Source: Planctomycetota bacterium (GTDB lineage: Bacteria > Planctomycetota > UBA1135 > UBA2386). Taken from it: a stretch of 64,000 bases of DNA. The notes under the pieces were generated by a model. The model had not been told where the DNA came from. It saw only the letters and a list, made by a program, of their open reading frames with translations, and made no database searches. Shown here piece by piece: positions 1 through 64,000 of this stretch. Each line of letters opens with the position of its first letter. Positions within the stretch are counted from its first letter, which is position 1. Position numbers and translations under genes: made by a program. Location of the stretch: the NCBI GenBank assembly GCA_965228735.1, contig OZ245838.1, positions 1,632,001-1,696,000 on the forward strand, read 5' to 3'.

Positions 1-7
1 CGCACCG

Positions 8-1534
8 TTGTTCGCCGGGCTGATCGCGGGCGTGATCGGCGGCATCGTCGTGGGCGCGATCAGCCGGTCGCCGCTCGGCGTCTCCGGCCCCGCGGCCGGC
101 CTGGCCGTGATCGTCTACAACGCGATCGAGACGCTCGGCAGCTTCCCGACGTTCCTCGTCGCCGTCGTGCTCGCGGGTGTGATGCAGGTCGCGATGGGAC
201 TCGCCCGCGCCGGCACCCTGGGCTACTTCTTCCCGTCCGCGGTGATCAAGGGCATGCTCGCCGGCATCGGGATCATCATCGTCCTCAAGCAGATCCCGCA
301 CGCGTTCGGCTACGACGCGGACCCGGAGGGCGAACTGCAATTCATCCAGCCCGACGGCGAGACGACGCTGAGCAGCCTGTCGCGCATGCTCGAGAACGTC
401 GAGCCGAGCGCGATCCTCGTCAGCGGCGTCGCGCTCGCCATCCTGCTCGTCTGGGAGAACGTCCTGGCGAAGCGGTCGGGCCTGTTCCGTATCTTCCCCG
501 GCCCGCTTGCCGCCGTGTGCTTCGGGATCGGCTACGAGGTGATCACCACGAACTACGCCCCGGGCTGGGCCCTGAGCCGTGAGCACCTCGTGAGCGTGCC
601 CGTGGCGGGTTCGCTCGACGAGCTCCGCGGCCTGATCACGATGCCCGCGTGGTCGGAGCTCGCCAACAGCGCGGTCTGGGTCGCCGCGATCACGATGGCC
701 GTCGTCGCGAGCCTCGAGACGCTGCTCTGCGTGGCGGCGACCGACAAGCTCGACCCGCAGAGGCGCATTACCCCGACCAACCGCGAGCTCATCGCGCAGG
801 GCACGGGTAACGCCGTCTCCGGTCTCATCGGCGGCCTGCCGATCACCCAGGTCATCGTGCGCAGCTCCGCCAACATCCAGTCGGGCGGCCGCACCAAGAC
901 CTCGGCGATCCTGCACGGCGTGTGGCTGCTGCTGTTCGTCGCGCTCGTGCCGAGCCTGCTCAACCTCATCCCGCTCGCGGTGCTCGCGAGCATCCTGTTC
1001 GTCGTCGGCTACAAGCTGGCGCGGCCGGCGTTGTTCAAGCAGATGTGGTCGCTCGGCATGGCACAGTTCCTGCCGTTCATCGTCACGATCCTCGGCATCG
1101 CGTTGACGGACCTGCTCACGGGCATCGGCGTCGGCCTCGCGGTCGCGGTCCTCGTGATCCTGCGCCGCAATTACATGAACTCGCACTTCCTGCACATGCG
1201 GGACTCGGAGGGGCCGGACCATCGGCACACCATCCGCATGCGGCTGTCCGAGGAGGTCACGTTCCTCAACAAGGGCGCGATCGTGAAGGAGCTCGACGGC
1301 GTGCCGGACGGCTCCCTGGTCGAGATCGACGCGAGCGCTGCCGTGGTGCTCGACTACGACGTCGTCGAGGTCATCGAGGACTTCGAGGCGAACGCGAAGA
1401 CGCGCGGTATCGAGGTGCGGGTCATCCGCGAGGCGCAACCCAAGCCCATCCCGATGCAGCCACGCAACCCTGGCCAGGGCGCCGGCAGCGACGAGGGCAA
1501 CGATCAGCGCGCGACGTCGTCCCTCAGCAACTGA
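8..1534 (+). CDS. SulP/SLC26 family inorganic anion transporter (5' truncated by window edge)
   Basis: Multi-TM protein with SGPAAGL, ASLETLL, NRELIAQG and GGLPITQVIVRSSAN motifs; short STAS-like C-terminus (LSEEVTFLNKG). Confidence 0.93.
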   Translation: MFAGLIAGVIGGIVVGAISRSPLGVSGPAAGLAVIVYNAIETLGSFPTFLVAVVLAGVMQVAMGLARAGTLGYFFPSAVIKGMLAGIGIIIVLKQIPHAFGYDADPEGELQFIQPDGETTLSSLSRMLENVEPSAILVSGVALAILLVWENVLAKRSGLFRIFPGPLAAVCFGIGYEVITTNYAPGWALSREHLVSVPVAGSLDELRGLITMPAWSELANSAVWVAAITMAVVASLETLLCVAATDKLDPQRRITPTNRELIAQGTGNAVSGLIGGLPITQVIVRSSANIQSGGRTKTSAILHGVWLLLFVALVPSLLNLIPLAVLASILFVVGYKLARPALFKQMWSLGMAQFLPFIVTILGIALTDLLTGIGVGLAVAVLVILRRNYMNSHFLHMRDSEGPDHRHTIRMRLSEEVTFLNKGAIVKELDGVPDGSLVEIDASAAVVLDYDVVEVIEDFEANAKTRGIEVRVIREAQPKPIPMQPRNPGQGAGSDEGNDQRATSSLSN

Positions 1535-1680
1535 GTGGCGGGAACTGAGAGCGCTGGGCAGCTGACCGGCCGGGCAACCGACTGGCGGGATCACCGGGCA
1601 ACCGGGTCGTCGGGCGCGGGTACCGCGCGGCTTCACGGCTGGCGTGGGCGCGGGCCGCCGCTCACCCGCGGAGCGTTCGC

Positions 1681-2232
1681 TCAGCGCGGCAGTGCGATCC
1701 GGCGCGCGCGCTCGGCGCCCTTCGTCGGCTTCGGTCGCGGGAGCTCCTGCACGCCGAGCGCCTGGCGCACGCGGTGAACGTACATCTCCACCGTCATGTC
1801 CTTGGTGTGCGGCACCCCGAGGATCGCGCCGATCTCCTTCGTGAGCTCCATGTCGTCGGCGAACGACCAGGCCTCGCTCTGGAAGAACTCGCGGAGCATC
1901 TTCTTGAACGCCCGACGCGAGCTGTAGGCCCCGATCGCGTAGACCGCGCACGCGAAACCGATGATCGCAGCGCAGAGCACGAGCGTGCCGACCTGCATGT
2001 CCCACTGGGCCACGACCTGAAGCAGGAACCCGGTCGTGAGGAACAGGAAGCCCAACATGACCTGCATGTTGTTGAGCGCGGTATCGCGGATCCGCATGAC
2101 GCTCTTCATCCCCACGCCCAGGGCGTCGGCGAGCGCCTTGCGCGGTTCGCGCAGGCGGATCGAGTTCGCCAGGAAGAACACCCCGACGACGTTGCAGGTC
2201 AAGCCGACTACGGCAAGTTCAGGACTATCCAT
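1681..2232 (-). CDS. Hypothetical membrane protein (about 3 TM helices)
   Basis: ATG at 2232 (MDSPELAVVG...), hydrophobic segments, strong GC3 codon bias. Confidence 0.75.
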   Translation of the reverse strand: MDSPELAVVGLTCNVVGVFFLANSIRLREPRKALADALGVGMKSVMRIRDTALNNMQVMLGFLFLTTGFLLQVVAQWDMQVGTLVLCAAIIGFACAVYAIGAYSSRRAFKKMLREFFQSEAWSFADDMELTKEIGAILGVPHTKDMTVEMYVHRVRQALGVQELPRPKPTKGAERARRIALPR

Positions 2233-2527
2233 GGTGAGGAGAAGCCAGACGTGAGACACCCGGCCCGCCGAGCCGGCCAGGCACCGCGGTGCCAGGACAA
2301 CTGCAACGGGACACCCTGAGCTGACCCACAGGGGTTGATGGCCTTCCGGTCGGGCGACCCGGGGCGAATCGTAGCGAATCCAGGCCCGGCCCGCTACGGG
2401 GATTGTGCGGGTCCGGGGGGATGCCGGGCCCCCGCCATGCCCGGCCCGGACCGGCGCAACCCCGGGCCCGGGATCAAGATCCGAAAGCGGGCTTGCCGAT
2501 TCGGAGATCCTGGCGAGGATGCGCCCG

Positions 2528-2821
2528 ATGTCCGAGATACCGATCGACCGTACAGAACTGCAGCGGCTGTGCGAGCTGGCGCGGCTGCACCTGCCCGCGG
2601 ACCGCGAGGCCGCGCTGCTCGGCCAGCTCCAGCGCATCGTCGACGCTTTCGGTCAGCTGCGCGCGGTCGACACGAGCAGCCTCGACGACGGCGCGGCGCC
2701 GACGGCCACCCCGCTGCGCGCCGACGAGCCCGAAGCCCCGCTGCCGACCGAGGCCGTGCTCGCGAACGCGCCCCAGCGCGCGGCCAACTGCTTCGTCGTT
2801 CCGCGAGTCGTCGACGCATGA
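2528..2821 (+). CDS. gatC: Asp-tRNA(Asn)/Glu-tRNA(Gln) amidotransferase subunit C
   Basis: LCELARL...LRADEP...VLANAP...FVVPRVV motifs; ATGA overlap with gatA; start could be 2519. Confidence 0.92.
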   Translation: MSEIPIDRTELQRLCELARLHLPADREAALLGQLQRIVDAFGQLRAVDTSSLDDGAAPTATPLRADEPEAPLPTEAVLANAPQRAANCFVVPRVVDA

Positions 2822-4311
2822 GCGGCGCCCGCATCACGCTCTCCGTGGCGGACCTCGCCGCCTCGATCCAGAGCGGCGAGCGCACGGCGGTCGCGACGGC
2901 GCAGGCCGCGTTGGCTCGCGCCGCGGCGACCAACGACGCGACGGGTGCGTTCCTCGGCATCGACGAGGAACGCGTGCTCGCGGACGCCGCTCGGGTCGAC
3001 GAACGGCGAGAACGCGGCGACGCGCTCGGGCCGCTGGCCGGCGTGCCGATCGCGTGGAAGGACAACCTCGTGCGCGCGGGCGCGCTCGCGACCGCGGGCA
3101 GCCGGCTGCTCGAGACGTTCCGTTCGCCCTACACGGCGACCGTGCTCGACCGCCTCGAACGCGCGGACGCCGTCCTCCTCGGTCGGACCAACCTCGACGA
3201 GTTCGGCATGGGCAGCACGACGGAGAACTCGGCGTTCGCGCCGACGAAGAACCCGTGGGACCAAAGCCTCGTGCCCGGCGGGAGCAGCGGCGGCTCGGCG
3301 GCCGCGGTCGCGGCGGACGCGTGCCCGCTCGCGATCGGCAGCGATACGGGTGGCTCGGTCCGGCAGCCAGCGTCGTTCTGCGGCGTGACCGGCCTCAAGC
3401 CGACCTATGGCCGCGTCAGCCGCTACGGCCTCATCGCCTACGCCAGTTCGCTCGATTGCGTCGGCGCCCTCGCGCACACGGCCGCGGACCTGCGCCCGTG
3501 GCTGGCTGCGGCGGAAGGGCAGGATCCGGCCGATCCGACGAGCATCGCGCCGCTCCGGGACGAGGCCGCGACCGCGCGCGACAACCTCGAGGGCCTGCGC
3601 GTGGGCCTGCCCTGGCAGCTCAACGGTCCCGGGGTCGACGACGAGGTGGCGGCCTGCGTGCAGCAGGCGAGGCAGGACCTCGAGAACCTCGGCGCAACCG
3701 TCACGGAGTGTTCGCTGCCGGCCGTCGAGCACGCGGTGCCGACCTATTACCTCGTCGCCGCGGCCGAGGCGTCCTCCAACCTCGCGCGCTACGACGGCGT
3801 CCGCTACGGCGCGCGCCGCGACGGCCGCCGCATCGAGTCGATGATGGCGGCGACGCGATCGAGCGGGTTCGGCGCCGAGGTGCAGCTACGCATCCTGCTC
3901 GGCACGTTCGCGCTGCGCGCGGGCTATCACGACGAGTTCTACGGTCAGGCGACGCGCGTCCGCGAGCTGCTGCGCCGCGAGTTCGCGAGCCTGTTCGGCG
4001 ACTTCGACGTGCTGCTCGCGCCGACGTCGCCCGTGCCGCCGTTCGCGATCGGCGCCCGCATCGACGACCCGCTCGCCATGTATCTGTGCGATGCGCTCAC
4101 CGTGCCCGCGAGCCTCGCCGGCATTCCGGCGCTGTCCCTGCCCGCGGGTCGCACCGCCGACGGCCGCCCGATCGGACTGCAGTGCATGGCCGCACACAAC
4201 CACGACGAGCTGCTGCTGCGAGTCGGCGAGCTCTTCCAGCAGCACACCACCCATCACGCGGCCCGCCCGGTGCTCGCCGGCGACGACGCCGGTCGGGAGG
4301 ACGCCCGATGA
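2818..4311 (+). CDS. gatA: Amidotransferase subunit A
   Basis: Amidase signature KDN, GGSSGGS, GSDTGGSVRQPA, ASSNLARYDG. Confidence 0.97.
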   Translation: MSGARITLSVADLAASIQSGERTAVATAQAALARAAATNDATGAFLGIDEERVLADAARVDERRERGDALGPLAGVPIAWKDNLVRAGALATAGSRLLETFRSPYTATVLDRLERADAVLLGRTNLDEFGMGSTTENSAFAPTKNPWDQSLVPGGSSGGSAAAVAADACPLAIGSDTGGSVRQPASFCGVTGLKPTYGRVSRYGLIAYASSLDCVGALAHTAADLRPWLAAAEGQDPADPTSIAPLRDEAATARDNLEGLRVGLPWQLNGPGVDDEVAACVQQARQDLENLGATVTECSLPAVEHAVPTYYLVAAAEASSNLARYDGVRYGARRDGRRIESMMAATRSSGFGAEVQLRILLGTFALRAGYHDEFYGQATRVRELLRREFASLFGDFDVLLAPTSPVPPFAIGARIDDPLAMYLCDALTVPASLAGIPALSLPAGRTADGRPIGLQCMAAHNHDELLLRVGELFQQHTTHHAARPVLAGDDAGREDAR

Positions 4312-5738
4312 GCAGCGTCGCGGCGTTCACGACCGTCATCGGCCTCGAGGTGCACGTGCAGCTCGCGACCGCGAGCAAGCTGTTCTCGCCGGCTCCCGCC
4401 GATTCGCTCGGCGATCCCAACACCCGCGTGCAGACCGTCGACCTCGGACTGCCGGGCGTCCTGCCGCGGCTCAACGAACGCGCCGTCGAACTCGCGATCC
4501 GCGCCGCACTCGCGGTCGACAGCGAGCTGCAGCCCGTGTCGTTCTTCGCCCGCAAGAACTACTTCTACCCCGACCTGCCGAAGGGCTACCAGATCAGCCA
4601 GTTCGACCGCCCCTACTGCCGCGGCGGCAGCGTGGCGGTCGGCGACGACCGGACGTGCCGGCTCGAACGCATCCACATGGAGGAGGACGCCGGCAAGCTC
4701 GTGCACACCGAGGCCGGCACGCTAGTCGACCTCAACCGCGCCGGCATTCCGCTGATCGAGATCGTCTCCGAGCCGGACATGCGCACGCCCGGCGAGGCCG
4801 CGACGTTCCTCACCAACCTGCGCGAGATCCTGCGCTTCGCCGGCGTGAGCGACTGCGACATGGATCTCGGCTCGATGCGCTGCGATGCCAACATCTCGCT
4901 CATGCCCGTCGGGGCGAGCGAGTACGGCACGAAGGTCGAGCTGAAGAACCTCAACTCGATCAAGATGGTCCAGCGCGCCCTCGAGTACGAAGAACGGCGC
5001 CAGACCGCGATCCTCGCCGCCTCTGGCACGGTCGCGGCCGAGACCCGCGGGTGGCTCGACGAACGCGGCGAGTCGCGCCCACAGCGCAGCAAGGAGTCGG
5101 CGCCCGACTACCGCTACTTCCCCGACCCCGACCTGCCGCCGCTCGTACTCGACGACGCGCTCGTTCGGCGCGTTCGGGACTCGCTCTCGGAGCTGCCGTC
5201 CGCGCGCCGCGCCCGCTTCGCGAAGGACTACGGCCTGCCCGACTACGACATCGGGGTGCTCACGCAGGACCGCGCCCTCGGCGACTGGTTCGAGGCGACG
5301 GTCGCGGCCGGCGCCGAACCGAAGGCCGCGAGCAACTGGATCATGACCGACGTGCTCGGCGCCGTGCGCGAGTTCAAGATCGGCCTCGACCAGCTGCGCG
5401 TCACCCCGGCGCGCCTCGCCGAGCTGCTCGCACTGCTCGCCAGCAAGGCGCTGACGGCGGTCGCGGCGAAGAAGGTGTTCGTGCACATGCACGAGAACGA
5501 CCTGCCGGCCGCCGATGCGATGCGCGCCCTGGGCCTCGAACGCATCGCCGATCCGGCCCAGCTGCAGCCGCTCGTCGAGGCCGCGATCGCCGCATTGCCG
5601 AAGGCCGCGGCGGACGTGAAGAACGGCATCGAGAAGCCGCTCGACGCCCTCAAGGGCAACGTGATGCGCGCGACCAAGGGCCGCGCCGACCCGCACGTCG
5701 TGGAGACGCTCCTCCGCCAGACGATCGCCCACAGCTGA
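4308..5738 (+). CDS. gatB: Amidotransferase subunit B
   Basis: IGLEVHVQL, RKNYFYPDLPKGYQISQ, HMEEDAGK, DYRYFPDPDL. Confidence 0.98.
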   Translation: MSSVAAFTTVIGLEVHVQLATASKLFSPAPADSLGDPNTRVQTVDLGLPGVLPRLNERAVELAIRAALAVDSELQPVSFFARKNYFYPDLPKGYQISQFDRPYCRGGSVAVGDDRTCRLERIHMEEDAGKLVHTEAGTLVDLNRAGIPLIEIVSEPDMRTPGEAATFLTNLREILRFAGVSDCDMDLGSMRCDANISLMPVGASEYGTKVELKNLNSIKMVQRALEYEERRQTAILAASGTVAAETRGWLDERGESRPQRSKESAPDYRYFPDPDLPPLVLDDALVRRVRDSLSELPSARRARFAKDYGLPDYDIGVLTQDRALGDWFEATVAAGAEPKAASNWIMTDVLGAVREFKIGLDQLRVTPARLAELLALLASKALTAVAAKKVFVHMHENDLPAADAMRALGLERIADPAQLQPLVEAAIAALPKAAADVKNGIEKPLDALKGNVMRATKGRADPHVVETLLRQTIAHS

Positions 5739-5741
5739 TCG

Positions 5742-5858
5742 GTGGCGGTACCGAACCCGCTTTGATTCCGCCACCCGCTCCCGTTCGCAACTACCGCGGT
5801 TGCATCCCCTTGCCGCCGGGCGGTGGTGGCGGATCTGAAACGGGTTCGGTACCGCCAC
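5742..5858. repeat. Long intergenic inverted repeat (REP/MITE-like hairpin)
   Basis: GTGGCGGTACCGAACCCG (5742-5759) is the exact reverse complement of 5841-5858; imperfect pairing continues inward (TCCGCCACC/GGTGGCGGA). Confidence 0.8.
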
Positions 5859-5901
5859 TGCTCGAGTCGTCGTGCCGGCTTCATCGCATAGGATCGGTCG
5901 C

Positions 5902-8238
5902 ATGCCCGGCAGCCGACCCTGGACATTTGCCATCGCCATCGGGATCGGGTCGTTGACCGCCCAGACCGAGATCCGCGAGTCCCTCGATCAGGCCGACGGA
6001 CGCTGGCGTCGGGTCACGCTCGTAGCAGACGGGCAGCGCGCCGGCGCCGCGCGGTTCACCGCCGACGATGCCCGCATCGACCTCGGCCCGTGCCCGGTGG
6101 ATTCGCGGCAATCGTTCACGCTGCGCTGCGCGCTCCGCACGAGCCACGCGGGGTTCTGCACGCCGCTCATGGCGCGCGCCGGCAACGCGGTCGGGCTGTC
6201 GCTCGTCATGGGCCGCACGCCCGGACACGTGTCGTTCGAAGCCTGGTCGTGGGGCTCGGTCAAGCTGCCCTCACACGTCCGGGTCGACGACGGCGCGTGG
6301 CACGCGATCGAGGTGGCGTACGACTCCGCGACCACGATGGCCGCGCTGTTCGTCGACGGCGAACTCTCGGGCTGCACGACGCTCGGCCCCGGTCGGTCGC
6401 CGCACGCGACCCTGCGGCTCGGCAACAACATCGGCGCCCATCAGCCGTATCCGGGCGACATCGACGAGGTGTCGGTCACCGCGGGGCACGACCGCGACGC
6501 GCTGTTCGAACGGCTCCGGCCGGTATTGACCGACGCCGAACGCAAAGCCGCGCTCGCGGCACTGCGTGACGTCGCGTTGCCGCGCCGCACCCCCGCCCTC
6601 GCTGCCGAACGCGCTGCCGACTGGCCAGCGCGTCGCGCGGTGGTGCGGGAGCACGTCGCCGACGCGCTCGGCCTCCTGCCCGAGCCACCGAACGTGCCGT
6701 TCGACGTGCAGGTCCACGGCGAGCTGCGCAAGCCCGGCCTGCGACTGCAGCGCGTCAGCTGGATCGGCTTTCCCGGCATGCGGGCGACGGGCTGGCTCTG
6801 GTTACCGGATCCCCGACCAGCAGGTCGACTGCCGACGATCCTCTGCCCGCACGGCCACTGGCAGAACGGCGCGCGCCATCCGGTCGTGCAGGCCCGCTGC
6901 GCCGCGTTCGCGCGCTTCGGCTGGCTCGCGCTCGCCGTCGACAGCGTGCACGTCGAGGACGTCGCGGCGGGCGTGAACTCCGTCGGCGCGATGACGTGGC
7001 ACAACCAGCGCGCGCTGTCGTGGTTGCTCGCGCGCGACGACGTCGATCCGGAACGCGTCGCGGTGACCGGCGCGAGCGGCGGCGGCCAGCAGAGCTACTA
7101 CCTCATGGCGCTCGAGGATCGCATCGCGGCCGCCGCACCGATCGTCATGGCGTGCTACCTGCACGAGATCATCGCCGACACGAGCGCGCACTGCGGCTGC
7201 AATCACACGCCGAGGCTCGTCGCCGGCACCGACGTGCCCGAGATGTGCGCGGTGTTCGCGCCGCGCCCCGCGTTCTTCGGCACGGTCACGGGCGATTGGA
7301 CGCGCAACTTCCCGCGCCAAGGGCTGCCGGAGCTCACGGCACACTGGCAGAGACTCGGCGACCGCGCGCCCGCGTCGCGCCACGCCGACGAGGGACACAA
7401 CTACGACCGACCGATGCGCGAGGCGGTCTACGCGTTCTTGCACGAGCACCTGCTCGGGCAGGTCGGCCCCGTTGCCGAGCCCGACGGCGAACTGTTCGCG
7501 CTCGCCGAGTTCGAGCCGCTGGTGCGCGCTCGCCCGAACGCGACGCTCGATCATCGCGCGCTCGCGAACGAGCACCTCACGCGCCGACGACCGGTAGCAC
7601 ACCTCGCGGCGTTGGCGCCCGGACTGCCAGGGTTGGCGACGCCGCCGATCCGACCCGGCACGCTCGCCTGGCTGGACGATCCGGCGATCGAGTTCCGCCG
7701 CGGAACGGTGACGGGCGAGGACGGCGTGCCGATCCCGATCCGCAGTCGGCGGCAGGCGAGCCCCGACGATCGCGAGGGCTTCACCGCGCCAGTCACGGTC
7801 TGGATCGATCCGCGCGGCAGCGCGACGCTGCTGGCGCATGCCGCGGCCTTCGAAGACTCGGATCACGTCCTCGTCGACCCGCGGCCCTACGGTGAATGGT
7901 CCCAGTTCCGTCAGCCGTGGCAGCGCAACGGCCTGATCCTCGGGCGCGGCGAGGGCTATCAGGCGGCCGTCGACGTCGCGCTGGTGTGCCAGAGCCTCGA
8001 GGGCAGCCCGCCCATAATCCTGCGGGCGCACGGCGAGGCCGGCGTGATAGCAACGCTTGCCGCCACGCTGACCGATCGGGTCGTCGAAGTGCAGACCGAG
8101 CCGCTCGGAGCGACGTATCGCGAGAACGGCAATCGCCGCCCGCTGTGCCCCGAGCTACTGCGCTTCGGCGACCTGCCCGATCTCGTCGAGCGGCTCCCCG
8201 CCCGCGTCCGTCACGTCGTCCTGCCGGCGACGCGTTGA
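5902..8238 (+). CDS. Secreted LamG/ConA-like domain plus alpha/beta-hydrolase (acetyl xylan esterase-like)
   Basis: Signal peptide; LamG motifs (DDGAWHAI, LFVDG, GDIDEV); CPHGH, nucleophile elbow TGASGGG, HNYD; degenerate second hydrolase domain. Confidence 0.85.
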   Translation: MPGSRPWTFAIAIGIGSLTAQTEIRESLDQADGRWRRVTLVADGQRAGAARFTADDARIDLGPCPVDSRQSFTLRCALRTSHAGFCTPLMARAGNAVGLSLVMGRTPGHVSFEAWSWGSVKLPSHVRVDDGAWHAIEVAYDSATTMAALFVDGELSGCTTLGPGRSPHATLRLGNNIGAHQPYPGDIDEVSVTAGHDRDALFERLRPVLTDAERKAALAALRDVALPRRTPALAAERAADWPARRAVVREHVADALGLLPEPPNVPFDVQVHGELRKPGLRLQRVSWIGFPGMRATGWLWLPDPRPAGRLPTILCPHGHWQNGARHPVVQARCAAFARFGWLALAVDSVHVEDVAAGVNSVGAMTWHNQRALSWLLARDDVDPERVAVTGASGGGQQSYYLMALEDRIAAAAPIVMACYLHEIIADTSAHCGCNHTPRLVAGTDVPEMCAVFAPRPAFFGTVTGDWTRNFPRQGLPELTAHWQRLGDRAPASRHADEGHNYDRPMREAVYAFLHEHLLGQVGPVAEPDGELFALAEFEPLVRARPNATLDHRALANEHLTRRRPVAHLAALAPGLPGLATPPIRPGTLAWLDDPAIEFRRGTVTGEDGVPIPIRSRRQASPDDREGFTAPVTVWIDPRGSATLLAHAAAFEDSDHVLVDPRPYGEWSQFRQPWQRNGLILGRGEGYQAAVDVALVCQSLEGSPPIILRAHGEAGVIATLAATLTDRVVEVQTEPLGATYRENGNRRPLCPELLRFGDLPDLVERLPARVRHVVLPATR

Positions 8239-9486
8239 GCCGCGGAGCGCGCGCACGAGTCCGAACGCGGCCGCGCCGGTGAGCACGAACACGAGCGGCC
8301 GGAACGGCTGCAGATAGCGCGGGTCCGGAATCACGGGCAGGTACGCGAGCGTCGCCGTGACGACAACGAGGCCGACCGCGCTCGCCTCGGGGCCGAACCG
8401 CCGCCTCGGGTTCCATGCCAACGCGACGGCCCCAACGGCGGCGAGGATCATCACCGGCCAGTGCAGCCACTTCATCAGCAGGTAGCTCGCGCGCATCACC
8501 GGCTGGTCGTCGTACGGGGAGTTCGCGAGCTCGTACACGTAGACATCGACGCCCTGCACGATCTCCCAGCCCCAGAGCCAGACCGGTTTCTCGAACACGT
8601 ACCAGCTCGCGTAGCGCCACGGCTCGGCCGCGACGCGTTCGGACAACACGTCGTAGAGCCCCTGCCACGACGCGCCGAACTCGGGCTGCGCCGGGTCCTC
8701 GTGATACGGGAAGCCGCGCAGCCGTGGGTTCTCCCACACCATGCCGGGGTAGGAGCCGTGGCTGATCGACGCGGTCGCGCGCGCGCTGCCGACGCGTTCG
8801 AGTTCGGTCGTCTGGTTGCGCACGGTCCAGCCGCAGAACGGCAACAGCGCGATCACGGCGAGCGGCAGCGCGCTGCGCAGGCCGTGCGCGCGCCACTCGA
8901 CGAAGCCGAGCACGAACGGCACGAAGAGCAGGACCTCGTTGCAGAGACTGGCGTAGCCGAGCACGAGCGCACCGAGCACGCGTCGTGGCTCGAAGACCTT
9001 CTCGCCGGCACTGCCGAGCCAGAGCCAGAGCCCGAGCGTCAGCACGAACGTCGTCAGACACTCGGTCAGGACGAACGCGGGCGCGGTGACGAGATGCGGG
9101 CTCAGGGCCATCAGCACCGCGGCGGTGAAGCTCGGCCAGAAGTCGAGGAAGCGTCGCGCGAGCAGATAGCCGAGCAGGACCGTCAGGCCGGAGAGCGCGA
9201 CCTGCACGCCCCACAACAGCCGCACCCACGACTCACCGCCGCACAGTCGGCAAACGGCAGCGAACACCGGAAACCCCGGCGACCGGAACGAATCCGGCGG
9301 CGGCGGCTCGCGTTCGGCGAACGAGTAGACGCCGTGCTCGACGAGGTTGTGACCGTACTGCGCGTACTGCCCGGCGTCCGCCCGCAGCGGGTTCGGCTGA
9401 TGTGACGTCGCGACGAAGCCCCACCGCAGGGCAATCGCGATCGCGACGACGATCAGGACCAGGACGGCGCGTTCCGCGGGCTTCAC
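8155..9486 (-). CDS. GT-C fold membrane glycosyltransferase (ArnT/GT39-like)
   Basis: Multi-TM; DAGQY after TM1, R-S-PGFP, LTECL and C-terminal PRY motif. Confidence 0.75.
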   Translation of the reverse strand: MKPAERAVLVLIVVAIAIALRWGFVATSHQPNPLRADAGQYAQYGHNLVEHGVYSFAEREPPPPDSFRSPGFPVFAAVCRLCGGESWVRLLWGVQVALSGLTVLLGYLLARRFLDFWPSFTAAVLMALSPHLVTAPAFVLTECLTTFVLTLGLWLWLGSAGEKVFEPRRVLGALVLGYASLCNEVLLFVPFVLGFVEWRAHGLRSALPLAVIALLPFCGWTVRNQTTELERVGSARATASISHGSYPGMVWENPRLRGFPYHEDPAQPEFGASWQGLYDVLSERVAAEPWRYASWYVFEKPVWLWGWEIVQGVDVYVYELANSPYDDQPVMRASYLLMKWLHWPVMILAAVGAVALAWNPRRRFGPEASAVGLVVVTATLAYLPVIPDPRYLQPFRPLVFVLTGAAAFGLVRALRGSTRRRQDDVTDAGGEPLDEIGQVAEAQ

Positions 9487-9492
9487 GCCCTC

Positions 9493-10836
9493 TCATCGGC
9501 CGTTCCCGGGAAAGACCCGAAGCGTCTTTTCCATCGGCGGCCCCGGGCCGAAGCGCTGCTGCAGCACCACGGACAGCTGGCCCTTGCGGTCGGGCACGAC
9601 AACGACTGCCGCGAACGAACGGTTGCCGGGATCGACGCCGCTGGGACCAAACTGCTCGAACGTGAGCACGTCCACGCCCTCCTCTTCGACGACGTGAGGC
9701 CGCAGACCCGGCCACACGCGAGCGACCTCCGTTGCGAGCACGACGATCGAGCAACCCGCGAAGCTGCACCAGTCGTCGGGCAGATCCGCGAACTCGTCCA
9801 TCTCCTGTCGGAGCTCACGCCACTCCGCGGGCGTCGTCACTCGGCGACAGAGCGCGGTCTCACGACCCTCGATGTGCCGCTCCGCGAACCGATGCACCTC
9901 GAGTCGGGGCGCCGTCGTGGGATCGGGGATGCGGAACCGCGCCGCACGCACGATCTCGTCGGCGTGGCCCGGGACGGAGGCCTCGAGATCGAGGACGCCG
10001 CGAACCCGCGGAACGACATAGAGACCGACCCGCGAAGCCGTGTCCGGCGTACGCCCGATCGGAAGCGGCGAGTCGTAGTCGAACGGGCGCACGACCGCGC
10101 CGGCTCGACCGAAGAAGAACTCGACGAACTGAGCGCCGTCCTCGCGAGCCGCTTGCCGCCGCATCGGCCGCACGAGCACGACCCCGCTCTGGAAGTCGAG
10201 CTGCTCGGAGAACGGGACGAGATCGATGCCCTGCAGACTCTTGCGATAGCGCCAGCAGAAGTCGCGGAACGTCACCACGTCCGTGATCAGTTGCTGCGAG
10301 TCGGGCGGCTCCACGAGCTCGAGGATCAGGGGCAGAATCGCCTTGCCACTCTGCTCACGCGGAGCATTGGAGTCCGCACCGACGATACGAAACGTCGGGC
10401 GGCCAGAACGCGCCGGAGCGTCCGCCTCGAACGCCGGTGGTTCGGCGAACCGGCGATCGTCCGTGCTCACGATGGCGAATCGCCGCTCCACGACCGGCGC
10501 GTCCATCGCCCCTGTCAGTCGCAACACCAGGCGGTCGCCACGCAGAACGTCTGCGATCGCGATCGCACCGCCATGCCCCTGCCCGAGCGGCAGGAAGCGA
10601 ACGGTGTGTCCGGCCGGCGCCGACGGCAAGTCACCCGAGAAGTTGCACGACCGCAATGCGCGTTCCAGGTCGGCCGGCGTCGGCAAGACCCGCAAGAGCT
10701 CGCCCGCGGGACACCCCTCGCCGGCGGCGAGCACCGTCGCGACCGTCGAGGCTTGCTGCTGGGCCATCGTCGAACACGACATCGAAAGGGCCGCGACGAC
10801 GCCTGCCACGAGCAGAAACGGGCATCGGGTCTGCAT
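9493..10836 (-). CDS. Putative lipoprotein or secreted protein, possibly with repeated PrcB_C-like modules
   Basis: Signal peptide with lipobox-like LSMSC; tightly packed with the downstream gene. Confidence 0.65.
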   Translation of the reverse strand: MQTRCPFLLVAGVVAALSMSCSTMAQQQASTVATVLAAGEGCPAGELLRVLPTPADLERALRSCNFSGDLPSAPAGHTVRFLPLGQGHGGAIAIADVLRGDRLVLRLTGAMDAPVVERRFAIVSTDDRRFAEPPAFEADAPARSGRPTFRIVGADSNAPREQSGKAILPLILELVEPPDSQQLITDVVTFRDFCWRYRKSLQGIDLVPFSEQLDFQSGVVLVRPMRRQAAREDGAQFVEFFFGRAGAVVRPFDYDSPLPIGRTPDTASRVGLYVVPRVRGVLDLEASVPGHADEIVRAARFRIPDPTTAPRLEVHRFAERHIEGRETALCRRVTTPAEWRELRQEMDEFADLPDDWCSFAGCSIVVLATEVARVWPGLRPHVVEEEGVDVLTFEQFGPSGVDPGNRSFAAVVVVPDRKGQLSVVLQQRFGPGPPMEKTLRVFPGNGR

Positions 10837-10859
10837 TCGCGAGAGCTTAGGATCCCGGC

Positions 10860-12284
10860 ATGATCCTGTCGCGCCGCCTGCTCGCCATCGCGCTCTGCGC
10901 GCCCGCCGCCGTCGTCACCGCCCAGGGCGAATCGCCCGTGCCGGATCCGGCGATGCTGAAGATCGGCGCGAGCTACGCGGCGAAGGTGGCCGCATCGGCG
11001 GTCTTCGTGAGCGGCCGCACGATCGAGTCCGTGATGGCCGAGGAGTTCGCGCCCGACACGGCGCTCGACAAGATGCTGCGGCCGTTCCTGAAGTTCGAGG
11101 TCGACGAGGACGAACGGTCGGTCACGGCCAGGCTGCCGTTCCTCAGCGCGATCGCGGTTGCGACGCGCGGTCTCGGTTGCGTGTTGCTGCGGGACGGCGC
11201 GGATCGCCAATCACTCCAGGCACGTGGTCCGGCGGTGGCCGAACCACCGGGGCCACGCGAGTGGCCGCTCGGCGAGCTCGTGCGCGAACCGGCGTCGTTC
11301 GCCGGCATCGACGCGGCCGCCGTGCGCCGCGCGGTCGCCGCGGCATTCGAGGAACCCGCCAAGGGTCCAGAGCGCCGCACGCGTGCGGTCGTCGTCGTCT
11401 TTCGCGGCGACCTGATCGCGGAGCGGTATCGCGAAGGCTACGGCCCGGCCACGCTGCTGCCGGGCTGGTCGATGACGAAGACACTCGTCGACGCACTCGT
11501 CGGCATCCGCGTGCGGCAGGGCAAGCTCGAACTCGATGCCGAGCTCGCGACGCCCGACTGGCCCGCGGCCGATCCGCGCCGCGCGCTGCGCTTGCAGGAC
11601 CTGCTCGGCATGCACTCCGGACTCGCCTGGAGCGAGAGCTACACCGACCCGGGCAGCGACTGCCTGCGGATGCTGTTCGGCTCGAGCGACCACGCCAGCG
11701 TGCAGGCCCGGAACGAGCTCGAGGCCGAACCGCGGTCGCGCTGGCTGTACTCGAGCGGCACGACGAACCTGATCTGCCGCGAGCTGCGCGCGTCGTTCGA
11801 GGGCGACGGCGGCGACGACGCCTACTGGGCGTTCCCGCGGCGCGAGCTGTTCACCCCGCTCGGCATCCAGCGCGGCCTCATCGAGTGCGATCCGAGCGGC
11901 ACGTTCGTCGGCAGCTCGTACGGGTTCCTCACCGCGCGCGACTGGGCGCGGATCGGGATGCTCTACGAACAGGACGGCACGTTCGCCGGTCGCCGCATCC
12001 TGCCGGCGGGCTGGGTCGCGCGCGCGGCAACGCCGGTGCCGGCGAGCGGCGGCCGCTACGGCAGCCAGATCTGGCTGAACGCGGACCCCGACGGCGACGG
12101 CCCGGTGCAGGCGCGCTGGCCCGAGCTGCCGACCGACCTCATGCGCCTCGACGGCCACGAAGGGCAATACGTCGTGATCGTCCCGTCCGCCGATCTCGTG
12201 ATCGCGCGGCTCGGCTGCACGAAGGCGACCGACGCCGGGGTGCGAGAACTCGCCGCGGCCGTGTTCGCGGCTATCGACCGCTGA
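10860..12284 (+). CDS. Secreted serine hydrolase, beta-lactamase/AmpC family
   Basis: SxxK (WSMTK), LLGMHSGL, YSSG, TARDWARIG, GHEGQ; signal peptide. Confidence 0.92.
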   Translation: MILSRRLLAIALCAPAAVVTAQGESPVPDPAMLKIGASYAAKVAASAVFVSGRTIESVMAEEFAPDTALDKMLRPFLKFEVDEDERSVTARLPFLSAIAVATRGLGCVLLRDGADRQSLQARGPAVAEPPGPREWPLGELVREPASFAGIDAAAVRRAVAAAFEEPAKGPERRTRAVVVVFRGDLIAERYREGYGPATLLPGWSMTKTLVDALVGIRVRQGKLELDAELATPDWPAADPRRALRLQDLLGMHSGLAWSESYTDPGSDCLRMLFGSSDHASVQARNELEAEPRSRWLYSSGTTNLICRELRASFEGDGGDDAYWAFPRRELFTPLGIQRGLIECDPSGTFVGSSYGFLTARDWARIGMLYEQDGTFAGRRILPAGWVARAATPVPASGGRYGSQIWLNADPDGDGPVQARWPELPTDLMRLDGHEGQYVVIVPSADLVIARLGCTKATDAGVRELAAAVFAAIDR

Positions 12285-13272
12285 CCGGCAAGCCGTCGTC
12301 GTCGGGCTGGCTCAGACGCTCGAGGTTCGACCACGGGCCATCGGGATCGGGCACGCCCGGCCCGCGCGGCTGCAGGTAGTCGGCCCAACGGTTCACGAAG
12401 CGCAGGTCACCGGCGACGAGACCGACGAGCGCAGGGTGCTTCGCGAGGATGTTCGCGAGCACCGTCGCCTTGGTCGCGACGGACACGCGTGGCAGCTCGG
12501 CATCGACGGGCCGGCCGTAGCCGAAGATCACGGGCTGCCCATCCGCGCGCGCGAGCTTGATGCGCACTTCGGGGTAGCTGCGCCCGCGCATCCAGCGCTC
12601 GCCGAGGTTGGTCGTGTCGATCTCGAGCAACCGCGGCGCGGCCGGCACGAGCGGCGTGAGCTCGTCGCGCCATTCCAGCGCGATGCCGACGGCCACGAGG
12701 ACGCGCGGCTCGGCGACGGGCGCGCCCGGCTCCATCCGGATGCGCGTGAAGCCACCTTCGCGGTAGAGCCGCACGACGGGCAGATCGGTGCCGGCCACGG
12801 GCGCGAGCGCGCGACCGTCGGCGCCGACGAGGCCGAGCAGCTCACCGTCCTCGGCCTCGACGGCGACGACCGGGCGTCGTAGTTCGACCGCGAGGCGGAA
12901 GCGATCCGGGAATTGCCGCGTCAGGTCGACGCGCCGGATCCACGGGGACGCCTCGAGCCCGGCTTTGAGCCGCAGACTCGCGGGCTCATCGAGGATCGCG
13001 ATGCTGTCCTGCAGCGCCGGCCCGATGTCGGCCATGACCGCGAGCAGCAGCGGCCCATGCAGCCAATCCGGCTCGTGGACGAACCCGACCTGATCGAGTT
13101 CGACCAGCGGGCTCTGCGCGGTCGCCTGCTGGTAGCGCGCGGCGAGCACATCGAGTGCGCGCGGACCGCACAACCAGATGGTCAGCGCGAACGCACCGAC
13201 GACGAAGACCCTTACCGCCCAGAGTCGTTGCGAGCGGTCGCCAGCTGGAGTGGCTTGCTCGTCGCGGGGCAC
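12271..13272 (-). CDS. FtsQ/DivIB-like bitopic membrane protein (POTRA-like domain)
   Basis: Single N-terminal TM; SPWIRRVDLTRQFPDRFRLAVELRRPVVAV resembles the POTRA/beta-domain junction; C-terminal DLRF. Confidence 0.65.
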   Translation of the reverse strand: MPRDEQATPAGDRSQRLWAVRVFVVGAFALTIWLCGPRALDVLAARYQQATAQSPLVELDQVGFVHEPDWLHGPLLLAVMADIGPALQDSIAILDEPASLRLKAGLEASPWIRRVDLTRQFPDRFRLAVELRRPVVAVEAEDGELLGLVGADGRALAPVAGTDLPVVRLYREGGFTRIRMEPGAPVAEPRVLVAVGIALEWRDELTPLVPAAPRLLEIDTTNLGERWMRGRSYPEVRIKLARADGQPVIFGYGRPVDAELPRVSVATKATVLANILAKHPALVGLVAGDLRFVNRWADYLQPRGPGVPDPDGPWSNLERLSQPDDDGLPVSGR

Positions 13273-13353
13273 CCGATCCGATTCCGGAGCCGGCGGCCGA
13301 TCACGCCGACGCGATCACCGATCGCGGTGGGCGTGACCGACGCGCGGACTCGA

Positions 13354-13605
13354 TCAGTTGAGGCGCGCGACGACCGGCTTCGGCTCGCCGGACTTGGCCC
13401 GACGGCCACCGCCCGTGAGCGTCTCGCAGTCGTCGACGAAGATCTCGAGCGTGTCGAGCGCGCTCTCGACGACGTCGCGATCGATCGTGACCTCGGCGCC
13501 GCCCTTGGCCGCTTCGAGTTCATGCTCGAGCATCCGCGACAGGACCTTGAGCTGCGAGAGGTGACGGCCGACGAACTTGCCGACGTTGACTTCCTTGTTT
13601 TCCAT
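13354..13605 (-). CDS. Small hypothetical helical protein (83 aa)
   Basis: ATG with GGAG RBS upstream, strong codon bias, natural composition. Confidence 0.8.
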   Translation of the reverse strand: MENKEVNVGKFVGRHLSQLKVLSRMLEHELEAAKGGAEVTIDRDVVESALDTLEIFVDDCETLTGGGRRAKSGEPKPVVARLN

Positions 13606-14020
13606 GACTGACTCCGACTGTGCGCAGTCAACGAACGGGCTCGAGACTCAAAGGTGCGTTGCCGGGCGGCAATGCACCATTCAGGACCCAAACCGAGGAT
13701 CGCGCGACCACGCGAGTCCCATCTGGCGATGGGAGGTTTTGGGAAGGACCGGATAAGCGAAACACTCCGCAGACCATCGCGGAGCGCCGGCCAGTCTAAC
13801 TCGAACGCGCCCACAAACCAGCACGTTCCTCCCCACCGTGAACGCGTAGTCCTCCCGATTCGCGCGCCGATCCCACGATTGCGCGCCGATCCGTTCACGT
13901 CCTGTTAGGACCATTCCACATTGGACACGCATTCCTGACGGCGCGACACCGAAGCTGCCAGAGCGCCGCGCCAGCGATTCGAGCGTTCCTTTCCCGCGGC
14001 GGCTGTGCGATGCTGCGACC

Positions 14021-16096
14021 GTGGCTTCGCGACCTTCGCCGCCGATCGACCGCACGTTCAAGGGCTACACCCTCAACGACTTCCAGGTCGAGGCCGCGGA
14101 TGCGATCGACGCCGACCACAACGTGCTGCTCGCCGCGCCGACCGGCTCGGGCAAGACGCTCGTCGCCGAATACGCGATCGCCCGCGCGCTCGAGAACGGC
14201 AAACGCGCGATCTACACGAGCCCGATCAAGGCGCTGAGCAACCAGAAGTTCCGCGACTTCCGCGCCGAGGGCCAGCGCGTGGGCCTGATGACGGGCGACC
14301 TCACGCTCGACCCCGACGCGCCGATCGTCCTGATGACGACGGAGATCTTCCGCAACGCGGTGTTCGAGGACCCCGAGCGGTTCGACGACACCGACGTCGC
14401 CGTGTTCGACGAGGTGCACTACGTCGACGATCGCGACCGCGGCACGGTCTGGGAGGAGAGCCTGATCTTCGCGCCCCCCCACGTGCGGTTCATCGGGCTG
14501 TCCGCGACGATCGACAACCTGCACGAGTTCGGCGAGTGGATCCGCTCCGTGCGCGAGCACGAGCTCACGGTCATCGAGCACAGCAAGCGCCCCGTGCCCC
14601 TGTCGCACCGGCTCTACCACCCCGACGCGGGCGTGTTCCAACTCGCGCAGCGCCCGCGCGCGATCGCGCTGCACGAGAAATCGGCGGCCCGCGACAAACA
14701 GCACACCGAACGCGCCGGCCGCGCCGGTCGCCGCGAGCGCGAACGCTCCCGCTGGGGCGACAAGCGCGAACGCAAGCAGGGCCGCCGCATCCACGTCGGC
14801 CCGCGCCCGTACCAGCTGCTGCTCGACCAGATCCAGCACCGGCAGCTGCTGCCGGCGCTCTACTTCTGCTTCAGCCGCAAGGAGTGCGAGATCAAGGCGG
14901 AGCGCAGCATGCACCGGCGGCTCCTCGACCGCCGCGAACAGGGCCGCATCCAGGATCTGTTCGACGAGATCTGCGGTCAGTTCGAGCTGGAGCCGGACGA
15001 CGATCCAGGACTGCGCGGCATCATCGGCCGGGCGCGGCTCGGCGTGGGCTACCACCACGCGGGCATGCTGCCGATCCACAAGGAGGTCGTCGAACGGTTG
15101 TTCACGTCGGGCCTGCTCAAGCTGCTGTTCACGACGGAGACGTTCGCGCTCGGCATCAACATGCCGGCCCGCACCGCGATCTTCGATCTCTTGCGCAAGT
15201 ACGACGGCGTCCAGATGGACTACATGAAGAGCCGCGACTACCTGCAGATGGCGGGCCGCGCCGGGCGCCAGGGCCTCGACAAGAGCGGCCTCGTCATCTC
15301 GATCCTGGAGGACCAGGATCTGATCGACGGCCCGCTGTCGCGCTACCACAGCGGCAAGGTCGAGCCGATCACGTCGCGCTTCAACCTGTCGTACTCGACG
15401 ATCCTCAACCTCTTCGAACGACTCGGCAGCAAGGGCCTGCTCGCGGCCTACGACAAGAGCTTCGCCGCGTTCCAGGCGATGACGGGCTCGGCCAAGGTGC
15501 GCGCGAAGAAGAAGGCCGCGGCCCACGCGAGCCTCGCGCTGCGCGTGCAGGTGCTTCGCGATGCCGGCTACCTCGACGATCAGGAGGTCATGCCGCGCGG
15601 CCGCGTCGCGCAGAAGATCAACGGCTACGAGATCCAGGCGACCGAGCTGCTGTTCAGCGGCGTGCTCGACAAGATGGACATCCATCAGCTCGCGTGCACG
15701 TTCGCGGCGCTGATCTACGAGGAGCGCCGCCGCGCCGACCCGCGCCACCACCGGCGTGAGACCGGCCCGCTGATGCGCGAGGCGAACGCCGCGGTGCAGC
15801 GCTTCGTCGCCATCGAGCACGCCCACAACGTGGCCCACCCGATCAAGGAACCCGACTTCGGCATCGCGCCGGCCATCGACGCGTGGAGCCGCGGCGGCTC
15901 GATCGAGGACCTCGAACGGCTGGCGCACAGCGACGCGGGCGATGCGGTGCGCACGCTGCGCATGGCGATCCAGATGATGCGCCAGGTGCGCATGGCCGTC
16001 GGCAAGGGCGAGCCGCTCGCCGACCGACTCGACGAGGCCGTCGTCGCGATCAACCGCGACGAGGTCGACGCCAAGCGTCAGTTCGAGCTCGGCTGA
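14021..16096 (+). CDS. Ski2/HelY-like DEAD/DEAH-box RNA helicase with DSHCT-like C-terminus
   Basis: APTGSGKT, TSPIKALSNQK, DEVH, LSAT, HHAGMLP, TETFALGINMPA, QMAGRAGR. Confidence 0.95.
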   Translation: MASRPSPPIDRTFKGYTLNDFQVEAADAIDADHNVLLAAPTGSGKTLVAEYAIARALENGKRAIYTSPIKALSNQKFRDFRAEGQRVGLMTGDLTLDPDAPIVLMTTEIFRNAVFEDPERFDDTDVAVFDEVHYVDDRDRGTVWEESLIFAPPHVRFIGLSATIDNLHEFGEWIRSVREHELTVIEHSKRPVPLSHRLYHPDAGVFQLAQRPRAIALHEKSAARDKQHTERAGRAGRRERERSRWGDKRERKQGRRIHVGPRPYQLLLDQIQHRQLLPALYFCFSRKECEIKAERSMHRRLLDRREQGRIQDLFDEICGQFELEPDDDPGLRGIIGRARLGVGYHHAGMLPIHKEVVERLFTSGLLKLLFTTETFALGINMPARTAIFDLLRKYDGVQMDYMKSRDYLQMAGRAGRQGLDKSGLVISILEDQDLIDGPLSRYHSGKVEPITSRFNLSYSTILNLFERLGSKGLLAAYDKSFAAFQAMTGSAKVRAKKKAAAHASLALRVQVLRDAGYLDDQEVMPRGRVAQKINGYEIQATELLFSGVLDKMDIHQLACTFAALIYEERRRADPRHHRRETGPLMREANAAVQRFVAIEHAHNVAHPIKEPDFGIAPAIDAWSRGGSIEDLERLAHSDAGDAVRTLRMAIQMMRQVRMAVGKGEPLADRLDEAVVAINRDEVDAKRQFELG

Positions 16097-17520
16097 GCGC
16101 GTGGGGCAACGCCTGCCGGAGCGCTCGCAGTCTCGGGGAGCGGCCACGCGGCGGCGACCCACAGCCACGCCACGCCGGTCCAGTGCGCGAGCAGTCGCGG
16201 CGCCGAGCTCTTCAGGCTGTGCAGGACGTCGGACTCCGGCGACAGCATGAGAGCCGCGAACACGATGGCGAACCCGCCACCGAGCCAGGCGAGGACGAGG
16301 TTGCCAGGGGCCGTCAGCGCGCGGCGGCGATGCAGGGCGAGCACCAGGAGCGCCACGACGAACGTGAGCCCGAAGCGTTTCGGATCGGTGCCGAACTGCA
16401 GCAGCCCGAGGAGCACGTCGGGGAGGAAAGCGAGCTTGTCGCCGAGGCGCTCGAAACCGGTGACGTACTGCCCGAGCGCCGTCGTGGTGAACTCGTTGGG
16501 GAGCGCCAGCAAGAGCAGCGGCGGCAGCACACCGAGGATCAGGAGCACGACCAGGCGAGTGGCGGCACCGCGCCCCAGCAGGTCGAGACCACGCCGCAGC
16601 AGGATCACGAGAACCGCGCCCGCGACTGCCAGGAAGACCGTGCTCTTCAACACGCGGGCGCCCCCCTCGAAGTCGCGCACGGTGAGCATGTGCGCTCCGA
16701 TCAGAACGACGACGATCGCCGAGGCGCCCACCATGAATGCCCCGCGCCACCACGTCGTGCCGCGCCCGGCGAACACGAACGGGACGAACGGCAGGAACGC
16801 GCCGAGCACGACACCCTCGGGCTTCAGGAGCGGCAGCAACGCGGCCGCGGCAGTGAGCATGAGGCCGTCGCGCAACAGCAATCCCGCGCCGGCCGCCGTG
16901 AGCGCGACGGCGAAGAACATCTCGGCGTAGCCCGAGTCCGCCGACCCGCCGCTCGTGTCGAGGAAGAACGGCACGGTCGCGAACGCGAGGCCGGTTACGA
17001 GCGCTCGCGCGCGGTCGCTGCTGTGGAGGCGGTGGGCAGCTCCCACGCCGAGCGCGACGAACAACAGCCAAAGCAGCGGGAAGAGGAGTCGCCCCACGCT
17101 CGCGACGCAGAGCGGCTGCAGCAGCGGATAGCTCGGGCTGTGGTGGAACGCGGCGGGATCGGCGAACAGCGGATTGTCGAACGTGAGGCCGAGCGCGAGC
17201 GCGTTGGACTTGAGTTCCCACGCCACGATGCCGTCCCAGCCGCGCGACGGCGTCGCGAGCGCACCATAAGTGAGCATGCCGAAGCCGACGAGCACGACGG
17301 CGGCCAGCAACCAGGGCAAGACCACCGGCATCGGTCGTCCCGGCGGCGTGGCATCGGCGGCCCCCGATGCCCATCGCGAGACGAACACGCCGACTACCAA
17401 AGCAACCGGAAGCTCGAACGGCAGCAGTGCGATGCCGAGGATCAGCTGCACGTAGCCGAGCAGCCCGAACAGCGCGAGGCCGAGGATCAGGCCACGCGCA
17501 CCGACGTAGAGCGCGTTCAT
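16078..17520 (-). CDS. Polytopic membrane protein, GT-C-like glycosyltransferase
   Basis: ATG 17520; WDG...W.LK, HPSYP-like, GYAE, KPEG motifs; more than 10 TM. Confidence 0.7.
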   Translation of the reverse strand: MNALYVGARGLILGLALFGLLGYVQLILGIALLPFELPVALVVGVFVSRWASGAADATPPGRPMPVVLPWLLAAVVLVGFGMLTYGALATPSRGWDGIVAWELKSNALALGLTFDNPLFADPAAFHHSPSYPLLQPLCVASVGRLLFPLLWLLFVALGVGAAHRLHSSDRARALVTGLAFATVPFFLDTSGGSADSGYAEMFFAVALTAAGAGLLLRDGLMLTAAAALLPLLKPEGVVLGAFLPFVPFVFAGRGTTWWRGAFMVGASAIVVVLIGAHMLTVRDFEGGARVLKSTVFLAVAGAVLVILLRRGLDLLGRGAATRLVVLLILGVLPPLLLLALPNEFTTTALGQYVTGFERLGDKLAFLPDVLLGLLQFGTDPKRFGLTFVVALLVLALHRRRALTAPGNLVLAWLGGGFAIVFAALMLSPESDVLHSLKSSAPRLLAHWTGVAWLWVAAAWPLPETASAPAGVAPRAQPSSN

Positions 17521-17957
17521 CGCGCCTCCAGTGCCAGCCTGGCTCCGTCGCCGATCAGCGTCACCCCAGCGACCGGTCGCCCGCGGTGTTCCCCGGCGAC
17601 GACGACGAGGCGCTCCTCGAAGCAGCACAGCCGCGGCCAGAGCAGCGCCGGGGCGTACTCGAGCGCATCCTCGGGCAACCCGCGGATCGGCACGATCGCG
17701 TTGTCCGGTGTCGTGCGCAGCAGCTCCTCGATCACCGCGATCGAGCGCTCGACGTCCTCCGGATGGTTCGGGAAGCCATCCTCGAGCCGCCAGCGCACCG
17801 CGCCGCGCGTCCGAAACTCGGCGACCTCTCCCCAGCGCTTGCTGGCCGCGCGCGGCAGCCGCGCGACTCCGATCCCGCAATGGACGATCACGGCGAGCCC
17901 GATCCAGAACGACGTACGCCGCCATCGCGGCTTCGGACTCGTGAGCTCGCTGCCCAT
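17517..17957 (-). CDS. Hypothetical membrane-anchored protein
   Basis: ATG 17957, one TM; ATGA overlap with the downstream gene. Confidence 0.6.
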   Translation of the reverse strand: MGSELTSPKPRWRRTSFWIGLAVIVHCGIGVARLPRAASKRWGEVAEFRTRGAVRWRLEDGFPNHPEDVERSIAVIEELLRTTPDNAIVPIRGLPEDALEYAPALLWPRLCCFEERLVVVAGEHRGRPVAGVTLIGDGARLALEAR

Positions 17958-18027
17958 CCGCCGGCAGCATAGGCCCGGCCGCGGCCCGGCGCGACGCGTT
18001 TGACGGCGCCCTGCGCTTCGGCTCTGC

Positions 18028-19068
18028 TTGCGTTCCGTGCCGCCCTTGTCCGTGACCGTGGCGATCCCGTGCCGGGACGCAGGGCCGTTCCTGCGCCCGA
18101 TGCTCGAGTCGCTGCTCGGACAGGTTTGGCCCGACGAGCGCCCCCCGGTGCGCCTGCTGCTCGTCGACGACGGCTCGACGGACGATTCCGCGATCCGCGC
18201 CCGCGAGATCGCCGGCGACCGGCTCGAGATCGAGCTGAGCCGGGAGCCGCGCGGCATCGGCGGCAACTGGAATCGCTGCGCCGAGCTGGCGATCGCGACT
18301 GGTGCGGACGCGTTCTGCCTCGCCCACCAGGACGATATCTACGCCCCGACGTTCCTCGCCCGGCTCGCCGCGGCGCTCGAAGCGCAAGCCGACGCCGGGA
18401 TCGCGCACTGCCGGGCGACCGCGATCGATCAGAGCGGCCGACCCGTCGATTCCGGCGCCGAACGCTACAAGCAGCACTTCTGGCGCGACGGGCCGCAGCG
18501 CGATCGGGCCGCGCAATACCGGCGGCTGTGGAACGGCAACTTCGTGTGCTGTCCCGCGGTGCTGTATCGAGCCTCGGCGTTCACCGCCACCGGCACGTTC
18601 CGCACGGACCTGCGCTTCGCCCTCGACTGGGAGTACTGGTTCCGGTTGCTGCGCACCGGACACGGAATCGCCGACGTCGACGAGGCGCTCGTCGAGTATC
18701 GCCGCCACCCGACGGCCGCCACGCGCGTCGCCACGAGTGACCGTTGGCGCTTCGAGGAGGAGCTCCAGGTCCTCGACGAGGCCCGCCGCGAGGGCATCGC
18801 GGCCGGGCTGTTGTCGGCGACCGCCGGACCGAGTCCCGCGCTGCGCAACAACCTGCTGCACGAGGCGCTCACGGATCTCGAGCGCGGCGATCACCGCGGC
18901 GCCCGCAAGAAGCTCGAGTTCGTGCGCGATCACGCGCCCGAGCTTTGGCGCGACTTCTACGTTCGGACGTTCCGCACGCTGACGCGCCTCGGCCCGCCCG
19001 GCCGCGTGCTGCTCGGCGTTTGCCGCGGGCTCGCGATCCGCTACGGCCTCGGCGGAGCCTCGGGATGA
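18028..19068 (+). CDS. Glycosyltransferase family 2
   Basis: VAIP, VDDGSTD, NWN, HQDD, DWEYW motifs; exact start uncertain. Confidence 0.92.
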   Translation: MRSVPPLSVTVAIPCRDAGPFLRPMLESLLGQVWPDERPPVRLLLVDDGSTDDSAIRAREIAGDRLEIELSREPRGIGGNWNRCAELAIATGADAFCLAHQDDIYAPTFLARLAAALEAQADAGIAHCRATAIDQSGRPVDSGAERYKQHFWRDGPQRDRAAQYRRLWNGNFVCCPAVLYRASAFTATGTFRTDLRFALDWEYWFRLLRTGHGIADVDEALVEYRRHPTAATRVATSDRWRFEEELQVLDEARREGIAAGLLSATAGPSPALRNNLLHEALTDLERGDHRGARKKLEFVRDHAPELWRDFYVRTFRTLTRLGPPGRVLLGVCRGLAIRYGLGGASG

Positions 19069-20102
19069 AGCCGCGCGTCGCCGTCATCGTCCTCAACTGG
19101 AACGGTCTCGACGACACGATCGAGGCGATCGATTCGCTGCTCGCGCAGGACTACGGCGACGAGGTCGCGATCCACGTCGTGGACAACGCGTCGGACAACG
19201 GCGAGGCCGCGGCGCTGCTGGCGCGCTTCGGGGACGGGATCACGCTCTACGAGAACGGTGACAACCTCGGCTTCACGGGCGGCAACCACACCGCGATGCG
19301 GCCGCTCGTCGACGGTGGCGAGGTGGACTACGTCGCGCTGCTCAACAACGACGCCGCGGCCGACCCGGCCTGGGTGAGCGCGCTCGTCGAGTGCGCCGAG
19401 ACCGATCCGGCGATCGGCATCGTCGCGAGCACGATGCTCTACTTCGACGATCCGACGGTGATCGAGAACACCGGCGTCGTGCTGCTGCGCAGCGGTGAGG
19501 GCATGCCCCGCGATCGCGGCAAACCGGCAGCCCATGCCGAACGCGCGAACCGCACGCCGATCGGCGCGTGCGGTGGCGCGGTGCTCTACCGCGCCACGAT
19601 GCTGCGCGAGATCGGGCTGTTCGAGGAGGACTTCTTCGCCAACTTCGAGGACGTCGAGCTGTCCTTGCGGGCGCTCGCCCGCGGCTGGGACGTGCGGTTC
19701 GAGCCGCGCGCGAAGGTTCGCCACAAGCTGTCGCGCAGCATCGACAAGGTGCGCGACGAGGCGTTCATGCTGCGCAGCCAGCGCAATCTGCTCTGGGCGA
19801 ACGCCACGCGGCTGCCCTGGCAGGCCCTGTTGCTCAACCTGCCGGCGATCCTCGTGGCCCACATCGCGTTGCTGCTGCTCGCGCCGTTCGTCGGGCAGCG
19901 CCAGATGGCGCGCGTGATCTGGCGTTCCCGCGTCCAGCTGTGGCGGGATCGCGGCGAGGTGCTCGCCGAACGCCGCCGCTTCCGCCCGCTCCGCCGCGCC
20001 CCGTGGCACCGGATCTGGTGGCGCCAGAGCGGCTTCCTGCCGTACTACGTCCGTTCGTTCCTCGACGTGGTCGTGCGCAAGAAGCGCCGATTCTTCGAGT
20101 GA
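19065..20102 (+). CDS. Glycosyltransferase family 2 (rhamnosyltransferase-like)
   Basis: VIVLNWNG, VDNAS, NLGFTGGN, LLNNDA, FEDVELSLR. Confidence 0.93.
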   Translation: MKPRVAVIVLNWNGLDDTIEAIDSLLAQDYGDEVAIHVVDNASDNGEAAALLARFGDGITLYENGDNLGFTGGNHTAMRPLVDGGEVDYVALLNNDAAADPAWVSALVECAETDPAIGIVASTMLYFDDPTVIENTGVVLLRSGEGMPRDRGKPAAHAERANRTPIGACGGAVLYRATMLREIGLFEEDFFANFEDVELSLRALARGWDVRFEPRAKVRHKLSRSIDKVRDEAFMLRSQRNLLWANATRLPWQALLLNLPAILVAHIALLLLAPFVGQRQMARVIWRSRVQLWRDRGEVLAERRRFRPLRRAPWHRIWWRQSGFLPYYVRSFLDVVVRKKRRFFE

Positions 20103-20115
20103 CGCCCCGGCGGGT

Positions 20116-20967
20116 TCACGCCTTGCGCGCCCGGAACACGATCGGCCACATGTGGCCCTCGCGGTACGGGTTGTTGTTGCTCACGATGCCCTGGTTGGGG
20201 TCGTAGAGCAGGCCGATCTCGACCGTGGCGAAGCCGGCTGCGCGGATGTCGTCGAGCAGGGGCCAGCCGTGGTGGTTGAACACGAGGCTGCCCTTCTTCG
20301 ACATCGGGTTGCCGTGGTAGGCCGGCTCGAGGTGGTGCACGAGTTCGCCGTCCAGGACCTCGGCCCGCACGAGGTGCTCTTCGAGGTCGTAGAACGGCGC
20401 GCTCATGATCAGCTGACCGCCCGGCCGCAGCACGCGCGCACACTCGCGCAGCGCCTGCCGGTGATCCGGCACGTGCTCGAGCACGTCACCGTGGAAGACG
20501 ACGTCGAGTTCGGCGTCCTGGAACGACAGCTGCTGCAGGTCCTCGTGCCGCACGTCCTGACCGTGAACGCGCCGCACCTCGCCAGGCCGACAGTCCGGGC
20601 CGAGAAACTCGCTGCCCGTGACGAACGCGAACTCGGCCTGCACGCGCTGGAACAGCGGCGTGATCTGTTCCAACAGCAGCGCTCGCGGTGGCGGCCCGGC
20701 AACGAGCGCACCGAGCGTGGTGCGCAGCAGCCAGAGCATCGTGCGGCCGCGACCGCTGAGACCACACCCGGGGCAGAGGAAAGCCTCGCGCAGATCGATC
20801 CACTCGTTCGACCTCGGCAACGTGAAACCGGTCATCGCGTCACACGCGACGCAGTAGCCCTCTGCCTTGGGGCGTCGCGCGAGCTCGCCCTCCACGCGCA
20901 TGCGCATCGGTGTCAGCTCTGCCGTGGCCGCTTCGAAAGCCGCGCGATTCGAGAACCATCGAAACAT
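20116..20967 (-). CDS. Class I SAM-dependent methyltransferase with N-terminal CxxC pairs
   Basis: HEDLQQLSF, DVLEHVPD, ECARVLRPGG; CVAC and CPGC. Confidence 0.85.
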   Translation of the reverse strand: MFRWFSNRAAFEAATAELTPMRMRVEGELARRPKAEGYCVACDAMTGFTLPRSNEWIDLREAFLCPGCGLSGRGRTMLWLLRTTLGALVAGPPPRALLLEQITPLFQRVQAEFAFVTGSEFLGPDCRPGEVRRVHGQDVRHEDLQQLSFQDAELDVVFHGDVLEHVPDHRQALRECARVLRPGGQLIMSAPFYDLEEHLVRAEVLDGELVHHLEPAYHGNPMSKKGSLVFNHHGWPLLDDIRAAGFATVEIGLLYDPNQGIVSNNNPYREGHMWPIVFRARKA

Positions 20968-20971
20968 CGGA

Positions 20972-21736
20972 TCAGGTCGGACTCGCCGCGGGCTGCGGCG
21001 CGGAGTTGAGGGCCGCGATGTATTGGCTGCAGACGTCCGCCACGGCACCGAACGCGAGCAACCGCCCCTGGTCGATCCAGGCAGCCTTCTTGCAGATGCG
21101 CTGCACCTGATCGATGCCGTGCGAGACGAGCAGGAACGTGCACCCCCGGTCGATGAACCGCCGGATCGCCTTCTCGGACTTCGACGTGAACCCGGCGTCA
21201 CCGACAGCGAACACCTCGTCGATGAGCAGGATCTCGGGGTCGATGTGGGCGATGACCGCGAACCCGAGGCGCGCGTACATGCCCGACGAATAGGTCATCA
21301 GCGGCGCGTGCACGTAGTCCCCGATATCGGCGAACGCGATGATGTCGTCGAGGCGTTCCTCGACCTCCTCGCGCTGCAGACCGAGCAGCGCCGCGTTGAG
21401 GTAGATGTTCTCGATCCCCGTGAGGTCCGGGTGGAACCCGGCGCCGAGCTCGAGCAAGGAACCGACCCGGCCGTCGACCTGCACGGTGCCGCTCGTCGGG
21501 TACATCGTGCCGGCGATGATCGACAGCAGCGTGGTCTTGCCGGACCCGTTGTTGCCGATGATGCCGACGCTGTCGCCGGGCTCGATGTCGAGGTTGATGT
21601 CGCGCAGCGCCCAGTGCTCCTTCACGGTAGGCGCCTTGCTGCGCAACCGGTCGAGCACGAGGCGCGCGAGGAAGCCACTGCCGGACTGGATCCGGAACCG
21701 CTTCTCGACGTTCGTGAGCTTGATCGAACCAGCCAT
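20972..21736 (-). CDS. wzt: Polysaccharide ABC exporter ATPase (Wzt)
   Basis: GNNGSGKTT, LELGAGFHPDLTG.ENI, YSSGM.ARL.F, IDEV; next to wzm. Confidence 0.93.
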   Translation of the reverse strand: MAGSIKLTNVEKRFRIQSGSGFLARLVLDRLRSKAPTVKEHWALRDINLDIEPGDSVGIIGNNGSGKTTLLSIIAGTMYPTSGTVQVDGRVGSLLELGAGFHPDLTGIENIYLNAALLGLQREEVEERLDDIIAFADIGDYVHAPLMTYSSGMYARLGFAVIAHIDPEILLIDEVFAVGDAGFTSKSEKAIRRFIDRGCTFLLVSHGIDQVQRICKKAAWIDQGRLLAFGAVADVCSQYIAALNSAPQPAASPT

Positions 21737-22545
21737 CAGATGAGGTCCGCGAACTCCTTCTCGTGCACCCAGAACGCGCGCACCCCGACGGCGCCGATGA
21801 TCAGCGTGCCGACCAGGGTCATGGCGAGCACCGTCCAGTCGGGTGGACGGCCGTAGAACAGGATGTTGCGATACGAATCGAGCAGGCCGGAGACCGGGTT
21901 GGCGTGGTAGGCCCACCAGACCCACTCGGGGAGTTCGCCAGCCGCGATCTGGTTCCCCAGCTCGAGGGACGCGTCGTAGAGGATCGGACTGGTCCAGAAG
22001 AGCACCACGAGGACCGACTCGACGATGTACTGCATGTCGCGGTACTTCGTCTGCAGCGCCGAGACCAGGAACCCGACCCCGAAGCTCAGCCCGATCTGCA
22101 GCACGAAGATCGGCCCGAGCCAGACCAGGTTGCCCGTGAGCGTCGGGTGGTTCTTCGGGATCACCAGCAGCCCGAGCACGACGAGCGCGAACGGCAGCGG
22201 GAACTGGATGACGTGCGTGAGCACGACCGACACGGGCAGGATCTGCCGCGGGAACGCCACCTTCTTGACGAGGTTGACGTTCTCCCGGATCGCGCCCGTG
22301 CAGCCGGACAGGCAGACCACGAACAGGTTGTACGGCACGAGCGTCACGAGGATGCTCGCCGCGACGCTGAACTCCTGTTTGAAGATCACCACCCACACCG
22401 TCGTCAGCACGGTGACGAGCACGAGCGGATTCACCACCGACCACAGGAACCCCAGCGCCATGTTGCGGTACTGGACCTTGAGGTTCTTGCTCACCAGGTT
22501 CTGGAGGATGAACCGGAAGCGGTAGAGGTCGAGGAGGGTCTGCAT
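21736..22545 (-). CDS. wzm: Polysaccharide ABC exporter permease (Wzm)
   Basis: LKVQY....LGFLW..VNP, LVKKVAFP, YRD, TSPILY, NP, EFADLI. Confidence 0.94.
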   Translation of the reverse strand: MQTLLDLYRFRFILQNLVSKNLKVQYRNMALGFLWSVVNPLVLVTVLTTVWVVIFKQEFSVAASILVTLVPYNLFVVCLSGCTGAIRENVNLVKKVAFPRQILPVSVVLTHVIQFPLPFALVVLGLLVIPKNHPTLTGNLVWLGPIFVLQIGLSFGVGFLVSALQTKYRDMQYIVESVLVVLFWTSPILYDASLELGNQIAAGELPEWVWWAYHANPVSGLLDSYRNILFYGRPPDWTVLAMTLVGTLIIGAVGVRAFWVHEKEFADLI

Positions 22546-22602
22546 CCTGTGGGAAGCGGAAAGACGATAGCCCCGCGATCGCCGGGGTCACGCGTTGATC
22601 GG

Positions 22603-24590
22603 TCAGCCCGGGAGTCGCAGGTTCTGCCACCGACCCCGCGCGCGGTCGAGCACGAGCACGGCGAGCTCGGAGCCGAGCTTCTGCAGGTCGGCGGGCACGT
22701 CGACGCGCATGCCGCAGAACAGCGCCGAACCGTCACCCTCGGCCTGCGCGACGTCGGGCCGTTCGAGCCGTGAGTACGGCTGCAGATGACGCGGCCGGAA
22801 GCGCCCGTCGGTCTGGCGCTCCGCGAGGCACACGACGGCCGGCGGAGTGCCCGTGCTCGCGAGCACGAGCCACCCCGAGACCTGTTCGACGTCGCCGGCC
22901 GGCCCGCGACGGACCTCGTCGACGCCCGCCCGATAGTCCGTCGACTCGGCCTCGATCGCGCCCTCGGGCAGCGCTTCGGCTCGCGCACTGCGGCTCTCGC
23001 TCAGGACCCGCCGGTGCAGCCACGTCACGGTCGCGCCCGTTGTATTCTCGCAGTCCCAACGCAGCCAGCATGCCCCGAGTGCCGGCAGCCCACCGGTGGG
23101 CAACGCGGCCTCCGCGTCGAGCAGGCGGACCCCTGCCGGCAGTGACTCGTCGAGCACCACGGGGCGGCCGTCGAGACGAGCGTAGCGCGGACTCTCGAAC
23201 GCGATCGCCGCCTCGTCCGGCGGACGCCAGGCGAACACGAACCGCGCGCCCGTCGCCTCGAGCTCCGCGATCGCACCGGCGAGGCCGCCCTGCCGTTCGC
23301 CGAGACCGAGGATGTCGCGAGGGTCGAGCACGAGAACGAGCTCGCCCGGCGCACCCGGCCAACGCCGAAGTGCGTCGGCGGGCCGCATGGTCCCGAGGAA
23401 GGCGAGCACCGCGACGTCGCAGCTGCTGTCCTGCTGCGCCGTCGGACCGGCCTCCGCCAGCGCGAGCTCCTGCAACCGAACGTCCCATGGCCCGCCGCAC
23501 CCGACGCGCGGCTCAGGCGCACCGTCGGACCGCAGCCGCAGCAGCACGGTGCGCAGCGCCCGCACACCGACGCTCGCGGGCAGGTACGGACACTCCGACG
23601 GATACCGCACGACGAACGCGCCACCAGCTTCCGGGCCGTAGAAGCCCGAGTACGGCCAGTAGCGCAGGAAGCGGCGGTACCGCCCGAGCAGCACGAGACC
23701 GGGCCGGCCGGTCGCGTTGGCGATATGCGCGACGCTGCTGTCGATGCCAATGAAGAGCGCCGCGTCCTGCACGACCTCGATGAGCTCGAGGATGCCCGTG
23801 CTGCCAGCGACGTCGCGCACGCGCGGATCGTCCGGCAACCAGTCCGCTCGTCGCACGCCGACGTGCACGACGTCGAACTCGCTCTCCGCGAGCAGCGTCG
23901 CGACGAGTTCGCGCCAGCCGTCCGCGTGCCAGTTGCGCGCGGACTCCTCGGACTCGCTGTGGACGACGACGTACGGCCGCTGCGATCTCGCGGGCCCCGG
24001 ACTATCGAGCACTGGTCGATCGAGCACCGGTCTGCCGAGATCCGGTCTCGCGAGCATGGGCGCCGAATCCCCGAACGGCAGCCCACCCGCCAGCGCAAAC
24101 GCCCGAGCGAGCGGCCCGTGATCGTAGTAGTCCTCGGTATCCGGCCCGTCGCCGCCCGCGAGGTTGCGCCACGGTTCGCCGCAGCACGCGCAGGTCTTGC
24201 CGTTGAGGTTGAGATCGAAGACCTGCCAGTCACCGAGTGCCGGCACGGCATCGGCGAGTTCGCCGTAGCACTCGACCGCGACGAAGTCGGCGATGCCCGG
24301 CACGAGCAACGCGAGCTCGCGGTAGCGAGCGCGGCCGAACCAGGCGAACCGCAGATCCGGGTGCTGCGTCCGCAACTCGGCAACGATCGCGCTCGCCGCC
24401 ACCATGTCGCCGAGCCGTTCGAGCAGCAGAACCGCCGCCGGACGAACGCCGTCCCGATCACAGGCCGCCGCGAATGCCGCCGCCGATCGCTCTACGCGAT
24501 GAACGTGGCGTCGCCGCCGCGCCCGCCCCCGATACCGCTGCACGGCCGCGTAGATCGGGTCGAGGAAGCGCCGCCCGATGGAGCGCAGGC

Positions 24591-24594
<4 letters not shown>
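22603..24594 (-). CDS. GT9 (heptosyltransferase-like) glycosyltransferase with C-terminal extension
   Basis: RLGD, RNW, FIGIDSSVAHIANA motifs. Confidence 0.8.
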
Positions 24595-25828
<1,234 letters not shown>

Positions 25829-25832
<4 letters not shown>

Positions 25833-26875
25833 CGTCCCCCTTCCGCATGCCACAGGCCATCCGCCTGCAGCGCCTCCACGATGGCGACCGTCACGGCCCG
25901 CGCCGAGTTCGTCGCGATCATCTGCCGCGCCCCCCGGATCGAGACGGCGCGGTCGCCGTCGCCGTTCACCAGCCGCGCCATCGCCAAGACGAGCGCGTCC
26001 GGGTCCGCGCCGATGCGCTGCAGGTGCGGCGGCTCGTCCTGGCCGAACGGCCGCGGCTCGAGACCACCGAGCACGAGCGCCGGACGCGCCGCGAACAACC
26101 CGGCGGCCGCGCTCCACGGCACGGTCCCCGGCGCGGCGCCAGCAACGATCTCGCAGTCCGCGAGCGCCGCGAAGCCGGCGAACGCCAGCCCCGAGCTCGG
26201 CCGGATCGCGGTCACGAGCGCGTCGCAGCGCAGCTCGTCCGCGAGTTCCCGCCATGGCAGGAGATCGGCGTCGCGAGCCGCGGAGACGAGCACGGTCGCC
26301 TTCGCGAACCGCGTCGCGGATGCCGCGAAGAACTCCCGCACGGCGGTGCGCAGCACGTCGAGTTCGGACGTCTCGACCGCAGTGGTCGGATGCATGCCGA
26401 ACACGAAGTCCTCGTCGCGCACCCGGTAGGCCGCGCGCGCATGGTGGCGGACCCGGCCGAACTGACACGCGATACCGATGCAGTGCGCCACCGCGCCACC
26501 GGCCCGCAGGGCTTGCGCGAATCCCGGCGAGCCCGTCCAGGTACTGCGCGCGCGTCGCGCGACCTCGAGCCAGCACCTCGCGTCTTCGCCGCGAACGATC
26601 GGCACGAGGACCGCCGGTACCTTCACGCGCTCGAGCAAGGCGGGCGCATCCGCGAGCGAGGCGGCAACGACGATGGCGCCGCGACCGTCGAGCTCCGCGC
26701 TCTCCGCCTGTCCGGCTCCGAGCGAACCGTCCTGAACGTCGTAGCCCGCCAGCCGCAGGGCGTGCTCCACGCCGCGGGCGAACGCGTCCTCCGCGCCATC
26801 GAGTCCCGCACCGCGAACGAAACCGAAGTCGAGCACGCTCGCACCGACGCCGTGACCCGGGACCGTAGCCGTCAT
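25829..26875 (-). CDS. Hypothetical protein, divergent GT-B glycosyltransferase-like
   Basis: ATG 26875; 4-bp overlaps with both neighbours in the glycan operon; weak GT4-like pattern. Confidence 0.6.
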
Positions 26876-29800
26876 CCGCGCGTCCTCTCCGCGTCGAGCG
26901 CGTTCTTGGTGGCCTGCAGGAACGCGTGGCCGTAGGTGTCGTCGGGCTCGAGATAGGCCGCCTCGGCCCACTCGTTCCAGGCGTTGACGAACATGATCCG
27001 CTCGTCGCCGACGAGGAAGCGCCGGGTGTCCTCGAGCGCGAACTCGAGCCACGTCTGGTACTCCGCAGGCCCGGAGTTCACGAACGCGTGCGAGTCGTTG
27101 CGCCGCCGCGCGGTGTTGTCCCAGCCGGGCATGACGCAGCGAAAGCGCTTGTAGCTCGGCAGATCGCGCGTGCAGAACGCTTCGACCACGCGGCGGTAGT
27201 CGTGCACGACGCCCTGATACTCGGGGTCGCGCTGACTGCTCGGGAGATCGACCGGCTGCCCGCACTCGTGCGGCGGGAACTCGACGCTCGCATCGAAGCC
27301 GTGTTCGCGCGGGTCCCAGCTGCGCCGCATGAGCTCGTGCGACTCGACCGCGACGACGTAGATCGCACCGATCCCGCGCCGGCGACACTCCTCACGCCAG
27401 AAGTCGATCGTGCGGCGGGAGTCCGGCAGCAGCAGCGGGGAGTAGACGAGCACGATCGGCGCACCGTTCACCCGCGCATAGGCCGGATGCTCGAAGTAAC
27501 GGATGAAGTCGTCGATGACCGCCCGGTCGTTGTCCTGGCTGTAGTCCTGCTCGAGCAGCACGTGCTGCGCCTGCCCGTCCCACTGCCGCGTCCAGTTCTC
27601 GTTCGCCCAGCACACGAGAAACGGCAACGTCCAGTCGCGATCCGCGGCGACCTGCTCGACGGGCATCTCGAGGATGCGCCGCCCGCCGAGCCGGTAGTAG
27701 TAGAACGCGAACCCGCCGATGCCGTAGCGCTCCGCGAGCTGGGCCTGCTGCTGCATGATGCCCGGCGTCCGCAGGTCGTAGTAGCCGAGCCCCCCGGGAC
27801 GCCGCGGCTGCCGGTGACCGCGGAACCGCGGCCGGGCCCGGGCGACGTTGCGCCACTCGGTGAACCCTTCGCCCCACCACCGGTCGTTCTCCGCGACGGG
27901 ATGGAACTGCGGCAGGTAGAACGCGAACAGCCGCACGGCGTCGCGCAGCGCGAGGTCCTCACCCCAACGCTCGACGAGCCGTTGCTGGTGGCGATGCGCG
28001 AGCGCGAGCTTGTTGCGTTGCCCCGTCGATTGCGTCGTCTTGCTCAGGTGATGCACCACGGTCGACAGCGGCTCGTAGAGCACGCGGCGGCCATCGGCCT
28101 GCATCTTGAGACAGAGATCGGCGTCCTCGCAGTAGGCCGGTGCGTAGCGCTCGTCGAACCCACCGAGCCGCGCGAAGTCCGACCGCCGGAACGCCACCGC
28201 GGCCGCCGACGCGTAGTCGACGAAGCGCGCGTAGGAGAACCGTTCGGCCGTCGGGTCCTCGAACAACCCGACCATGTCGCCCGCACCGTCGGAGCGCAGC
28301 CGCCCGCCGGCCTCCTGCAACACACCCTGGGGGAACAGGAGCTTCGGGCCGACGATCCCGATGGTCGGATCGTTGAGCCGTTCGAGCAGCGGCTCGAGCC
28401 AGCCAGCGACCACCTGGGTGTCGCTGTTGAGCAATGCGATCACCGCGGCCCGCGCCTCACCGACGCCGCGGTTGCACGTGCGGCCGAAGCCCTGCTGTTC
28501 GTCCTGGCGCACGTACCGCAGGTTGGTCATGCCGGCGAGACACTCCTGCGTCGCCGCGCTCGACGCGTCGTCGACGATCACCACCTCGTACGGAAGGACG
28601 GTGTGCTGTACGATCGAGCCGAGGCACTCGAGCGTCACGTGCAGTTCGTCATGGACCGGAATGACGATGCTCACGGCCGGCTGCCGCGCGCGCTTCAGCT
28701 GGCCGTCGATCCGGCGCGCGGCCGCCGGCAGGTCATCCGCGTCGACGCGGACGAGCTTGGGCGCCGCGGGCGACCACGCTCGGCGCACGTCCCGCCGGCG
28801 ACCCGCGATGTAGTCGCGGAAGCTCTCGAACTCCGCCCAGTGATCGACCGCGGCGTCGATGCCGGACGCCTCAGGGATCGCTTCGTTCTCGGCGGCCTCG
28901 GCCGCGGCATCGGGCGAATAGCTCCATTCCCCCTCGGCCAACGCCTTGCTGCCGGCCCGCAGGTCGGGATGCGGCGCGCGCCACTCGTCGGCGCCGTGCA
29001 GCACGTAGTGCAGCAAGGGACTCATGTCCGCCGTGCCGACGTCGGGGTACTGGCGCAGGTAGAACTCCGGATCGAACAGCCGACCCGGCCGCCGACCCTC
29101 GCGCCAACCCTGCACGGCGTAGTGTACGGCGCACAGGGTGTCGCTGAATTCCGAGACGTCGTAGTAGGTGCGGCGGTAGAACTGCGGGTCGAACAGCCCG
29201 TTCGTCGCGCGGATCGAGCGCGCGACCTTGGGGCGCAGTCGGTGCGCCCACAGAGCAGCGCGCGATGCGGTGCGACCGAGCGCGGCGACGACCCGCCGTG
29301 GCAGCGGCTGCATCGTGTTGCTCGGCCCGGCAGCGCCCTTGAGCGGGTTGCCCGTGACCCCGAGCGCGCGGGCGAGTCCACGAACCCGCGCTCGCAGCCC
29401 GCTCATCGCCGACCCACCGGTGGACTCCCCGCCCGCCGTCGGCCGCGCCGGCGGCATTGCCGGGATCGTGACCGTCTTCGCGGGCTCGGGACCCGCGCGA
29501 TCGACTCGCTCCCGCAACCGCGCGACCTCGGCCTCGGCCTTGGCAGCGCGCTCGCGCAGCTGCGCGATCATCGTCGACACACCCGGATCGCGGATCTCGT
29601 AGACCGCACTCTCGCCGGTGTAGGCATGCGCCTCGCCACCGAACGTCGTATCGAGCAGAGCGCTGCCCAGCAGCGGCGGCAACGGCGCATCCGACGCGAA
29701 CGCGATCGAGTACATCAGCGCGTCGAGATCGCGCTCGAAGTGGAACGCACCGTCGGCCTCGTGCCGCTCGATGAACGTGACTGCCCCGCCACCGCTCGCA

Positions 29801-30396
29801 CTCAGCAGTGACATGTACAATGCCTGCTGCTGCGCGAGTTCGACGTGCGCGAAGTGCTCCGCGAGCAGCGCCCGGAACTCCTCCTTCTCGAGTTCTTCCT
29901 CGTGGAAGTGGTTGTCGTCGTGATGCGCGTTGTAGGGCGTGCGGTTGGGCGACGAGGCGATCAGCATCCCGCCGGGCGCGAGTACGCGTTTGACCTCGCG
30001 CAGGAACTCCTGCTGCTCGTGGATGTGCTCGATCGTCTCGAAGCTCACGACGCAGTCGACCGAGTCATCGCCGAGCGGCAGGCTGCCGCACGCCGCCGCG
30101 AGGAAGTCGAGGTTGTCACGCCCGCCGTACTTCCGGCTGGCGAGCACGACGGTCTCGCGGTCGATGTCCGCGCCGTAGACGTGCGCGGCCGCCTGCGCGA
30201 GCATGAACGAGCCGTAGCCCTCACCGCACGCGATGTCGAGCACGCGCTTGCCGCGCACGGCTGCCGCCGCCGCGAGGTAGCGGTGGTAGTGCTCCAGACC
30301 CGTCGAGCTTCGCGTGATGCTCGGCAGGAACCGCTCCCCCGTGTTGGTGAGCTCGGTCCGGCGCTCCGGTGGCAGGATGGGCTTCACGACCTGCAC
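26872..30396 (-). CDS. Multidomain methyltransferase, coiled coil, GT2 and WbsX/GH99-like glycan biosynthesis protein
   Basis: TGERF...EHYHRY, VLDIACGEGYG; FDPxFY repeats; VSIVIPV, DDAS, LLNSD; AFYLPQFH...WWGEGFTEW, CWANENW, PGWDNTAR, NAWNEWAE; start could extend to 30471. Confidence 0.92.
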   Translation of the reverse strand: MQVVKPILPPERRTELTNTGERFLPSITRSSTGLEHYHRYLAAAAAVRGKRVLDIACGEGYGSFMLAQAAAHVYGADIDRETVVLASRKYGGRDNLDFLAAACGSLPLGDDSVDCVVSFETIEHIHEQQEFLREVKRVLAPGGMLIASSPNRTPYNAHHDDNHFHEEELEKEEFRALLAEHFAHVELAQQQALYMSLLSASGGGAVTFIERHEADGAFHFERDLDALMYSIAFASDAPLPPLLGSALLDTTFGGEAHAYTGESAVYEIRDPGVSTMIAQLRERAAKAEAEVARLRERVDRAGPEPAKTVTIPAMPPARPTAGGESTGGSAMSGLRARVRGLARALGVTGNPLKGAAGPSNTMQPLPRRVVAALGRTASRAALWAHRLRPKVARSIRATNGLFDPQFYRRTYYDVSEFSDTLCAVHYAVQGWREGRRPGRLFDPEFYLRQYPDVGTADMSPLLHYVLHGADEWRAPHPDLRAGSKALAEGEWSYSPDAAAEAAENEAIPEASGIDAAVDHWAEFESFRDYIAGRRRDVRRAWSPAAPKLVRVDADDLPAAARRIDGQLKRARQPAVSIVIPVHDELHVTLECLGSIVQHTVLPYEVVIVDDASSAATQECLAGMTNLRYVRQDEQQGFGRTCNRGVGEARAAVIALLNSDTQVVAGWLEPLLERLNDPTIGIVGPKLLFPQGVLQEAGGRLRSDGAGDMVGLFEDPTAERFSYARFVDYASAAAVAFRRSDFARLGGFDERYAPAYCEDADLCLKMQADGRRVLYEPLSTVVHHLSKTTQSTGQRNKLALAHRHQQRLVERWGEDLALRDAVRLFAFYLPQFHPVAENDRWWGEGFTEWRNVARARPRFRGHRQPRRPGGLGYYDLRTPGIMQQQAQLAERYGIGGFAFYYYRLGGRRILEMPVEQVAADRDWTLPFLVCWANENWTRQWDGQAQHVLLEQDYSQDNDRAVIDDFIRYFEHPAYARVNGAPIVLVYSPLLLPDSRRTIDFWREECRRRGIGAIYVVAVESHELMRRSWDPREHGFDASVEFPPHECGQPVDLPSSQRDPEYQGVVHDYRRVVEAFCTRDLPSYKRFRCVMPGWDNTARRRNDSHAFVNSGPAEYQTWLEFALEDTRRFLVGDERIMFVNAWNEWAEAAYLEPDDTYGHAFLQATKNALDAERTRG

Positions 30397-30547
30397 CGTA
30401 ACGCCCCCACGCGACCGCCGCGACTGCGCGGGCGCCACGGACCCGGCAAATCTTTCGGCGCCCGCCGGCATTGGCGGTGTGGAGAAAAGCTCCCAGTTCG
30501 CGATTCGGCGCGGCGACGCGCGCCCGCACCCGCACCCGCAGCGCGCG

Positions 30548-31459
30548 TCACATGAACGCCGTGTCGCCGGTCACGCCGACCGTGCGACCGTCGACCTGCT
30601 GGTAGCCGTAGCGCGGCTTCGGCGGCAGCTCGCCGCGGTGCGAGAAGAACGTGTCGTGCTGGTGCACCTGCACCGCCTTGGGCGCGCAGTGGTAGACGAC
30701 GCTCCAGCGCGTCGCCGACGTGTCCTCGGCCGGCAGCCCGCCGTGCGGAGTCTCCGGATGCCAGACCACGACGTCACCCTGCCGGATCTCCGGGACCACC
30801 TGGGTACCCCACTCGGGCGCCTTGCGGATGACCTCGCCGTTGTAGAGCTCGAGCGCATGCATGAGCACGTCGGCATCGCTGGCACCCGGGCACTGCGCCT
30901 TCGCGGTCTCGTGGAACGGCACGGCGTCGAGCTTCTGGCGATGCGCGCCCCGGTAGTAGAACAGCGGCCCCGCCGCCGGACTGACATCGCGCAGCGCGGT
31001 CCAGCAGCCGACGAAGTAACCGTTCGGCCACGTCGCGAAGTGCGGGGTATCGCGATGCACCGGCTGCTGCGTGCCGTACTTGAACGTCAGCGACGAGTAG
31101 ATCCCCGCTTCGCTGCCGAACACGAAGTCCAGCAGCTCCATGATCCGGACGTTGAGCCCGAGCTGCAGCGCGGCGCGCGAGGTGCGGTGGAAGTTCACGA
31201 GGCGCTTCTCACGGCCGAGGTCGTCGAGGTTCTGCGCGACGTAGCGCTGGTTCTTGCGGCAGTAGTCCTCGTAGTCCGCGATCACCTGTTCGCACAGCGC
31301 CGCCGGCTGCATGTCGCGGAGCACGACGAGCCCATCGCGCGAAAGCGACGTCGCCGCCTCCTTCACCCAATCGGGTTGCTTGCTCATCGCGATCCGACGC
31401 TCCGCGTCGGGCGCATCGATCCACAGTGGCGGCAGGAGCGGTTGAGACGGCGTCGCCAT
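30548..31459 (-). CDS. Phytanoyl-CoA dioxygenase family Fe(II)/2OG dioxygenase
   Basis: HRD, WTALRD...GPL.YY.G.H, GDVVVWH...HGG, TRWS. Confidence 0.88.
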   Translation of the reverse strand: MATPSQPLLPPLWIDAPDAERRIAMSKQPDWVKEAATSLSRDGLVVLRDMQPAALCEQVIADYEDYCRKNQRYVAQNLDDLGREKRLVNFHRTSRAALQLGLNVRIMELLDFVFGSEAGIYSSLTFKYGTQQPVHRDTPHFATWPNGYFVGCWTALRDVSPAAGPLFYYRGAHRQKLDAVPFHETAKAQCPGASDADVLMHALELYNGEVIRKAPEWGTQVVPEIRQGDVVVWHPETPHGGLPAEDTSATRWSVVYHCAPKAVQVHQHDTFFSHRGELPPKPRYGYQQVDGRTVGVTGDTAFM

Positions 31460-31520
31460 GACGCGCAAGAAGTAGTCGGGGCCGTCGACACGGTCAAGCG
31501 CGCCGCGCACTGGCGTGCGA

Positions 31521-32393
31521 TCAGGCGCGCGACCGCGGCAGGTCCGCGAACCCGAACTTCTGATGCAGCACGTCGAAGAAGTGCGTAGAGCCCGGGATCA
31601 GATGACGGAAACGCCACGGTGCCGGCCGCAGCTCGGCCCGGCCGCCGAGCGGGATCGCGAGTTGGACCTGGCCGTCGATCTGACACGAGGCCTGCCGCTT
31701 GAGACCGGTCTCGACGACCTCGATGTCGACGCCGTCCCGCACGGGCATGACGATCGGCCGGGTCGTGAGCGTGTGCGACGCGAGCGGCGACAGCACGAGC
31801 GCGTCCAGGCTCGGCACGAGCACCGGCCCGCCGACCGCCATCGAATAGGCGGTCGAGCCCGACGCCGTTGCCGCGATCAGACCGTCGCCGCGGTACGTCG
31901 CGATGTCGACGTCACCGCGCCAGACCCGCAACCCGATCATCCCGCCGACCGACCGCCTGGTGACGACCGCATCGTTGAGGAATGGCACGGGCTCCGACCG
32001 CGCGCCGTCCGCCGTGACGGCCGTGCACGTCATCATGAGCCGCGTCTCCTCGTGGAGCTCGCCGGCGAGCAGCCGGGTCAGCGCAAGCTCGGACTGCTCT
32101 TGTTCGTAGGCGGTGAGGAACCCGAGCCGCCCGCAGTTGATCCCGAGCGTCGGGCGCTGGTGCGACCCCATGCGCCGCGCCGCGGCGAGCAGCGATCCGT
32201 CGCCGCCGAACACGACCACGAAATCGCATTCGACGTGCGCGAGCGACGACTCACGATCCGTGATGACCGCCACCTCGCAACCCCGCGCCCGCAGCCACGT
32301 CGCGTGCTGCGTGACGAGCGCCTTCGTGCCGCCCTTGCGTTCGTCACCGACTACCGCGATGCGCAGCGGACTCGACGTGTCGGACGGTGGCAC
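31521..32393 (-). CDS. nadK: NAD(+)/NADH kinase
   Basis: GGDG, GINCGRLGFL, LND, GDGLI..T.SGSTAY..AVGGP; start estimated at GTG 32393. Confidence 0.93.
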   Translation of the reverse strand: MPPSDTSSPLRIAVVGDERKGGTKALVTQHATWLRARGCEVAVITDRESSLAHVECDFVVVFGGDGSLLAAARRMGSHQRPTLGINCGRLGFLTAYEQEQSELALTRLLAGELHEETRLMMTCTAVTADGARSEPVPFLNDAVVTRRSVGGMIGLRVWRGDVDIATYRGDGLIAATASGSTAYSMAVGGPVLVPSLDALVLSPLASHTLTTRPIVMPVRDGVDIEVVETGLKRQASCQIDGQVQLAIPLGGRAELRPAPWRFRHLIPGSTHFFDVLHQKFGFADLPRSRA

Positions 32394-32406
32394 CGCCGCC
32401 TCGCCC

Positions 32407-34458
32407 TCAGTTGGAGACGTTGGAGGCGCGCAAGCCCGCCTTCGATTGAGCAGTGGTCGAGCGTTCGGCGCCGGCATCGACCCGGGCGAACCGCGTGGCG
32501 ATCTGCTCCGCGGTCAGGCCGCAGTGCTCGAGCACCTGGTTGCGCGACATGTGCTCGAAGATGTCATCGGGCGCGCCGAGCACGTCGATGCGCGCGCGCA
32601 CCGGACCGTTCGCCGCGACGCACTCGAGCACCGCGCTGCCGAATCCTCCGACCTTGGCGTGGTCCTCCAGCGTCACGACGTGGTCGTGACGCTCACACAG
32701 GTCGAGGATGCCGGCCTCGTCGAGCGGCTTGCAGAAGCGCGCGTTGACGACCTCGATGTGGACCCCGCGCTTGTCGAGCAGGGCCGCGGCCTCGAGCGCC
32801 GTCTGGACCATGTGACCGTAGGCGACGATCGCGCCGTCCTGACCCGGTCGCAACACTTCCATCTTGCCGAGCTCGATCGGCTGCTGCTTGCCGGACCAGC
32901 CGACGAGCTCGTGCCGGTGCGGCGCGTTGCCACGTGCGTAGCGCACGCCCGACGGCCCCGGCAGCGTGAGCGCGAACTGCATCATCTCGTGCAGCTCCTG
33001 CCCGTCCTTCGGCGCCATGAGCGTGATGCCCGGCATGCACCGCAGGTAGGCGATGTCGTAGAGACCGTTGTGCGTCGCGCCGTCCTCGCCGACGAGCCCG
33101 GCGCGATCCATCGCGAAGATCACGGGCAGGCGCTGCAGGATGACCTCCTGGAACACCTGGTCGTAGCCGCGCTGCAGGAACGTCGAGTAGATCGCGCAGA
33201 TCGGCCGCATCCCGCTCGTCGCGAGGCCCGACGCCATCGCGACCGCGTGCTGCTCGGCGATCCCGGCATCGACGAAGCGCTCCGGGTATTTGTCGCGGAA
33301 CTCCATCAGTCCCGTGCCGTCCGGCATCGCCGCCGTGATCGCGATCACGCGATCGTCGGCCTCGGCGAGCTTGTCGATGCTGTCGCCAAACCACTGGGTC
33401 CAGGCCCGCCCGGGCTTGGTGAGCGGCACGACCGGCGGCAGGACGGCCGGCTCGACCGACACCTTCTCGAGCTTCTTGCTCGAGGTGACGGGGGCCTTCG
33501 GAGCCGGCGCCGCCTTCTTCTGGGCCGCCTTCTTTTGGGGCTTGGCCGCGTGCGCGCGGTCGTAACGATCCTCGCTGCCGGGCACGCCCTTGCCCTTCTC
33601 GGTCATCACGTGCAGCAGCGTCACGCCGTCCAGGTTCTTGCACTGATCCAGCGCGTCGACGACGGCGTTCGTGTCGTGACCGTCGACCGGGCCGAAGTAA
33701 CGGAAGCCCAGCTCTTCGAAGATGTGGCCCGGCGCGACCATGTTCTTCAGCAGGTCGACGGTGTCCCCGAGGCGCTCGTCGATACCCTTGCCGACGTACG
33801 GAATCGCCTGGATCAGATGGTGCACCGTCTCCTTGGCGCGGTTGTAGAACGTGCCCGACCGCAGCTTGTTGAGGTAGCGCGACAGCGCGCCGACCGTCTT
33901 GGCGATCGACCAGCGATTGTCGTTGAGGATGACGAGCAGCCGCACGTCTTCGAGCGAGCCGGCGTGGTTGAGCGCTTCGAACGCGACGCCGCAGCCCATC
34001 GCCGCATCGCCGACGACCGCGACCGAGTGCCGGTCCTTGGCCTGCATCCGATCGCCCATCGCGATGCCGAGCGCCGCCGACGCCGCCGTGCCCGCGTGCC
34101 CCATCAGGTAGGCGTCGTACTCCGACTCCCACTTGTTGGAGAAGCCACTGAGCCCGTCCTTCTGTCTCAGCGTGTGGAAGCGCGCCTTGCGCTCGGTGAG
34201 CAACTTGTGCGGATAGCACTGGTGACCGACGTCCCAGACGAGCCGGTCGTTCTTGAAGTCGAACAGGTAGTGCAGGCCGACCGTCAGCTCGACGACGCCC
34301 ATGCCAGAACCCAGGTGCCCCCCCGTCACGCTGACGGTGTCGAGGATCACCTGGCGCATCTCGGCGCAGAGCTCGGGCAGCTGATCGCGCGACAACCGCT
34401 TCAGGTCGTCGGGATTGTCGACTTGGTCGAAGAGAGGCGTGCTCGACGGCTGGTCCAA
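32407..34458 (-). CDS. dxs: 1-deoxy-D-xylulose-5-phosphate synthase
   Basis: GGHLG, WDVGHQCYPHK, GD...EALN, GPVDGH, GIAEQHAV, DRAG.VGEDGATH; TTG start with GGAG RBS. Confidence 0.97.
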   Translation of the reverse strand: MDQPSSTPLFDQVDNPDDLKRLSRDQLPELCAEMRQVILDTVSVTGGHLGSGMGVVELTVGLHYLFDFKNDRLVWDVGHQCYPHKLLTERKARFHTLRQKDGLSGFSNKWESEYDAYLMGHAGTAASAALGIAMGDRMQAKDRHSVAVVGDAAMGCGVAFEALNHAGSLEDVRLLVILNDNRWSIAKTVGALSRYLNKLRSGTFYNRAKETVHHLIQAIPYVGKGIDERLGDTVDLLKNMVAPGHIFEELGFRYFGPVDGHDTNAVVDALDQCKNLDGVTLLHVMTEKGKGVPGSEDRYDRAHAAKPQKKAAQKKAAPAPKAPVTSSKKLEKVSVEPAVLPPVVPLTKPGRAWTQWFGDSIDKLAEADDRVIAITAAMPDGTGLMEFRDKYPERFVDAGIAEQHAVAMASGLATSGMRPICAIYSTFLQRGYDQVFQEVILQRLPVIFAMDRAGLVGEDGATHNGLYDIAYLRCMPGITLMAPKDGQELHEMMQFALTLPGPSGVRYARGNAPHRHELVGWSGKQQPIELGKMEVLRPGQDGAIVAYGHMVQTALEAAALLDKRGVHIEVVNARFCKPLDEAGILDLCERHDHVVTLEDHAKVGGFGSAVLECVAANGPVRARIDVLGAPDDIFEHMSRNQVLEHCGLTAEQIATRFARVDAGAERSTTAQSKAGLRASNVSN

Positions 34459-34544
34459 AACTGCTCCGTAGGAGTGGTAACGTCGGACGAGATCGCGGAT
34501 TTCGAGAACCGCTCCGCCGCGCAAGGCCGGACCGCGGGCCCGAC

Positions 34545-35486
34545 TCAGCGGCGGCGCTCGACGCTAAAGGTCGCGCAATCTTGCAGTAGCGCCACCGCGG
34601 CGTCCAGTGCGGAACGCGGCTGGCCACGCCAATCCGCGACCCCCTGGCCCAGTCGGGCCGCCAGCTCGCCGGCCTCCGCGGCCAGCTCGCGGGCCACGCG
34701 CTGACTCGCCTCGAGGCCGACGAGCGCGGGCCAGGTCAGCTTCGCCGCGGCCAGGTCCGCGAGCGGGTTCTTGCCCAACTCCGCCGCGCTGCCCGTGATA
34801 TCGAGGCAATCGTCGGCGATCTGGAACGCCCGTCCGAGCCGGTCGCCGTACTCGCGCAGCAGCGCGAGCACCGCGGGCGGCACCGCCACCGGCTCCCCGA
34901 CGGTCCCGGCGTAGGCGCCGACCAGCAGCGAACCGGCGATCAGCGCGCCGGTCTTGTGATCGTGGATCCACGTCAGCCGTTCGATCGTGTGGCGTCCGGC
35001 CTTGGCCTCGTTCTCGCCCTCGGCCGCGAGATCCTCGACCTGCCCGCCGACCATGCCGCGGCTGCCCGCCGCGATCGCCAGCTCGCGCACCGCGTCACCG
35101 CCGCCGTGCGCGGCCGCCTCGAACGCGAGCGTCAGCAGCGCGTCGCCCGCGAGCAACGCGGTCGCTTCGCCGAACTCCACGTGGGCCGTCGGCCGGCCGC
35201 GCCGCAGCTCGTCGTCGTCCATGCACGGCAGATCGTCGTGCACGAGGCTGTAGGTGTGCAGGCACTCGAGACCGGCCGCCGCGCGCAGCGCGCGCCGCGG
35301 ATCCGCGTGCATCGCCGTCGCGCCGAGCAGCGCGAGCATCGGCCGCAGGCGCTTGCCGCCCGGGAACATCGCGTAGCGCATCGCCGCGTGCAGCTCGCTC
35401 GGCGGCTCGCCCTCGGCCGGCAGCAGCGCGTCGAGCTCGCGTTCGACCTCCGGCAGCCACTGCGTGACGAAGTCGCCGAAACTCAT
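34545..35486 (-). CDS. ispA: Polyprenyl (farnesyl/geranylgeranyl) diphosphate synthase
   Basis: GGKRLRP, SLVHDDLPCMDDDELRRG, KTGAL, FQIADD. Confidence 0.95.
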   Translation of the reverse strand: MSFGDFVTQWLPEVERELDALLPAEGEPPSELHAAMRYAMFPGGKRLRPMLALLGATAMHADPRRALRAAAGLECLHTYSLVHDDLPCMDDDELRRGRPTAHVEFGEATALLAGDALLTLAFEAAAHGGGDAVRELAIAAGSRGMVGGQVEDLAAEGENEAKAGRHTIERLTWIHDHKTGALIAGSLLVGAYAGTVGEPVAVPPAVLALLREYGDRLGRAFQIADDCLDITGSAAELGKNPLADLAAAKLTWPALVGLEASQRVARELAAEAGELAARLGQGVADWRGQPRSALDAAVALLQDCATFSVERRR

Positions 35487-35604
35487 CGGACCGCCTCGCG
35501 GTCTGGAACGCGACGAACGAACGGCGACTGGCTGCGTCGGATCACGGGCACGGGAGAGCTGGCAGGCGTTGGTCAGGCGGCGAACCGGCGGTCGGCACGC
35601 GACC

Positions 35605-36732
35605 TCAGCGACGGACTCGCACGACGAGGCCGAGCATGAGCTCGATCGCGCGGGCCGGCGTCACGGCAGGCAGCAGGATGCGATAGCCGTCGCCAGAGAT
35701 GTTCGACTCGGCCAGCCCGCGGCGCAACAGTCCGTCGCGCAACACCAGCGAAACGACGTTCGCCGTCTCGTCGATCTCGACGGCGAGCCGCGCACACGTT
35801 GCCCCCCAACGCACATGCCCTTTGCTGTCCGTCGCGAGCAGCTGCGCATCGAGGAAACTGGCGTCCTCGAGCCCCCGCAGCCGCTGCAGCCGGATCGTCT
35901 CCGGCGTGCCACCCGCGGCGAGCAAGCCGTCGAAGCGGTCGAGCCAGGCCAGCCGGGTCGCCGGATCGAGATCCGTCGGCCGCACGTCCACCGCGAGTCC
36001 CTCGGGCGCCGGGTACTCGCCCTCGGCCGTCACGAGCTGCGGCAGCCGCTTCTCGAACAGCGGACCATCGACCGGGCCGACGAGGATCGTGAACCCGTCC
36101 TCGGGCAACGGCACGCGGGCGCCGTCCTCGTTGCGGGTGCCATCGAAGAACGTCAGCTCGAGCCGTCGCTCCGCGCGATCGAGCGTCGCGGTCATGCGCC
36201 CCGCGAGGACCAGGTCCGCGCCGAGTTCGTCGCTGTCGGCGTGCACGAGCTCGACGTCGTGCAGGCCGTGCTCGTCGAGCGCGCGCGCGCGCAGGAAGCG
36301 CAACCGCGGAAAGCCCTCGATGCGCAGGCACTCGTGCAACGTCGCGAGACACTGCCGCACGCCGGTCGGCATCGGGGCGAGCGCGCGCTCGTTCGCGGCC
36401 CGGATCTCGTCGCCGCGTGCCTCGGCGAGGGCCGTGGCGCGCTCCACGGCCGCGCTCATCTCACTCAGCTGCGTCGCCGTGCGCGCGACCTCGCCCTCGA
36501 GCCGAACGACATCAGTGCGCGTCGCCTCGAGTTGCGTTGCGAGCGCTTCGCGCGCGGCCGTGACGGTCCGCAGCTCGTCCGCCCCACGCGCGGCAGCCTG
36601 CTGGGCCGCGCGGGCCGCCAGTTCGAACCGCCCCGCTGTGGCCGCGACCGAGCGGGTCTCGAGCGTCAGCAGCACGACCGCGGTCAACAGTCCGGCGATC
36701 GCGACAAACGTCAGTACGGCAGGGAAACGCAT
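35605..36732 (-). CDS. Membrane-anchored coiled-coil protein with a duplicated beta-rich domain
   Basis: ATG 36732, N-terminal TM, heptad region, two similar ~75-aa modules. Confidence 0.7.
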   Translation of the reverse strand: MRFPAVLTFVAIAGLLTAVVLLTLETRSVAATAGRFELAARAAQQAAARGADELRTVTAAREALATQLEATRTDVVRLEGEVARTATQLSEMSAAVERATALAEARGDEIRAANERALAPMPTGVRQCLATLHECLRIEGFPRLRFLRARALDEHGLHDVELVHADSDELGADLVLAGRMTATLDRAERRLELTFFDGTRNEDGARVPLPEDGFTILVGPVDGPLFEKRLPQLVTAEGEYPAPEGLAVDVRPTDLDPATRLAWLDRFDGLLAAGGTPETIRLQRLRGLEDASFLDAQLLATDSKGHVRWGATCARLAVEIDETANVVSLVLRDGLLRRGLAESNISGDGYRILLPAVTPARAIELMLGLVVRVRR

Positions 36733-36862
36733 CGATGGACCGGCTCGCCGCGCCAATCAGACGGCGCCCCGAGGGACGGAGACCATGAGACGACACTGGC
36801 GCCGAGAACTTCCCGGCCAATCCGGCGGCCGGCCCGGTTCGGGGCTCCGCGGGCCGGGCTGG

Positions 36863-37678
36863 TCAGTTCCAGGGCTTGCCGCGGTTCTTGTTGTTCCAGT
36901 TCTGCCAGTCCAGGAACTTGTTGAAGTTCTGGCCCGTCAGCTTGCTGAGCGTGTCGTTCCACTTGCCGCCGATCGCCGCGAGCGTGTTGCGCGCGTTGGC
37001 CGCCTGGATGTTGCCCGACCCGAGCTGCGACGCGAGCGTGTCGAGCGAGCCCCAGCGCTTGAGCAGGTCGTCGACGATCTCCTTCCGCAGCGCCTCCTTG
37101 GCCTTGTCGTAGTTGCCGAGCGCCTCGCCCGCCGCGGCCATCAGCGCGTCCTCGGGATTGCGCCGCGCCTCGTCGAGCAGGAACTTGATCTTCGACTCGT
37201 CCTTGGTCTTGCCGATGCTGCGCAGCATGCGCTCACGCAACGGCACCCACGGCTTCTTGTCGGGGAAGCGGCTGCTGTCGTACGACTTCTGCAGGATCTT
37301 CGCGCCTTCCTCACCGCAGTACGCCAGCGCTTCGACGGCCGCGAAGTAGAGCTCGGGACTCTCCGGCGGCCGCAGCTTGCCGCGCTTCAACACGCCATCG
37401 AGCGCCTTGTCGATGATCTTCTGGTCCTTGTCCGCGACGCCGGCCTGCAGCTTGACGAGCAGCTTGTCGATGCACTCGACGCCCTCGGCATCGCGCGCGA
37501 ACTTGCGGTCCTTGACGCAGTCCGCGAGCCGGTCGGCGAGCGCCTTGATCTCCGGGTCCGACTTCTTCGGCGCCGGCTTCTGCGCCGCCACCGAGCCGGC
37601 GAACGCGCTCAGCAGGGCCGTCGCGGCGAGCACTACGCCCGAGCGATGCATGAATGTGTGTGCGAGCTTCATCGTCAT
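36863..37678 (-). CDS. Secreted HEAT-repeat-like protein
   Basis: GGAGG RBS, signal peptide, AAVEALA / AAGEALG repeats, L..LTGQ.F...W..W C-terminus. Confidence 0.8.
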   Translation of the reverse strand: MTMKLAHTFMHRSGVVLAATALLSAFAGSVAAQKPAPKKSDPEIKALADRLADCVKDRKFARDAEGVECIDKLLVKLQAGVADKDQKIIDKALDGVLKRGKLRPPESPELYFAAVEALAYCGEEGAKILQKSYDSSRFPDKKPWVPLRERMLRSIGKTKDESKIKFLLDEARRNPEDALMAAAGEALGNYDKAKEALRKEIVDDLLKRWGSLDTLASQLGSGNIQAANARNTLAAIGGKWNDTLSKLTGQNFNKFLDWQNWNNKNRGKPWN

Positions 37679-37870
37679 ACCTCCGTCGTCATCGGCGCGA
37701 ACGGCCCGTGGCGGCAAGCCTTCCGGGAGCGGGCCGCGCCACCGGGGCCCAACCCGCGGCAGCATGGGCCGTTCGGTCCATGGTCGCCAGCATACAAAAG
37801 CCGTTCCGTCGCCGCGAATCCGCCTTGCCAATGCGGCATGTCACCCGCCTCGATCGCGGGACCATCCGGC

Positions 37871-40120
37871 TCACGGCAACCGCTCGAGCAGCTCGCGCGC
37901 GCACTCGCGCACGACCGCCATGTCGAGCAGGTGCCAGCGGCTCGGCAACGCGCGCTCCTCGTCGACCCCGCGCCCCCGCAAGGCCGCGGCCAACTGCCGC
38001 GCGAGTTCGCTGAACCCGCGGTGGTGCGGCGATTCCGCGCCCGGGTCACCGAGGAAGTCGACGATGTGCGCGAGCACGAGCTCGGTGTGCGGCGACACGG
38101 CGAGCGACGCGAGCTCCGCGCGCCGCTCCATCTCGCCCTCGATGACCGCCGCCGACAGGCCGAACTGCAGCATGAGTCCGAGCCCACGCCCGAGGTTGAG
38201 CCCGATCGGCAGGTAGTAGAACGAGTCGACGAGGTGCTGCCGTTCGTGGTGCCGGATCGTGTCGAGGACAGCGAAGTCGAGGTCGGTGTCCTCCACCGAG
38301 GACATCACGGACAATCGGTGGGCGACGTCGAGCGGATCGAAGCCGGGCGCCGCCGGCAGCGGGTCGCGGAGCAGCGCGCCGCCGTCCGCCGCGACGACGC
38401 GGCGGCGCTCGCTGACGGCACCGGCCCACTCGCGCACCGCGTCGAAGTCGACGAGGTAGTGGTTCAGCAGCGCGACGCCCGCGATGTCACCGCCGACGAC
38501 GCCGCGGAACGCGCGCACGTCGCGATCGCACGCGACGACCTCGAAGCACCGCCCTGGCAGGGGCAGAGCCTCGTCCTCGCCGAGCTCGGTCACCGCGAGG
38601 CGCGACAGCAACATACCCTCGGCGGTCCCGCCGGAGCGCCGGCCCAGCACGAGGTGGCGGTTGTAGTTGGCCAGGTGCGCCATGAGCCCACCGCGGAACG
38701 GGTCGAGCAGCTCGCCGACGAGCGGCACGTAGAAGCGTTCGACCTCGCCGACGACGTCGCGGCCGAAGATGCGCTCGCTGACCGCGCGCAGCTCCGCCGT
38801 CACCTCGGCGAGGCTCGACGTGCTACCGCTGCGGTAGCCGCGATACAACAGCCGGCGCAGCGCCGCCTCGAACGCGAGCTCGGCGCGCGCCTCCGCGAGC
38901 CGTTCGGCCACCGCCGGATCCTCCGACCAGCGCATCTGCGCGAGCCCCCCGAGCTGTTCGGCCTCGGCGACGAAGCCGGTGCGCAACAGCGCCGTGAGCA
39001 ACGCCGCCGCCCGTTCCGCAGTCGCCAGCGGATCACCGGCGTGCCAGGGCCCATCGAGCAGCGTCAGCCAGCGGCCGCGCAGTTGATTGTCCTCCGCGAG
39101 CACGAGCCGCCGCGGTGCGTCGGCCCGCAGCAACGCGAGGAAGCCGCGCAGATCGCCGACCGCGAGGCGCAGGCGACGCTCCGTGCGACGCAGTCGCGGC
39201 GACCGCGCATCGGTCCCGGCCGCGGCGAGCACCGCGATCGCCGCGTGCGGCTGCCGATGGCGTTCGAACAGCTCGACGAGCGGCTCGAGCCCGCCGTTCT
39301 GGGCGAACGCCTGCAGCCGTTCCGGCGACGCGCGCAACAGATCGAACAGTTCTTCGGCCTGCCCGTCGCTCGCGCCGCCCGCGAGCCACCCCTCGACGAG
39401 CGCGTGAACCCGACCGTCGAACGGCCGCAGCCGCAGCGCCTCGAGCACCGCGTCCCAGGCGCCGTCCCGGTCCTCGACGGCGAGCAGCGAACGCGCCAGC
39501 CCGATCTGCCCGACGCCCGCGACGCGCGCGTCCTGCGCCATCGCGCGCCACAGCTCGACGAGCTCGCGCTCGCGCCCGAGACGCGCGAGGGTCGGGGCGT
39601 AGGCCTGGGCGATCACCGGGTGCGCATCCGTGGACCGATACAGCGACTCGAACAGCTTCGCGCCGCGCCCGGGGTCGCGCTGCGCCAGCGTGTGCGCGAG
39701 CCCGAGCCACGGCCAGAGCCGTTCTGGGCCGGCCTGGGCTGCGCGTTCGAACAGCTCGAGCTTGCGGTCGCTCGAGAACTCGACCCGGCCGCGCAGGTAG
39801 AGCGCCAGCGGATCGTCCGGAGTGCGTTCGAGCCACTCGTCGAGCTCGTGCACGAGCACGCCCCGGCGGCCGCGCTGCCGCAGGATGTCCTGGCGCACGC
39901 GGTGGGCGTCGACGTGCCGCGGGTGCTGCTGCCGCACCGTCTCGACGAGGGCGAGCGCTTCCTCGACCTCGCCGCGATCGAGCAGCGCCCGGGCGCGTAA
40001 CACCGTCTGGTCCGCCGGCGCGTCGGTCCACGGCAGCGTCATGAGTCGCGCCGGTGGCTGCCCGACCCGCACCGCACACGCGGCCAGCAACAGGGCGCAG
40101 GCGAGGACGACGCGGCTCAT
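37871..40120 (-). CDS. TPR-repeat lipoprotein with C-terminal HExxH (putative zinc metallopeptidase) domain
   Basis: Lipobox LAAC; TPR-like helices; HERQH at 38234-38248 followed by EMERRAE. Confidence 0.72.
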   Translation of the reverse strand: MSRVVLACALLLAACAVRVGQPPARLMTLPWTDAPADQTVLRARALLDRGEVEEALALVETVRQQHPRHVDAHRVRQDILRQRGRRGVLVHELDEWLERTPDDPLALYLRGRVEFSSDRKLELFERAAQAGPERLWPWLGLAHTLAQRDPGRGAKLFESLYRSTDAHPVIAQAYAPTLARLGRERELVELWRAMAQDARVAGVGQIGLARSLLAVEDRDGAWDAVLEALRLRPFDGRVHALVEGWLAGGASDGQAEELFDLLRASPERLQAFAQNGGLEPLVELFERHRQPHAAIAVLAAAGTDARSPRLRRTERRLRLAVGDLRGFLALLRADAPRRLVLAEDNQLRGRWLTLLDGPWHAGDPLATAERAAALLTALLRTGFVAEAEQLGGLAQMRWSEDPAVAERLAEARAELAFEAALRRLLYRGYRSGSTSSLAEVTAELRAVSERIFGRDVVGEVERFYVPLVGELLDPFRGGLMAHLANYNRHLVLGRRSGGTAEGMLLSRLAVTELGEDEALPLPGRCFEVVACDRDVRAFRGVVGGDIAGVALLNHYLVDFDAVREWAGAVSERRRVVAADGGALLRDPLPAAPGFDPLDVAHRLSVMSSVEDTDLDFAVLDTIRHHERQHLVDSFYYLPIGLNLGRGLGLMLQFGLSAAVIEGEMERRAELASLAVSPHTELVLAHIVDFLGDPGAESPHHRGFSELARQLAAALRGRGVDEERALPSRWHLLDMAVVRECARELLERLP

Positions 40121-40208
40121 GACCTGTGACATACGCCAGTCGCGCGGCGAACGAAAGGTCGGCCGTGGGCGTTCGCCGCCGGCCTCGTCCCCACCGCGAA
40201 CGGCGAGG

Positions 40209-40250
40209 AAAAAAGGCGGCCCCGCGGTGTTGCGTGGCACCGCGGGCGCC
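40209..40250 (-). terminator. Rho-independent terminator
   Basis: GC-rich hairpin (CCCGCGGTG/CACCGCGGG core) followed by T6 on the minus strand. Confidence 0.8.
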
Positions 40251-40400
40251 CGACCGCCGGCGCCGTCCCCCAACGGCGCGCTGGCGTTCTCGCCTGGTCC
40301 GTCGCAGCCCCCCAGCCGCGTCGGCGCCAGTGCGCAGACCCCCTGATCCCGCACAGTCTGCGCAACACCGAACTCGCCCCCCCAGGCGAGGACCCGGTGC
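40209..40400 (-). ncRNA. Candidate structured small RNA (tandem hairpins with G-rich loops)
   Basis: Four adjacent stem-loops plus terminator in a ~430-bp intergenic gap; no family recognised. Confidence 0.4.
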
Positions 40401-40561
40401 GCACCCGAGCATCGACAGGATCGGATTCTTGCTTGATCACCATCGGCAACACCCCATGCCAACGGTCGCGGGGCGAGACGACCTCGGGAGAGTCCCGGTG
40501 CACCTACGACTGAGCCGGACGAACGCGTGCCCACGGCGCGGCAGTTCCGGCTGCCCGGCGA

Positions 40562-41653
40562 CTACTGCACGGTCAGCTCGACGACCGGCGCGATGCCCAG
40601 ATCGCGCGTCCCGGTCGTCGCTGCCGTGCCCGAGCTCCATACCCGTCCGACGGCTTCCCAGCCGCAGACCTGCACCTTGTTGGCCTGGCTCGTGACGATG
40701 CCGAGCGCATTCGCGGTCGGATGGATCGCGCCGGCCTGGTACTTCAGCCACGCGCCGACGAACGCCGGGTTGTTGGGGATGAGGAACGGGAACGTCGCGC
40801 TGCCGTCGCCCTGCGCCACCGAGAACAGCGACCCGCCGACGTCGAGCGACACGAAGCAGCCCGGCGCGCCGAGGATGCCGAGATCCTGCGGCAGCACGAA
40901 GCCCGCCCACGGGCCGGTCTCCTGGTCGCCGAAAACGAGCGTCACGAGCGCGCCAGGCTCGGCATCGAGGATGCGCACGATCCACGGCCGGCCCCAGATC
41001 ACCTGCGTCGTCGAGCTCTCGACGCGCAGCGGTGCCGCGCTCTGCGGCGTGCAGGCGGCGGGCCCGACCGGCACCTCGGGGCTGTTGCACACGTAGGTGA
41101 TGTCGAGCGGATACTGCCCGGGCGGCTGGCCGAACACGACGACCTCGATGCAGAGCCCGCCGAGCGCCGGATCATAGGCGAACGGCGTCTCGAGCACGAT
41201 CGGCGGCAGGAACGCGTTCGGCATCGCCGCGGTGCCGTGCGCCGGCAGCGTGAGCAATTGGCGCGAGAACACGACCGTTTCGTCGACGCCGCGGTTGTTC
41301 GCGAAGCCGACGTCGAGCTGCAGGATCGACGCGGCCGTCGTCGACATGCGGATCTCGCAGTCGACGAGCTTCTGGTTGCTGACGGCGCCACCGTCGATCC
41401 GGAACGCGACCTCGGTGATCGTGACCGGGCCCGTGAAGTTGAGCGGATCGTAGACCGCCTGCACGCGCGTCGGCGTGCCGCGGCCGAACGGCACGTTCGT
41501 CGTGCTCGACCCCTCGCGCGCGGCGTGGGAGCCCGGCACCACGAGTCCGGACTGCGCATGGGCGCTGGTCAGCAGCAGGCTGCCGAGCGTTGCCCAGCCA
41601 AGGACAGAGCCAAGGACACAGCCAAGAGAGAGCCCGATTCCGCGCATTACCAT
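40562..41653 (-). CDS. Secreted beta-sandwich protein with a lineage-type C-terminal domain
   Basis: Signal peptide ending AHA-Q; GAPGC...IPNNPAFVG...YQA...ANALGIVTSQ module. Confidence 0.8.
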   Translation of the reverse strand: MVMRGIGLSLGCVLGSVLGWATLGSLLLTSAHAQSGLVVPGSHAAREGSSTTNVPFGRGTPTRVQAVYDPLNFTGPVTITEVAFRIDGGAVSNQKLVDCEIRMSTTAASILQLDVGFANNRGVDETVVFSRQLLTLPAHGTAAMPNAFLPPIVLETPFAYDPALGGLCIEVVVFGQPPGQYPLDITYVCNSPEVPVGPAACTPQSAAPLRVESSTTQVIWGRPWIVRILDAEPGALVTLVFGDQETGPWAGFVLPQDLGILGAPGCFVSLDVGGSLFSVAQGDGSATFPFLIPNNPAFVGAWLKYQAGAIHPTANALGIVTSQANKVQVCGWEAVGRVWSSGTAATTGTRDLGIAPVVELTVQ

Positions 41654-41725
41654 GGCAAGGGACCATCGTCCGCCTCGCACATGCGGCTTGACCTGACCCG
41701 GCCGTCCTGCCGAAGTACCTGGCGC

Positions 41726-42124
41726 GTGAGCCCTCTCTCCGAACGCGACCTGCACGTCCTCGCCATCGTCGGCGACCCGCGGCCCATGCAGGCCCTGCTC
41801 GCCGACCTGCGCGACCAGTGCATCGCTGTCGACGTTGCCAAGGGGCTTACGGAAGCACGGACCGCGTTCTTCGGCTCGGGCGGCCACGACTGCCTCGTCG
41901 TCGGCCCCGACGTCGCGCCCGGACTCGCCGCGCGCGTGCTCGGGTCGCTGCGCGCGGTCGACCCCAACCTCGCGGCCGCCACGTTCGCGCCGAGTGCGAC
42001 CGAGAACGGCCGCGACGCCGACCGCGCACGTTCGCGCACGGCGATGCTCGCGGGATTCCACCCGAGCTCGCGCGCGGGCAAGGGCGCGCTGCTGCGGTTT
42101 CTCAGCGGGCTGGCGCGCGCCTGA
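41726..42124 (+). CDS. Stand-alone degenerate receiver (CheY-like) domain protein
   Basis: VLAIVGD...L..L....V.VA....EA......HDCLVVGPD follows the REC beta/alpha pattern without the acidic pocket; start uncertain (41681 possible). Confidence 0.55.
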   Translation: MSPLSERDLHVLAIVGDPRPMQALLADLRDQCIAVDVAKGLTEARTAFFGSGGHDCLVVGPDVAPGLAARVLGSLRAVDPNLAAATFAPSATENGRDADRARSRTAMLAGFHPSSRAGKGALLRFLSGLARA

Positions 42125-42317
42125 GGGGCGCGGGCACGCCGAGGATCCGGTCCGCGTGCCGGCGCGTGATCGCAACGATGCCGGCAAGCGCGAGCACGGG
42201 AGCTGCCCTCGCAAGCGGCCCCCCGTTCGAGCGGCGGCGGTCAGGTCACGCCCCCGGCCGGGGAAGTACAGGTATCATCGCGCCACCAATGGCACGGATC
42301 CGAAACGAGGAACGGCG

Positions 42318-42581
42318 ATGACCGTCCGCGAGCGGATTGCCTGGCTCTTCGGGTTCATCGGTGCGTTCATGCTCGCGTTCTTCGTGGGTTGGTTGTGCTA
42401 TGTCCCCATCGGAGAGCCGAACGAAGACCGTCTGCTCCCAATGTGGTTCATGTTCGTGCCCTGGTTTGCGATATGGCCGCTCGCAGAGCTCTTCGATCGA
42501 CGCCGGTGGCGTTCGCGGCGCGCGAATCGACGCCGAGCCGTCCCGACCCCGCCACCCTTGCCGCCCCAGAATCCGCGTTAG
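42318..42581 (+). CDS. Small two-TM membrane protein
   Basis: GAGG RBS, ATG 42318, two hydrophobic helices, basic tail. Confidence 0.6.
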   Translation: MTVRERIAWLFGFIGAFMLAFFVGWLCYVPIGEPNEDRLLPMWFMFVPWFAIWPLAELFDRRRWRSRRANRRRAVPTPPPLPPQNPR

Positions 42582-42642
42582 CGCGGGCGGGCGATGACCG
42601 GAGGGTTGCGACCGCGTCTCGGGCCGAGTCTCATCACGCCGA

Positions 42643-43425
42643 GTGACGTGTGACTTCGGGGTCTGGTCGACGGGGAAGGTCCTCAGCAACGAGGAAGCCG
42701 GCGAGCTGTATGGGCAGCTCTGCGATGGGATCACCGACGGCGTGCTGCCGACTCCGGCGATCGAAGCGTTCTATGGCGAGTTGACGGCGATGCATCCCGA
42801 CCTCGACGACATCCCGGATGACAAGGTCGACGACCTGGAGCAGAGCCCTTGGAGTTGCGGTCTCGGCCGATCTTCGGGCCACGTCCTCATGAACTGCCGT
42901 TGGTCGCGTGCGGAATACTGCTACGGGCTGATTCACGAGCTGGCCTGCAAGCACGGCCTCACCTTCTTCGACCCTCAGTCTGGGGTGGTCCACGATCCGG
43001 ATCTGGCGAAGCCCTCGACCCGGCGGCAGTGCGAAGGACTCCCGTGGAACGGTGACGGCAACGTGATCCGCCGGATCGCGACCGCGGGCTCGGACATATC
43101 TCGACCGATGGTCGTGGACTTCCAACTCGCCTTGCCGGACCGCGGCAGCGCGTTCGCCGCGATGCTCGAGGCCCGCAACCTCGGCTATACCTGCGAAGTG
43201 GACCAGGACGACGACAGCGAGACGTGGACCTGCACGTGCTCGCGGAGCATGACGCTCGACTACAACACGCTGCTCACGACCCAGGCCGAACTGGACCTCG
43301 TCGCCGAGAAACACGGCGGGAAAAGCGACGGCTGGGGCACGTTCGGCAACGCCCCGGCCGAGCCAGCGCCACCGCCACGCCAAGCGTGGTGGACGTTCTG
43401 GTGGTCGTGGTTCCTGCCGAAGTAG
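42643..43425 (+). CDS. Two-domain protein with C-terminal RraB-like (ribonuclease E inhibitor) domain
   Basis: GSDISRPMVVDF...LVAEKHGGKSDGWGT matches the RraB pattern; acidic N-domain with SPWS and HGLTFFDPQ. Confidence 0.72.
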   Translation: MTCDFGVWSTGKVLSNEEAGELYGQLCDGITDGVLPTPAIEAFYGELTAMHPDLDDIPDDKVDDLEQSPWSCGLGRSSGHVLMNCRWSRAEYCYGLIHELACKHGLTFFDPQSGVVHDPDLAKPSTRRQCEGLPWNGDGNVIRRIATAGSDISRPMVVDFQLALPDRGSAFAAMLEARNLGYTCEVDQDDDSETWTCTCSRSMTLDYNTLLTTQAELDLVAEKHGGKSDGWGTFGNAPAEPAPPPRQAWWTFWWSWFLPK

Positions 43426-43480
43426 GCCACGCGAGCCATCGGCGACGCGGCACCTGCCCCCGCTTCGACCGGCAGGAAGG

Positions 43481-43525
43481 TGGGGTGGCTAACGGGATTC
43501 GAAACCGCGACCTCCAGAACCACAA
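43481..43525 (-). repeat. Displaced 3' half of tRNA-His (att direct repeat)
   Basis: 44/45 identity to 44303-44347, from the anticodon loop to CCA. Confidence 0.95.
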
Positions 43526-43629
43526 ACCTCGTCGAGCGGCCTAGGTCTCTACCCGAATCTGCCCCTTCGTGGACAGTGTCCGCGGCGACGGAATGTTCCG
43601 ACCATCCTATTCCGCGCGCGCGATCGGGC

Positions 43630-43950
43630 CTACCGCTTGGTCGACTCCGGCCGCCACTTGTTGCCATACGGGTAGTAGCCGTCGGAGACTTGCACAGGAA
43701 ATGTGACGATGTCCCACGCCAACGTGAACGGCACGGCCGCCAGGAACGCCAGGGGCTTCAAGATGGCTGAGGAGATCGAGTCCCCTCGGGCTGCATCATG
43801 ACGGAAGCCAAGGTCTGTTCTTTCGTCCGGGAACAGGTCAGCATTCGCCCAGATACCAAGCTGAATCGACGCACAGGACTGAGTGGAGCAGAGAGCGATG
43901 AAAAGCAAGGCAGCCCGGCTGCCCCTCCGACCCGTCACTCTCGACCTCAT
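43630..43950 (-). CDS. Small lipoprotein, YceK/YidQ-like
   Basis: Signal peptide with SC-AS; VPFTLAWDIVTFPVQ resembles the family's PF...D...P motif; TATCCT 7 nt before ATG. Confidence 0.6.
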   Translation of the reverse strand: MRSRVTGRRGSRAALLFIALCSTQSCASIQLGIWANADLFPDERTDLGFRHDAARGDSISSAILKPLAFLAAVPFTLAWDIVTFPVQVSDGYYPYGNKWRPESTKR

Positions 43951-44302
43951 TCTGGTCAGGATACCCGTCTCACCGCGACTGTGGAGATCGCCGATGGAGG
44001 GCACTTCTTCCGACTGCGACAGGGCCCTGCCGAGACACCTGAGCGGTAGAGCCAGCGACGGCGATCGGGATGCTTGCACGCCCACTCCAGCGCAGTGATC
44101 GACTCGTGCAGCGACCAGCGCCGGGTTGTCGTGCCCGATGATGCAACCGCGTTCCTTGGCGCCATGCGCGGTTCGCGCATCGTCTTGGTCACCTCGGGTG
44201 CCTCCGTGCGGTTTCGTGGACAGTGTCCGCGAGATTCGCGTGTCCGAACCGCACGGTCCGAGGACCGGTACGCCGCATGTTGCGACGTTCAGCGAAGTTG
44301 AA

Positions 44303-44380
44303 TGGGGTGGCTAACGGGATTCGAACCCGCGACCTCCAGAACCACAATCTGGCGCTCTAACCGACTGAGCTATAGCCACC
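44303..44380 (-). tRNA. tRNA-His (GTG), including encoded G-1 and CCA
   Basis: Cloverleaf: GTGGCTA/TAGCCAC acceptor, CCAGA-TTGTGGT-TCTGG anticodon arm, GGTTCGAATCC, C discriminator. Confidence 0.97.
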
Positions 44381-44393
44381 GTGCGGGGCGAGG

Positions 44394-44422
44394 AGTTTGC
44401 CGCCGGTCCTGGCAGTGGTCAA
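44394..44422 (-). promoter_or_regulatory. Sigma70-like promoter for tRNA-His
   Basis: TTGACC-17 nt-CAAACT on the minus strand, just upstream of the tRNA. Confidence 0.55.
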
Positions 44423-44451
44423 GACGCGCGTTCATCCTTCGCAACGAGAAC

Positions 44452-44480
44452 TTGCGTCGGGCTTTTGCACTCGCTAGTTT
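44452..44480 (+). promoter_or_regulatory. Sigma70-like promoter for tRNA-Lys
   Basis: TTGCGT-17 nt-TAGTTT, 15 nt upstream of the tRNA. Confidence 0.5.
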
Positions 44481-44495
44481 CCCCGCCCCAAACCG

Positions 44496-44571
44496 GCCTC
44501 CGTAGCTCAGTCGGTAGAGCAGCGGATTCTTAATCCGCGGGTCCTAGGTTCGAGCCCTAGCGGAGGTACCA
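44496..44571 (+). tRNA. tRNA-Lys (CTT)
   Basis: 76-nt cloverleaf, GCGGA-TTCTTAA-TCCGC anticodon arm, GGTTCGAGCC, ACCA end. Confidence 0.97.
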
Positions 44572-44577
44572 CATGCA

Positions 44578-44625
44578 ACGGCCGAGGCCCCTGCCACCCA
44601 GGCGGGCTTCGGCCGTCTGCTTTTT
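44578..44625 (+). terminator. Rho-independent terminator after tRNA-Lys
   Basis: ACGGCCGAGGCCC/GGGCTTCGGCCGT stem followed by a T5 tract. Confidence 0.7.
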
Positions 44626-44680
44626 CGGGACGGGTGCTGCTGCCGCCGTCGTCCCGACCGGCGCGCCGGAACCGGTACCT

Positions 44681-45811
44681 TCAGAGCACCTGCACGACGA
44701 CCGGCGCGCCGAGCACGAGGTCCGTGCTGGTGGCCGGCAGCGTGAGGCCCTGGAACGTGACCGGCAGGTTCATCGGCGCCGCCGCCGGCAGCGTGATCGA
44801 GGCGGAGAGGTCCCCCATCGCATCCCCGAAACCGATGCGTAGAACGACGTAGTTGGCCGGATCGATCCAGGCTTCGCCGAGCGGGGTCGGCTGCGGCGCG
44901 CGCAGGCCGAGCCCGGCGATCAATGCGGCCGGCCCGCTCGGCTCGCCGTGCACGGTCGCCGTGATCGTGCCGCCCGGCGGGGCGCTGTTCGCCGTCGTGC
45001 CAGGGAAGGGCTCGAGGGTGCCGGGGGTCGCGCTGGGTGTGATCGACACCGAGGCATCGCGATACAGCGTTGCAGTCGAGCCGAGAAACACGGCGGCGGA
45101 CTGGGTGTTGTTCGGCCCGATGCCACCCGTCACCGTGCTCCGGGTGATCTGAACCACGCCGTCGTAGATGTAGAGTCCGAACCACGGCGGCGCGTAGGAA
45201 CAGATGATCCCCGGGCCACCGGCCGCCCCGACGACGGTCGAGTCGGTGATGGCGAGGCGCCCCCCGTTCATCCAGACGGACTCGCCCGACAGGCAATGCG
45301 ATCCGAGCGACGCGCCTCGATTGCCGCGCACGGTGCACGAGTTGAGCGCGACGTTCGCACCGTAGATCATCAGCGCCGGGTTGACCTGGAGCAATGAGAA
45401 CGGTGTCCCGGCTCCGAGCACGCAGCCCCGCAGGCTCACTGTCACCGACGGACTGACCAGCACGTGCCCGGCCTCGACGTTCTCGACGATGCTGTCGTGG
45501 TCACACCGGAGTTCGAGCACGACGAGGTCGCGGAGCGACGCGACACCCGCCTGACCCAGCGGCCGCAGATGGAGCCGATCGATGCGGGTCGTCCCGGGGC
45601 CGCCCCCGATGAAGTGCAACTGCTTGTTGACGTTCTGAGCCGGGTAGACCCCGCCGCGGATCAGGAGCGTGTCGTCGTGGCTCGCAGCTGCGATCGCGGC
45701 GCCGAGGTCGGTGAAGTTGCCCCCACCGTTCGGGTCGACGATCCAAGTGGTCTGCGCGTTCAGCGCGGCCACGAACCCGAAACCAGCCACCATCGCCAGA
45801 CCCTGCTTCAT
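44681..45811 (-). CDS. Secreted protein with parallel beta-helix-like N-domain and C-terminal beta domain
   Basis: Signal peptide LNA-Q; WIVD..GG.NFTDL.AAI.AA...DTLLIRGG.Y beta-helix cap; Gly-rich repeats. Confidence 0.8.
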   Translation of the reverse strand: MKQGLAMVAGFGFVAALNAQTTWIVDPNGGGNFTDLGAAIAAASHDDTLLIRGGVYPAQNVNKQLHFIGGGPGTTRIDRLHLRPLGQAGVASLRDLVVLELRCDHDSIVENVEAGHVLVSPSVTVSLRGCVLGAGTPFSLLQVNPALMIYGANVALNSCTVRGNRGASLGSHCLSGESVWMNGGRLAITDSTVVGAAGGPGIICSYAPPWFGLYIYDGVVQITRSTVTGGIGPNNTQSAAVFLGSTATLYRDASVSITPSATPGTLEPFPGTTANSAPPGGTITATVHGEPSGPAALIAGLGLRAPQPTPLGEAWIDPANYVVLRIGFGDAMGDLSASITLPAAAPMNLPVTFQGLTLPATSTDLVLGAPVVVQVL

Positions 45812-45926
45812 ACGGCGGTCCTCTCCGCCGGCCACCGTCGGCCGACCTCGGCCAGGATAGACGGTCCCCGCCGTTCTGCCATCCCCGCCGGCCGCGGCCC
45901 GGCGAGCGACCGCCGTCGCGGCGCGC

Positions 45927-47816
45927 CTACGCCTCGCCGACGGACGAGACCGGGCTGTGCGGCGCCATCACGGGCTCGCGCGGCAGGCGCAGGTAGAACG
46001 TCGTGCCGACGCCCTCCTCGGAGTCGAACGACACCGTGCCGCCGTGCGCCTGGACGATCTCGCGCACGATGTGCAGGCCGAGGCCGCTGCCGCTGATGCC
46101 CGAGCTGTTGCTGCCGCGCGAGAACCGGCGGAACAGCTTCGGCCGGTCCGCCTCGGGGATCCCGATGCCGTTGTCGCGCACGTAGACCTGCCACATGTCG
46201 TCGCCGTCGTCCTCGCAGCCGACCTCGATGCGCGGCTGCCGGTCCTGGGCGGCGAACGACACGGCGTTGCCGATGAGGTTGAGCAGGACCCGCTTGAGCC
46301 CCCACGCGTCGGCCTCGATCGTCGGGCCCTCGACGATCTCGACGTCGACGTCGGCCACCTCGAGCTCGAAGTGCAGGGTGCGCACGACCTCGCGCGCGAC
46401 CGCCGCCACGTCGCACGACTGGAACTCGAGCCGCACGCCGTCGTGATCGAGCTGCGAGCTGTCGAGCAGGTCGCTGACGAGCTTGCGCATCACGTCGATG
46501 CCCTCGAGGCCGTGCTGCACGGCCTCCTTGACCTTCGCCGGCACCTCGCCGAGCGTGCCACGCTCCACGAGGTTGAGCATGACGCCGAGCGCGCCGAGCG
46601 GGCGCTTGAGGTCGTGCACCGCGGTCTGCGTGAACTCGACGAGGTCGTGGACCTTCTTCTCGTAGCGGCTGCGCTCCTCGTCGAGCTCGCCGAAGCGTTG
46701 CGCGAGTTCGAGGTTGGCCTGGACCGAGTGGTCGAGCATCTCGGTCGCGCCCTCCTCCTCGGGTGCGGCAGGCGCGCTCTCGGGCGCCGCAGCGTGGGCC
46801 GCGTTGGCGGCGTCGACGAGCGCGTCGGCGGCCAGCTTCGGTGCGTCGACGAGCTCGTCGAGGTCGATGTCGAGGTCCTCGTTCGTGAGCACCTCACCGC
46901 TCGGCAGCGGTGCTGCCGGACCCGAGACCTCGTTCAGCGAGTAGTCGAGCTGGAAGTCCTCGTCCGTGGCCTCCTCGGCCGTCGCGCCAGGAGTGCTCGG
47001 CATCTGCTGCTGCAGCTCGTCGAGCAGCTGCGGCGAGTCCCAGAACGGATCCTCGAGCGCGGGGTCCGCGGCGGCCGGCGATTGACCGTCCGGGATCTCG
47101 ACGCGCACCTGCGGCGTCTCGTCGATCGGGGTGACCTCGCGCGCGCGACGGGCCTCGTCGCACGCCTCCCACAGCCGCTGCCGCGCCTCGTCGGCGACGG
47201 CGCGCGCGTCGAACTCCTCGTCGAGCTCGAGTCGCGCGACCTGGCCCTCGATGAGGCGCCCGGCCGCTTCGACGAACGCCTCGAACACGCCGTGGCCCTC
47301 GGTCGCGACCGTCGGGAACGCATCGATGTCGTCGCGGAACCGGAAGTGCTGGTCGAGCTCCGGCTCGGACAGGATGTCGTCCAGATCGCGCTTGTTGTAC
47401 TGCATCACGATCGGGATGTCCGCGGACGTCGTCCGGATCGTGCTGAGGTTGTCGCGCATGCTCTGCAGCGACTCGAGGTTCTCCTGCAGGCGGCTCGCCT
47501 GGCTGTCGACGACGAACACCACGGCGTCCGCGCCCTGCAGCACGAGCTGCCGCATGAGGCGATACTTCGGCTGCCCGGGAACGGTGTAGCCCTTGATGCG
47601 GATCTTGAACCCGCCGATCGTCCCGAGGTTGATCGGCAGGAAGTCGAACATCAGCGTCGAATCCTCTTCCGTGCTGATCGACAGCAGCTGCACCTCGTTG
47701 CGCGGGCTGAAGATGCTGTGGACCTGCTGCAGACTCGTCGTCTTGCCGCCCACGCCGACCCCGTAGTACACGAGTTTGGCGTTGATCGTCCGTTCCGCGA
47801 CGTTGATGTAGCCCAT
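45927..47816 (-). CDS. MglA-family small GTPase fused to a HisKA/HATPase_c histidine kinase
   Basis: INAKLVYYGVGVGGKTT, TLMFDFLP, YTVPGQ, QYNKRDL; acidic linker; H-box AVHDLKRP, N-box NLIGNA, DNGIGI, GSGLGL. Confidence 0.93.
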   Translation of the reverse strand: MGYINVAERTINAKLVYYGVGVGGKTTSLQQVHSIFSPRNEVQLLSISTEEDSTLMFDFLPINLGTIGGFKIRIKGYTVPGQPKYRLMRQLVLQGADAVVFVVDSQASRLQENLESLQSMRDNLSTIRTTSADIPIVMQYNKRDLDDILSEPELDQHFRFRDDIDAFPTVATEGHGVFEAFVEAAGRLIEGQVARLELDEEFDARAVADEARQRLWEACDEARRAREVTPIDETPQVRVEIPDGQSPAAADPALEDPFWDSPQLLDELQQQMPSTPGATAEEATDEDFQLDYSLNEVSGPAAPLPSGEVLTNEDLDIDLDELVDAPKLAADALVDAANAAHAAAPESAPAAPEEEGATEMLDHSVQANLELAQRFGELDEERSRYEKKVHDLVEFTQTAVHDLKRPLGALGVMLNLVERGTLGEVPAKVKEAVQHGLEGIDVMRKLVSDLLDSSQLDHDGVRLEFQSCDVAAVAREVVRTLHFELEVADVDVEIVEGPTIEADAWGLKRVLLNLIGNAVSFAAQDRQPRIEVGCEDDGDDMWQVYVRDNGIGIPEADRPKLFRRFSRGSNSSGISGSGLGLHIVREIVQAHGGTVSFDSEEGVGTTFYLRLPREPVMAPHSPVSSVGEA

Positions 47817-47861
47817 GGATAGCGGCGCCGAGCGAGGCGCGGGGCCAATCTCATCGGCAGA

Positions 47862-49250
47862 TCACCGGACTCGTCTGAACGGATCCCGTTGCACCGTCGG
47901 GAGCAGCACCGCCCGGTAGGGTTTTCCAGCGCCGGTGACCGCGGCGAACGCGGCGTGAGCGTCCGCGGCGGTCACCGCCGCGACCGCCGCGGCGTCGATC
48001 CCGGCGGCCGCCGCCCGCATGGCAACGAGCACCCGACCCGGCGCGACGACGGCTGTCGAGTTCCACGGCAGTGGCGCGTTCTCCGACACGATGACGTCCC
48101 GGGCCCGGGCGAGCTCCTTGCTGCTCGGCGGCCGGTTGTCGAGGTCGTCGAGCAGCTGCTCGATCGCCGCAAACGCCTTGTCCGCGGCGTGACCGGTGTG
48201 CGCGCGCCGCAGCAGGACGAGCACGGGCTCGTGGTCCGCCCACGACCAGGCGACGAACGGCGCGCGGGCCCTGACGTGGACCCCGCGGATCACGGCCGGC
48301 GTGCGTGCCAGCGCGCGCTCGCGGGCGACCTCCACGAGCACGGCGAGCGCTGCACCGCGAAGCTCGCGCGGCACGGCGAACGCGACCGCCGCGAACGGGC
48401 CGTCGACGCGGGAGTGTGGGATGCGTTCGGGCTCGGTGGCGTGCTCCGTGCGAGACGGACTGCGCGTGGCCGCTCCGACGACGTCGGCGAAGGATTGGCC
48501 CGGCGTTGCCGACGGCGGCACCGTGACCGTGAGATCCAGGGGCCGCACTCCCGGGGGCAGCTCGCCGAACACCCGGTACGTCACGCCACCGCGCCACGGC
48601 AGCAGCGCTCGCACGCGCGCGGCCGTCACATTCTGCAGGGCGGCCGCGCTGCCGTGCAGGCCGCGATCGCCGGTCGCTCCGTCGGCGAACGCGCGGCGGG
48701 CGCGGCTCTGCAGCATCGAGCCCGGATACAGCCATTCGGCGTCGTCCGCGACGAGCGCGGCCCGCGCGATCTCGAGCTCGATGGCGTCCGTCGTCGGCGA
48801 CTCGGCGTCGACGTCGCCGCGGACCAACGCCTGCAGGAACGCGACCCCCGCTCGCCACTCCGAGGGGCGAACGGTCACGAAATGGACCGCGCTCCGATCC
48901 CGCACCTGGCTGCCGCTCTGTCGGACCCCGGGGACCGCGGCCCGCGCGCGCGCGCTCCGGCACGCCGCGACGACGCGGGCGACCCCGGCCTCCGCCGCAT
49001 CGTCGTCGAGCACCCCGTGCGGTTCGAGCATGGCGAACACCAGAGTGCCGCTGTCCGGGACGGCAACGATCTGTGGTGTGACGACCCGGCCGACCAGTGG
49101 TGACCCGGGATTCTGGGCCGGCCCAGAATCCCGGGCGGGCGCCGGTTCCTGTGCCGGCGGCGACTCCTGGGCACGGACCACGGCCGAACCCGTCAGCGGC
49201 GAAGCGCAGACCAACGACCAGAACAACGACGACGAACGGAATGGAGTCAT
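47862..49250 (-). CDS. Secreted protein, probable inactive M16 peptidase-like fold
   Basis: Signal peptide; GSAAALQNVTAARVR, SKELARAR and AVAAVTAAD resemble M16 motifs; no HxxEH. Confidence 0.5.
   Translation of the reverse strand: MTPFRSSSLFWSLVCASPLTGSAVVRAQESPPAQEPAPARDSGPAQNPGSPLVGRVVTPQIVAVPDSGTLVFAMLEPHGVLDDDAAEAGVARVVAACRSARARAAVPGVRQSGSQVRDRSAVHFVTVRPSEWRAGVAFLQALVRGDVDAESPTTDAIELEIARAALVADDAEWLYPGSMLQSRARRAFADGATGDRGLHGSAAALQNVTAARVRALLPWRGGVTYRVFGELPPGVRPLDLTVTVPPSATPGQSFADVVGAATRSPSRTEHATEPERIPHSRVDGPFAAVAFAVPRELRGAALAVLVEVARERALARTPAVIRGVHVRARAPFVAWSWADHEPVLVLLRRAHTGHAADKAFAAIEQLLDDLDNRPPSSKELARARDVIVSENAPLPWNSTAVVAPGRVLVAMRAAAAGIDAAAVAAVTAADAHAAFAAVTGAGKPYRAVLLPTVQRDPFRRVR
49104..49135. 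repeat. Perfect 32-bp palindrome inside a CDS
   Basis: CCCGGGATTCTGGGCCGGCCCAGAATCCCGGG equals its own reverse complement. Confidence 0.95.
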
Positions 49251-50632
49251 CAGCGTTCCCGGAGTCTGCCGTTCTCGATGGCGAGCACGCGATGCGCGAC
49301 CGCGCGCGCGAGGTCGAGGTCATGGGTCACGAGGACGAGCGCGAGGCCGCGCTGCGATTGGAGCGCGAGCAATTCGCGCAGCACCGCCGTCGCGGTCGCG
49401 CGATCGAGCGAGGCCGTCGGTTCGTCGAGGATCAACACGTCGGGCTCCACGGCCAGCGCCCGCAGGAGCACGGCCCGCCGCTGCTCGCCGCCGGACATCG
49501 TCGCGCCGACCTGCGCGAGCACGCGGCCGTCGATCTGCAGCGCGCGGCCCGTCGCTTCGAGGTCGAACGTCGTGGTGCGCGCCTCGCGCACGAGCGTCCG
49601 CAACGTCATGCCGGGCGTCATCGAACCGAGCGCGTCCTGCGGACACAGCTGCACGGCCGGGCGGCGCCCCGGCCGTTCGATCGTGCCGGCGTCGGGTTCG
49701 AGGTGACCGGCGAGCAGGCGCGCGAGGGTCGTCTTGCCCGCGCCCGACTCGCCGACGATCGCGACGATCTCGCCGCGTCGCAGTTCGAAGTCGACGCCAA
49801 CGAGAATCGGGCGGGCCCCGAACGACCGCGCCACCGACCGCATGACGAGAACCGGCTCGGCGCCGAGGTCGGCGCTCGTGATCCGCTCCGGCCACGGGGC
49901 GAGGTCGAGCTCACGACGTTCGAACACGCCGTCTCGCTCGGTGTGAACCGCGGCGTCGAGGTCGCGCAGCAGGCGATCGTCGTGCGTCGCGAGCAGCAGC
50001 GCGCTGCCGCGGGCGAGCAGCTCGCGCAGTTGCGCGACGAGGTCGTCGTAGCTGCCGCCGTCGAGGCTGGCCGACGGTTCGTCCGCGAGCACGAGCGCCG
50101 GCCGCCGCAGCATCGCCATCGCGATGAGCACGCGCTGGGCCTGACCGCCCGAGATCTCGTGGCGCCGCCGGATCGCCACGCCGGCCTCGACGCCCAGTTC
50201 CGCGAGCGCGGCGCCGACCTGCTCGGGCGCGGCTCCCGTGGCCGCCCTGATCTGCACGCCCACCGGCGTCAGCGGGTCGAGCACGGCGAGCGCGTCCTGG
50301 GCGAGGAAGAACACCTCGTTGCGGCGGAACTCACGGTCCACCAGTGCGGCCCGTTCGGCTTGCGCCACACCGGAGCCGGGGGAAGTCGTGTGCTGCGAAC
50401 AGGACACCTCGCGCCCACCCACGCGGACACTCCCCGTCGTTTCGGCCTGCTCGAGCACCCCGAGCAGCGCCATCAGCATCGATGTCTTGCCGCACCCGGA
50501 CGGCCCGTAGAGCGCCGCGGCCTCGCCGCTGGCGAGGTGCATCTCGGGCAGCCGCACGGCGAAGCCATTGGGGCGCCGCAGCGCGAAGTCCTGGACCGCC
50601 AGCACCGACTCCACGGCCCGAGTGGATGACAT
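49250..50632 (-). CDS. Dual-domain ABC transporter ATP-binding protein (peptide/nickel DppD/F-like)
   Basis: Two Walker A (GPSGCGKT, GESGAGKT), ISGGQ/MSGGE signatures, two DEP motifs. Confidence 0.92.
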   Translation of the reverse strand: MSSTRAVESVLAVQDFALRRPNGFAVRLPEMHLASGEAAALYGPSGCGKTSMLMALLGVLEQAETTGSVRVGGREVSCSQHTTSPGSGVAQAERAALVDREFRRNEVFFLAQDALAVLDPLTPVGVQIRAATGAAPEQVGAALAELGVEAGVAIRRRHEISGGQAQRVLIAMAMLRRPALVLADEPSASLDGGSYDDLVAQLRELLARGSALLLATHDDRLLRDLDAAVHTERDGVFERRELDLAPWPERITSADLGAEPVLVMRSVARSFGARPILVGVDFELRRGEIVAIVGESGAGKTTLARLLAGHLEPDAGTIERPGRRPAVQLCPQDALGSMTPGMTLRTLVREARTTTFDLEATGRALQIDGRVLAQVGATMSGGEQRRAVLLRALAVEPDVLILDEPTASLDRATATAVLRELLALQSQRGLALVLVTHDLDLARAVAHRVLAIENGRLRER

Positions 50633-50680
50633 CGGCACGGCTTTCGCAAGGACCTGACGTTCCCCCGTATAGTCATGACC

Positions 50681-51841
50681 ATGATTCCGCCGTTCGTTGC
50701 GATTCGTTTCGCGTCCCGCCTCGCCAGGTTCACGACCCTCGTCGCGCTGCTCGGTTCAGTCGTGAGCGCCCCGGTCTCGGCGCAGGAGACGCTCGACCAG
50801 CTGCAGCGCAAGTTCATGGCCGAGGCGCGCGCGATGGGGCCGGAGCGGCCGACGCGGGCGCAGGAAGAGGCGCTGCTGACGCGGCAGATCGGCGAGCTCG
50901 AGACGTTCTTGCGGGACACGGCCAAGGGCGACGACCGCTGGAACGGGCGGCTCATGCTGGCCGAACTCAACCGCGTGCGCGGCAACCGCGAAGGCGCGGC
51001 CAAGGCGCTCGCGAGCATCGACGTCGACCAGGCGCCGCCGCTGCTGCTCGTGAGCGGCGCCGCGCTCGCCCGTCATCTCGGGCAGGACGAACTGCTCGAG
51101 CGCTGGCTCGAGACCGCGATGGCACGCGCCGGCACGGCTACGCTCGAGGACCAGATGGCGATGGCGCGGCTGTTCATGATCGTGCACCACGCCGTGGAGC
51201 GCGGTGACAAGATCCTCGCGGCCGCGCTGGCCAGCGCGAAGGACGACGAGGAGCGCGCGATGGTGCGCTGGCACCGCGCCGACATGCTGCGCGATCGCGA
51301 GGACCTGCCGGAGAACACCGGGTTCATCGAACTCGAGAAGCTCGCGCAGGACCTGCCCGACACCTACTGGGGCGACGTCGCCAAGGATCGCCTGCGCGCG
51401 ACGCGCCTCGCCCCGGGCGCCGAGGCGATCGACTTCAAGGCCGAGACGCTCGCAGGCCGGACCATCGAACTATCCAAGTTGCGCGGCAAGGCCGTGATCC
51501 TCGCGTTCTGGCAGCTGCGTGACTACGACACGCCCAACCTGGTCCGCACGCTCAACGACCTCGCGCGTGAGCACGGCGACAAGCTCGCGATCGTCAGCGT
51601 CTGCATCGATCAGGACAAGGCCGCGATCGAGGCCGGCGTGAAGGACCTCGGCATCGCGTGGCCCGTCGTCGGCGACGGCAAGGGCATCGGCACCGACATC
51701 GCGCTGCGCTGGTTCGTCGAAGGCCCGACGCTGCACGTGATCGGCCCCGACGGCAAGATCCGCGCGCTCGGCCTGCACGCCGGCACCCGCGACGCCCGCG
51801 AGCAGCTCAGCGCCATCATCAAGGGCTCGGTCCCGAACTGA
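50681..51841 (+). CDS. Secreted TPR-like plus TlpA/redoxin-fold protein lacking CxxC
   Basis: Signal peptide; PG.EAIDF....LAG....LSKLRGKAVILAFW, then QLRDYDT in place of xxWCxxC; start could be 50675. Confidence 0.8.
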   Translation: MIPPFVAIRFASRLARFTTLVALLGSVVSAPVSAQETLDQLQRKFMAEARAMGPERPTRAQEEALLTRQIGELETFLRDTAKGDDRWNGRLMLAELNRVRGNREGAAKALASIDVDQAPPLLLVSGAALARHLGQDELLERWLETAMARAGTATLEDQMAMARLFMIVHHAVERGDKILAAALASAKDDEERAMVRWHRADMLRDREDLPENTGFIELEKLAQDLPDTYWGDVAKDRLRATRLAPGAEAIDFKAETLAGRTIELSKLRGKAVILAFWQLRDYDTPNLVRTLNDLAREHGDKLAIVSVCIDQDKAAIEAGVKDLGIAWPVVGDGKGIGTDIALRWFVEGPTLHVIGPDGKIRALGLHAGTRDAREQLSAIIKGSVPN

Positions 51842-51842
51842 G

Positions 51843-51938
51843 CCCGTACGGAACCAGGTTCATGCTGCCGGCCGCCGGAACGCCAACCGCAAGGGAGGGT
51901 CACCCGCGGCCGGCAGCATGAACCTGGTTCCGTACGGG
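51843..51938. repeat. Perfect 33-bp inverted repeat with 30-nt spacer between convergent genes
   Basis: 51843-51875 is the exact reverse complement of 51906-51938. Confidence 0.92.
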
Positions 51939-51946
51939 TTCCGCCA

Positions 51947-53074
51947 TCAGCGGCGGGCGTTGAGCCAGGCGAGGAGGGCGACGATGCCGAAGAGGCCTTC
52001 GCCGATCAGGACGGCGAGCGCCGGGGCCGCCGGCAGCGGATCGAAGCGCCCGTCGACGTTCGTCACGTAGAGGATCTGGGTGCCGGCGTAGGCGAGCAGC
52101 ACGAGGTCGGGACCGAGGCGGCCGCGGCGGCCGAAGCGGACGCCCGTTCGGACGACGAACGTGATGGCGCCGAGCCCCGCGAGCGCGAGCAGCGTCCAGG
52201 CGCCGAGCGGCGACTCGGGCAGCGCGCGCGCCGCGAGTTCGGAGCCCGTGACCCGGTCCGCCGGGACCTTGAGCGAGCCGACCATGCACAAGGCCCCGGC
52301 GAGCGGCGCGAGCAGCGCGACCGTCGCGATCGGCCAGAGCCGCTGCGTGATCGCGTGCGCGGGCCAGGCGAGGAAGCCCCGCCGCCGGCCGATGCGCAGA
52401 CCGCGCAGCGCCGTCTGCAGCGTCGCCAGCATGAACAGCGCGATCGGCACGAGCAGGATGCCGCCCATCGTCGGCCGCGTCCCGAGCGCCAACCCCATCG
52501 CGAAGCTCGCGGTCGTGAGCAGGCCGAGGAGCACGACCACGCGCCGCAGCCGGCCGCGCCGGCGCCGCTGATGCACGGCATGGGCCGTGAGCTGCAAGAG
52601 CAGCAAGCCGAGGAGCGCGAACGTCACCGCCGCGGTCTCGGGCCGCAGGACGTGACCGTGCTCGTAGACCGCCGGCAGCAGCACGAGCCCCGCGGTCGTC
52701 ACGAGCGCCGGCAGCCGACCGCGCGCGAGCACGACGACGAAGTAGCAGAGCGCCGAAACCGCGAACATCGCGAGCACCTGCATGAGCCGGGCCATCGCGA
52801 GCAGCCCGTGCTGCTTCCCGGCCGCCGTCGGCCACTCCGCGGTTGCCGGCAAGGTCGCGACCTCGAACTGTCGGCCGAGTTCGGTCCCGCTCGTGCCCGC
52901 CCACGCCGCGCGCAGTCGTTCGAGCTCACCGCTCGCGGCGGGCGCATCGATGTCGAGCCCGGCAACGAGCGCGGGGAGCCCGACGCAGCCGATGGCCGCG
53001 CAGGCGAAACCGACCGCGCGCGTCCGACCACCGGACGGTCGCCCCGTCGCAGGCGGCGGCGCGGCCGCGCTCAC
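51947..53074 (-). CDS. Polytopic membrane protein, GT-C/ArnT-like
   Basis: About 9 TM; ARL, LRPE, GLALGTRP motifs; 4-bp overlap with ridA. Confidence 0.6.
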   Translation of the reverse strand: MSAAAPPPATGRPSGGRTRAVGFACAAIGCVGLPALVAGLDIDAPAASGELERLRAAWAGTSGTELGRQFEVATLPATAEWPTAAGKQHGLLAMARLMQVLAMFAVSALCYFVVVLARGRLPALVTTAGLVLLPAVYEHGHVLRPETAAVTFALLGLLLLQLTAHAVHQRRRRGRLRRVVVLLGLLTTASFAMGLALGTRPTMGGILLVPIALFMLATLQTALRGLRIGRRRGFLAWPAHAITQRLWPIATVALLAPLAGALCMVGSLKVPADRVTGSELAARALPESPLGAWTLLALAGLGAITFVVRTGVRFGRRGRLGPDLVLLAYAGTQILYVTNVDGRFDPLPAAPALAVLIGEGLFGIVALLAWLNARR

Positions 53075-53454
53075 GACAGCGCGGCGATGCAGTCGATCTC
53101 GACGAGACCGTTCTTCGGCAGCTGCTTCACCGCGATCGCGGCACGCGCCGGCCGGTGGTCGCCGAAGTGCCTACCGTAGACTTCGTTGACCGGCACGAAG
53201 TCGTCCATCGTCGTGAGATAGACCGTCGTGCGCACGACCTTGTCGAGGCTGCAGCCCGCGCCTTCGAGCACGGCGCGGAGGTTCTTCATCACCTGCTCGC
53301 ACTGCGCAGCGGCGGTGTCGCCGACCATCTCCATCGTCGCGGGATCGAGCGCGACCTGGCCGGAGCAGAACAGGAGATCACCGACCTTGATGGCCTGGCT
53401 GTAGGGACCGATGGCCGCGGGGGCATCGTTGGTGTGGATCGGTTCGAGGGTCAT
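53071..53454 (-). CDS. ridA: RidA (YjgF/UK114) enamine/imine deaminase
   Basis: APAAIGPYSQA, SGQ, VNEVY, PARA, VEIDCIA. Confidence 0.93.
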   Translation of the reverse strand: MTLEPIHTNDAPAAIGPYSQAIKVGDLLFCSGQVALDPATMEMVGDTAAAQCEQVMKNLRAVLEGAGCSLDKVVRTTVYLTTMDDFVPVNEVYGRHFGDHRPARAAIAVKQLPKNGLVEIDCIAALS

Positions 53455-53529
53455 GATGGGCGAGAATCGGAGCGGAAGGAGGGGAAGAACGCGAGCCCCG
53501 TGTTGGAGTCGGCAACGCCGCGCACCGCG

Positions 53530-54015
53530 TCAGCTCGCGGGCCGGAGGCGCTCGCGCAGCCGGCGTTCGACGACTTCGGGCAGGAAGCCGCTGACGTCAC
53601 CGCCGTGCTTGACGATCTCGCGGATCAGCGACGAGGACACGTAGCTGTACTCGACGCTCGGCATGACGAACACGCTCTCGATGTCGTCAGCGAGGTGCCG
53701 GTTGGTCAGCGCCATCTGGTACTCGAACTCGAAGTCCGAGACCGTGCGCACGCCGCGCAGGATCGCGCCGATGCCCTCGCGCCGGCAGTAGTCGACGACG
53801 AGGCCCGTGAACGTCGTCACGGACAGCCGGTCGTCCTGCGGCAGGGTCTCGCGCAGCATGGCGACGCGTTCTTCCGCGGTGAACGTCGGCTGCTTGCTGC
53901 TGTTGATCGCGACGGCGACGGTGAGCCGGTCGAACAGCGGCAGCGCGCGCTGGATCAGGTCGAGATGCCCGAGCGTGACGGGGTCGAAGCTGCCGGGGTA
54001 GAGCGCCGAGACCAT
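53530..54015 (-). CDS. coaD: Pantetheine-phosphate adenylyltransferase
   Basis: YPGSFDPVTLGHLD, RGVR..SDFEFE, VSSS. Confidence 0.97.
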   Translation of the reverse strand: MVSALYPGSFDPVTLGHLDLIQRALPLFDRLTVAVAINSSKQPTFTAEERVAMLRETLPQDDRLSVTTFTGLVVDYCRREGIGAILRGVRTVSDFEFEYQMALTNRHLADDIESVFVMPSVEYSYVSSSLIREIVKHGGDVSGFLPEVVERRLRERLRPAS

Positions 54016-54060
54016 TGCACCGACTGTAACCAACGGGCGGATCGGCGCACGAGACAGTTG

Positions 54061-56307
54061 ATGGAACCGCGCACCGCTCTGCTGCTCGCCGTCCTGCTCG
54101 GGCTGCCGACCGCCGTGCTCGCGAGCCAGGCGCCGCACGGGACGCTGCCGGCGGCCGCCGCCGTCGCCGCGATCGCGACCCTGTTCGCCGCGGCCGGACC
54201 ACGACGCGCGCGCCCGCTCGGCCTCCTCGCGCTGCCGATGCTGCTCGCCGCGATCCCGGCAGCGGATCCTGCACCCGGCACCGAACGCACCTCGCGGCCC
54301 GACGGCGTGCGGGCTGGACCCGTGCGCTGCCGCGGCGAGGTCGGGCGCACGACCTTCCTGCCGGCCCGCAACGCCACGCAGCTGTGGTTGCGCGCGCCGA
54401 CGGGGCCGCCGCTGCGGCTCACGGTGACGGGGCGGCCCGACGTCGTGGCCGGCGACCGGATCGACGCCATCGCGCGCTGGACCCCACCCCCGGCACCCGG
54501 TCTCTGGCCGAGCCTGACCGCGCCCGCGGAGACGGTTCACGTCGCCCACCGACCGCGCTCGTGCGGCCGGCTGCTGGCGGCGATTCGCACGGGCTGCGAA
54601 CGCCGACTCCTCGACCTCGTGCCCGGCGAACGTGGCGCCGTGGTCGCCACGCTCGTGCTCGGGCGCGGGACCCGCGCGCCGCTCGCCGTGGCCGAGTCGC
54701 ATCGCGCCACGGGCCTCAGTCACCTCCTCGCCGTCAGCGGCGCCCACGCCGCGATGCTCGGCGTCCTGCTCGGCCTCGGCGCATTCGGCAGCGGTCGCCG
54801 GAGTCGCGGTCGGCGACTCGGCGCCCGCCGGCTGCACGTCGTCACGGCGCTCGCCGTCCTCTTCGCCTACGCCGGGATCACGGGCGGCGAGCCGCCGGTC
54901 GTCCGTGCCGTTCTCATGTACACCCTCGCGGCGTGCGCGCTGCGGAACGGCCGCACGCTCGGCCTGCTCGTGGGCCTCGCGGCGCCCGCACTCGTCACGG
55001 CGGCGACCGCGCCGCGCGAGCTGCTCGGCCCGAGTTTCCTGCTGAGCTACGCGGCGGTCGCCGGGCTCGGGATCGCGGCGGCCACCGGCCCCGTCGCCGG
55101 CGCCGACCGGGCGGGCTTCTGCAGTCGCCTCGCCCTGCCGCTGCGCGCATCGCTGTGGGCAACGTGCACGACGGCCCCGATCACGCTCGCGTGGTTCGGT
55201 CAACTCGCGCCGTGGACGATCCTGCTGACGCCGTTGCTCGCGCCGGTCGTCGGTGTCGTGCTCGTGCTCGGGCTGCTCGCCGCCCTGCTCGCGAGCATCG
55301 CCGCGCCGCTGGCCGCGCCGCTCGGCGGCATCCTGTCGGGGCTCACCGCGTTCTACGTCGAAGCGGTCGCGCTCGCGGATCGACTGCCCGCGACGCCGAT
55401 CCGGGCGCTCGCCTCCCCGCACGCGGCGACGGTCACGATCGCGGTCCTCGTCGCGGTCGTGCTGCTCGCCTGGCCAACGGCACGGTCCGCGCGCTGGCCG
55501 CGGCGCACGTTCGGCGCCCTGCTCGTTGCGCTGACGCCGTGGTTCGTCCCGGTCGCGACGGACCGCGACGCGCGGCTCGAGCTCTTCGCCGTCGGCCACG
55601 GTCAGGCCGCGCTCGTCGTGACCGCGACCGGCGAGCGCGTCGCGATCGACTGCGGCAGCGTGCAGCTGCCGCACTACGCCGCCCGCCGCCTCGCGGTCGC
55701 GCGCGCGGGCACGGCCCGGCGGCTCGACTGGCTCGTGATCACGCACGGTGACCACGATCACCGGAACGGCGTGCCCGCGCTGCTCGAGCGGGTGCGCGTC
55801 CGGCGCGCGGTGCTGCCCGCGCGGCTCGGCGACTCCGACCTCGCGGCGCGACTGCGCCGGCACGGCGCGGGGCTCACGCTGCTCGCTCCCGGCGAAGGCG
55901 TACAGCTCACGACCGGCATCTCGGCCCACGCACCGGCGGTGCCGACCGATTGCGCCGCGAACGACGGCAGCCTCTGGGTTCGCGTGCGCCAGCGCGGCCG
56001 CGACGCGCTGCTCTGCGGCGACGCGCAGGAGGCCGGGATCACCGCCGGCCGGCAACAGGGCCTGGCCACCCCCGCCGACGTCCTCGTGCTGCCGCACCAC
56101 GGCCGTGACGATCCGGCGGTCCCGGCGCTGCTCGACGCCGTTCGGCCAACGACCTGCCTCGTGTCCGCCAGAGCCGCGGACGGCCCCACCGCAGCCGGCG
56201 GGCTCGCGCGCGCGCACGGCGCGGTGACCTGGGTCACCGGCCAGGACGGCGATCTCGCACTCGACCTCACGACCGGCGTCGTCCGCGCGGCGCGGCCGAC
56301 ACGCTGA
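54061..56307 (+). CDS. comEC: ComEC/Rec2 DNA uptake protein (competence plus metallo-beta-lactamase domains)
   Basis: GLSHLLAVSGAH, PVVRA, FLLSY, VGHGQA, THGDHDH, GDA, PHHG. Confidence 0.92.
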   Translation: MEPRTALLLAVLLGLPTAVLASQAPHGTLPAAAAVAAIATLFAAAGPRRARPLGLLALPMLLAAIPAADPAPGTERTSRPDGVRAGPVRCRGEVGRTTFLPARNATQLWLRAPTGPPLRLTVTGRPDVVAGDRIDAIARWTPPPAPGLWPSLTAPAETVHVAHRPRSCGRLLAAIRTGCERRLLDLVPGERGAVVATLVLGRGTRAPLAVAESHRATGLSHLLAVSGAHAAMLGVLLGLGAFGSGRRSRGRRLGARRLHVVTALAVLFAYAGITGGEPPVVRAVLMYTLAACALRNGRTLGLLVGLAAPALVTAATAPRELLGPSFLLSYAAVAGLGIAAATGPVAGADRAGFCSRLALPLRASLWATCTTAPITLAWFGQLAPWTILLTPLLAPVVGVVLVLGLLAALLASIAAPLAAPLGGILSGLTAFYVEAVALADRLPATPIRALASPHAATVTIAVLVAVVLLAWPTARSARWPRRTFGALLVALTPWFVPVATDRDARLELFAVGHGQAALVVTATGERVAIDCGSVQLPHYAARRLAVARAGTARRLDWLVITHGDHDHRNGVPALLERVRVRRAVLPARLGDSDLAARLRRHGAGLTLLAPGEGVQLTTGISAHAPAVPTDCAANDGSLWVRVRQRGRDALLCGDAQEAGITAGRQQGLATPADVLVLPHHGRDDPAVPALLDAVRPTTCLVSARAADGPTAAGGLARAHGAVTWVTGQDGDLALDLTTGVVRAARPTR

Positions 56308-56339
56308 TGGCGCAAGAACGAACGAAACGAACGGCAGCG

Positions 56340-57371
56340 CTACTCGTCGCCGCCCTTCTTCCCACTCCCCGCCTTGCCGGCACCCTTGATCTTTTCGAGC
56401 TTCGTGATGCGACCGAGGTAGTTCCAGTCCATCACGTAGATGTTGCCGGCCGCGTCCGCGCACACCGAGTGCGGCGACAGGAACTCGCCGTCCTGCCACT
56501 GCTCGCGCGGGATCCGGTTCTTGGCGCGCTTCTTCGGATCCGGGTTGTCGCCGAGGTGCACGACCGGCTCGTCGTCCTTGCCGAGGATCGTGATCCGGCC
56601 GACGAGGTCCGCGACCACGAGGCCGCCGCCGGGCAGCGGGTAGACGTTGCACGGGCGCCGCAGGTCGTGATCCATCTTGCGCACGAACTCGCCGTCGAGC
56701 GTGAACCACTGCAGCCGGTGGTTCTCGCGGTCGCAGACGAGCAGCAGCGGCTCGTCGCCGCGGTCGTCGAGCCACAGCCCGTGCGGCGTGCGCATCTTGC
56801 CGGGCTCCTTGCCGCGGCCGCCGAACGACTTCAGGTACTTGCGATCCTTGTCGTAGACGTGCACGAACGACTGCCCGTAGCCGTCAGAGGCGAAGATGCG
56901 GCCGTCCGGCGCCACCGCGACGGCCGTCGGCCGGTACTGCCCTTCCTGCTCGTAGCAGCCCGACTCCTTGGGCCAGCCGATCGTCCACAGCACCTTGCCG
57001 TCGATCGTCGTCTTGACGACCTCGTGCCGGCCGGTGTGCGCGAGGTAGAGCACCTCCTTGCCGTCCTCGACGCGCAGACACATGCCGTGCAGTCCGCCGC
57101 GGAACTCCTTGCCCCAGCGCGCGACGGTCTTGCCGTCCTGACCGAACGCGACGACCGCGTGTTCGGTGTCGGTGTTGGCGAGCACGCGGCCCTGCCGGTC
57201 GACGACCATGCAGCCGTGCGTGTTGCCGAGCTCCTTGCCGTCCGCCGTCCGGGCCCAGCCGGCGACCCAGCGGTAGGTGTGATCCCCGGATCCGAGGACC
57301 GGCCCATCCTGGGCGGCGATGGGCGCCGCGAGAGCGGCGGCGAGAACGGAGAACGTGAGGCGGCGCAGCAT
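56340..57371 (-). CDS. Secreted NHL-repeat beta-propeller (peptidylglycine lyase-like)
   Basis: PTAVAV, SDGYG, PHG, CDRENHRLQ.F, SPH...D..GNIYV. Confidence 0.88.
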   Translation of the reverse strand: MLRRLTFSVLAAALAAPIAAQDGPVLGSGDHTYRWVAGWARTADGKELGNTHGCMVVDRQGRVLANTDTEHAVVAFGQDGKTVARWGKEFRGGLHGMCLRVEDGKEVLYLAHTGRHEVVKTTIDGKVLWTIGWPKESGCYEQEGQYRPTAVAVAPDGRIFASDGYGQSFVHVYDKDRKYLKSFGGRGKEPGKMRTPHGLWLDDRGDEPLLLVCDRENHRLQWFTLDGEFVRKMDHDLRRPCNVYPLPGGGLVVADLVGRITILGKDDEPVVHLGDNPDPKKRAKNRIPREQWQDGEFLSPHSVCADAAGNIYVMDWNYLGRITKLEKIKGAGKAGSGKKGGDE

Positions 57372-57527
57372 CGCGGCGTTCTACGGGGCCCGGGCCGGCG
57401 ATGCCACGGCGGGAGCGTATCGCGATACCAATCTGGTGCAGTTGTTGAGGTCCCCGATGTGGGGTCTTGCGCCAAGCTGCCGTTCGGACGTCGAGCCAGC
57501 CCCGCTCGACCCGCTCCGGAGCGATTC

Positions 57528-58403
57528 ATGCGATCCCAGTTGTTCACGATCCTCGTCCTCGCGACCACGGCCGCGACGACGGCCGACGGCCTGCTCGCGC
57601 AGCGCGGCGGCGGTCGCGGTGGCCGCGATGCATTCAGCCGCTGGCGCCAGCCCGAGGAGATCACCAACCGCGTCGGGCTGTTCTTCAACGATGTCCCCGG
57701 CCCCGCGGAGGACGGCGACAAGGTCGCCGGTCTCGACACGGTCGAGATCGTGCGGGCGGCCAAGGCGGCCAACCAGTTGACCGTGCTCTACCTCGTCGAC
57801 CAGCAGGACGAGGAGGCCGAGTGGCCGCGCGGCGTGTTCGAGTTCATGCTCGGCCGCGACCAGGAACTCGGCATCGAACTGCGCGCGTTCCACTGCGGTC
57901 GCATCGACCTCGGCAAGGCGCCGGCCCTCAAGGCCAAGTACGAGAAGGAACGCCCGCTGTTCGTCGTGTTCGATCAGGAAGGCAAGCCGACGGAGGTGCC
58001 GATGAGCGGCTACCGCCCGGCCGGGAGCAAGCTCAAGAAGGCGCTCGAGAAGGCGGCCGCGGGCGCGATGAAGCCGTCGCTCACGCGCTTCGCGAAGGAC
58101 TACGGCAAGATCATCAAGGACTACTCCGAGCTGCTGCAGGACCGCAAGGACGCGCAAACGGAGATGACCAAGAACCGCGACGACAAGGGCAAGGTCAGGA
58201 AGGCCGAGAAGGAGCTGCTCAAGCTCATGAAGGCCGAGGCCAAGATCCTCGAGAAGGAGGGCGAGCTGCTCGGCAAGTTCACCTTCCCCGACCGCGGCTC
58301 CCAGCGCGTCGGCGGCGTCCGGCCGCGCCGCAACCGCGACGGCAAGGGCGCGGACGGCGGCGACGGTCAGGGCGGCGGCCGCCGCGGCGGCGGCGGCGAA
58401 TAG
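57528..58403 (+). CDS. Secreted protein with thioredoxin-like fold (no CxxC) and coiled-coil tail
   Basis: Signal peptide; VLYL...F...RID...PLFVVFD.EGK pattern; Lys-rich helix; Gly/Arg-rich ends. Confidence 0.7.
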   Translation: MRSQLFTILVLATTAATTADGLLAQRGGGRGGRDAFSRWRQPEEITNRVGLFFNDVPGPAEDGDKVAGLDTVEIVRAAKAANQLTVLYLVDQQDEEAEWPRGVFEFMLGRDQELGIELRAFHCGRIDLGKAPALKAKYEKERPLFVVFDQEGKPTEVPMSGYRPAGSKLKKALEKAAAGAMKPSLTRFAKDYGKIIKDYSELLQDRKDAQTEMTKNRDDKGKVRKAEKELLKLMKAEAKILEKEGELLGKFTFPDRGSQRVGGVRPRRNRDGKGADGGDGQGGGRRGGGGE

Positions 58404-58513
58404 CGCCCGCCGACGCCCGGTGGAGCGACCCGTGAGTTCCCGGCTCGCGGGGAGGGGCTGCATCTGCCATACTGCTCCGGCCCCTCCGGAACAGTTACCC
58501 CTCCACCCACGCA

Positions 58514-61087
58514 GTGCGCCTCACCGTCGAGACCGGCCCGCTGGCCGGCACCGTTGTCGCCCTCGATCGCGACCAACCCACCACCCTCGGTAGCGGCCCC
58601 GACTGCGGGCTGCGCGTCCAGGAGGCCGGCGTGCAGCCCGAGCACGCGGTCGTCAAGGCGCTGCGCACCGAGGGCTTCGGCCTCAAGGCGCTCGCGCCCG
58701 GCGTCCGCGTCAACGGCGAGCAGATCGAAGCCACGCCGCTGAACGACGGCGACGTCATCCAAATCGGCACGACCCGCATCGCGTTCGGCGAGACCCAGAA
58801 GCAGGGTCTGCCGACGATCTCCGGCTACCGCATCCACGAGGAGCTCGGGCGCGGCGGCATGGGCGTTGTCTACAGCGCGGAGCAGGTCTCGCTGCACCGC
58901 CAGGTCGCGCTCAAGGTGCTGAGTCACGAGCTGACCGAGGACGGCAAGTTCGTCAGCAACTTCGTCGCCGAGGCGCAGGCCGCCGCCAAGCTGCAGCACC
59001 CCAACGTGGTGTCGGTGTTCGACGTCGAGCACGACGGCGACACCTACTACTACGCGATGGAGCTGATGCAGAACGGCTCCTGCGAGGACTGGCTCAAGCA
59101 GAACGGCGCGATGCCCGTCGACCGGGCGTTGCAGGTCATCGCCGATGCGGCCGCCGGCCTCGCGTACGCGGAGTCGCTCGGGATCGTACACCGCGACATC
59201 AAGCCCGACAACCTGATGCTCGACCAGCACGGCGTCGTGAAGATCGCCGACCTCGGGCTCGCGGGGGCCGACGCGGAGAGCGAGGAGCGCGCAGTCGGCA
59301 CGCCGCACTTCATGGCGCCGGAGCAGGTGCTGCGCAGGGGCATCGATCACCGCGCCGACATCTACGCGCTGGGCTGCACGTTCTACCGGCTCGTGACCGG
59401 TCGCACGCCGTTCCGCGGCCAGACCGTCAAGGACATCCTGCGCGCGCAGGTCAAGGACGACCCGGAGCCCGCGCACAAGGTCAACAACAAGGTCCCCGCG
59501 GAGGTCGCGACCGTCATCCAGCGGATGATGCAGAAGGACCCGCTCGATCGCTTCCAGACGGCCAACGAGCTGCTCGAGGAGGTCGAGATCCTGCTGCGGC
59601 CGCCGGTGAAGAAGGGGCTGTGGATCGCGCTCGCGGCGATCGCGGTGATCGCGGGCGGCTCCGCGATCTACTGGGGCGCGACGAAGAAGGGCGAGACCGT
59701 CACGGAGAAGGTCTACTACGACGATCCCGAGAAGCAGCGCTTCGCGGACGAGAACGTCGCGCTCAAGAGGCAAGCCAAGGAGGACAAGGCCACGATCGCG
59801 CTGCTCGAGGTGCGCGTATCCGGCCTCGAGGACGAGCCGCTCGCCCAGGCGTTCGACAAGGTCGCACGTGAGCACGGCGACACCGCTGCGGCGGGCGAGG
59901 CCCGACAGCGCGCGCAACGGGTCCGCACCGAGGTCGCGACGCGGCAGCAGCGCGAGCAGGCGAGGAAGCAGGCCGTCTCCGACTACGTCGCCGAGCTCGA
60001 GAAGAACATCGCACCGCAGCTGGTGGCGCACGACTACGCGCTCGCCCTCGCGAGCATCAACGGCGCGCCGCCCGCGACGATCGCGGACGAGCCCGAGCTC
60101 GAGCAGATGCTCGGAGCGCTGCGCGAGCGGGTCATCACCGCCGCCGGCAACCGCCTCGACGAGCTCGCCGGCGCCGTGACGACCGCGATCAACGGCGGCG
60201 AACGTGAGCCGCTGGAGACCGCGACGACCACGCTCGCCGACAACCTGGCGGCGCGCCTGCGCTGGCCCGAGGCCCTGCACCCGCGACTCGACACGCTCGC
60301 GCAGACGGTGACCGCGGGCAAGGAGGCCATCACGCTGCTGCAACGCGCGCGTCGCGCCGGCCTGTGGGACGCCTACGAGGCGCTGTTCAAGCAGAACGGC
60401 GCGGCGACCGCGGCGCTGGCCAAGGGCGCGTTCGACGCGGCCGCCACCGCGATCGACGCGTTCGCGGCGACGGTGCCGAACGAACCGCCTGGCGTCCACG
60501 CCGCCGGGATCAGCGCCGCCGTCCGCCGCGCGGGCAGCTTCCAGCAGCGGCTCGTGGCGGCCGCCGCCAACGGTCAGCTCCAGCTGACGATCGGCGACGA
60601 CACGCTGACGAGCAAGAGCTGGGACCCGCCCACCGGCAAGTTCATGTTCACCGACGCGAAGAACCGCTCGACGCGGCAACGCGAGGTCGCGGCCAGCAGC
60701 CTCTCGGTGAACGACTGGTTCGAGCTGTCGTCCCAGGTCGACGGGATCGACCATGACCGCGCGTGCTTCCGCACGTTCGTGCTGCTGCGGCATCACGCCA
60801 TCGCGGCAACGCGTTACCTCGGCACCGTGGAGGCGGCCAACGACGACTCGGGTACGGCCGCGGACGCCTACCAGCTCGCGCCCGACCGCTTCGAGCTGCT
60901 GCGCCGCAACATCGAGGACGTCGACGAGCCGTGGGCGAACGCGCTCCGCACCGAGCTGCTCGCCGGGCAGCAGCTCGCGGCGGGTCTGCGGGCGTTCTCC
61001 GAACGCCGCAACACGGCCGCCGCGGGCTACCTCGACAAGCTGCTCGGGGAGCACACGCACAGCTACGTCGTGATGGTCCTGCCGTAG
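58514..61087 (+). CDS. Membrane Hanks-type Ser/Thr kinase with N-terminal FHA-like domain
   Basis: GRGGMG, VALK, HRDIKPDN, DLG, GTPHFMAPE; one TM; long helical extracytoplasmic region. Confidence 0.94.
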   Translation: MRLTVETGPLAGTVVALDRDQPTTLGSGPDCGLRVQEAGVQPEHAVVKALRTEGFGLKALAPGVRVNGEQIEATPLNDGDVIQIGTTRIAFGETQKQGLPTISGYRIHEELGRGGMGVVYSAEQVSLHRQVALKVLSHELTEDGKFVSNFVAEAQAAAKLQHPNVVSVFDVEHDGDTYYYAMELMQNGSCEDWLKQNGAMPVDRALQVIADAAAGLAYAESLGIVHRDIKPDNLMLDQHGVVKIADLGLAGADAESEERAVGTPHFMAPEQVLRRGIDHRADIYALGCTFYRLVTGRTPFRGQTVKDILRAQVKDDPEPAHKVNNKVPAEVATVIQRMMQKDPLDRFQTANELLEEVEILLRPPVKKGLWIALAAIAVIAGGSAIYWGATKKGETVTEKVYYDDPEKQRFADENVALKRQAKEDKATIALLEVRVSGLEDEPLAQAFDKVAREHGDTAAAGEARQRAQRVRTEVATRQQREQARKQAVSDYVAELEKNIAPQLVAHDYALALASINGAPPATIADEPELEQMLGALRERVITAAGNRLDELAGAVTTAINGGEREPLETATTTLADNLAARLRWPEALHPRLDTLAQTVTAGKEAITLLQRARRAGLWDAYEALFKQNGAATAALAKGAFDAAATAIDAFAATVPNEPPGVHAAGISAAVRRAGSFQQRLVAAAANGQLQLTIGDDTLTSKSWDPPTGKFMFTDAKNRSTRQREVAASSLSVNDWFELSSQVDGIDHDRACFRTFVLLRHHAIAATRYLGTVEAANDDSGTAADAYQLAPDRFELLRRNIEDVDEPWANALRTELLAGQQLAAGLRAFSERRNTAAAGYLDKLLGEHTHSYVVMVLP

Positions 61088-61227
61088 GCGGACCGGCCGC
61101 CTCGTTCGGACCCGGCGAACGCCACCGTCGAGCGCCGCGTCGTGCAGCTACCGTCGGGGGCCGCGGCGAGGGCTGGCGGGCCGAACATGCCGCGTGCATC
61201 GGGCTCCGGTCCGGCTACCCTAGAACC

Positions 61228-62064
61228 ATGCCCGCTCCCGCGCAGACCCACCGCGCGCTCGCCCGCGACCTTGCGAAGCACGCCCAGGATCGCACGCCGC
61301 TGCGGCCCAATATCGCGATGCTGCTCGGCTCCGGCCACGCGTCGATCGCGAACCAGCTCAAGGACAAGGTCGCGGTCCATCCGAACGACGTCGCATCGGA
61401 CGACAACAAGCAGGCCAAACAGACGCCGATCCTGATCGGTGAGCTCGAGGGCGTTGCGGTCGCCGTCGCCGACGCCCCGCTCGGCGGCTACGAAGGGCTC
61501 GCGGCGCACGACCTCGCGATGCCGGTGCGACTGCTGCGCGCGCTCGGCCCCGACCTGCTCATCATCACGGCGGGCGCCGCGAGCCTGAGCCGGCAGATCG
61601 AACCGGGCGCGATCGCCGTCATCGAGGACCACATCAACCTCTCCGGTCTGCATCCGCTCATCGGGCCGAACGACGACCTGCTCGGGCCGCGCTTCCCCGA
61701 CATGAGCGAGCCGTACGCGCGCGACTGGCTCGCACTCGCCCGCGAGACCGCGCAGCGCGCCGGCATCCCGTGCCAGCCCGGCATCTTCGCCGCGGTGTCG
61801 GGACCGACGCTGCCGACGCGCGCCGAGTACCGGTTCTTGCGCAACGCCGGCGCCGACCTCGTCGGCATGTCGCTCGTGCCCGAGGCGATCGCGGCGGTGC
61901 ACGCGGGCTTCGACGTGCTCGGCCTCGTCGGGGTCACGCAGCAGCTGCTCGCGGGCGACTCCACGCGCGTTTCCATCGAGGCGATGATCGACGCCGCGGA
62001 TCTCGCCGGCCCCCGCATGGCGTCGCTGCTCGTCGGCATCGTCGCCGGGACGGTCGACGAGTAA
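61228..62064 (+). CDS. Purine nucleoside phosphorylase-like protein (trimeric PNP family), catalytically divergent
   Basis: LGSG, YEG, DHINL, GPRFPDMS..Y, GADLVGMS.VPE. Confidence 0.85.
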   Translation: MPAPAQTHRALARDLAKHAQDRTPLRPNIAMLLGSGHASIANQLKDKVAVHPNDVASDDNKQAKQTPILIGELEGVAVAVADAPLGGYEGLAAHDLAMPVRLLRALGPDLLIITAGAASLSRQIEPGAIAVIEDHINLSGLHPLIGPNDDLLGPRFPDMSEPYARDWLALARETAQRAGIPCQPGIFAAVSGPTLPTRAEYRFLRNAGADLVGMSLVPEAIAAVHAGFDVLGLVGVTQQLLAGDSTRVSIEAMIDAADLAGPRMASLLVGIVAGTVDE

Positions 62065-62663
62065 TGAGCGCTCCCGCGCGCCAGAACACGCGACCACGCC
62101 TCGCCGTGCTGCTCAGCGGCACGGGCCGAACGTTGCAGAATCTCTGCGATCGCATCGCCGACGGCCGCCTCCGCGCTGCGATCGCCGGCGTCGCGAGCGA
62201 CCGCGCCGACGCGTTCGGCCTGCAGCGCGCGATGGAGCACGGGCTCGAGACGCGCGTGCTCAGCGAACCCTCCGCCGTGTGGTCGTGGCTGCTCGAACTC
62301 GACGTCGACCTCGTCATCCTCGCGGGCTACGTCAAGCTGCTGCCGATCCTGCCGGAGTTCGACGGCCGCGTGCTCAACATCCACCCGTCCTTGCTGCCGA
62401 AGCACGGCGGCCGCGGGATGTACGGCGAACACGTGCACGCCGCGGTGATCGCGGCCGGCGACACCGAGAGCGGCTGCACGGTGCATCTCTGCGACGGCGA
62501 GTACGACAACGGCCGCGTGCTCATGCAGGCGCGGGTGCCGGTCATCGCCGGCGACACCGCATCGGCGCTCGCGGCCCGGGTGCTCGCGGCCGAGTTCGAG
62601 CTCTACCCCGCCGCGATCACGATGCGATGGCGCGAGATCGAGGCCGAGCAGACCGCGAGCTGA
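62064..62663 (+). CDS. purN: Phosphoribosylglycinamide formyltransferase
   Basis: LAVLLSG.G, LAGY, LNIHPSLLP, SGCTVH, YD.G. Confidence 0.95.
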   Translation: MSAPARQNTRPRLAVLLSGTGRTLQNLCDRIADGRLRAAIAGVASDRADAFGLQRAMEHGLETRVLSEPSAVWSWLLELDVDLVILAGYVKLLPILPEFDGRVLNIHPSLLPKHGGRGMYGEHVHAAVIAAGDTESGCTVHLCDGEYDNGRVLMQARVPVIAGDTASALAARVLAAEFELYPAAITMRWREIEAEQTAS

Positions 62664-62869
62664 GCGCGGCGCGCGTTGCGCGCGTCCGGCCGCGGGTCGG
62701 ATGGCTGGCGGCCGACCGCAACCGCGCTGGCAGGAGACTTGCCGTTCGGCCGCGCCGGCGGCCACGCTCCGTTCGGGGACCTCGCGCATCCGGACGCTCC
62801 GAGCTACCGTGCTGCGCCCGAATGGCAGCTGCCGCCTTCGCCCCGGCGCACGGCCCGACCATCACAGCC

Positions 62870-64000
62870 ATGCTTCGACACACCCTCGCCGTGAGCCTCG
62901 CGCTCGCCGCCACCGCCGTCACCCAGTCGCCGATCGCGATGCCGGCGTTCCAATCCACGTTCACGGCTCAGGTCACGCGCGGCTTCTGGTTCCGGGCCCC
63001 GGTCGATTGCGTGATCACCGGTCTCCTAGCTCCGAACGAAGGCGCCCGGCCGTTCCAGGTCCTCGCGGTCATCGACTTCGGCACGAACGCACCGGGCCAG
63101 TTCCCGGCGACGACGAGCGGCAACGTGCTGTTCTACGACAACGCCACCCCGGCCGGCACGCGGATCCCGACGCAGGTCACGTTGACGAACGGTCGGCACT
63201 ATGGCGTCTTCGGCGCCTGCAATGACGCGCAGGGATCAGTGACGACATCCAGCAGCTACGGCGCGCCGGGGCCGTTCACGACGAGCATCCTCGGCAACCC
63301 GACGGTGCTGAGCCGGCTCGGCACGCAGGTCGGCATCGCCGCCAGTCCGATCGCCATCAACAACCCGAGCTGGAACTGCTGGGACGAACCGGCGCTGAGC
63401 CTCGGGCGCGTGTTGGTCGACATCGCACCGGCGACCGGCGCGTTCGCGAACTTCAGCGCCGACGTCCAGCAGGGCCAAAGTCCGCTGACGGTGAACTTCA
63501 CGGACCAGAGCTTCACGAGCGCGCCCGGCGGGATCACGAGCTGGGCCTGGGACTTCGACAACGACGGCACGATCGACTCGTCGCTACGGAACCCGACGCA
63601 CACCTACCAGAGCTGCGGCACGTTCGACGTCGCGCTCACGGTCTCGGACGGGGTGAACCCGCCGAGCACGACGACCGAGTCCGGATTCATCACGACCGAT
63701 GTCACGACCGCCGGCTTCGACGATGCGCGCGTCGCGGTCAACGTCGTGCAGTTCACCGACACGTCGTCGGGCAACCCGACGGACTGGGCGTGGGACTTCG
63801 ACAACGACGGCACGGTCGACTCGACGCTGCAGAACCCGGCGTTCGCGTATCCGACCGCGGGCAGCTACATCGTGACCCTCACGGTGCGGCGGCTGTGCGG
63901 ACCGACCGACTCGATCACGAAGACGGTCCGCACGGGACTGTGCCTCGAGACCACGTTCGCGAGCGACAACAACGGCGCCGACGGCTGGACCCAGCTGTTC
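62870..64000 (+). CDS. Secreted PKD-domain protein (3' truncated by window edge)
   Basis: ATG 62870 (MLRHTLAVSLALAATAVTQ); two PKD repeats (FTD.S...SWAWDFDNDGT.DS...NP...Y); frame open to the window end. Confidence 0.88.
   Translation, partial: MLRHTLAVSLALAATAVTQSPIAMPAFQSTFTAQVTRGFWFRAPVDCVITGLLAPNEGARPFQVLAVIDFGTNAPGQFPATTSGNVLFYDNATPAGTRIPTQVTLTNGRHYGVFGACNDAQGSVTTSSSYGAPGPFTTSILGNPTVLSRLGTQVGIAASPIAINNPSWNCWDEPALSLGRVLVDIAPATGAFANFSADVQQGQSPLTVNFTDQSFTSAPGGITSWAWDFDNDGTIDSSLRNPTHTYQSCGTFDVALTVSDGVNPPSTTTESGFITTDVTTAGFDDARVAVNVVQFTDTSSGNPTDWAWDFDNDGTVDSTLQNPAFAYPTAGSYIVTLTVRRLCGPTDSITKTVRTGLCLETTFASDNNGADGWTQLF

Follow-up and report, generated by a model that had tools for sequence, protein, structure and literature searches.

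The tRNA-His locus and its displaced 3' half

The window (the whole stretch of DNA analysed here, 64,000 nucleotides of a Planctomycetota genome) contains an intact tRNA-His(GTG) gene, which is the sole tRNA-His gene among the 46 tRNAs recognized in this genome with Rfam RF00005 (72.4 bits); a second His call made by ARAGORN has no counterpart in that list. Behind this gene lies a displaced copy of its 3' half. The two copies form a 45-nt direct repeat (98% identity, one mismatch) and enclose 777 bp, and the whole stretch behind tRNA-His comprises 822 bp (Table 1). Identity between the copies begins at the first base of the 7-nt anticodon loop, and the single mismatch is a change of G53 to T in the displaced half, i.e. 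in the T-stem base that pairs with C61. The duplication, its border at the anticodon loop and the mismatch affecting a T-stem pair had been described in a first-pass annotation of the window, and all of these coordinates were confirmed. Its reading of the repeats as the att cores of an element whose tyrosine integrase recombines in the anticodon loop was likewise upheld.

The far end, including the letters of the att core with the G53T change, is identical in a metagenome contig (L105) and in record 13 of run X5, two sources that are perhaps not mutually independent; even so, an assembly error at this end is unlikely. A search of up to 276 kb downstream for further decayed att copies, allowing 14 mismatches over the 45 nt or requiring an exact 13-mer, found none.

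Table 1. Features of the tRNA-His unit (positions within the window)
Position	Strand	Feature	Basis
43481..43525	-	Displaced 3' half of tRNA-His, far att core; G53 to T at 43503	Repeat comparison
43566..43584	.	19-mer at the far end, separated from the core by 40 bp; likely arm-type site	Motif at -51
43630..43950	-	Cargo gene, predicted 106-aa lipoprotein (Cys26), weakly DUF1375-like	Homologues, Atlas
43956..44192	-	78-codon ORF, likely orphaned start of a deleted integrase gene	Position: GGAGG and GTG at the clade start offset
44193..44302	-	Putative att arm region of clade type on the tRNA side: hairpins, arm dyad, ribosome-binding site	Profile, 16.9 / 8.9-9.9 bits; fold
44213..44231	.	tRNA-side copy of the 19-mer, dyad, likely arm-type site	STGTCCA motif at +79
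44303..44379	-	tRNA-His(GTG) with the tRNA-side att core (44303-44347)	ARAGORN, Rfam RF00005

Paired 19-nt repeats at the inner ends

An exact 19-nt repeat is located just inside the two cores. As the annotation had claimed, it is present exactly twice, and in the complete genome (7.19 Mb) the same two matches are the only ones obtained with 0, 1 or 2 mismatches (five matches at 3 mismatches). This rules out a dispersed repeat, a possibility that the annotation had itself raised. The longest exact repeat found in simulated 777-bp sequences (first-order Markov, n = 5000) was 15 nt, and 106 of 4796 real 777-bp windows of this genome (2.2%) contain an exact repeat of at least 19 nt. It is highly improbable that the 19-mers are unconnected with recombination, having arisen by chance or serving as paired operators for a repressor on either side of the cargo gene. 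Operators are typically dyads and the proportion of real windows with a comparable repeat is not nil, but none of the 5000 simulations exceeded 15 nt and, moreover, the position, dyad form and motif of the 19-mers agree with the ends of the integrase clade described below.

It is likely, as the annotation had proposed, that the 19-mers are arm-type sites, and their binding by an integrase would follow from the established role of such sites (PMC2951348). Both the His unit and the tRNA-Gln island of this genome have the STGTCCA motif at +79, counted from the tRNA end, whereas the arm motif of the far end is found at -51 in the former and at -143 in the latter.

Paired repeats of this kind are common in the genome: a repeat of 9-21 nt is common to both inner ends in 10 of 14 other inter-att segments, and the paired end repeats are identical over 19 nt in the Gly island and over 21 nt in the Met island. 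Since they mark most islands here, any internal deletion would leave them in place, and for this reason they do not, taken alone, point to mobilisation in trans. A further exact direct repeat of 17 nt (window positions 43303-43319 and 45080-45096) has both copies in coding DNA and is probably a product of chance.

The tRNA-side end and its probable integrase clade

Twenty-four tyrosine-recombinase matches were found in the genome, together with duplicated tRNA ends for Ala, Gly, Leu, His, Met, Pro, Gln, SeC and tmRNA, and tandem arrays are common. In the tRNA-Met island the C-terminal part of an integrase is present three times with a spacing of about 503 bp (G000:C1:4706903-4708488), which reflects either tandem duplication or an assembly artefact.

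The 110 bp on the tRNA side of the His unit resemble the ends of one tyrosine-integrase clade. Relatives of the integrase of the tRNA-Gln island occur in 49 of 339 genomes, and a set of 23 tRNA-side ends of the clade was compiled from 30 listed loci of relatives plus loci of the same genome. Of these ends, 18 have a perfect dyad (arms of at least 6 bp) at a distance of 64-84 nt from the tRNA; in the His end the dyad occupies +71 to +89. On the profile built from the 23 ends the His end scores 16.9 bits, a value that drops to 8.9 bits upon removal of one training row (found with the His end as the query) and to 9.9 bits when all rows from the same genome are removed as well. Held-out clade ends score in the same range, with 12.7 bits (Gln) and 6.5 bits (Pro), and the best values among the His flanks of 75 relatives are 2.3-3.2 bits. 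Without the biased rows the E-value of the His end is 0.003-0.006, which is modest. The His end also shows a 75% match to the end of a tRNA-Pro island in genome G081, and its arm region folds with z = -3.4. The His far end could not be aligned usefully with any of 13 far ends of the clade (lowest p value from shuffling 0.015, uncorrected). Among viral contigs, four matches to the tRNA end were obtained, none of them with a clade end, and no relative of the Gln integrase was found.

In end architecture and in the 45-bp length of the core, the His unit corresponds to the integrase-bearing islands at tRNA-Gln, tRNA-Pro(GGG) and tRNA-Leu(TAG) of this genome and its relatives, and it shares the position of the arm motif with the tRNA-Gln island. 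These islands differ from it in size (8-45 kb versus 0.8 kb), in the start of the far arm (about -145 versus -59), in the tRNA genes used and in their displaced copies, which have no mismatch, whereas the His copy has one. Nothing relevant was found in the parts of the literature on Planctomycetes tRNA-island integrases that were covered, which is thin ground for calling the clade undescribed. A flank of tRNA-Phe (G000:C1:3943441-3943510) scores 11.7-14.1 bits on the clade profile; with no integrase match adjoining it and no displaced copy found, it is possibly another remnant.

Genes between the cores

The 106-aa ORF is a real gene. Its homologues, found in 10 of 90 genomes of the family, have in common the lipobox region (SC-A/T) and a C-terminal motif. 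A close relative keeps the frame intact, with, as raw counts, 7 changes at 80 synonymous sites and 9 changes at 238 non-synonymous sites. It belongs to no family in Pfam or NCBIfam, and the first match in Atlas (0.90), in which DUF1375 is present on 47% of members, is a weak lead. None of the 13 homologous loci examined has a tRNA or an integrase within 1.5 kb. An isolated 3' fragment of the gene (84% DNA identity) was noticed in genome G002 (locus L069, 1874-1958), with no tRNA in the 8 kb examined.

Upstream of this gene lies a 78-codon ORF preceded by a GGAGG site (44201-44205). Its GTG start is at +110, and clade integrases start at 104-132 (median 111, n = 19). The encoded peptide gave no protein-level match, including to the integrase N-terminal profile; the position of the start suggests that the ORF is likely the stub of a lost integrase gene. 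No integrase was detected between the cores with Pfam, with tblastn using the 24 recombinase ORFs of the genome or with the N-terminal profile, and searches of the inside ORFs against Pfam and NCBIfam revealed no relaxase or other transfer gene. The annotation was thus right about the lipoprotein gene and the missing integrase, and it had overlooked the 78-codon ORF.

Signs of decay and the locus in a close relative

The far arm of the His unit begins at -59. The other long-core islands of the genome (Ala, Gly, Leu, Pro and Gln) have theirs from -122 to -163 and seven tRNA-Pro units of relatives from -134 to -162; the His arm is about 90 bp nearer to the core than in clade members. The displaced copies at six integrase-bearing islands have no mismatch in 45 nt (a third Gly row, out of register, was left out). 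The G53-C61 pair is kept in the tRNA-His of all 76 relatives' loci (80 loci less L069, L071, L131 and L179). These two bases are among the most conserved in tRNAs (PMC10424219), and in a screen of a yeast tRNA no substitution was tolerated at this pair, which there also contributes to the promoter (PMC4117946). With crossover in the anticodon loop, precise excision would join the mutated half to the tRNA and so leave the only tRNA-His gene with a broken G53-C61 pair. A fitness cost of the G53U product in this bacterium may be inferred.

A relative about 95% identical to the window was recovered in runs X6 and X7, which come from two studies. It has the tRNA, the near arm (with one change) and the lipoprotein gene, with 3 and 69 additional letters directly following the orphan start, where 87 letters stand in place of window positions 44145-44162, and it leaves the window sequence at 43610, i.e. 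20 bp past the lipoprotein stop codon. One contig of X6 (41 kb) rejoins the window at 42198 after 3623 other letters. In the common part 28 of 535 letters differ, in the backbone 22 of 699, and this similar divergence fits long vertical descent. The annotation had conceded that relatives might carry a large island of which the unit is a deletion scar, and this is borne out in part, the X6/X7 form being longer and a different version of the locus. The DNA of the window outside the far att copy (42199-43480) is variable and is absent at that place in the X6 contig; it contains a gene for an RraB-domain protein of 260 aa (42643-43425) and a small membrane-like ORF.

In X7 the His core is a repeat unit of 49 bp with a depth of 17.6, against 5.4-8.8 for its neighbours. 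A second contig of X7 (2454 bp) starts at the core and has an end related to, yet distinct from, that of the window, possibly a sibling element. The repeated core and the second end indicate either a tandem element or a second strain. These data bear on the idea that the unit is a composite, in which the tRNA-side end with the lipoprotein gene and the far end would derive from separate events and would never have belonged to one island. The fact that the X6/X7 relative has in common with the window the tRNA-side half alone, with its break so close behind the lipoprotein gene, the elevated depth of the repeated core in X7 and the frequency of tandem arrays in the genome would all suit such an origin. 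Against it, the two 19-mers are identical, as are the ends of single elements (Gly and Met), and X7 may contain two strains. We consider a composite, formed for example by recombination between two related tandem elements, unlikely.

Searches for sibling elements, empty sites and excision products

The annotation had suggested comparing the tRNA-His locus in relatives, with the same ends around other cargo in mind. None of 76 such loci (stretches of 9 bp to 19 kb) shows these ends around other cargo, a duplicated tRNA half or the ends of the His unit at all, although strain-level variants could be missed in these collections, which consist of one genome per species or of broken contigs. Short self-matches of 12-20 nt in six of the 76 loci were attributed to chance; the self-match in L174 has an integrase at a distance of 7.5 kb. 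A duplicate suggested by tblastx in L057 was dropped, as it lies in coding DNA. The integrase directly behind tRNA-His in another relative (G014, locus L070, 590-2526) was rejected as a match, since it points toward the tRNA and belongs to another group; upstream of it is a helix-turn-helix-like ORF (labelled by eye), and the contig stops 2 kb further on.

A search of 338 genomes of the order yielded no convincing copy of the tRNA-side end; 10 of them contain only matches of 21-38 nt with E-values near 0.001-0.007. A scan of the genome collection for the His end followed by the dyad gave no matches, and a second scan with the GCTGA motif of the clade gave four, none of which scored on the clade profile. 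Of 42 metagenome matches to an 18-mer, 41 were unrelated, and the only related result of the collection scans was the same locus again. A pattern combining the arm and the ribosome site matched 51 times in 339 genomes (the reversed control also produced many matches), and none of the 30 listed loci was beside a tRNA or an integrase; the further matches include that of the window itself and L131. The joint expected of a circle or an empty site was absent from seven runs; six of these are contig sets, and the sole run of raw reads is off the locus. Runs X10 and X21 cover the tRNA only and so carry no information on excision, and runs X11-X14, with small word shares, were left out.

These results weigh on the proposal of the annotation that the retention of both cores and both arm sites around one gene indicates a non-autonomous cassette mobilised in trans, i.e. 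a working unit excised and re-inserted by a related integrase. Several observations speak in its favour: both cores and two identical arm-like sites are kept, the STGTCCA motif is common to the tRNA-Gln island (whose integrase ORF is intact), the cargo frame is intact in the relative, a related end occurs at the His core in X7, and relatives contain integrase-less tRNA-Pro units with conserved ends and differing cargo. Nevertheless, the genome has no third copy of the 19-mer with up to 2 mismatches, be it near an integrase gene (where the annotation had advised looking for one) or elsewhere. Neither the 76 His loci nor the 338 genomes of the order yielded the duplicated half or a convincing tRNA-side end, and nearly all of the metagenome 18-mer matches are unrelated. 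In addition, the stems flanking the loop differ between the Gln and His cores, the far arm is short by about 90 bp, and G53T would penalize excision. With paired repeats marking most islands and the far arm mis-spaced, the retention of cores and arms does not of itself point to mobilisation in trans; no sibling cassette or matching integrase was found, and the relative has a longer, different locus. A working cassette of this type is thus improbable.

The His unit as a probable stranded island remnant

The most probable explanation, to which we assign a probability of roughly 65%, is that the His unit is a deletion remnant, of the CIME type, of a larger island of a tyrosine integrase and is likely immobile. 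What is directly observed is both cores, both repeats, a tRNA-side end of the clade type, one intact cargo gene and no integrase. Descent by deletion is suggested by the clade-type end, the orphan start and the longer form in the relative; the parent itself was not found, no autonomous island with these ends at tRNA-His having been recovered, and its existence is inferred. An island of the clade, such as those at tRNA-Gln, tRNA-Pro(GGG) and tRNA-Leu(TAG) of the same genome, would have crossed over in the anticodon loop of tRNA-His and restored the gene. Deletions would then have removed the integrase from just after its start, other cargo and about 90 bp of the far arm. The displaced half would have drifted to G53T, after which precise excision would damage the T-stem of the only tRNA-His. 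The unit would since have been passed on vertically as part of the chromosome, and new islands could still enter in tandem at its tRNA-side site, which is intact. To end as a worn, stuck leftover of this sort is nothing unusual for such elements.

Several points stand against a remnant. A far arm this short might be the usual state in a subgroup that targets tRNA-His, and the two 19-mers are still identical. The clade profile also gives 11.7 bits to the tRNA-Phe flank, for which no integrase is listed, and the supposed integrase stub has no protein-level match. Moreover, a related end is present at the His core in X7, and a matching integrase may be in circulation.

CIMEs are defined as elements that have lost the genes for integration and transfer and have kept attL and attR (PMC5704250). 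PMC7563491 describes CIMEs as very common and lists, for Streptococcus salivarius, microCIMEs of 130-220 bp with no gene and classical CIMEs of 1.2-13 kb. Like the elements described there, the His unit has attL and attR in a tRNA 3' end, cargo and no integrase; unlike them, it stands alone and not in tandem, its 822 bp fall between the two size classes, and its far att arm looks shortened. In two structural features, the att ends and the lack of an integrase or transfer gene, the unit is thus CIME-like. The unit also resembles subsite A of Islander (PMC4383910) in its intact tRNA and displaced 3' fragment with identity from the anticodon loop, with the difference that Islander requires an integrase gene. 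As in the KplE1 module described in PMC2951348, where the integrase is transcribed away from the tRNA and its promoter overlaps the arm sites of attL, so are the clade and His ends arranged, whereas the arm sites here are candidates, mostly in the form of one dyad, and the integrase is gone. By its gene content, the unit would not qualify as an IME or a mobile genomic island, which have their own integrase.

Given how common CIMEs are said to be in PMC7563491, the remnant itself is of little weight. It does provide a neat, compact case from a lineage that has received little study, and may illustrate a route of island fixation, in which a mutated displaced half makes precise excision costly when the tRNA gene is present in a single copy.

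Integrase-less units at other tRNA genes

A more promising lead comes from tRNA-Pro(GGG), where several genera of this family have units that lack an integrase and whose ends are conserved: L251 (G061, 5.2 kb), L256 (G077, 2.2 kb), L257 (G078, 1.5 kb) and L260 (G030, 5.6 kb). Their left (about 180 bp) and right (160 bp) ends are 70-85% alike across genera and their cargo differs, with an AbiEi/AbiEii toxin-antitoxin pair in L256; the right end was also found in L253 and L259. The integrase-bearing loci L227 and L247 have the same arm motif as these units. The tRNA-Pro(GGG) units have normal far-arm spacing and no similarity to the His unit, and as candidates for a non-autonomous family they are the stronger of the two. 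They illustrate how such a family presents itself in these genomes, a pattern that the His unit lacks. That the latter might nonetheless belong, with its single gene and less than 1 kb, to an undescribed set of tRNA cassettes in this bacterial family that have no integrase and borrow one of the clade, with the tRNA-Pro(GGG) units as the active branch and the His copy locked in by mutation, strikes us as quite unlikely. If true, the locking-in of the His copy would amount to a simple addiction mechanism without a toxin.

A 2.8-kb unit in a tRNA-Met tandem array of the same genome (G000:C1:4807049-4809828) has both arm repeats and no tyrosine-recombinase match. It contains a lipoprotein-like ORF and a transposase-like ORF (labelled by eye), and it is likely a CIME beside related integrases.

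Follow-up and report, generated by a model that had tools for sequence, protein, structure and literature searches.

A gene on the minus strand of the window (the whole stretch of planctomycete DNA analysed here, 64,000 nucleotides) encodes, in a single open reading frame of 629 aa (47816-45927), an MglA-type G domain followed by the HisKA and HATPase_c domains of a histidine kinase. The fusion is real, conserved and apparently unstudied, and joins known parts in what appears to be a new, cross-phylum arrangement with a coupling helix of its own. Its likely consequence is that a small-GTPase switch activates or silences a kinase, a direct connection from G-protein to two-component signalling.

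Organisation of the fusion gene

The gene is laid out as follows.

45927..47816, minus strand: whole gene, with G domain, helix/strand extension, acidic linker, stalk, HisKA, HATPase_c and tail (from the open reading frame and Pfam)
47232..47816, minus strand: MglA Group 1-type G domain, aa 1-195, with GxGxGGKTT (G1), T54, TVPGQ including Q82, and NKRD
47658..47660, minus strand: codon 53, TCG (Ser), where an intrinsic arginine finger is expected
47082..47231, minus strand: fusion-specific extension, aa 196-245, with a conserved helix (204-224) and a predicted strand (236-240), pLDDT 78-95
46755..47081, minus strand: variable acidic linker, aa 246-354, mostly of low model confidence
46635..46754, minus strand: conserved stalk helix, aa 355-394, pattern LLxxAVxSNxExAxxYxEL, specific to G-domain-bearing kinases
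46443..46640, minus strand: HisKA/DHp domain, aa 393-458, with His401 at 46614-46616
45975..46310, minus strand: HATPase_c domain, aa 503-614, with N, G1, F and G2 boxes intact
45927..45974, minus strand: C-terminal tail with a conserved P-x4-H-S motif (155/173 subfamily members)

A preliminary description, made from the letters alone, had proposed a fusion of an MglA-type GTPase with a histidine kinase, and this is borne out by three Pfam matches above cut-off (Arf, residues 65-179; HisKA, 393-458; HATPase_c, 503-614) and by homologues that share the layout. Residues 1-194 align with the MglA proteins of Thermus thermophilus (E 6e-47) and Myxococcus xanthus (4e-46), so that the alignment previously described as essentially gapless over some 190 residues holds in its extent, with one or two single-residue gaps. 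T54, Q82, N141-K142-x-D144 and His401 are all present, the serine codon at position 53 reads as had been reported, and the kinase, with its domains over cut-off and its motifs preserved, is intact. Maximum hydropathy over 19 residues is only 1.1 and lies within the core of the G domain; there is therefore no transmembrane segment, in agreement with the earlier description. The GC content of the gene (69.3%, against 69.4% for the genome) and its GC3 (95%) are those of a native gene. Single contigs from three public runs span the 2.5 kb region with zero differences, these contigs being possibly the source of this very DNA. We rejected an assembly or frameshift artefact, given that a full-length search recovered 119 full-length homologues and that 46 of 47 fetched relative genomes hold both domains in one open reading frame, the remaining locus being cut by a contig end. 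As a minor observation, the tail motif after the ATPase domain often ends in ADL and recalls the conserved tail of conservon kinases.

Spread and conservation of the planctomycete subfamily

The 119 homologues are 52-71% identical to the window protein, and the best 120 matches of the full-length search (self included) all possess the same three domains, their named sources being Planctomycetota or unassigned bacteria. Among 250 sampled genomes of the window's class, 58 carry the fusion (matches below E 1e-60, counted by hand from the match list): 49/55 in the window's own family, 8/8 and 1/1 in two others, and 0/186 among the remaining genomes. MglA-like matches are more widespread: 198 of the 251 class genomes have them.

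Residue 53 of the best 120 sequences is Ser in 115, Gln in three, Ala in two and Arg in none, which settles the comparison of homologues at this position that had been called for. Arg53 is likewise found in none of the fusions from the 47 genomes fetched (of 58), and is absent from 173/173 members of this sensorless subfamily that have a kinase domain. The remainder of the catalytic apparatus is preserved: 30/30 diverse members share G1, T54, D58, TVPGQ and NKxD in the G domain, and H401, D402, P406, N513, N517, D548 and the glycine boxes in the kinase. At H+4, all 173 subfamily members have R, K, Q or S. Threonine or asparagine at H+4 is associated with phosphatase activity in histidine kinases, and since neither occurs here the subfamily may consist of kinase-only enzymes.

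A wider family across phyla

We place the planctomycete fusion as one branch of a wider family of MglA-stalk-(none/GAF/PAS)-kinase(-REC) proteins that reaches the Acidobacteriota. Pfam annotation of 33 representatives identifies G domain-kinase proteins that either lack an insert or carry GAF, PAS, GAF plus PAS, or PAS with a C-terminal receiver. Two Acidobacteriota loci encode MglA-GAF-HisKA-HATPase proteins in which Arg53 is intact, the long form also occurs in other families of Planctomycetota, and named carriers include Geothrix campi (WP_257307322.1), Geothrix sp. PMB-07, Holophaga, Thermoanaerobaculales and other Planctomycetota. A scan of metagenome loci with one family member (P0135) as query recovered, besides the query's own locus, 65 matches with a kinase only. 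In a tree of 97 G domains, a quick version in which the stand-alone sequences are a hand-picked subset of matches, 27 stand-alone MglA proteins (the window genome's own included) are separated from 70 fused domains with SH-aLRT 99, and the window's subfamily forms a clade at SH-aLRT 100.

Across 397 proteins with G domain and stalk, Arg53 is present in 201/204 insert-bearing (GAF/PAS) forms with an aligned residue, against 2/183 sensorless forms. However, a link between loss of GAF/PAS and loss of Arg53 is not established (2 to 5 independent pairs; sign test p 1, with column 53 remaining in the tree that was used), and we do not claim a correlation because the independent events are too few. 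Because most relatives with the G domain-stalk-kinase module keep Arg53, the R53S change is best viewed as a trait of a derived branch and not as a design principle of the module. Consequently, the earlier suggestion that a slow- or non-hydrolysing G domain is the essence of the design lacks support in that form. Within the subfamily, residue 53 drifts among Ser, Ala and Gln, which looks like loss rather than a selected serine.

The stalk and the extension

The segment between G domain and kinase had been described as an acidic linker of about 190 residues. Around 110 variable acidic residues do lie there, and are much fewer in many relatives, but the segment also contains the conserved helix 204-224, the short, hydrophobic, predicted strand 236-240, and the stalk, a 35-residue conserved helix before the His box that spans approximately residues 358-400 and is continuous with the DHp helix. 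Where a GAF or PAS domain is inserted, it follows the stalk, which stays on the G-domain side.

With a stalk profile built exclusively from 30 planctomycete sequences, 190 of 215 other G domain-plus-kinase proteins exceed 5.5 bits (166 of these above 10 bits; 25 at or below 5.5), whereas none of 91 kinases without a G domain, chosen for their likeness to the window protein, exceeds 5.5 bits (maximum 5.0). Related G domains without a kinase give no positive stalk score at any of the 8 such loci among 30 loci, and in a profile scan 20 of 28 G-domain proteins without a kinase, many of them fragments, lack the stalk. Because it is present in proteins that combine both parts and missing from kinase-only and mostly from G-only proteins, the stalk seems to travel across phyla with the combination and not with either part, a distribution that is what one would expect of a coupling element. 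A search of the ESM Atlas with the extension-stalk region of an acidobacterial member gave no lead (best feature score 0.77, all TM < 0.4).

Structure models and the MglB-binding surfaces

AlphaFold2 models of the monomer improve from pLDDT 73.7 and pTM 0.45 with 74 close sequences to pLDDT 83.2 and pTM 0.71 with 142 diverse sequences, and in the latter strands emerge at residues 3-5 and 236-240. By arithmetic from the definition of pTM, two blocks of 240 and 266 residues (out of 629) whose placements were unrelated would have a ceiling of about 0.42; because the observed value exceeds it, the diverse-alignment model is confident about the relative position of the two blocks, in which the G domain is placed against the stalk and kinase. 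The G-domain model superposes best on MglA-GTPgammaS from an MglB complex (6izw_A; Z 25.6, rmsd 1.8 A, 189 aligned residues), and slightly worse on GDP-form MglA (Z 22-24, rmsd 2.3-2.6), a preference that we read as a property of the model and not as evidence of nucleotide state.

MglB is described, in the excerpts of three papers covered here, as contacting MglA in three ways: its two alpha2 helices meet beta2 (L55, F56, F57, F59), its N-terminal strand pairs with beta0, and its acidic C-terminal helix lies at alpha5 (K181, K185) and the beta2-beta3 loop (PMC3199381, PMC6785124, PMC11016934). The lysine site of the MglB C-terminal helix (K181; PMC6785124) is K or R in 19/27 stand-alone MglA proteins and V, T or A in 23/25 subfamily members (mostly hydrophobic in fused domains generally), while the neighbouring residue is F181 in 68/70 fused domains and Leu in 24/27 stand-alone MglA proteins, where Phe is not among the top residues. 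Two further residues of stand-alone MglA, P20 and N28, are replaced as well (by V/I/C and S, respectively), and L55, F57 and F59 of beta2 are kept in the subfamily.

Covariation places the pairs 182-215 and 178-215 within the top 50, which fits an extension helix placed on alpha5. Eight of the top 15 couplings between G domain and stalk (for example 55-363, 56-360, 62-367 and 4-371) fall on beta0, beta2 and the hairpin, where 1.8 are expected and 23 clade-preserving re-pairing controls reach at most 4, in an underpowered analysis (about 106 effective sequences) whose enriched surface was picked after viewing the list. No single G domain-stalk pair rises above the control maximum, and a surface fixed from the wording of one paper (beta2*, beta2, beta3, alpha2) collects 3 of the 15 pairs against 0-4 in controls, with no enrichment. 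A built-in mimic of MglB is best treated as a lead.

Genomic context

As had been stated, no mglB/Roadblock or response regulator gene adjoins the fusion gene: the nearest receiver domain lies approximately 95 kb away (among 60 receiver-domain matches in the genome), and the genome's only two Roadblock genes are 4.7 Mb away. A search of the genome for mglB and a canonical mglA, proposed in the preliminary description, found both at that one distant locus. The canonical mglA is flanked by the two Roadblock genes, has Arg53 intact and is 42% identical to the G domain of the fusion; with this low identity and a place in a separate clade, the fused domain was rejected as a recent duplicate of it. 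The locus sits downstream of TPR and DUF4388-TPR-PQQ genes (G000:C1:6367165-6373622, L135:5166-11623; order DUF4388-TPR-PQQ, TPR, Roadblock, mglA, mglB-like with an acidic tail), and its MglA has a long Ala/Gly/Arg tail, whose final hydrophobic segment may serve as a membrane anchor. A search for Roadblock genes detected them in 56 of 58 fusion genomes against 0 of 18 tested from a family free of MglA matches, in both cases among kin that are not independent.

Upstream of the fusion, M16-peptidase-like and ABC-ATPase genes are conserved within the window's family only, and another family has other neighbours. Because its neighbouring genes differ between families, the fusion gene is, as far as sequence can tell, an orphan kinase. 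A functional operon was rejected as an explanation of the locus, the neighbours being family-specific and a Pfam scan of representatives of the conserved neighbours detecting no receiver or Roadblock family. Receiver genes lie directly upstream at three acidobacterial fused loci, all of one lineage; at the other fused loci read by eye, no receiver or Roadblock was recognised directly upstream. One acidobacterial locus (L042:7138-11442) has an operon-like array of two single-domain receivers, an Arg53-intact MglA-GAF-kinase and a second GAF kinase. In the window, the product of the gene immediately upstream (47862-49250, minus strand) is without a Pfam or PDB match and resembles a degenerate M16 peptidase-like fold in the Atlas (score 0.96, 152-160 shared features), 49250-50638 encodes a dual ABC ATPase, and these two are the upstream neighbours conserved within the family. 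Another gene of the window (42643-43425, plus strand) encodes a C-terminal RraB domain behind an unannotated N-terminal half.

A possible mechanism and its alternatives

The reading that we favour, and to which we would give an even chance, is that the G domain binds guanine nucleotide and docks on the stalk of the kinase dimer, likely where MglB would bind, such that nucleotide state gates the kinase. The gene encodes a soluble histidine kinase whose N-terminal MglA-type domain likely binds GTP/GDP and is predicted to fold back, in a fixed arrangement, onto the conserved stalk, itself continuous with the phospho-acceptor helix. Together with the extension helix and the extra strand, the paired helices of the stalk would then occupy in cis the three MglB-type surfaces of MglA (the alpha5 pocket, the beta0 edge and the beta2 face). 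A GTP-driven shift of beta2 could be read as a change of stalk register that switches autophosphorylation, with some unlinked response regulator as the probable phospho-acceptor. The contact between G domain and stalk, even if fixed, could also be purely structural, without switching.

For the subfamily that lacks Arg53, a slow or latched switch would be expected, because MglA R53A hydrolyses less and MglB works through the Arg53 loop: in the parts of these papers covered, R53A lowers both intrinsic and GAP-stimulated hydrolysis and keeps MglB binding (PMC3199381), and MglB is reported to act by moving the Arg53 loop into the active site (PMC6876712). MglA R53A still exchanges nucleotide with RomX, according to the portion consulted of a further study (10.1101/2024.02.20.581209). 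Loss of Arg53 would thus leave the sensorless subfamily slow to hydrolyse and presumably GTP-bound until a partner resets or displaces it, the genome's own Roadblock/MglB proteins being the most plausible candidates. A broader proposal, which is tentative and as a whole somewhat doubtful, is that the Planctomycetota and Acidobacteriota share a hitherto overlooked class of 'G-protein-gated histidine kinases', in which the stalk helices and the tethered helix and strand serve as an in-cis MglB mimic and effector (and as GAP where Arg53 survives), making a Ras-type switch a direct input to the phosphorelay; the planctomycete branch would have dropped both GAF and arginine finger, leaving a latched switch reset by outside partners.

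Several alternative hypotheses may explain the same architecture. The G domain might be a nucleotide-locked docking module for Roadblock/MglB or for MglA effectors, placing or activating the kinase at the pole with no cycling. The universal loss of Arg53 among the 173 sensorless kinases, the preserved hydrophobic residues of beta2, the retention of MglB binding by R53A in the excerpt covered (PMC3199381), and the canonical mglA with its flanking Roadblock genes, together with the frequency of Roadblock genes in fusion genomes, are all compatible with docking, yet Q82 and T54 are invariant and most family members retain the full catalytic set. Moreover, a stalk covering the beta2 face would compete with MglB binding, and shared descent and the canonical mglA locus account for the co-occurrence of Roadblock genes; on balance we consider this hypothesis rather unlikely. 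Signals might also flow in the reverse direction, the kinase being upstream and its phosphorylation state controlling the G domain or the MglA/MglB module, by analogy with the conservon kinase, which is proposed to act on GTPase regulators without an encoded response regulator (PMC13343842, PMC4316618, in the sections covered). Relatives with GAF or PAS own candidate sensors, and no regulator gene adjoins the window gene. However, the subfamily has neither GAF nor PAS, and therefore the G domain region is its only candidate input, while relatives with a C-terminal receiver, or with receiver genes just upstream (the three loci above), point to ordinary phosphorelay output, such that reverse flow appears improbable.

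A G domain that senses the GTP/GDP ratio or (p)ppGpp independently of any polarity machinery would be in keeping with the invariant G4 and G1 motifs and the likely slow hydrolysis. For MglA, the passages of the source covered report an affinity for GTP analogues about 100-fold below that for GDP (PMC3199381), and therefore occupancy would be sensitive to the ratio. Metabolic sensing is nevertheless decidedly improbable in our view, as every lineage in which the fusion was found also has canonical MglA/Roadblock, and a sampled family lacking MglA/Roadblock also lacks the fusion (0/40; Roadblock 0/18), with the caveat that kin are not independent. Lastly, hydrolysis could be intact through a substitute basic residue, either K84 in cis or a residue supplied in trans by the second G domain of a dimer, as in Roco proteins; K84 is present in 120/120 best matches and 30/30 diverse members, and dimerisation of the kinase would bring two G domains near each other. 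However, K84 also stands beside an intact Arg53 in relatives (13/45 other fused domains have K84), and R39, the other candidate, varies among members; neither is supported as a substitute finger, and we regard such rescue as very improbable.

Relationship to known systems

The fusion shares with Group 1 MglA (M. xanthus, T. thermophilus and the orphan paralogue SofG) the Ras-like MglA fold with beta0, the TVPGQ motif with Q82, T54, NKRD and the hydrophobic face of beta2. It differs in carrying a kinase (629 aa and three Pfam domains, against a single domain of 150-240 aa), in the replaced alpha5 lysines, in being uncoupled from mglB, which usually but not universally lies within four genes and whose Roadblock relatives here are both 4.7 Mb off, and in having Ser where Arg53 is conserved, according to the parts of the survey covered, in all Group 1 members (PMC4316618), with R in 0/120 homologues of the fusion. 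Having no Arg53 and more than a single domain, it would fall outside strict Group 1. That survey of prokaryotic Ras GTPases excluded sequences longer than 240 aa (PMC4316618, as far as covered), and one of its supplement files might list long proteins of the MglA clade.

By its HisKA domain with a phospho-acceptor histidine and a HATPase_c domain with N, G1, F and G2 boxes, the fusion can be classed as a class I kinase and as neither a conservon nor a Roco protein. It shares the DHp and CA folds and a long signalling helix before the His box with class I soluble sensor kinases (the catalytic cores of HK853, ZraS and CusS), and is distinguished from them by a G domain as input and by R, K, Q or S at H+4; among the 25 NCBIfam matches listed, no model exceeds its cut-off. 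Roco proteins (Roc-COR, LRRK2-like) also hold a G domain and a kinase in one chain, and the G domain is thought to regulate the kinase. Unlike the histidine kinase of the fusion, however, the Roco kinase is a Ser/Thr kinase, and Roc is followed by COR and usually accompanied by LRRs; Pfam detects no COR or LRR family in the fusion protein at E <= 0.01, and by structure it is closest to MglA.

Conservons (CvnA kinase, CvnB Roadblock, CvnC and CvnD GTPase) likewise combine, in one pathway, a histidine kinase with an MglA-family GTPase that has no arginine finger, have no cognate response regulator in the locus, and can add a GAF input (CvnF). They are separate operon proteins, with a Group 2 GTPase (GTPGQ) and a membrane-bound kinase proposed to act upstream of the GTPase (PMC13343842, PMC4316618, in the sections covered), whereas the fusion is one soluble chain from a single gene, with a Group 1-type domain (TVPGQ) and no Roadblock or evident CvnC gene nearby. 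The loci of Rup GTPases in Group 1, where a histidine kinase or diguanylate cyclase is a neighbour, also link a small GTPase genomically to signalling output, but involve another GTPase family, separate genes and a missing glutamine (PMC4316618, in the portion covered).

The literature that we covered, in which subscription journals are sparsely represented, contains no description of an MglA-histidine kinase fusion, in line with the earlier statement that no characterised protein of this architecture is known; there, MglA-family GTPases meet two-component signalling only via separate proteins (Frz/RomR, conservons and Rup loci). A single chain of G domain, coupling helix and kinase makes the direction of signalling, so far only proposed for conservons, testable in one tube. 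Within the family, members that have or lack Arg53, and that have or lack GAF, PAS or REC, can be compared, and its named Geothrix members (e.g. WP_257307322.1) are more accessible than an uncultured planctomycete.

MglA/Roadblock modules are widespread in uncultured Planctomycetota, and several related forms were encountered. Stand-alone G domains of the fused type (about 220 aa; L257, L258, L260, L263 and L265) occur in other Planctomycetota without stalk or kinase, with the extension helix kept and Arg53 intact. Longer proteins of 475-540 aa (L259, L261 and L262; P0168, P0174 and P0177) also have a fused-type G domain without stalk or kinase, two of them with a GAF match. MglA-like genes number five in each of two Acidobacteriota genomes (G251 and G252, L136-L143), and several of them encode a long C-terminal extension without a stalk. 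Lastly, stand-alone MglA proteins of Desulfobacterales type (L107:8001-8612, L109:8001-8612 and L112:5222-5827) have Leu or Gln at position 53, and are exceptions to the arginine rule of Group 1.
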